The notes beneath the pieces are model-generated. The model was not told where the DNA came from and ran no database searches. It worked only from the letters and a program-made list of their open reading frames with translations. Below, one piece after another: positions 1 to 25,161 of a stretch of DNA of 25,161 nt; the first letter of the stretch is position 1, and each line of letters starts with the position of its first letter. The DNA comes from a virus. Taxonomy: Duplodnaviria; Caudoviricetes. A program made the translations under genes and the position numbers. The DNA lies in IMG/VR virus record IMGVR_UViG_3300033067_001831, positions 1-25,161 of that record; one strand, written 5' to 3'.

Positions 1-281
1 CGGGCGGTGATGTCTCGCGCTATGGCTTCGGGGGTGCGGTCAAGGGCGCAAGTGATAGACTCTCCGCTTCGGGGTGATTTCATTTCGCGGGGTGCGCTGG
101 CTTTGATCTGCATTCGTCCGCGCACATCGTAGCCGGTTCTCATGGATAAAAACGCGCTTGGGCTGAATATCTGCAAAAATTCGCGCTCGGTTTCGGGCTG
201 CACTCTCCACAATTCGCCGGTGATGATCGTCAATTCAACGGCAAGCGGGGCGGCGAGGGTGGCGGGGGTTTGTTCGGTCAT
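1..281 (-). CDS. Hypothetical protein, N-terminal part (MTEQTPATLAAP...AIARDITAR); continues at 25161->24882 if circular (~186 aa)
   Basis: ATG at 281 after AGGAAAAAGAAACC; 93 codons + 2 nt open to the edge; right end supplies 1 nt + 9 codons in frame into ORF 24882..25133. Confidence 0.75.
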   Translation of the reverse strand, partial: MTEQTPATLAAPLAVELTIITGELWRVQPETEREFLQIFSPSAFLSMRTGYDVRGRMQIKASAPREMKSPRSGESITCALDRTPEAIARDITA

Positions 282-295
282 GGTTTCTTTTTCCT

Positions 296-329
296 GCCCG
301 CCCGCTTTAGGCGGGCGGGCTTTTGTTTT
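296..329 (+). terminator. GC hairpin with U-tract on the strand antisense to the operon
   Basis: GCCCGCCCGC-TTTAG-GCGGGCGGGC-TTTTGTTTT. Confidence 0.5.
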
Positions 330-330
330 C

Positions 331-873
331 TTAGGTGTGCAGCACTCCGGCGGGCTGGCTCTGCTGGCGTGTAAACTTCTGGCTTCCGTAGGTCTCGCGG
401 ATTTCGTCGAGAGTCGTGTCTTTGCGGTTGAAGGTTGGCACTCCGGCATAATACCAGGCGGTTTTTTTCGGGCTCCATTTGATACGCTCGGCGGGGTGGC
501 TTTCGTTCCATGCCTTTATGGTTTCCTTGTGGGCTTTGGTGTTACCGGATAGCCAGACCCACAGACCCATGAGTTCAATTTCTACGCCTTCGAGATTGAG
601 CGCAAATTCGATCACCTTGCGGATATGTTCGCCGACCTGATCGAGATCGTGATAATCACCTGCGGACTTTTTCCCTTCGGCGTTCGCGTTGCGCTGTCGT
701 TCGCGGGCTTCGTTGGTTGCGCCTGTGGCTTGGAATTTAGAATACTGCGCGTTGATTTCTTGCATGGTGCGAAGGTCTCCGCCCATGTCTGGGTGATTTT
801 CGCGGGCAAGCTGTTTATACAGTTTTTTCGCTTCGTCGGCGGTCTTGCAGTCTTGAAAATATTGTGTAGTCAT
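331..873 (-). CDS. J-domain (DnaJ-like) protein
   Basis: AKKLYKQLARENHPDMGG...MQEINAQY, truncated J-domain with HPD motif, common in phages and plasmids. Confidence 0.8.
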   Translation of the reverse strand: MTTQYFQDCKTADEAKKLYKQLARENHPDMGGDLRTMQEINAQYSKFQATGATNEARERQRNANAEGKKSAGDYHDLDQVGEHIRKVIEFALNLEGVEIELMGLWVWLSGNTKAHKETIKAWNESHPAERIKWSPKKTAWYYAGVPTFNRKDTTLDEIRETYGSQKFTRQQSQPAGVLHT

Positions 874-876
874 TTC

Positions 877-1140
877 TCACCATTCTTGATTATGTAATTG
901 AAGCAAAAATTCGGCGCGTTCTTCGGCTTCCTGCGCCATCTTCCAGGCAAGATCGGCGGGGCGGGCGCTGATACGCTCACAGAGTTCAACCCCGCCATTT
1001 CTCCAGCGTGTGTAATGGGTCGCGGTCTCGCGTGGAAAAAAAGCTTCTCCGTGGCAAATTGCGCGGCGGGCTGGCGTGATTTCTACCCAGTGGATGCAGT
1101 CACATTTGAGACAGTATTCCTTGAAAAAATGCCCGCTCAT
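877..1140 (-). CDS. Hypothetical protein with CxxCxC motif (87 aa, MSGHFFKEYCLKCDC)
   Basis: Start re-assigned to ATG 1140, which overlaps the upstream stop (ATGA). Confidence 0.65.
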   Translation of the reverse strand: MSGHFFKEYCLKCDCIHWVEITPARRAICHGEAFFPRETATHYTRWRNGGVELCERISARPADLAWKMAQEAEERAEFLLQLHNQEW

Positions 1141-1439
1141 TTCGGTTCGCCGTGTACGCGCATGACCTGATCGAGTTCTGTGCTGTAATCGTGTACGGTG
1201 TGAATTTTCTCGAACGGGCAAGAAAACCAAACCCCGAAACCTTCGCCCTTGCGCCAGTCGTCGCCTACTGACTCGACGTGTGCTTCTCGGCTCGCACGGT
1301 CTGCGTTTTTGATCGTGCAAAGTATGTAAACCGGCTGGTTCGGATGGATACCGAACAGGGGATTTTCCACCCATGCACGGATCTCGGTTTTGATCGTGCG
1401 GTACATTTCATACTGACCGATTTTTATAAGCTGTAGCAT
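1137..1439 (-). CDS. Hypothetical protein
   Basis: SD AAAAGGAG before ATG; ATGA coupling to the next gene. Confidence 0.7.
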   Translation of the reverse strand: MLQLIKIGQYEMYRTIKTEIRAWVENPLFGIHPNQPVYILCTIKNADRASREAHVESVGDDWRKGEGFGVWFSCPFEKIHTVHDYSTELDQVMRVHGEPK

Positions 1440-1491
1440 TGCAGACTCCTTTTGTGTGTGACCGGCGGCGGTACGTCCGCCGGATAATGGA

Positions 1492-1860
1492 TTAGATGAT
1501 CGGAAGGCAAAATAAAACGGTCTTGTTTTTGTTCTTCTTTGGCTTGGGGTTTTCTGCGCCTGTGATAGTGCAAGAGGCGAATTTACCGCCGGTTTTTATC
1601 TCGCCGCGTTTGTCGGGGCTTTCGATACGCTCGAATAGTTCAAGGGTGAAAACCTGAAAACGCCAGTCAATAAGTACTGCACCCTCTAAGGGTTGGGCGG
1701 GTTTCGGGAATTGGTAGCGGTAACGGTTTTCCCATTCTTCTCGCTTTTCTTCGGGGATACACTCAAGCCATGAATAAAAATCATCGTATGCCATGTCTAG
1801 CGGGTCAGTGTTGGCAATGCCGAACGTGGGGACGGTGAAGGGTTCTTTTACTTTTTGCAT
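1492..1860 (-). CDS. Hypothetical protein (122 aa, MQKVKEPF)
   Basis: ATG 1860 after AAAAAGGT, 13 nt downstream of the previous stop. Confidence 0.65.
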   Translation of the reverse strand: MQKVKEPFTVPTFGIANTDPLDMAYDDFYSWLECIPEEKREEWENRYRYQFPKPAQPLEGAVLIDWRFQVFTLELFERIESPDKRGEIKTGGKFASCTITGAENPKPKKNKNKTVLFCLPII

Positions 1861-1873
1861 GATATCGACCTTT

Positions 1874-2392
1874 TTAGAATAACGAGATTTGAACGGGCGC
1901 GACCCACTGCCAGCAAGCAAAGCCAGCGAATGAGGACGCGACCCAATGACCAGAGACGGAAGGAATAGCGGCGGGCATGGATGCCGAGAACACGAAAACC
2001 GGCAACCCTGCGCGGTGTGCCTCGCGTGCTACTGCAAGCGACCCATTGCCCGGATTAAAGAAAACGGCGGCGGCGCAACCTTGAAACGCGGCGATTGAGC
2101 GCAACAAATAACGGGCTTGCATGGGGGCGGAAGTACCGCCTGCATGGAACACAACGCGCGCGCCTTCAACCCTGGCAACCTGCAAATGATTGGAGATTGT
2201 ATAAGGACAGTGAACCGCAAAGACTGTAAGTGATGGGCGAGGGCAAGAACTAACAACGGCTTGATCGGCGCCGAACTGGCAACCCACATGCACGGCTTGA
2301 CCTGCGGCGATAACTGCGCCGACGACCTGCGCGATTTGTGCGGGGTTTATGCTTTGAGGATTGCGAGAGCCACCAAAATAGATGTTTTTCAT
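1874..2392 (-). CDS. SLOG/DprA(Smf)-like Rossmann-fold protein; first gene of the early operon
   Basis: IYFGGSR...VHVGCQFGADQAV...GSLAVAREA..GLPVFVF pattern. Confidence 0.65.
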   Translation of the reverse strand: MKNIYFGGSRNPQSINPAQIAQVVGAVIAAGQAVHVGCQFGADQAVVSSCPRPSLTVFAVHCPYTISNHLQVARVEGARVVFHAGGTSAPMQARYLLRSIAAFQGCAAAVFFNPGNGSLAVAREAHRAGLPVFVFSASMPAAIPSVSGHWVASSFAGFACWQWVAPVQISLF

Positions 2393-2398
2393 ATAAGT

Positions 2399-2426
2399 AT
2401 TTTACTACAATGTAGCAAAAAAGCAA
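2399..2426 (-). promoter_or_regulatory. Sigma70-type promoter for a leaderless early transcript, with palindromic operator CTACATTGTAG in the spacer
   Basis: TTGCTT-16-TAAAAT-6 nt-ATG(2392); palindrome at 2405..2415. Confidence 0.6.
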
Positions 2427-2862
2427 GGAATTAAGATAAGAAAAAAATAAGAAAAACCGCCCACATGCGACCATGCGAAAACGAACAGGAACGAACCCAA
2501 AAAGCAATTGCCGCCTAATAGACGCCGTGGCATGCGAGGCTTGGAAAATGAGCAACCTGAAAGGCGCGAACGCCAGCGGGGTTGCCGCGCTGATCTTGCG
2601 CGTGCGTACTCGCACCCCCCGCATGCTTGGCGTGGGTTTCGCGGTGAAAAAATGGCGCTCTTGCTGTTGCCATTTTTGCGCTTGCTCATTTGTCCAAACG
2701 AGACATAAAATGTTTGTGGCGGCACTTGCTTTTATTTCAATAGGACTTGCGCGGACGTTTTGGGCTGAATGCTCTTTGAAGCCGCAAAACGCCATAGCGA
2801 CTTTCTCCCAGGGTTTTGTGTCCGTTCTTCAAATGCCCTTTACCTTTAGGCGCGAGGGTTTG

Positions 2863-3145
2863 CACAAAGAAATAAAAGGCTTTGCCGCGCTGGAGGCGCG
2901 GGGTTTCAAAGCAATAGCCCCTCCCCCCAATAGCGTTTAGACACACATTGCTGCGCTTGCAAAGGCGTGACCAACGGGAGCAGCCTGCAAGCGCACGGGG
3001 TGGGGGGATGCCACGCGGCGGGGGGAGGGGCGGTTTTATTTCTTTGTGTCGCGCCTGGCGGTTCTGGCACATTGGCGGTACTCCGCCATAATGTGCCGGT
3101 TGTCCGCTCTTGATCTCTGCCATCAGCGAGCGCGGTACTCCGCGC
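2863..3145. other. Highly structured non-coding element (ncRNA or single-strand origin)
   Basis: Nested inverted repeats 2863-2877/3034-3048 (15 bp), 2917-2928/3020-3031 (12 bp), 2952-2961/2986-2995 (10 bp); further hairpins 3066-3097 and 3130-3145. Confidence 0.55.
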
Positions 3146-3261
3146 CCACGTGCCGGCACAGGTTCGCCCTTTCCTATCGTGTAGCCAGTGTGGTACACTT
3201 GTTCTAATCAACCGAACAGGTGAAGAACGTCGAGAGTATGTGAAGCCTGATCGGGACCTAC

Positions 3262-3292
3262 AAAAACGGACACGTTACACGTGTCCGTTTTT
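3262..3292. terminator. Bidirectional intrinsic terminator
   Basis: AAAAACGGACACGT-TAC-ACGTGTCCGTTTTT. Confidence 0.75.
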
Positions 3293-3298
3293 TGCTTC

Positions 3299-3327
3299 TT
3301 GACTTTTGAAAACAGATTTGCTATTAT
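3299..3327 (+). promoter_or_regulatory. Sigma70 promoter with extended -10
   Basis: TTGACT-17-TATTAT, with TG one base upstream of the -10. Confidence 0.7.
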
Positions 3328-3333
3328 GTCGGT

Positions 3334-3460
3334 GCCGTTCGATTGGTTGCCCCCCTCAACCTGTCGGGCGGTGTTTTATCGGGCATTAGCTGACCGGCTG
3401 ACATATGATGTGCGCCGATAAAGAAGAACCCGCCGAGTGATCGGCGGGTTTTCTGTTTTC
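3334..3460 (+). ncRNA. Putative ~125-nt small RNA
   Basis: Own promoter, two stem-loops (first has loop CCCCCCT), terminator AACCCGCCGA-GTGA-TCGGCGGGTT-TTCTGTTTT; no credible ORF. Confidence 0.6.
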
Positions 3461-3575
3461 TGTTTCCTGTTTCCTGCTTGCGCCTTTGCGTTAGGGATTG
3501 AGGGGAGTTCCCACGACCCGAAAGCCCGACGGCGCGGCACTATCGCGCCGGAACGCCCGAATATGCCCGTAACCC

Positions 3576-3604
3576 TTGACAAGATTTCTACATGGTAGTA
3601 AATT
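3576..3604 (+). promoter_or_regulatory. Promoter for a leaderless repressor mRNA, with operator CTACATGGTAG
   Basis: TTGACA-17-TAAATT-6 nt-ATG(3611); palindrome at 3588..3598. Confidence 0.75.
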
Positions 3605-3610
3605 CTGGCT

Positions 3611-3814
3611 ATGTCAAATATCAATTTATCTCCTGTGAGTGAAAATCCGAGTTCTGTGCGTTTGAGTGCTGATGATGAAAAGGTACTGGAACAGGCGCGT
3701 AAGATCATCGAGAAGAAATTTTCCATCCCCCCTGGTTTCAAGCTGAATAAGTCAAACATCCTGCGTGTGGCATTGCATGAATTTGTGAAGGCTTCAAAAA
3801 ATGTCGCGCCGTAG
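3611..3814 (+). CDS. Small ribbon-helix-helix-like DNA-binding protein, probable repressor
   Basis: SSVRLS..DEKVLE...NKSNILRVALHEF strand-helix-helix pattern; own promoter; near attP. Confidence 0.65.
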   Translation: MSNINLSPVSENPSSVRLSADDEKVLEQARKIIEKKFSIPPGFKLNKSNILRVALHEFVKASKNVAP

Positions 3815-3939
3815 TGTTCAGCGTAAAGCCTGGCATTCGATCTATAAAGATATCGAGAGTCCTGCTTCGCCCTCCACTTTCTTTGATTGGATTATCCTAA
3901 TTTCTGTTTTATTATTCATCGTTTATTTGTTCGTCGTGA

Positions 3940-3978
3940 AATAAAAAACTAGTCCCCATGTTGACGCATGAGGACTAG
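3940..3978 (-). terminator. Terminator downstream of the tRNA fragment and integrase
   Basis: Minus strand: CTAGTCCTCATG-CGTCAA-CATGGGGACTAG-TTTTTTATTT. Confidence 0.7.
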
Positions 3979-4030
3979 GACGACGAGCTATCCTTCGTAA
4001 AGCCTGTACCTTTACAACCGAATAGCTGTG

Positions 4031-4084
4031 AGCGGGTGGCGGGAATCGAACCCGCGTATTGTGCTTGGGAAGCACATGTTCTAC
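4031..4084 (-). other. attP core: 3' fragment of tRNA-Gly(CCC)
   Basis: GTAGAAC-A-TGTGC-TTCCCAA-GCACA-ATAC-GCGGG-TTCGATT-CCCGC-CACCCGC-T; 5' acceptor/D strand absent; 18 bp from the integrase stop. Confidence 0.85.
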
Positions 4085-4102
4085 GATTACGTTTCGTATA
4101 GT

Positions 4103-4924
4103 TTACCGCTTTAGCTTGGTCATGGGAAGCCACGGTCTCATTTTCTCCAGACGTAGGGCGCGTGTGTAGCGCGTGACCATCTGCGTAGACTTCCATCGTC
4201 CGCCCTCCATGATAAGCCTGTCTGGTGCGCCGCCTTCGCTTGCGATGGTGGCGAAGCCTCGGCGGAAGTCGTGAACGCCGAGCGTGACATGGATCGCCCT
4301 GCCCCATTCCCTGATAATCGAATATAGACCGCCTGGGGTCAGTCCATTACCTGTGACGGTTGAGACGAATAAGAAGCCCTGCGGGTTGAGTCGTTGCCTG
4401 AATAATTTCCAGTGTTCGATGTGCGCGGCGGTTTCCTCGCTAAAGATCGCAAATTCCCAACTACCGCCCTTGACCAATGCCTGTAAGATGCGCTTGTCTG
4501 TGTCTGTATCTGCTTGTTGCAGGTTGCAGATCTCGGACTCCCTGAGACCGGTGTCTATCAAGAGCGAAGCGATGGCAAGGTCCCTTGCACCTTTGGCGCA
4601 ATGACGGTCAAAGGACGCCAGTAATATTTCTGCGATTTCCTGCGTGAGAGTGCGCGGCATCTTTCCTCGGATGCGTTTGAGGCGGGCGGTTAGAGCGGGG
4701 TGAGATTGTCCATATTTCCAGGCTAAAAATTTTTGTGATGCTGCCAATGCGACGCATTGGCGCGAGTTCCCCCACCCTTTCGACTGAACAAGTGATAGTA
4801 ACCCCGACGCGCTGAGTGCGGCGGGGTCTTGAATGTGCGCGAATACCTGCGTGAGTACGTCCGCGTAGGTGCGCTTGGTGGTCTCTGCGTAGGGGTGAGA
4901 GTCTAAGAATGTGCGAATGTCCAT
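4103..4924 (-). CDS. int: Tyrosine recombinase/phage integrase (273 aa)
   Basis: RDLAI...DTGLRESE, VKGG, HDFRRGFAT, GRW, TRY catalytic motifs; AGGAG SD upstream of ATG 4924. Confidence 0.92.
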   Translation of the reverse strand: MDIRTFLDSHPYAETTKRTYADVLTQVFAHIQDPAALSASGLLSLVQSKGWGNSRQCVALAASQKFLAWKYGQSHPALTARLKRIRGKMPRTLTQEIAEILLASFDRHCAKGARDLAIASLLIDTGLRESEICNLQQADTDTDKRILQALVKGGSWEFAIFSEETAAHIEHWKLFRQRLNPQGFLFVSTVTGNGLTPGGLYSIIREWGRAIHVTLGVHDFRRGFATIASEGGAPDRLIMEGGRWKSTQMVTRYTRALRLEKMRPWLPMTKLKR

Positions 4925-5136
4925 CCGATATGTGCTCCTGAGTAAGAGTAGTGATGATCGGCGGGCGAATGCCCCCGTTATCTTCGCCGGTGAGACGGCG
5001 AAAAAAAATCTATGCGTGAAAGGTGGTGATGTGTACTGAATATGTAAGGTATCACCCACGACTGGCGGAGTCTGCGTTTCTACCAGTCGCGGGCAACAAA
5101 AACATTGTATCAAAAAAAATCTAAAAGGAGTCTAAT

Positions 5137-5361
5137 ATGCGTTACACGATTGACAATATCCCGAACGGCGATATTTTTTGGTGGGGTTATTTTGAAAAAG
5201 GTTGGAAAAAAGTTTCACCCGCCGAGGCTTTGAAAATCATGCGGAGGTACATGAGCGGTCTTGATTATCAAGAGTTTGACCGCATGGTTCGAGAGGGTCT
5301 TTCTGGCAACGAGATCAAATTGATGAACGGCGGGTCTCGGTTCAAATTCATCCCGAAATAA
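5137..5361 (+). CDS. Hypothetical protein, divergent from the integrase
   Basis: SD AAAAGGAG; 74 aa. Confidence 0.7.
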   Translation: MRYTIDNIPNGDIFWWGYFEKGWKKVSPAEALKIMRRYMSGLDYQEFDRMVREGLSGNEIKLMNGGSRFKFIPK

Positions 5362-5454
5362 ACCGCAACATGAGCTTAGTCGATGAATGGTCGCCCGCGA
5401 CGGTTCTGAATTGTTTTTGTGTTGTGCGACCCTAGATATAAAGGAGTCTGTAAA

Positions 5455-6237
5455 ATGAACGATAAAAGTTTTCTTCAAGAAGTAAAAGGCGAGATGCGCT
5501 CTCGCGTTATGGGTCTTATCCGTAAGCCGACTGCTCCACAAAAGAAAAAGACCATCAAGAACATGGCACCGCTGGCGTTGATCGGTTTCAATGTCGTAAT
5601 GACATTCCTTGACTTGATCTCCGCGATTGCGGTTGCGATGTTGACCACTTCGCTGTATGGCGTTTTGACCTTCATTGCTGGCGTCTTGGCTCTGTTCGTG
5701 TGGGAACGCCTCTTCACGAACGCTCACGCGAATATCATGCAGAAGTGGATTTCGGTAGGTGGTGGCGTGTTGGCTGTTCTCTCTACGCTCGGCATTGGTA
5801 TTCTTTCCGCGCTGGTGAATGTATTCAATATCTCTGGTGCGGTTTCTTCGGTTGCGATGGAAGCAGGTATGTTGATCTCGCTTGTAGTTGTGACCTTTAT
5901 TCACGGCATTGCTTGGGGTGTTTACTACTTCGCTGATCCTGCGCACGTCGCCGAGATGAAGCGACAAGTCAATATTGCCTGGCGCGAACAACAGAAGCAA
6001 GGCATTGAGGACGCGAAGGAAGATTTGAACGCCGTCCTTGAGATTGATAAAGAGTTGCAGGACTATGAGAACAAAGGGCAGCTTGATCTACTCTCTGCGT
6101 CTTACGAGACCATGCGCGGGCAATCTTTGGTAAACCATGAAGTTGATCTCACGCAAGACCCTGAATATCAGGTATGGCTCGCAAAGGGGGCGGTCTCCCC
6201 TTCCCCTTTGCCCAATCTGGACGGCGAGAACAGTTAG
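5455..6237 (+). CDS. Four-TM membrane protein with C-terminal coiled coil (260 aa)
   Basis: SD AAGGAG before ATG 5455; four hydrophobic segments followed by a charged helical region. Confidence 0.75.
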   Translation: MNDKSFLQEVKGEMRSRVMGLIRKPTAPQKKKTIKNMAPLALIGFNVVMTFLDLISAIAVAMLTTSLYGVLTFIAGVLALFVWERLFTNAHANIMQKWISVGGGVLAVLSTLGIGILSALVNVFNISGAVSSVAMEAGMLISLVVVTFIHGIAWGVYYFADPAHVAEMKRQVNIAWREQQKQGIEDAKEDLNAVLEIDKELQDYENKGQLDLLSASYETMRGQSLVNHEVDLTQDPEYQVWLAKGAVSPSPLPNLDGENS

Positions 6238-6434
6238 CTGGTCGCCGTCCGAAGGTCTGGACTGAATGCGAGTATTGCGGCGAGAAGATATTATCCAATG
6301 TTGGATTAGACGGAAAGCCTCGTCGTCGCTTTTGTCCAAGACCTGCCCATTGTAAAACTTACTGGCACAGGGAAAACAACGAAAACATAACCATAGACGC
6401 CCAAAAAGTGACCGTAGGTGTCGTTACAGATTGA
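6174..6434 (+). CDS. Small Zn-finger protein (start uncertain)
   Basis: CEYCGE...RRRFCPRPAHCKTYWHR. Confidence 0.55.
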   Translation: MARKGGGLPFPFAQSGRREQLAGRRPKVWTECEYCGEKILSNVGLDGKPRRRFCPRPAHCKTYWHRENNENITIDAQKVTVGVVTD

Positions 6435-6482
6435 CAAGTCGGGGGCTGGCTAACCACCAGTCCCCGAAGGAGGTTATTTCTA

Positions 6483-6755
6483 ATGTCGCGTAGCCATTTC
6501 CCCGAAGGTGTGAAAGATAAAGTGAAGTGCTTGAAAGGCGTCAATTACGGCTTAGACTGGTCTATCACTACCTATCTGACTGAAGAAGGACAATACTATT
6601 CCACGGTCACAGTGAAAAGATCACTCCCTGATCTTGATCAGCGCGTTCATAGCCAGGACACTGTGAAGCGCGCCGATCTGGATAGCGCGGTTGCTGATGG
6701 CGGGATGCAACTGAGCGAATATTTTGAATTATTGGGGGTGTATCATGGGGCGTAG
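6483..6755 (+). CDS. Hypothetical protein
   Basis: SD AGGAGG; 90 aa. Confidence 0.7.
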   Translation: MSRSHFPEGVKDKVKCLKGVNYGLDWSITTYLTEEGQYYSTVTVKRSLPDLDQRVHSQDTVKRADLDSAVADGGMQLSEYFELLGVYHGA

Positions 6756-7311
6756 GACGATCTATAAAGCACAAGAGATATACAAATTGCGTGTGGTTTA
6801 TTGGACGCGTCACTATAACTATCGTGGATATGCGTCAAATTGCGGACTTGACCCTTTGAAGGTATTGAACGCATTGGCAAGGGCTAAGTTGCCTGATCCA
6901 GAGATTGAGGTGGACGGGTCTATCTATGAACCTTTAGACGTTCTTCGTGCGAGAAGTGATGCGTTGGAAATTCTCGGCTTGCGGTGGACGATCATCGCCT
7001 CTAGTTCGGAAATAAGCATTACATGGAAAGATTTGATGTGTCCGTACTTTTGGACTGAGGACGGCTGGCAGGCGTATGTTCGTTTGTATCAAGCCCTGCC
7101 GGACCCTGTTGAGGATCATTATCTGTTCTACGATGCCGAACGCGACGGCGGGCGGCTGGTTCCGATGTCCTCGAAGTCAAAACGGGGTGATAGCCCTGTG
7201 GGAAGCCCTGTGGGTAAACCTGTGGATAAGTCAGGTACAAGTCAAGTACAAGTGCCGTCGCACAGGTACAAGTCCCCTGTTTTGGGTGGTCGTAGTGGGG
7301 TGGGTGAGTAG
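6745..7311 (+). CDS. Hypothetical protein, candidate replication initiator (3' end overlaps the iterons)
   Basis: ATG 6745; repeats inside the gene's 3' end as in lambda O-type origins; function inferred from position. Confidence 0.5.
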   Translation: MGRRTIYKAQEIYKLRVVYWTRHYNYRGYASNCGLDPLKVLNALARAKLPDPEIEVDGSIYEPLDVLRARSDALEILGLRWTIIASSSEISITWKDLMCPYFWTEDGWQAYVRLYQALPDPVEDHYLFYDAERDGGRLVPMSSKSKRGDSPVGSPVGKPVDKSGTSQVQVPSHRYKSPVLGGRSGVGE

Positions 7312-7485
7312 ATGTACTTGCAACGGGGTAGTTTCCCCTGCGATGTACCTGAGTTGTACTTGGGTTTCAGGTACATCTTTCCAATAGGGAAATCCCCGTT
7401 GCTTCTACTATAGAGTCGCTGGAAATTTGGGAGTTGTACTTAGCCCTACTAAGACTACGAATAGATGATAAATAAATAATTATGA
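7195..7485. repeat. Putative replication origin: three 12-bp tandem DnaA-box-like units, eight CARGTACAWS-type iterons and an AT-rich tract
   Basis: CCTGTGG units at 7195/7207/7219; perfect TGTGGATAA 7221-7229; iterons at 7232, 7243, 7263, 7368 (+) and 7311, 7342, 7353, 7433 (-). Confidence 0.7.
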
Positions 7486-7727
7486 TGTCTGAAAGGACAG
7501 AAAGGCAAAGAGGCATGAACGAACAAGAGCAAGCCGAGCGCCGTCAGTTGATGAAAGACTTTATCCATGCTGTTCAGCAAATGCGGCATTTCCAGGTTAC
7601 ATATTTCAAGAACCGCCTGCAAGGGGATTTGCAGAAGTCGAAGCAATGGGAACGGGAGGTAGACCGGCTTTTAGACAAGATTGAGAAACGCCAGTCCGTC
7701 ATGTCTACACAGAAGGCTTTGTTATGA
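7482..7727 (+). CDS. Hypothetical helical protein (start may be ATG 7515)
   Basis: ATGA coupling to the next gene. Confidence 0.65.
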   Translation: MMSERTERQRGMNEQEQAERRQLMKDFIHAVQQMRHFQVTYFKNRLQGDLQKSKQWEREVDRLLDKIEKRQSVMSTQKALL

Positions 7728-8038
7728 CCGATAACAAAACCCAAAGCGACGCCCGCGCGCAAGATGGGCAAGTTATCGAACGCGCGGTAAAGAGGCTAAA
7801 AAAAGCCTATTTGCGCCATGCCTCATGGCGCGGGGTGGCGGGGGAGTGTGGAGTCAATGTCCGCTATGTGTGGCAGTTGGTCCAGCGCGGGACGGTTGCC
7901 CGTAACCCTGATATCCGCTTGAAGGTCGGACTTCCGCGTGTCATGCCGAGTGAGCGCAAGCGACGCCCGAAGCGTGAGCCGGTGAAACTCCTGCAACCTG
8001 GTTGGGAGAAGGTGTATTTCAAGAAGGTGAAACTATGA
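7724..8038 (+). CDS. HTH DNA-binding protein
   Basis: SWRGVAGECGVNVRYVWQLVQRG helix-turn-helix. Confidence 0.65.
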   Translation: MTDNKTQSDARAQDGQVIERAVKRLKKAYLRHASWRGVAGECGVNVRYVWQLVQRGTVARNPDIRLKVGLPRVMPSERKRRPKREPVKLLQPGWEKVYFKKVKL

Positions 8039-8220
8039 AAACGTTTTTAGTTCGATATAAGGATGAACACGGAGTCGAGAAGAAAAAGACGGTTGAGGCT
8101 GATAGCTATCGCGATCATCCGGCGACTTTGTTTTATCCCCGCTTGGTTCAATTTGTGATAGGCAAATACGTTTTGTCCAGCGAGGATACTTGGCGTGTTC
8201 TTGATATAAAGCAGTTATGA
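8035..8220 (+). CDS. Hypothetical protein (61 aa, MKTFLVRY)
   Basis: ATGA overlaps at both ends. Confidence 0.65.
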   Translation: MKTFLVRYKDEHGVEKKKTVEADSYRDHPATLFYPRLVQFVIGKYVLSSEDTWRVLDIKQL

Positions 8221-8501
8221 CCCGACTCTGCGGCGAGTGCTCGAAGCCCTGCAAGAAGTACGGTGCGCCTCGTCGCCTGGGTTCGTTCTTAGATCAGATC
8301 GTGACCTGCCCGAAATGTGGCTGGTGCGGTGTAGAAACGGAGGTTGTGGAAGATGAAGAATTTGTACAGTTGGATATGTTCGCTGGTGTTGATCTCTCTG
8401 GCTTGCCAGAGTTCGGCGCTCGCGCCCAATCAGGAGGCGGCGACGGAGGCACTACCGGCGACGCTGACCACGCCGGCGCAGGTTCAGGGCGTGAGTCGTG
8501 A
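8217..8501 (+). CDS. Zn-ribbon protein
   Basis: CGEC...CPKCGW; ATGA coupling. Confidence 0.55.
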   Translation: MTRLCGECSKPCKKYGAPRRLGSFLDQIVTCPKCGWCGVETEVVEDEEFVQLDMFAGVDLSGLPEFGARAQSGGGDGGTTGDADHAGAGSGRES

Positions 8502-8670
8502 AGTATGCGCGGAGTCGTTGTGGGTGCGGGTCAAGCCAATGGGGGAGCGGCGCGGGTTTGTCTCGCAAGGCGAGACGGTCCAAGTCTTTGAGTCTGTGGA
8601 AGGCTGGTCACAGATCGCGGCGGGCAAGTGGCGCGGGCTGTGGGTAAGAGAGTCGTGGTTGTGTGAGTGA
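8353..8670 (+). CDS. Lipoprotein with C-terminal SH3b-like domain
   Basis: MKN...LVLISLA-C lipobox, P/T/A linker, LWVR..P...G....GETVQV....GW..I....WV...WL. Confidence 0.7.
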   Translation: MKNLYSWICSLVLISLACQSSALAPNQEAATEALPATLTTPAQVQGVSREVCAESLWVRVKPMGERRGFVSQGETVQVFESVEGWSQIAAGKWRGLWVRESWLCE

Positions 8671-8671
8671 G

Positions 8672-8701
8672 AAAAGAGGACGGCGTAAGCCGTCCTCTTT
8701 T
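8672..8701. terminator. Bidirectional terminator between convergent operons
   Basis: AAAAGAGGACGGC-GTAA-GCCGTCCTCTTTT. Confidence 0.85.
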
Positions 8702-8964
8702 TATATTACTTCTTTCCAGGCTTCACGCTCGTTGAGCGTAGGGCTTGGGGTTGAAGTATCAATAAAGAATCTCCCTTGTCCCGTTTCATTTTTTCTGCCT
8801 TGCGAAGCGTAGACTTGAGAGCGAATTTCTTGAATAGTATCATCTTCGTCTGGAATTTCTGCGGTTTCCAGTGGGATGTTTGAAGAATGAGTAAAGGTCG
8901 GGATATCCGAGGTTTTGACGACATAGAAGATTTCTCCATCGAGTGGGTTGTATATCAGTAACAT
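8701..8964 (-). CDS. Small protein downstream of the tail spike (possible chaperone)
   Basis: SD AAGGTG; last gene of the late operon. Confidence 0.65.
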   Translation of the reverse strand: MLLIYNPLDGEIFYVVKTSDIPTFTHSSNIPLETAEIPDEDDTIQEIRSQVYASQGRKNETGQGRFFIDTSTPSPTLNEREAWKEVI

Positions 8965-8973
8965 GGTTTCACC

Positions 8974-11900
8974 TTAGTTGATATAAGAATATTGCGCGGC
9001 AACTGCGTCGGTGTTGGTCGTGCAACTTGTGTAAGATACAGCCGAGGAAGTCAATATACCTGCGACTGTATCGGCTCGCAAGCCCGTATCGCAGTTTCGG
9101 ATTTTTAGATTTCCAAATCCGGTTGTAGTCTGCCCTATGGCTGTTCCCCATACACGGAACCCATACGTAGCCTTATTGCCCCCGCCTGCGTCGCCCTCGA
9201 CTGTGCCGCCAAAAATCAATGCGTAAGCATTGCGAGAGCAGACTATGCCATGACCACTGTTATTTGCAGCTCGGAATAGGCAACGGCGTAAGACTGCATT
9301 TGCGCCTGAGTATGCAATGGAGATACAAGCAGAGGCGGCAGTTGTGTTGAAATAACTGTCGGTGCAGTTTTTGATAGATGCTCCGTTTACAAAGGCAGTG
9401 TAAAGATTGCAGACGGTGATATTGACTGTGGTGTATGGATTGATTTCGATTGAAAACCCTAGTGGCGTAGTGAGTCCAGTCAATTCTATATAAGTAAGGT
9501 TGACCAGACTTCCGAAAGAAGTTTGGAGCGACCTGATTTTTGTTCCCCATTCGTACACGTCTACATTCTGCGCCGTGGAAGATGCGGCAATATCTGCAAG
9601 GGTGAGTGCGTCATTCGTGTTCGACAAAATCATTCGATACACGGCATCGGTCTGGAAGTAGGCAATTTTAGAGGCGTAGGCATTTCCGGTGAACTGTGCC
9701 GTTTTGGTGACTGTCCCTGCGGTTGCTCCACTTCCAGCGGAGACGGTTGCCGATGTGACCGCTTCTAAAAGCGTCAATGTTCCCTTCCAAGTAACTTCTC
9801 CGTCTCCAATGCCGGTATTGATAATAATATCTTCGTTCCATGTTCCTGCGCCGAATTGGACGGTGATGTCATAGCCATTTTTATCAATGGTGGCAACGAC
9901 TGTATTTGCTTTCCCTGCGGTTAGAAATGCTCCGCCTGCGCTGTCTGTTAGTCCGTCATTGCTATCGCTTCCGTCTGTCCGCACATAATAAGTTCGGTCA
10001 GCGGATAGGGTTTCGCGCCCGCCTCCGCCCGCGGGTGTCGCCCAAGTCAGGTCTCCGCGTAAATACGTTGTATTATCCGCTGTCCCGCTTCCCAGGCGGG
10101 CGGTTGCCATTGTGCCGGATGTGATGTCGCTTGCCGCGTGGATGTGACCGAGCAAGGAATAAAGGGTGTCGGTATATGTCTTTAGGTTTGTCCAGCCTGC
10201 ATTTCTCCGTACATAATAGATTGAGTCGCTGGCGGCGTCTGCGAAGATGCCGAGAATGGTTATTGTCTGCGCGAGAGTCTTTTTGATCCACGTGCCCGCG
10301 CCATCCCCAACTTGAAAATCGTTAGCGGCGGTGGTGGTCGGTGGTGGGGTTCCGCCCGATACGACTAGATCGTCCACGGCTTCCGCGAGGGCTTGCAGGT
10401 TATTGACCGAGGGCGTCAGATTGCCGTCAAAGCCGGATGAGACTAGCGGGGTATAAGCCGCGACCCGTTCGATGGTCGAGGGCAGCGACCCGCCTTCCAC
10501 GCTATCAAAGAGCGCGAGCGAGCGGATTTCCTGATACCAGGCGGGGGATTTGGTTGAGTCGAATATCTCAATGATTGTCGTCATGGCATCGATGGGGAGA
10601 GTGGGGTCGAGAGTCCATGACGGCTCAAAATGGATGCGGTCGCCGTCTGTTATATCAAGACGTAAGGGCGCTTTCTGCAAGAAGAATTTATAGAATGGAT
10701 CTGTGTTTGTGGCTGGCGCCGAGGCTGTGCTTTCCAGATAACCGAGGTTCCACGCGGGGAAGGACGTATCGCCTTCGGTATTGACTGAGGCGGTCTCGTC
10801 TCTTGAAATGTAATGCACGGTGTTTGTGCCGTGAATGATCGAGGATGTCGGACCATCGAGGTACGAAAGGGAATAGTCCGCCTGCGCTGTCAGGATTTGC
10901 CAGTTGATCCCATCGGTCGAGGACGCAATTCTATTATCTCCATCCGAAGAAACCGCGATAAATACCGCGAGCGTGTCCGCCCATGTAACCGCTGTCCATA
11001 TCTGATTTGCGGGCGCGGTGCGGGATGTCCACGTAATGCCGTCCGGTGAAGTGGCGGCGAGGTTATCGCCCATCGCAAGAAACAGGTCAAGCGTGGGGGA
11101 GTAGGCGAGCGCGGTATAGGTTCCTGCGGGGATCGTTCGCTCTGTCCACGTGATACCGTCCGGCGAGGTGGCGCACTTGGACGCGCCGACGGCTATAAAG
11201 AGGGAATTGGCGTAGATGATCTTATGGTACGTTCCTGCGGGGATGGTTCGGCTTGTCCATGATGAGCCGTTGACGGATGTGTACGCGCTATCTACTCCGA
11301 CAGCGGCGAGCGTGCCGACGCCATCGGTTGCTACGGATGCGAGTGAAGTTCCTGTAATGTCGCTTGTTTCGACTTTCGTTCCTGTCCCTGCTAGTAGCCT
11401 GAGAAGTTTCTGCGAGAAGGCGAGGTATGTATATGAGCCTGTTGCGATAGTTCTTTGAGTCCATGTTGTGCCATCTGGCGACGTGATAATGTCATTTGCT
11501 CCGCCTGCAACAAATAGGCTTATGTCTTTACACCAAATAACAGAATAGTAGTCTATATTTGGCGTTGTTCGGCTTGTCCATGATGTGCCATTGCTGGATG
11601 TTTTTATTCTTGATCCTGCGCCTGCACTGAGGACTGCAACAAATAAGCTTTGTTCTATAGAGCAAGTGACATCATTCCATAAATTGGTGCTGTCTCGTTC
11701 TGTCCACGTTGTGCCATCGGGTGACGATAGGATTTTAGCTCCAACAATTACGAATAATGAGAGTGCGGGGGACCAGGCTGCTTTATAGTAGGTGTTGCCT
11801 GAAAAGTCCGCTGTCTCTGTCCATGACGTGCCGTTTGTGGATGTATACGCCTTTGCCCCTACGGCGACAAAGAGGGCTAGTTCTGCTGACCAAACAATCC

Positions 11901-13155
11901 CTGATAATCCTAGTGTTCCGGTTCTGGCTGTCCATGTAGTGCCGTCCGGCGAGGTGGCGACGTAGTTAGTTTGATTGGATACTGCTACGAATAAACTCAA
12001 TTCTGGCGACCAGCATATATCGCGCCAGTCGCCTTCGGGTAGTGTTCTTTCTGTCCAAGTGATGCCGTCCGCGGATGTGGCGGCTTTTGAAGTTCCGCCG
12101 TCTGGATACGCAATCGCGGCGAATATTTCAAGTTCTGGCGACCAGACAGCGGCAACCCAACCGTATCCGCTCGGCATGGTTCTGGTTGTCCAGGTGTGGG
12201 AATAACTATTTAGATAAGTGATCGTCCAAGTTGTGCCGTTTGCGCTTCTGGCGGTCGCTCCAATAGCAACGGCAACGAATAAAGCGATGGATGAGTCCCA
12301 AGTGATGCCTGTCCAGTTGTAATCTTCAATCGTCCTCGTCGTCCACGTCACGCCATCGGGTGACGACATAGCGACGCCATCACCAACGGCGGCGAATAAA
12401 TCCAAAGAGGGCGAGTACGCGACGGCATTTGTGAAGTGCGGCGCGTCGGTCTTGGTGTACGCGAGTCCGTCCGCTGATCGCGCGGTTTCATGGCTTCCGC
12501 TTGAAGCTGTGAGGATCAGTAAAGAGTCATTATAGATAATGTCTTTCCATGCGCTTTGCTCCGTGGTGGCATGGTAAAAGACAAGTTCTTTCGGGCTGCG
12601 CTCGTAGCATTGGATGAGGTACTTTTGCCGAATGAGGTTTAGAAAACGCTCGGCTTTATTGAGAATGACCTGTTTGCCTGTGGCGAGGAATTGGTAATCC
12701 AACCATGCCGCGCCGGTGTCTTTGAAAACCGCCGTCTTGCCGATCTCCGTACAAAAGGCGGTAATCACATTCTCGTAGGTGTCGTCGCCGTCGATGATTA
12801 TTTTCTGGTCGGGGAACGATGAACCGCTGACCTTGATCCGTCCTGCTGTCTCTGTGAAGTTTGTGACGAAATACAAGCCGGATTGCGTGACATATTCCAC
12901 GCCAGAGATAGAGACTCCGCGCTCGATCACAAAGACGGTGAAATCTGAGACCGTGTAATCATTGTCCTCTGAAATCAACGCGGCTTCGGCTTCGGTGCCT
13001 GAGATCTTGAATTTATTCGTCTGCCATGTCTGTTCCGGCACGGTCGGCGCGGCATTATAGGCGGCGAGGTCCAGCCAGGTTTTTACGCGCAGGATGGTTT
13101 CGCCTTGCTGGTTGGAGATGGCATCAAGCAGGGTTTGGGAAACAGTACGTGACAT
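8974..13155 (-). CDS. Tail spike/receptor-binding protein with Asp-box beta-propeller repeats and C-terminal beta-helix
   Basis: 13 clear SxDGxTWT-type repeats; HIHAASDITSG and YYVRTDGSDSNDG tail-fibre motifs; position in the structural operon. Confidence 0.8.
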   Translation of the reverse strand: MSRTVSQTLLDAISNQQGETILRVKTWLDLAAYNAAPTVPEQTWQTNKFKISGTEAEAALISEDNDYTVSDFTVFVIERGVSISGVEYVTQSGLYFVTNFTETAGRIKVSGSSFPDQKIIIDGDDTYENVITAFCTEIGKTAVFKDTGAAWLDYQFLATGKQVILNKAERFLNLIRQKYLIQCYERSPKELVFYHATTEQSAWKDIIYNDSLLILTASSGSHETARSADGLAYTKTDAPHFTNAVAYSPSLDLFAAVGDGVAMSSPDGVTWTTRTIEDYNWTGITWDSSIALFVAVAIGATARSANGTTWTITYLNSYSHTWTTRTMPSGYGWVAAVWSPELEIFAAIAYPDGGTSKAATSADGITWTERTLPEGDWRDICWSPELSLFVAVSNQTNYVATSPDGTTWTARTGTLGLSGIVWSAELALFVAVGAKAYTSTNGTSWTETADFSGNTYYKAAWSPALSLFVIVGAKILSSPDGTTWTERDSTNLWNDVTCSIEQSLFVAVLSAGAGSRIKTSSNGTSWTSRTTPNIDYYSVIWCKDISLFVAGGANDIITSPDGTTWTQRTIATGSYTYLAFSQKLLRLLAGTGTKVETSDITGTSLASVATDGVGTLAAVGVDSAYTSVNGSSWTSRTIPAGTYHKIIYANSLFIAVGASKCATSPDGITWTERTIPAGTYTALAYSPTLDLFLAMGDNLAATSPDGITWTSRTAPANQIWTAVTWADTLAVFIAVSSDGDNRIASSTDGINWQILTAQADYSLSYLDGPTSSIIHGTNTVHYISRDETASVNTEGDTSFPAWNLGYLESTASAPATNTDPFYKFFLQKAPLRLDITDGDRIHFEPSWTLDPTLPIDAMTTIIEIFDSTKSPAWYQEIRSLALFDSVEGGSLPSTIERVAAYTPLVSSGFDGNLTPSVNNLQALAEAVDDLVVSGGTPPPTTTAANDFQVGDGAGTWIKKTLAQTITILGIFADAASDSIYYVRRNAGWTNLKTYTDTLYSLLGHIHAASDITSGTMATARLGSGTADNTTYLRGDLTWATPAGGGGRETLSADRTYYVRTDGSDSNDGLTDSAGGAFLTAGKANTVVATIDKNGYDITVQFGAGTWNEDIIINTGIGDGEVTWKGTLTLLEAVTSATVSAGSGATAGTVTKTAQFTGNAYASKIAYFQTDAVYRMILSNTNDALTLADIAASSTAQNVDVYEWGTKIRSLQTSFGSLVNLTYIELTGLTTPLGFSIEINPYTTVNITVCNLYTAFVNGASIKNCTDSYFNTTAASACISIAYSGANAVLRRCLFRAANNSGHGIVCSRNAYALIFGGTVEGDAGGGNKATYGFRVWGTAIGQTTTGFGNLKIRNCDTGLRADTVAGILTSSAVSYTSCTTNTDAVAAQYSYIN

Positions 13156-13797
13156 TTAGACTGTCCAGCCGTGATAACTGTCATTCCATGCGGCGGTGTT
13201 CGGTTCTGAGACCGGCGCTCTGCGGTCGCGCTGGTAGGCGGCAAGTCCCATTTCATACGCCATGCGGAAGTGTCCCATAATTTCGCGGTAGTTGTCTGAT
13301 ACGCTTTGTTGCAGGTTGATCGTCTCAATGCGCGAGGCGGCGCGGAAGGCAAGGGCTTCTGCACATGCGCCGTCTACAATCACTTGATCGAGCCTTGCGC
13401 TTGGGGTGCTTTCGGTTTCAGAGTCCAGTCCGCTGATCGTGTGGGGGATGGTGTAACGCGCGAGAATTTCGCCGGTATCGAGCGGGATACGCAAGCGAAA
13501 GAATAACCGTTCATCCTCGCTGTACGCATCGAAGGCGAGCGGGAAATGATCCTCGTCGTCGTCCCATTCGAGGATGTCCAGTATTGACATGGCGCGTGAG
13601 TCCTCGTCACTGAGTTCGTATTCTTTTTGATCGGCAACAACGTCAATGCGCGTGCCTGCATTGATAGGTGCGCGTTCGTTGACATTCTTCAAGGTGGCGC
13701 GAAGTGCGGCGGTGAGGGTCGCCGTGGTGAAGCGCGTCCCATCGTCTACAAGCTGCGCCTGGACTTGCGTAATGAGTTGGGTAAGGGTTTGCGCCAT
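13156..13797 (-). CDS. Probable head-tail adaptor protein
   Basis: MAQTLTQLITQVQAQL-D start, ADQKEYEL, VIVDGAC helical pattern typical of adaptors; GAGGA SD. Confidence 0.6.
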   Translation of the reverse strand: MAQTLTQLITQVQAQLVDDGTRFTTATLTAALRATLKNVNERAPINAGTRIDVVADQKEYELSDEDSRAMSILDILEWDDDEDHFPLAFDAYSEDERLFFRLRIPLDTGEILARYTIPHTISGLDSETESTPSARLDQVIVDGACAEALAFRAASRIETINLQQSVSDNYREIMGHFRMAYEMGLAAYQRDRRAPVSEPNTAAWNDSYHGWTV

Positions 13798-13991
13798 GTT
13801 TCCTCAAATGTTTTGATTTCTTTGATCTGTTCTTCCACCAGAAAGGACAGAAAATTTAGCTGAGTTTCAAGATCGGCAATGCGGTTGCCCTGCCGTTCGA
13901 TAATGACCAGGCACGTCAGTAACGCGCCTCGCGTTTCGATCTGCTCTCTGTGCGTGAACGGGAGTTTGAATAAAAGAGCAGGGTGTTTCAT
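13746..13991 (-). CDS. Hypothetical coiled-coil protein
   Basis: Fills the gap between the holin-like gene and the adaptor; no clear SD. Confidence 0.4.
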   Translation of the reverse strand: MKHPALLFKLPFTHREQIETRGALLTCLVIIERQGNRIADLETQLNFLSFLVEEQIKEIKTFEETWRKPLPNSLRKSRRSL

Positions 13992-13998
13992 GGGTTGC

Positions 13999-14031
13999 GC
14001 GGACGCCCGCATGTTGGTTGCGGGCGTCCGC
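13999..14031. repeat. 13-bp perfect hairpin within the late operon
   Basis: GCGGACGCCCGCA-TGTTGGT-TGCGGGCGTCCGC. Confidence 0.7.
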
Positions 14032-14046
14032 TGTTGGAGGGGGGAA

Positions 14047-14319
14047 CTAGGAACGAATACCGCTGATGCGGGTCGCGATCTTCATTGCGACATCGTATCC
14101 GCCTGCGGCGGCGATGGTCAGAACGATGGTGTTGAGCAGCACGTCGATAAAGGGCGCAACGGGGGGCAGGGCTTCACTGAGAAGCGGGGCAAAGCCGAAG
14201 AACAACGCGACAAAGAACGCGGCGGCGAGTGCCTTATTACCTTTGAGTTGGAATTGGGTCGTAAAGAACGCGGTCAACGCGACAATGAACCCAACAGTTC
14301 CGAGGGTAGGGAGTTCCAT
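14047..14319 (-). CDS. Holin-like membrane protein
   Basis: 90 aa, about three TM segments, AAAGGYD motif, basic C-terminus. Confidence 0.65.
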   Translation of the reverse strand: MELPTLGTVGFIVALTAFFTTQFQLKGNKALAAAFFVALFFGFAPLLSEALPPVAPFIDVLLNTIVLTIAAAGGYDVAMKIATRISGIRS

Positions 14320-14321
14320 GA

Positions 14322-14558
14322 TTAGCCTTCTTTCTTTTTCTTGATCGGTTTTTCAGAAGGAGCGGACGCTTCGGGCGCAACGTCCGCGACGATGCCGGCT
14401 TGCGGTTCGAGGTTGGAGATGGCAAGCTGTAACTGGCTTTCGGTCATGGTCAATTTGGGACCCGTGGAAAGAACGAACGTGATTTCTTTGCCGTTGACCT
14501 TATGAGCGAGGATTGCCGCCCCTTTCAGGGCGGCGTATTGCTTGGCGAGTTCGAGCAT
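14322..14558 (-). CDS. Hypothetical protein
   Basis: Tightly packed between neighbours; basic tail. Confidence 0.6.
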   Translation of the reverse strand: MLELAKQYAALKGAAILAHKVNGKEITFVLSTGPKLTMTESQLQLAISNLEPQAGIVADVAPEASAPSEKPIKKKKEG

Positions 14559-14560
14559 GA

Positions 14561-15067
14561 TTACGCTCGGAAGGTGTAATTGACCGTTGCGCCGAGGATT
14601 TCCAGCACGGTTCCAGCAGCGCAGACTGCCACGACTTTGAGCAAGTAATACTCGTCATTGTCGATGTAGGCGGGAGTCGTGACCGTGAATTTGTCCTTAT
14701 GCTGGTCCACGGTAGCGGCGGTACTGGCAGGGGTCAGAAGTTGAGTCCCTGTGATGGCAGTAACCACAGCAACGGCGGTATCCGCTCCGCGTGTGACCTT
14801 GTTCATCGTGATAGTGATGGAGGTCGCGGCGCTGGTGCGGATTTCATAATCCAATTCCACGGATGCGATCATCGAGCCTTTGAGCGCGACGGCATTGCCA
14901 GGCACAACGAGGGGGACGGTGATCGTGCTCGTTTCCGCGCCTGCGGTCTTGATCTTGACGATGGTATTACTGACCTGACCGGCGGCGTCTGCCCAAGTGC
15001 CGGTGACGTAATTCATCATGTTTGGCGAGATGTACTGTGCCATTGCGGTATCGTGTACGTAACCCAT
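14561..15067 (-). CDS. Beta-rich virion protein (capsid decoration candidate)
   Basis: SD AAAGGAG; T/A/V-rich; directly after the capsid gene. Confidence 0.6.
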   Translation of the reverse strand: MGYVHDTAMAQYISPNMMNYVTGTWADAAGQVSNTIVKIKTAGAETSTITVPLVVPGNAVALKGSMIASVELDYEIRTSAATSITITMNKVTRGADTAVAVVTAITGTQLLTPASTAATVDQHKDKFTVTTPAYIDNDEYYLLKVVAVCAAGTVLEILGATVNYTFRA

Positions 15068-15116
15068 GAGATGTACTCCTTTTCACTGGCGTAGGGTGTC
15101 GTCAGTGTGACTAAAT

Positions 15117-15144
15117 CCCCGCGCGGATTTGCACCCGCGCGGGG
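15117..15144. repeat. 10-bp hairpin after the capsid gene
   Basis: CCCCGCGCGG-ATTTGCAC-CCGCGCGGGG. Confidence 0.6.
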
Positions 15145-15153
15145 TGAATACGA

Positions 15154-17487
15154 TTATCCAGCGACGTTGGATTTATGCAACGGAAGATCATCCGCCACGC
15201 CCACGGTCACGAACTGGCGCACCTTGAGGCGGCTTTCGTCGTTTGCGAACATGGCAGGGTCGATCTCCGAGGATGCCGAGAAGATCTGCGGCTTGACCCC
15301 GAAGATATGCCCAACCATGATGCCAGGGCGCAACTTCGGATCAATGACTGCCGCCCAATCGGTAGCGTCGCTCCATTCGGGGACAGCCAACGGGGTGACA
15401 CGTCCGCCCCAACGAGGGGATACGGCGGCGACGTTCTGCGCCTGCGCTTCCCAACGGGGGAGGAACAAGGCTTCGGCGGCTTGGATCAGGTCAGCCGGAA
15501 CGAGGCAGAACGCGGGTTTCAGAGCCTGCGGTTTGCCTGTGCCATAGTAGCCGGTCGCGTTCTTGACCAATAACTTTTTCTTGTACATCGCGGTCGCGAC
15601 GGCATCCCAAGCGGTGTAGGTCGTGCCTAATGCGGTGGTCAGCAAATTGGCATGTCCGCCTGCGGTGGTCTGCGCGGTGCTATTGAACAACGCGCCTCCG
15701 TCCGTCATGGTCGGACCCGCTCCGCTGTTCACGGTGAAGATCGCGGCAACCAATTCAGAGACTAAGCGCATGCCTGCCATAGCCAACTCGCGCGGCATTT
15801 GGATAAAGGCGTCGAGGTCGTCATTGATCACGCTCTCCAACGTCAAGGGGACGTATCCGCCGTACTTGGTGAAGTCCGAAGTTTCCTTGATATCACCAAT
15901 GCCAAGCTCGGTATATTCTCCGCGCTCTGCCACGGTCGGGAGGGTGGCAATCGTGCCGGTACGAACCCAAGTGACGGTTTTCAAGTCTTTCTGCTTCTTG
16001 ATGGTGACGATTTTCTTCCACCAACCATAAGCCTCATCGAAATCGTCCCAGGCTTGATTGAGGATCTTGTTCTGCACGTTGGCAACGATGCTAGGGAAGT
16101 TGGCAGAGACAAGCGCAAATTCGGGATGAAACCCGCCAGTGAAATACTGGTCGCCGGTCGCTTTGAGATAGGCGTCACGCAAACCTTGCAGCGCATGAAC
16201 CTTGCGGTTCTTGTCCTTTTCTTCACGCTCGACTCCGAACATATCGGACATGGCGAGCGTGAAATCTTCCTTCACGTCATACATGCCGGTAATACGTCCG
16301 GGTCCCGCGATATTCTGCGCGTCCATCACGGCGGAGAGTTCCTTGCGGGCTTCCTCGATGGTGGCGGACAACTGCACGGCTTCAAAGACCTTACCCGCGT
16401 ACTGTTTGCGGATACGTTCCTGAGTGGGGAGGGGCAGGCGCGAGTTGGACAGTCCAGCGGTCAAAAGATATTCGCACATGGCGATATTGGTCTGTTCGCT
16501 TTTCTGTAACTGCGCATCAAGTTCCTGCTGGCGTTGGGTTTCGCCCAAGAGGGCGGCGGCGGCTTGGACATTGCGGTCAAGCTGCGCTTCGGTTTCGCTC
16601 TGATCTTCAATCGCTTCGAGTGTGACTTCTTCGGACACGCCCTCGGCGTTCGTGATCTCGGCTTTGAACTTTTTCTTAGCCATTCGTATTACTCCTTTTT
16701 GATTTGACGATACGCGCGAGGCGCGTTGATCCTCCGTGCGTCCACGGTTGATTTCTTGTAAGAATTTCCCGCCTCTGGCGGGGTCGATCACGACATCCAC
16801 GGATTTGACAGAAACGATCTGCTTGACGTTGCCATCCTTTTCGAGTTGCACCCGCAGGACAGTTGAAAAACCGACTGCCTCCATGATGGCGGGGTTGCCT
16901 TTCGCCGCGTCTCTGAGGGAGGTTAGCACTTCGGCGGAAGGTCCAGAGGGTTTGATTGTGCCGCGTATGCCACGATGCGCAGAGTCCCATTGTGCGCCGT
17001 AGATGGTTCCCGCTAAGTCTCGCACAGAGGGAGAGTTTCCGAGACCGGCATGGTCAATAAATACCGGCTTGCCTTCGTAGAGGGGGACAGCGGATTGCAA
17101 GGCGAGCGCGGAAAACCGGATGCCGTGTCCTTTGGCTTCGCCCTCGTCAATGGCGAGGATGTCAAAACCTTCTTCTGTGGCGGTGACGGTGGCTTTCAGG
17201 GCGTATTCTTTTGTTTGCATGGGTTTGTCCTTTGGTTGTTCAGATAAGGCGAGGTACTCCGCGCCGAGTGTGCCGGCAAGCATTTCTCCGCGTAAAGGAA
17301 CGGCGTCAAGATTGCCGGATGGTTCTTCTTCGGTTTCTACAAGGTGGCAGGTGCAATGTTCTTTGCAGTACAAAGAGTCGTGACCTGGCTTGAGCCCATC
17401 CCATGTATCCGCGCTGTGGATTTGTCCGTGAAGCGCGGCACAGGAAGGGCAGGGGTTGGCAGAGGTAGAGACCCAACGAAATTTCAT
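15154..17487 (-). CDS. Fusion of MuF-like Cys motif, prohead protease, scaffold and Mu gpT-like major capsid protein
   Basis: CPSCAALHG...CKEHCTC; VFIDH...GFS...SVDVVIDPARGG; coiled coil; LPTVAERGEY, KYGGYVPLTLESVINDDL, DGGALF capsid motifs. Confidence 0.85.
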   Translation of the reverse strand: MKFRWVSTSANPCPSCAALHGQIHSADTWDGLKPGHDSLYCKEHCTCHLVETEEEPSGNLDAVPLRGEMLAGTLGAEYLALSEQPKDKPMQTKEYALKATVTATEEGFDILAIDEGEAKGHGIRFSALALQSAVPLYEGKPVFIDHAGLGNSPSVRDLAGTIYGAQWDSAHRGIRGTIKPSGPSAEVLTSLRDAAKGNPAIMEAVGFSTVLRVQLEKDGNVKQIVSVKSVDVVIDPARGGKFLQEINRGRTEDQRASRVSSNQKGVIRMAKKKFKAEITNAEGVSEEVTLEAIEDQSETEAQLDRNVQAAAALLGETQRQQELDAQLQKSEQTNIAMCEYLLTAGLSNSRLPLPTQERIRKQYAGKVFEAVQLSATIEEARKELSAVMDAQNIAGPGRITGMYDVKEDFTLAMSDMFGVEREEKDKNRKVHALQGLRDAYLKATGDQYFTGGFHPEFALVSANFPSIVANVQNKILNQAWDDFDEAYGWWKKIVTIKKQKDLKTVTWVRTGTIATLPTVAERGEYTELGIGDIKETSDFTKYGGYVPLTLESVINDDLDAFIQMPRELAMAGMRLVSELVAAIFTVNSGAGPTMTDGGALFNSTAQTTAGGHANLLTTALGTTYTAWDAVATAMYKKKLLVKNATGYYGTGKPQALKPAFCLVPADLIQAAEALFLPRWEAQAQNVAAVSPRWGGRVTPLAVPEWSDATDWAAVIDPKLRPGIMVGHIFGVKPQIFSASSEIDPAMFANDESRLKVRQFVTVGVADDLPLHKSNVAG

Positions 17488-18860
17488 TCTTCCTCTTTCG
17501 GGTCGCCTGGGTCAGTCTTTGCGTCGCTCGGATCGGTCGCCGGAGTCGTGTCTGTGACTCTGACTAAAGGCTTTTTCTTGATCTCCGGCGTCTTGCTCTC
17601 GTCGTAGGTTTCTGCAAGCATCTTGTAAACAATACGCATAAATTCTTTAGGTTCGATGCCGTCGCGGTCATAGAGTTCGGATAGCATGGGGTATGCGCGT
17701 GAGAACGCAAGCGCAAGCGAGGCGTTATCCCTTTCGGTAATGTCGGGTCCCTCGACCCAGATACTTTTTCCTGCCGGTACGCTCTTGCCTGAGATTTCAA
17801 GCGCGATAGTGGCAAGGTCTACCATCCATTCAAAAAACTCGTCCTGCTGTTCTTCGAGACTGCGGAAGGTGGGCGTCCCTGCGGCTTCGGCGGTGGTGCT
17901 AATGCTACTCTCGCCCTCGGCGTGCCAATGCATTGGATGTCCCGCGCCATCCATGATGTTTTTCTTGATCGCGGTTCCGTCCATACTGGCGTCGAATGAG
18001 TCCAAGTTCGCAGACATGATGCCCCATTGTTCGGAAGGGTCAGTCACTAAGACTGTGCCAGGTGTGGGCGGCTTGCTGTTGAGTTCGGCTTGGCGCGCGC
18101 GCTTCTTTTCGGGGGTAACGTCATTGCCTGACATTTGCACGATATACATAAAGGCATTGCGGAAACGGTTGAGGCGCACGCGATCTTCCAGCCAGGAGGC
18201 GTAACGACCTATCCACGGCAGCATAGGGGATAGGTTGGCTTCTCCCCATGCCGACCCTACGGGGCGGTTGCTGGCAAAATGTACGATGAATTGCGTCCCT
18301 TCGCCTTTGTGCTCGTAGGATGGATACTCTTTCGCCTCGGTGTCTGTGTCCTCTGCGAGTTTGTACCCTAACTCCTGCTCGATGTCGTTAGGCGCGCAGA
18401 TAATTTCCTCGATCAGTTCGGAAGGGATGGCACGCACGTAAAGAGTCTCTGTCTGCCCGATAGAGCAAAGAATAAAGAGATTGCCGGTGCGGGTTTCCTC
18501 GTCTTTCCATCGCTTCGTATTGCTCTTGAGTTTATTGAGTCGGTGACTCCACCATTCTTTGAGGAAAGTTTCCGTGTCGGGGTCGTCGCTCTTGATCGTG
18601 ATACCTTTGCCGAGGACAAAAGAACGGTTGATATTGACGATGCGGCGCGCGGTGGGATTGACACGCCAGGCGCGTAAAGACTCTGCGAATATCTTCTTGC
18701 GGTCCCATTCGTTACGGCTGGATTGATAGGCTCCTGACATGCCGCCTGTGAAAAAGTTGTTGTCGGTTTCAGCGGACGCGCCCAGGGCGATAGAGAGCGC
18801 GTCATTCAGGGCGGCAAGATCGGCTTGCAGGGATTTGATGGTGGGTTTCTTGGTTGGCAT
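17484..18860 (-). CDS. Portal protein
   Basis: NPTARRIVN...FVLGKGITI, GNLFI, WGEANL motifs; between TerL and capsid. Confidence 0.85.
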   Translation of the reverse strand: MPTKKPTIKSLQADLAALNDALSIALGASAETDNNFFTGGMSGAYQSSRNEWDRKKIFAESLRAWRVNPTARRIVNINRSFVLGKGITIKSDDPDTETFLKEWWSHRLNKLKSNTKRWKDEETRTGNLFILCSIGQTETLYVRAIPSELIEEIICAPNDIEQELGYKLAEDTDTEAKEYPSYEHKGEGTQFIVHFASNRPVGSAWGEANLSPMLPWIGRYASWLEDRVRLNRFRNAFMYIVQMSGNDVTPEKKRARQAELNSKPPTPGTVLVTDPSEQWGIMSANLDSFDASMDGTAIKKNIMDGAGHPMHWHAEGESSISTTAEAAGTPTFRSLEEQQDEFFEWMVDLATIALEISGKSVPAGKSIWVEGPDITERDNASLALAFSRAYPMLSELYDRDGIEPKEFMRIVYKMLAETYDESKTPEIKKKPLVRVTDTTPATDPSDAKTDPGDPKEEE

Positions 18861-18959
18861 TTAGAATTTTCCTTGACCTGTGGTCTTAGGTTCTATGGTT
18901 TTCGATGCTAGGTACGACGCTGAGGCACTTTGGTTTTGACCTGCGGTCTTAGGGTTCAT
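18861..18959 (-). CDS. Putative 32-aa peptide MNPKTAGQNQSASASYLASKTIEPKTTGQGKF
   Basis: AAGGAG SD, ATGA overlap with the upstream stop, TAA directly abutting the portal ATG. Confidence 0.45.
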   Translation of the reverse strand: MNPKTAGQNQSASASYLASKTIEPKTTGQGKF

Positions 18960-19438
18960 GGCAAAACTCCTTGATAGTACGTCCTTCTACCTAGTATGAT
19001 TTCTCCTCCAACTGTATATATTTTGTTGTCGAAGATGAATTTAGTAAATTCTGCAAATGCTGGCGTGACAATTCTTTCTATTTCATTTCCCCAACCTTCA
19101 AAGCCCGCCGCGCCTGGGTCGGGGGCTAATGGGTTTTGTACCAACCATTGAATTTGAGAATTAGATAAGCCAAAACTAAAGGGACGCAACCATACGGCGG
19201 CTTGATTTGCTTGTTCTTCTTGGTAGTTTTGGTATGCGTTTACCCAATCATTCAAACCTGCGACTCCTGGGTTGAACGGGTACTTAGGGTTCGTAAAATC
19301 ACCAACGGCAAACCAATTAGGGAGCCAATCAAAAATCGGATATGAGAAGTCTTTGCTATTGACCTTGATAAACTCCCGCCCTTGCGCGTTTGGCTGGCGT
19401 AGTTTGATCGTGCGCTTGAGTCCGGCTTTAGATGGCAT
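18956..19438 (-). CDS. Hypothetical protein, AT-rich insertion between TerL and portal
   Basis: 160-aa ORF starting 1 nt after the TerL stop; visibly lower GC. Confidence 0.65.
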   Translation of the reverse strand: MPSKAGLKRTIKLRQPNAQGREFIKVNSKDFSYPIFDWLPNWFAVGDFTNPKYPFNPGVAGLNDWVNAYQNYQEEQANQAAVWLRPFSFGLSNSQIQWLVQNPLAPDPGAAGFEGWGNEIERIVTPAFAEFTKFIFDNKIYTVGGEIILGRRTYYQGVLP

Positions 19439-19439
19439 A

Positions 19440-20951
19440 TTAGTAATTCCTGTCCATGTCCGCGAGCGGGTCGCGGGCTTCGGTCTGCAAGGTGGGGGAG
19501 GATAGCGCCCATGCTAAGGTGTCGAGCACGGCACTCATGGCGTCTGCGAGAATGTAATCATCATGGATCAGCAAGCCGTCTGCTCCGCGTGTGCCGTCTG
19601 CTCCGCGTGTGCCGTCTTTCACGCCCCAGCGCATTGTCTTTGCTGGACCTGGTAATATCTCGCTCTGGCATTTGTCGTATTGCTGGCGTACTTCCTCGGT
19701 GGGGCAACAATCGCGGAAACGTCCAGTCTCGATGATGGCAAGGTACGCCCATCCCATTTCTGATTTCGTCTGCTGTGTGAATTTCACAGGCAAGACGCGC
19801 GCGCCGTACTTCTTGGCGAGCATCGCCCAGAGTCCTTCGCCTACGCCGGTTGCATCAATGACGATATAGAGCGGGTTCCAGAGGTCGATGATCTGGCAGA
19901 ACTTCCCGTAGGCGGTGACGTGAGATTGTCCCTGCCATGAGTCACGCTTGACGGCGCGATAGATTGGGGCTTGCAGGGTTTGGAGTTCGGACAAGTCCAC
20001 GTCACAGATCGTATATGCCGTTGAGTCGCGTCCTGGGTTGCCCATTCCGTCGAGGTTGAGCAAAGCCTCATCCATTCCGGCTACGTCGATTTGTAGGCTG
20101 TAAATACGCCCTGGGATGGGTTCGGATTGCGCGGGCTGGTCGCCCAACATCAAGGCGCGGCGGGCGGTGTTGAACATGCCGGCTTGCGCGTCGATCCGCT
20201 CGCAGAAGTATTGCGTCTTTATAAGTGGGTGCTGGCGTCCGTGTTTGGCGATTTCAGCATCCACGTAAGAGCCATAGGCGGGGTTGAGTTTACGGACAAC
20301 ATCGGCATTGTAGATAAACACGCGCCGGATGCCGTCCTGCTGTTCCTGTGCGCGGGCGGCGTCTTCCTCGCGTGCGAGCAGGGTATCACTGGTCCATGTG
20401 GTGCCGAGGAAAAGTTTAGTTGCGTTGTTATACGCGCCCATCGGGGAAACATCCTTATCGAATTTCGCGGCGTCGATGTCCTGGCTTTCGTTCGCAACAA
20501 GTAGGTGCGTGGCGGTAAAGCTGACGATCTTTGAGCCTTTATCGGTCGAGATGTACGATACGATAGCTTTGCCGAGTTTACGGATGTACGCTCCGCGCTT
20601 CTTCCATTCGCGGGTGGTCAGATTGGCATCTAACCGGCTTTCGAGACGCATGATGCTGTTCTCGGTCTGCGGTTTGTAGGTCGGATTGGCTACGATCATT
20701 TTCGCCTCGATGTGACTGAGCAAGCGCAAAAGATACGCCAGCAGATTGGCAAGCATTTCATCTTTTCCAGATTGCCGAGAGATAATCACAACGAATGTCA
20801 ATCCTTTTTTCTTTAGAACAGAGTCGATGATCGCCTGTCCTGGTTCGAGTTGGTACTTCCATAATTTGATACTGCCGCCTCTGAAACAAAAGTTCTCAAA
20901 GCTCCGTAGAATGGCGGCGATGGTTTCGGTCAGTGTGCTCATGCACAGCAT
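19440..20951 (-). CDS. terL: Terminase large subunit
   Basis: Walker A ISRQSGKD, Walker B LLVANE, IDVAG and IDATGVG nuclease motifs, HDD. Confidence 0.9.
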   Translation of the reverse strand: MLCMSTLTETIAAILRSFENFCFRGGSIKLWKYQLEPGQAIIDSVLKKKGLTFVVIISRQSGKDEMLANLLAYLLRLLSHIEAKMIVANPTYKPQTENSIMRLESRLDANLTTREWKKRGAYIRKLGKAIVSYISTDKGSKIVSFTATHLLVANESQDIDAAKFDKDVSPMGAYNNATKLFLGTTWTSDTLLAREEDAARAQEQQDGIRRVFIYNADVVRKLNPAYGSYVDAEIAKHGRQHPLIKTQYFCERIDAQAGMFNTARRALMLGDQPAQSEPIPGRIYSLQIDVAGMDEALLNLDGMGNPGRDSTAYTICDVDLSELQTLQAPIYRAVKRDSWQGQSHVTAYGKFCQIIDLWNPLYIVIDATGVGEGLWAMLAKKYGARVLPVKFTQQTKSEMGWAYLAIIETGRFRDCCPTEEVRQQYDKCQSEILPGPAKTMRWGVKDGTRGADGTRGADGLLIHDDYILADAMSAVLDTLAWALSSPTLQTEARDPLADMDRNY

Positions 20952-20958
20952 TCCTTTG

Positions 20959-21366
20959 TCATATTCCTAGATCGAGCCTCACCAGTTCGAGGGCTTCCAG
21001 TAGGGATTTCTGTATGCCTTCGTTCTTGCCTCTGATCAGATATTCCGTCCGCGCCAGTGTTCCCACGGATTGCGTCATGGCTGTTAGTGTGTTCAGTTGT
21101 TGCAGGTAATGCACGTCGCGGATATTGTTACCGTTGGCGTCCGCGTTCGTTTTCTCGCTAAAATCCAGTTCTTGCATGAGTCTGTCAATGCAGATCCGCA
21201 GTAGCGTTATTTCTGCCAGTAGATCGGTCGCGCCCTGGCTGTCGAGCCGTTTGTTTTCGGCGGCTGTGAATTTATCCGCGTAAAAGCCATGTTTGAGAGC
21301 GTTCTTGTTATTCGGCTGCGCTCCCTGCTTGCGCTTGGGCTTGCTTTTTGGTTTGGCTTTCGGCAT
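20959..21366 (-). CDS. terS: Terminase small subunit
   Basis: GAQPNNKNALKHGFY motif; directly upstream of TerL. Confidence 0.75.
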   Translation of the reverse strand: MPKAKPKSKPKRKQGAQPNNKNALKHGFYADKFTAAENKRLDSQGATDLLAEITLLRICIDRLMQELDFSEKTNADANGNNIRDVHYLQQLNTLTAMTQSVGTLARTEYLIRGKNEGIQKSLLEALELVRLDLGI

Positions 21367-21367
21367 G

Positions 21368-21604
21368 TCATATCGTCAGAACGGTGCGAATGAGTGTGAT
21401 AATTGAGATCAATCCTCCGCCAGTGGCGAGGGCATAGAGTACATTACTGCGCGTTGAGATGGTTTCCACGGCACGGATGCGGTTTTCGTGGTCGTCCTGC
21501 CGATCTTCGATCTTCTTGAGTCGCAGGTCGGTAAGTTCGGCATGGTATTTATTGCGCTCGGCGGTGACTTGCTTTAGCTGTTCGCGTAGCTCGGCTTCCG
21601 TCAT
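21368..21604 (-). CDS. XhlA/holin-like protein (coiled coil plus C-terminal TM)
   Basis: DDHENRIRAVE followed by a hydrophobic segment. Confidence 0.6.
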   Translation of the reverse strand: MTEAELREQLKQVTAERNKYHAELTDLRLKKIEDRQDDHENRIRAVETISTRSNVLYALATGGGLISIITLIRTVLTI

Positions 21605-21924
21605 TTGGCTTCCAATGCTGCGGCAATACGTTCGAGCACGTCCAGCAGGCGCGCGTCCTGCTCGGCTTCAAGGTCGATCACGTCGCAATAAACCATAGCC
21701 TCGTCGCGTTCGGCAATGCGGATATATTCAGGTTTGTTGGGGAATTGGGGGGCAAGTCGGGCGTAAGGTACGCCGTGGATGTAATGGATGGAGTAAGTGT
21801 CTAGAGTCGTGCCATTGGGAACGATGCGGCGGGTGAGCGCTCCGTCCGTGGTGGAGGCGGGGCGGTCGAGAATTTTCATCCCGTTCTTGACTTTGACGAT
21901 AACGATGTGCTTGACTAACTCCAT
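21601..21924 (-). CDS. Hypothetical protein, possibly SH3-like; first late gene
   Basis: SD GGAG; ATGA coupling; GMKILDRP...VPNG...YARL pattern. Confidence 0.6.
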   Translation of the reverse strand: MELVKHIVIVKVKNGMKILDRPASTTDGALTRRIVPNGTTLDTYSIHYIHGVPYARLAPQFPNKPEYIRIAERDEAMVYCDVIDLEAEQDARLLDVLERIAAALEAK

Positions 21925-21938
21925 GATATTCTCCAGAA

Positions 21939-22013
21939 TAGACGAGGAAGGCTCCGCGTATCTTTGGCGATAAACGCGAAACGAGGAAAGCTATTGAAAG
22001 CCTTCCTCGTCTA
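21939..22013 (-). promoter_or_regulatory. Late-operon 5' leader with mutually exclusive pairings (attenuator-like)
   Basis: 15-bp IR 21939-21953/21999-22013 plus a third near-copy at 21981-21992. Confidence 0.6.
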
Positions 22014-22019
22014 AGGAAA

Positions 22020-22048
22020 ATCTTAAAGGTAAATTCTGTTATTGTCAA
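22020..22048 (-). promoter_or_regulatory. Late promoter
   Basis: TTGACA-17-TAAGAT. Confidence 0.75.
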
Positions 22049-22258
22049 TATGTCATATGGGGCAACTAGGTTTTTGTAATGTTTTGAAGGGGGACTGTCC
22101 CAGGCGTGACCGGTTGTATTATGCGCCTCTGCGCCGTGGGGGTCGGCGCGTTTGGGGATCTGCGTTCGGCTGGCGAGCAGGACACAGCACACAGGATGCC
22201 AACAGACGAGAAGGCGGGGAGGGTGCCGGGAACCGCGCGCGGTGCCTTGCCAAAACGA

Positions 22259-22354
22259 AACACGCGCGGCAGGCTGATCGCCGCGCGTGTTGAGCGTGCC
22301 GGCTTGCGTATTTCCGCGAGCAGGCACGAAACCGCCCGCATTTCTGCGGGCGGT
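22259..22354. repeat. Three back-to-back hairpins; the last is terminator-like for the early operon
   Basis: AACACGCGCGGC..GCCGCGCGTGTT; CGTGCC..GCTTGCG..CGCGAGC.GGCACG; ACCGCCCGCA-TTTC-TGCGGGCGGT. Confidence 0.65.
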
Positions 22355-22375
22355 AGTTCGGCGGCGTGTGCGTCC

Positions 22376-22500
22376 GCTGAACGTTTGCTTTACCTGCGGG
22401 GCGCTTACGCGGAACCCGTGTCTAAAGCGTTCTGAATCATTTCGCGGACTTCTTCTTTTTGCAAGGGCGTAAGCCCCGTCAGGTGCAAGCCTTGTTCGGC
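22376..22500 (-). mobile_element. attC: Integron attC site 4
   Basis: GCCGAAC-AAGGC-TTGCACCTGACGGGG...CCCCGCAGGTAAA-GCAAAC-GTTCAGC. Confidence 0.85.
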
Positions 22501-22620
22501 GTCTGGCTCATTTTCGAGCATTACACCGATTTCATACCACAAGGTTTGCTTGATTACTTCTCTGCCTGTGCGATACCATTCGCGGCAGTAATACAAAACT
22601 TTTTCTTCCTGCTCACTCAT
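22405..22620 (-). CDS. Cassette C hypothetical protein
   Basis: SD GGAG; lies in cassette 22382..22643; stop inside attC4. Confidence 0.7.
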   Translation of the reverse strand: MSEQEEKVLYYCREWYRTGREVIKQTLWYEIGVMLENEPDAEQGLHLTGLTPLQKEEVREMIQNALDTGSA

Positions 22621-22637
22621 TTTGTTTTCTCCGTGAC

Positions 22638-22763
22638 GCCGAACGGCAAGCGTTACCCGCCGCCGATTGTAGCGGGCGACACTTCCGCCTGAATGTTACC
22701 AGGCAGGGGATTGACAGGACGCATACCTACGCCAAAGGCGGTCAGGTACACGCTTTGTTGGAA
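22638..22763 (-). mobile_element. attC: Integron attC site 3
   Basis: TTCCAAC-AAAGC-GTGTACCTGACCGCC...GGCGGCGGGTAAC-GCTTGCC-GTTCGGC. Confidence 0.85.
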
Positions 22764-23330
22764 AGCCAGAGAACCCCACTGTTGCGCCATTGCCTGAGCG
22801 ATGCCAGCAAATGTTTTGCTTCTTTCGCGCCACCTATCAGGCGAGGGCGGTAACTTATGAAGTCTCTGTTCTCTCCCTTCAACAATATTTGTCGGTTGTA
22901 AAAGTGGCAAGTTTTTCAGCCATAAACAAGTGGCTTTAGTTTCGCCATGCCCGAATTGCCAGGGCTGGATTATCTGCGAATATTTCACGCCGATAATTTC
23001 GCGTGCGTATTTGTGCATGATTGGATTTTCAATGGCGATATGTTCAATCGGCGCATGTAAAAGCATTTTGAAAAACTCTGCACCTTCGCGCATATCGTCC
23101 CAAAGATTACGCTTTTCAAGCCAACACACGCCAGAATTACAAAGGCGCGTACACGGCGGATGCGCTACCATCAAATCCCAATTCTCTGAAAGCATGTCAC
23201 GCACGTCGCCTTGATAGTGATTACCAGGGATTTCAGTAGGCAATAAATCACATGACCAGGCTTCATGCCCTAACGCTTCAAACTCTTTGCGGACTGCGCC
23301 GCTAAATTCGCAGGCTATCAAGACTCTCAT
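22653..23330 (-). CDS. Cassette B: short C5-cytosine DNA methyltransferase-like protein
   Basis: MRVLIACEFSG, SCD, WDLMVAHPPC (motif IV), IAIENP (motif VI); lies in cassette 22644..23344. Confidence 0.8.
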   Translation of the reverse strand: MRVLIACEFSGAVRKEFEALGHEAWSCDLLPTEIPGNHYQGDVRDMLSENWDLMVAHPPCTRLCNSGVCWLEKRNLWDDMREGAEFFKMLLHAPIEHIAIENPIMHKYAREIIGVKYSQIIQPWQFGHGETKATCLWLKNLPLLQPTNIVEGREQRLHKLPPSPDRWRERSKTFAGIAQAMAQQWGSLAFQQSVYLTAFGVGMRPVNPLPGNIQAEVSPATIGGG

Positions 23331-23338
23331 GCTCGGCT

Positions 23339-23431
23339 TTCCAACGGCGAGCATTACCTGCGCCGCGATTTTATAAGACTACTCAGTTTCAGCCGCAGAC
23401 TTAGCGGCGTCAGGTGCATGCAATGTTGGGC
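23339..23431 (-). mobile_element. attC: Integron attC site 2
   Basis: GCCCAAC-ATTGC-ATGCACCTGACGCCGC...GCGGCGCAGGTAAT-GCTCGCC-GTTGGAA. Confidence 0.88.
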
Positions 23432-23705
23432 GCGTTGATGGTTTCAAATAAACATTACCGCCAAACATTGCATTTACACGCTCAATACCCCAACCCTTCG
23501 GAATCGGAAATGACTGTTGCCATACCCATTCGTCACATTCTTCATTCGCGCCAAGAACAAAGATAGTATTATCTTCTTCAAGGCTTGTGCAAATTTCTGG
23601 AAAGTACCCGATGTCAAAATCTCCTTCTGCCTGAATGTCATCAAAGAACTTACCAAAATCATCTTCGTTGTAGTCGCCGTCTGACGGCTCATAATACGTT
23701 GCCAT
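23379..23705 (-). CDS. Cassette A: acidic hypothetical protein (108 aa, MATYYEPSDG)
   Basis: SD AAAGGAG before ATG 23705; lies in cassette 23345..23736. Confidence 0.75.
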   Translation of the reverse strand: MATYYEPSDGDYNEDDFGKFFDDIQAEGDFDIGYFPEICTSLEEDNTIFVLGANEECDEWVWQQSFPIPKGWGIERVNAMFGGNVYLKPSTRPTLHAPDAAKSAAETE

Positions 23706-23730
23706 ACTTTTCTCCTTTGCGCCACGAAGC

Positions 23731-23822
23731 GCCCAACGGCAAGCGTTAGTTGCCCGCCGAATTATTAGAATCACCACTGCCCACCAGAGCCGAAGGCGGG
23801 TCAACTGCACGCAATGTTCGGC
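23731..23822 (-). mobile_element. attC: Integron attC site 1 (phage-resident)
   Basis: GCCGAAC-ATTGC-GTGCAGTTGACCCGCC...GGCGGGCAACTAAC-GCTTGCC-GTTGGGC. Confidence 0.88.
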
Positions 23823-24018
23823 GGCGCTCAAGCCAGGCATCGCGCATTGCTCGTGCGGCTTCAAGGTCATCGGCAATTGTGGAATACAAGATGCCATCTG
23901 TGTGACGGTAATCATATTGCACACGGATAGGATGACCCTTTTTATTGCGATCTTCAAACTCAACATATTGCTCCCCGCCAATGGGGCAGATTGAAACTGT
24001 AGGCAAATGATTATTCAT
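23746..24018 (-). CDS. Hypothetical protein ending inside attC1
   Basis: SD AAGGAG; VQYDYRHTDG.LYS motif. Confidence 0.75.
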   Translation of the reverse strand: MNNHLPTVSICPIGGEQYVEFEDRNKKGHPIRVQYDYRHTDGILYSTIADDLEAARAMRDAWLERRRTLRAVDPPSALVGSGDSNNSAGN

Positions 24019-24036
24019 TGAAACTCCTTATATTTC

Positions 24037-24276
24037 TCATAATTCAAGATCGGGGGTTTTGATGTACCTTTTCCGCTTTGGTTTGATAACGACATCGGGC
24101 AGGACGTTCTTTACTGCCTTCTCGATTGCGATTTTTACCGCGTCGGTCTTGCTCATTTTATATACAGCATTTTCATTAAGTTTGTCAACCAACGCCATTA
24201 TTAAAATTTCGTAGTCTGATAGATCGGGGCGGGACTTCCGGCGACGGTGGCAGCCGTCGCCGGTTTTCTGTCTCAT
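24037..24276 (-). CDS. Small RHH-like DNA-binding protein
   Basis: MSKTDAVKIAIEKA helix; ATGA coupling. Confidence 0.55.
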   Translation of the reverse strand: MRQKTGDGCHRRRKSRPDLSDYEILIMALVDKLNENAVYKMSKTDAVKIAIEKAVKNVLPDVVIKPKRKRYIKTPDLEL

Positions 24277-24707
24277 GCCTTTCCTGTAACCTTGCGAGGC
24301 TGTGCCGTCTTTCCGTCTTCCTGCGGCGGGTTCATCAGTACGCGCGCGCGGATCGGCTCGATTTCGTTCGGTCCAGGCTTGAGCGTGGCGGGGTCAATGC
24401 CGAGGTTGGGAAACACTTCATCCCAGATGCGTACTCCGTGTTTTGTGTACGGTGCGCCTTTGGCTTTGTAGGCGGGTTTGCCTGCGTCGTCGTAGGTCAT
24501 AACGATGGAGTCAATGATCATTTCTCCGAATGTGCCGACGGCGGGCGGGGTGGCTGCGGTCTGCAAGCCTCCGCGCATGGCGTGGAGTTCGCTTTTCACT
24601 TCGAGCATTTCAGTGGCGAGTTCGTCGAAACGATTTTCCATCTGAGTGAATAGTTCGCGGATTTCGGCGGCGGTGATGCGGTCGGGTGCGGGGGTTGGGG
24701 TGGTCAT
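24273..24707 (-). CDS. Hypothetical protein (N-terminal coiled coil)
   Basis: 144-aa ORF packed in the operon. Confidence 0.7.
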   Translation of the reverse strand: MTTPTPAPDRITAAEIRELFTQMENRFDELATEMLEVKSELHAMRGGLQTAATPPAVGTFGEMIIDSIVMTYDDAGKPAYKAKGAPYTKHGVRIWDEVFPNLGIDPATLKPGPNEIEPIRARVLMNPPQEDGKTAQPRKVTGKA

Positions 24708-24711
24708 TGGG

Positions 24712-24876
24712 TTAGTTTCCTATGGTGATTTTACTGGAGTCGATTTCTTTACCATCCCAAAGCAGGGTGATAATAATAATCGGCTGGTTGGTGTGTACGT
24801 GGGTGTCGGTGTCAATGTCAATGCGTAGGTTTTTCTTGATTTCTTCGGCAAGTTCTTTCTTTTGTTCGGGGGTCAT
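24712..24876 (-). CDS. Small hypothetical protein (54 aa, MTPEQKKELAEEIKK), not in the ORF track
   Basis: SD GGAG; fills the gap between neighbours. Confidence 0.65.
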   Translation of the reverse strand: MTPEQKKELAEEIKKNLRIDIDTDTHVHTNQPIIIITLLWDGKEIDSSKITIGN

Positions 24877-24881
24877 GGGGT

Positions 24882-25161
24882 TTATTCTCCTTGTGTAAGT
24901 TGTTTCAAAAGTTTCAAGGCTTCTGAAAATGGAATATTGAGCGTTATTTCTACTTTATCTTCATAGGTCAATTGAGCGCGGACGGATTTCCAATCATTGG
25001 GACGGTGGAAAATTGTCTCGCTGGTGTGCCTGCTGTAAATATCGGGTAAGTATTTTTTTATATACTTCTCTCGTAGTGCCTTGATCGTTTGCTCCTTTCT
25101 TTGTTCGTGGTCATAGATTTTAGAGGCTTCCAAATGTGTCCGCGCGGCTGATAAGAGTCGG
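24882..25161 (-). CDS. C-terminal part of the ORF starting at 281
   Basis: Frame open to the window end and in phase with the left-end ORF. Confidence 0.7.
   Translation of the reverse strand, partial: RLLSAARTHLEASKIYDHEQRKEQTIKALREKYIKKYLPDIYSRHTSETIFHRPNDWKSVRAQLTYEDKVEITLNIPFSEALKLLKQLTQGE

Follow-up and report, generated by a model that had tools for sequence, protein, structure and literature searches.

The window analyzed here, i.e., the whole stretch of 25,161 bp, comprises the entire IMG/VR virus record IMGVR_UViG_3300033067_001831 (Duplodnaviria; Caudoviricetes), a contig rated 100% complete. Genes encoding terminase subunits, a portal protein, a capsid-protease, a tail-like protein, and a tyrosine recombinase could be recognized (Pfam, PHROG), and the window represents a temperate phage with relatives that reside in Chloroflexota genomes. 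All 10 terminase relatives encountered in GTDB (42-53% identity) fall in Chloroflexia or Anaerolineae MAGs, and the phage host is therefore probably a member of the Chloroflexota, judged solely via these relatives. Among annotated phages, 12 partial matches to the window were found, none of which covers the array described below or any attC site. ARAGORN detected no tRNA or tmRNA genes in the window. Positions 3995-4056, which adjoin the recombinase gene, look by eye like a tRNA 3' half with the anticodon CCC, a possible attachment site, and also gave a short Rfam tmRNA match (E 5e-4) for which ARAGORN called no gene.

At the end of a minus-strand gene run lies an array of four attC sites and their reading frames. 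Consensus scanning placed behind it a hairpin resembling a terminator and a site resembling a promoter, the latter for the packaging genes (Table 1). Positions 22040-22330 are non-coding and GC-rich, contain several hairpins, and are conserved in part in L001, L002, L004, and L005. No Pc-like cassette promoter was identified by consensus scanning.

Table 1. Features of the cassette array and of related elements in the window. Coordinates of attC sites read from R'' to R'; the window minus strand is the top strand.
Feature	Position	Strand	Basis
79-aa gene without family match, 5' anchor of the slot	24037..24276	-	7/7 IMG/VR relatives: attI-like site and attC cassettes right behind
Junction where relatives have the attI-like site; here a ribosome-binding-like motif alone	24019..24036	-	Alignment with 9 relatives
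DUF3873 ORF, 90 aa, running into attC A; cassette without 5' core	23746..24018	-	PF12989 E 1e-12
attC A (92 bp), G of G|TT at 23737	23822-23731	-	Arm-pairing scan, folding, core comparison
Cassette 1 (392 bp): 108-aa ORF (23379-23705), no known family, and attC B	23345..23736	-	9-bp end complementarity
attC B (93 bp), G of G|TT at 23345	23431-23339	-	Arm-pairing scan, folding, core comparison
Cassette 2 (701 bp): DNA-methyltransferase-like ORF (22653-23330) and attC C	22644..23344	-	phrog_757 E 1e-63, 11-bp end complementarity
attC C (126 bp), G of G|TT at 22644	22763-22638	-	Arm-pairing scan, folding, core comparison
Cassette 3 (262 bp): 71-aa ORF (22405-22620), no known family, and attC D	22382..22643	-	10-bp end complementarity
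attC D (125 bp), G of G|TT at 22382	22500-22376	-	Arm-pairing scan, folding, core comparison
Terminal gene-less GTT...AAC element (27 bp) and GC hairpin	22331..22381	-	Common to L001, L002, L004, L005; absent in L008
Terminator-like hairpin ending the co-oriented gene run	22259..22291	-	Consensus scan alone
Promoter-like site TTGACA-17-TAAGAT, facing the packaging genes	22020..22048	-	Consensus scan alone
Xer-like tyrosine recombinase of the phage (no IntI), ~17 kb away from the array	4103..5113	-	PF00589 E 2e-19

Architecture of the attC sites

A preliminary description of the sequence had proposed four sites of 92-126 bp with attC architecture on the minus strand, and all of their coordinates hold. 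The sites were evaluated with our own arm-pairing scanner, which requires an AAC followed by a spacer and by paired arms that contain two extrahelical bases, as well as a GTT. At a score of at least 12, sites A-D and nothing else were retrieved from both strands of the window, and no site was retrieved from 200 kb of shuffled sequence (8 x 25 kb); the pairing fractions of the sites are partly circular, because the scanner itself selects for pairing. The four sites share a common geometry, with spacers of 4 and 5-6 nt (counted in our own register), 3 bp, an extrahelical C, 6 bp, and an extrahelical T. In PMC5027507, attC sites are characterized by pairing of the R boxes, an unpaired central spacer of 5-6 nt per arm, a first extrahelical base that is usually G, a conserved extrahelical T, and a length of 57-141 bp. 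Sites A-D agree with this account in the pairing of R'' AAC with R' GTT, the presence of the spacer, the two extrahelical bases placed 6 bp apart, and their length, whereas their first extrahelical base is C, as it is in 19 of 27 host sites of the same geometry.

Free folding of the bottom strands recovered the full R-box/spacer/L-box hairpin for sites A, B, and D, whereas the R box of site C remained unpaired, such that folding supports three sites and the fourth less so. The z-scores of whole-site folding are modest and amounted to -0.9, -1.3, -0.8, and -3.0 for A, B, C, and D, respectively, and an Rfam search of the window returned chance-level matches, none of which was relevant to attC. 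The complementarity between the 5' core of each of the three complete cassettes and the inverse core of its own attC, over 9, 11, and 10 bp, was found as initially stated. Moreover, in 40 adjacent pairs of phage attC sites, R'' agreed with the 5' core of its own cassette at 5.8 of 7 nt versus 3.4 for the next core, and 5000 permutations yielded values of at most 4.15.

A CALIN was defined as several attC sites on the same strand, spaced by less than 4 kb, without intI nearby. The four sites lie within 1.45 kb and, in agreement with the proposed absence of IntI, a TIGR02249 search of this record, which is rated 100% complete, gave no match, which makes the window array a CALIN by definition. 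Two elements of a complete integron, intI beside the array and attI at its head, are both lacking in the window.

Reading frames and cassette content

Two features had been missed in the preliminary description. All four upstream ORFs continue through R'' and L'' into the attC, with stop codons located 49-107 nt past the AAC, and the DUF3873 gene ahead of site A represents a fourth cassette that lacks its 5' core. Of five close relatives of the DUF3873 protein (78-88%), four have tails that by eye resemble an attC translation, and two of these four differ from the tail in the window; since tails differ between copies of one gene, the attC-coded tails need not be functional. Among 80 distant viral homologues of the DUF3873 gene, none is followed by an attC. 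The ORF of cassette 2 encodes 225 aa, ~190 of which precede the attC, and its predicted methyltransferase activity rests on PHROG and GenBank labels, because a PDB sequence search returned nothing below E 0.18. No usable ESM Atlas match was obtained for the cassette 1 protein. The terminal GTT...AAC element is probably a decayed oldest cassette. The same or a near-identical 5' leader with a ribosome-binding motif precedes unrelated ORFs at positions 23709-23737 of the window, 156-186 of L004, ~9042 of L056, and 2467 and 2861 of L288.

A conserved attI-like site in related phages

The slot is anchored at its 5' end by the 79-aa gene, for which searches of Pfam, PHROG, and NCBIfam gave no match and the ESM Atlas no usable one. 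Directly behind this gene, the conserved site ATGTACATTCCGCNNAAANMMTAG|TT was found in nine of nine aligned relatives (seven of seven viral relatives, as well as L008 and L097), and cassettes start after it. The window itself contains no such site when up to 3 mismatches are allowed, and its eight GTTs in positions 23830-24300 score -12 to -19 on the attI-like profile. The initial claim that the array is without attI is thus correct for the window and incorrect for its relatives. Because the family has a conserved attI-like site, the array in the window has probably been derived from one with a docking site; in the simplest reading, the site probably disappeared together with the 5' core of the first cassette through a short deletion or replacement. 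The idea that the empty site consists of a single self-complementary attC, in which R'' of A and the last core would agree at 8 of 9 positions, was dropped, since the relatives contain the attI-like site and complete first cassettes.

A pattern scan of IMG/VR yielded 32 stretches, 22 of which are followed by attC cassettes (including two near-duplicate pairs), while one is cut off and nine appear chance-like. In 17 of the 22 loci the first core agreed with the first detected R'' at 9 or more of 12 positions; the relatives thus contain a non-palindromic site that ends with G|TT and at which the first cassettes join. The exact phage pattern is absent from 251 host genomes. When scored on the phage profile, 11 host attI sites had a mean of -3.5 versus -14.6 (sd 6.7) for random GTTRR sites, with 6 of the 11 above the 95th percentile, and the likeness between the phage and host sites is loose and may stem partly from A+T richness. 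In L288, the ORF ahead of the attI-like site (2225-2467) displays 38-44% identity to a small ORF between intI and attI in the host integrons L129, L131, L133, and L146, a similarity that hints at an origin of some phage docking sites from host platforms. Some phage contigs carry two attI-like sites or two arrays (L090 and L103, L095 and L106, L097/L177).

Cassette turnover

Canonical attC sites that are located upstream of the packaging genes and co-oriented with them were found at 9 of 39 viral terminase loci and at none of the 10 GTDB terminase loci; many of the viral and GTDB loci are short, and several long viral ones have no such site. The cassette set differs in almost every relative. 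The 81% identity between L002 and the window extends through the 79-aa gene to its end, is interrupted by unrelated cassettes, and resumes at the right arm of the last attC. L004 and L005 are 93% identical along a 12.9-kb stretch that terminates at the last attC arm, upstream of which they are unrelated. Related phages thus differ in their cassettes, with junctions at G|TT or within the right arm that ends there.

Individual cassettes recur elsewhere as well. Cassette 1 was found in L288 as a 399-bp match (90% identity) bounded by G|TT on both sides, where it is the first cassette and begins at the G|TT right after the attI-like site; it is the sole gene common to the last 6 kb of the window and the 5.3 kb of L288 that were compared. 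Homologues of cassette 2 in L093 (86% nt and 91% aa identity) and L179 have the same starting core, different neighbors, and different attC bodies, and identical pieces of 483-532 bp occur in contigs of runs X2-X4. Identical pieces of cassette 3 are likewise present, the contigs with pieces of the two cassettes coming from three other studies, and in run X6 one contig matches this cassette up to position 22644 and another down to 22383, after which both diverge into other sequence. Run X1 was excluded from the recurrence analysis, because it matches the window without differences and may derive from the same source; for runs X2, X3, X4, and X6, cover outside the array is near zero, and missing contig cover was not counted as evidence. 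Contigs of X2, X3, X4, and X6 that match attC B (window 23341-23432) depart at its R'' end, such that near-identical attC bodies are placed behind other genes.

In these comparisons the units behave as integron cassettes, in that the 5' core is complementary to the own R'' and a unit bounded by G|TT recurs at other locations. The proposal of a plug-in slot for accessory genes is supported, with relatives holding different cassettes between conserved flanks and the same cassettes found elsewhere with ends at G|TT, and on the basis of sequence comparison the slot is a real exchange point.

Candidate recombinases

The recombinase of the window is only weakly similar to an Anaerolineales IntI, with no IntI insertion in the alignment. 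A PF00589 gene is absent from three of the five complete phages that contain the attI-like site and cassettes, and for these phages the enzyme must come in trans. Of 251 genomes of the host order, 84 contain an IntI gene above the TIGR02249 cut-off (265 bits), as does one of five MAGs that carry a terminase relative; among 30 related viral records there is a single IntI-like gene (L097; 257 bits, below the cut-off). A host IntI acting in trans is a plausible recombinase of the array and was ranked first because it is far more common than phage-borne IntI.

Genes of the IntI family that share 56-100% identity were found in four phage lineages (L097/L177, L178/L179, L180, and L181), and by eye they contain the catalytic residues and the IntI insertion. 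They begin ~30 nt or less past an attC G|TT, co-oriented and beside phage genes; the coordinates noted in these loci are 880-1908 in L097, 1867-2871 in L178, 426-1433 in L180, and 2327-3349 in L181. In a quick tree, from which L133 (158 aa, internal stop) was left out, the four lineages cluster (SH-aLRT 93) as sister to the host-type integrons L182-L187, with long branches that meet. Viral contigs L167-L176 contain IntI with 29-36% identity; in six of these, attC sites lie upstream and are arranged divergently, as is usual, and the quick tree unites nine of the contigs in a single clade.

Phage and host cassette pools

The reading frame extends into or past the attC in 46 of 60 phage cassettes versus 9 of 74 host cassettes, as called by one automatic ORF picker in small samples and with some wrong picks, and the associated Fisher p of 1e-14 overstates certainty because the cassettes are non-independent. 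Phage cassettes are shorter (median 370 bp versus 745 bp), and DNA modification functions were assigned to 10 of 60 phage cassette proteins (nine methyltransferases and one Mom-like protein) versus none of the 65 host proteins of at least 90 aa that were scanned for such functions. No protein is common to the 60 phage and 74 host cassettes. At the level of the attC bodies, phage and host sites are up to 92% alike, and the same attC type is found beside host intI genes. The sharing of attC bodies by unrelated genes was considered as a phage peculiarity and rejected, as 87 of 109 such pairs are host-host pairs. A phage-type read-through cassette is present in a host-type integron (L187, 54-353) and a host-type nucleotidyltransferase cassette in a phage (L073, 6085-6873), which may reflect cassette exchange in both directions.

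Discussion

The array is best explained as a cassette slot that ends a co-oriented phage gene run and whose cassettes vary among related phages and join at G|TT; its likely recombinase is an IntI from outside the phage, most likely one encoded on the chromosome of an Anaerolineae host. Judged from sequence data, we assign this reading a probability of roughly 0.6. Single-stranded attC hairpins would form during phage replication or in the prophage state, IntI would excise cassettes as circles, with the attI-like site past the 79-aa gene as their point of insertion, and inserted cassettes would be transcribed along with the upstream phage genes, with methyltransferase cassettes offering protection against restriction. 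In the window array, which has no attI-like site, loss or swapping of cassettes through attC x attC recombination would still be feasible, and uptake at the head would be gone.

The cassettes could instead be recombined mainly by an IntI clade that phages encode, the donors being co-infecting or resident phages in which intI immediately follows the final attC. The co-oriented IntI genes just past an attC G|TT in four phage lineages that cluster in the quick tree (SH-aLRT 93) argue for such a source, as do the presence in L179 of the methyltransferase cassette family of the window, the attI-like site that L097 shares with the relatives, and the dissimilarity of the phage and host cassette pools. 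We nevertheless consider it unlikely to be the main source, since only 1 of 30 related viral records contains an IntI, at 257 bits versus a cut-off of 265, compared with a third of the host genomes, and long branches meet in the tree that groups these enzymes. The Xer-like tyrosine recombinase of the phage is the sole recombinase found in the window genome, and in L097 an Xer-like gene begins right past the last attC; it is highly improbable that this enzyme moves the cassettes, as it has neither an IntI match nor an IntI insertion, its gene lies distant from the array beside the tRNA-like attachment site recognized by eye, three of five complete cassette-bearing phages have no PF00589 gene, and the attC sites of the window are of the host IntI type.

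Two further explanations were considered. The phage could passively carry either a fragment of a host integron or a small number of host cassettes that had been inserted by chance at some genomic site (attG). Off-target insertion of cassettes is documented in 10.1101/2022.09.11.507474, the window has no attI, host-like phage cassettes exist (the L073 nucleotidyltransferase, with an attC 92% like a host site), and in L288 a host integron-associated ORF precedes the attI-like site. Yet the docking site is conserved at a fixed place behind one phage gene, the cassettes behind it differ in almost every relative, and the phage cassettes are short, read into the attC, and hold phage-type methyltransferases in the proportions given above, so that passive carriage has little to recommend it for the window and is already largely refuted at the family level. 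Homologous recombination between conserved attC arms might exchange cassettes with no integrase needed today, and the breakpoints in L004/L005, L002/window, and L093 can be located no more precisely than to the conserved right arm, which is 20 nt long and ends with G|TT, and one gene was found with different attC bodies. Such a process would scarcely account for cassette 1 of L288, which starts at a G|TT preceded by an attI-like site with no attC arm in common, or for first cassettes behind the attI-like site that match their own R'' and for the retained end complementarity. Recombination by an IntI from outside, most likely of host origin, thus remains the preferred reading.

The occurrence of an attC array in a phage is already known, since Qi et al. 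(2023) reported 17 CALINs of virulent and uncharacterized phages in 10,705 genomes, suggested off-target or illegitimate capture, and observed that IntI1 recombined 5 of 6 phage attC sites (PMC9892861). The present array resembles those CALINs as an attC cluster without intI, with co-oriented ORFs and DNA methyltransferase cassettes, and TJE1 from that study shares with the window a short inverted GTT...AAC motif at the array boundary. In the available part of PMC9892861 there is no conserved attI of a phage family, comparison of relatives, or cassette recurrence in another phage, all of which are present here, and its supplement contains neither 'Chloroflex' nor 'Anaeroline'. A literature search that lay mostly outside subscription journals yielded no description of phages that combine a conserved attI-like site with cassette turnover among relatives, nor of phage IntI genes behind arrays. 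At the level of the family, the system is a putative integrase-less attI platform.

The sedentary integrons of Anaerolineales (L107, L112, L117-L146, L182-L207) have the same attC geometry, near-identical arms, end complementarity, and a loosely similar attI; in contrast to the phage arrays, they carry a divergent intI beside attI and longer cassettes, 65 of 74 of which stop before or in R'', and share no protein with the phage pool. SALINs and small CALINs that arise by attG insertion (10.1101/2022.09.11.507474) likewise illustrate that cassettes can end up distant from any integron through IntI in trans, whereas the phage slot is a conserved insertion point reused across many phages and not a scattered target. 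Integrons with an inverted integrase are described for Treponema by Cury et al. (2016; PMC4889954); in the phage loci intI lies directly behind the last attC of an array, and the window has no intI. Translated attC sites can still recombine, as was reported for synthetic attC sites in coding sequences (Nivina et al., 2020; PMC7439510); the overlap was synthetic in that work, whereas in the phages it is natural and the rule, with tails that vary between gene copies.

In the literature available to us, integrons are seen as bacterial devices and lately as stores of anti-phage genes, and phage attC arrays are reported as rare captures. A phage group with a fixed landing site and cassette turnover would represent one catalyzed route to phage genome mosaicism. 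Many phage cassettes encode enzymes of DNA modification, which would help the phage against restriction, so that bacteria and phages would both be served by one recombination system. To our knowledge, it is an open question how gene cassettes arise. DUF3873 and phrog_757 are ordinary in other phages and are fused here to an attC without a stop codon of their own, which bears on the origin of cassettes. More tentatively, and on balance doubtful, Anaerolineae phages may possess an integron economy of their own, with a fixed docking site behind one phage gene, a pool of phage-gene cassettes whose final codons lead directly into an attC, and an IntI of phage lineage that is carried by a minority and borrowed by others. 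If this is true, phage mosaicism at the slot would be site-specific and catalyzed, and phages would be a place to study the making of new cassettes.
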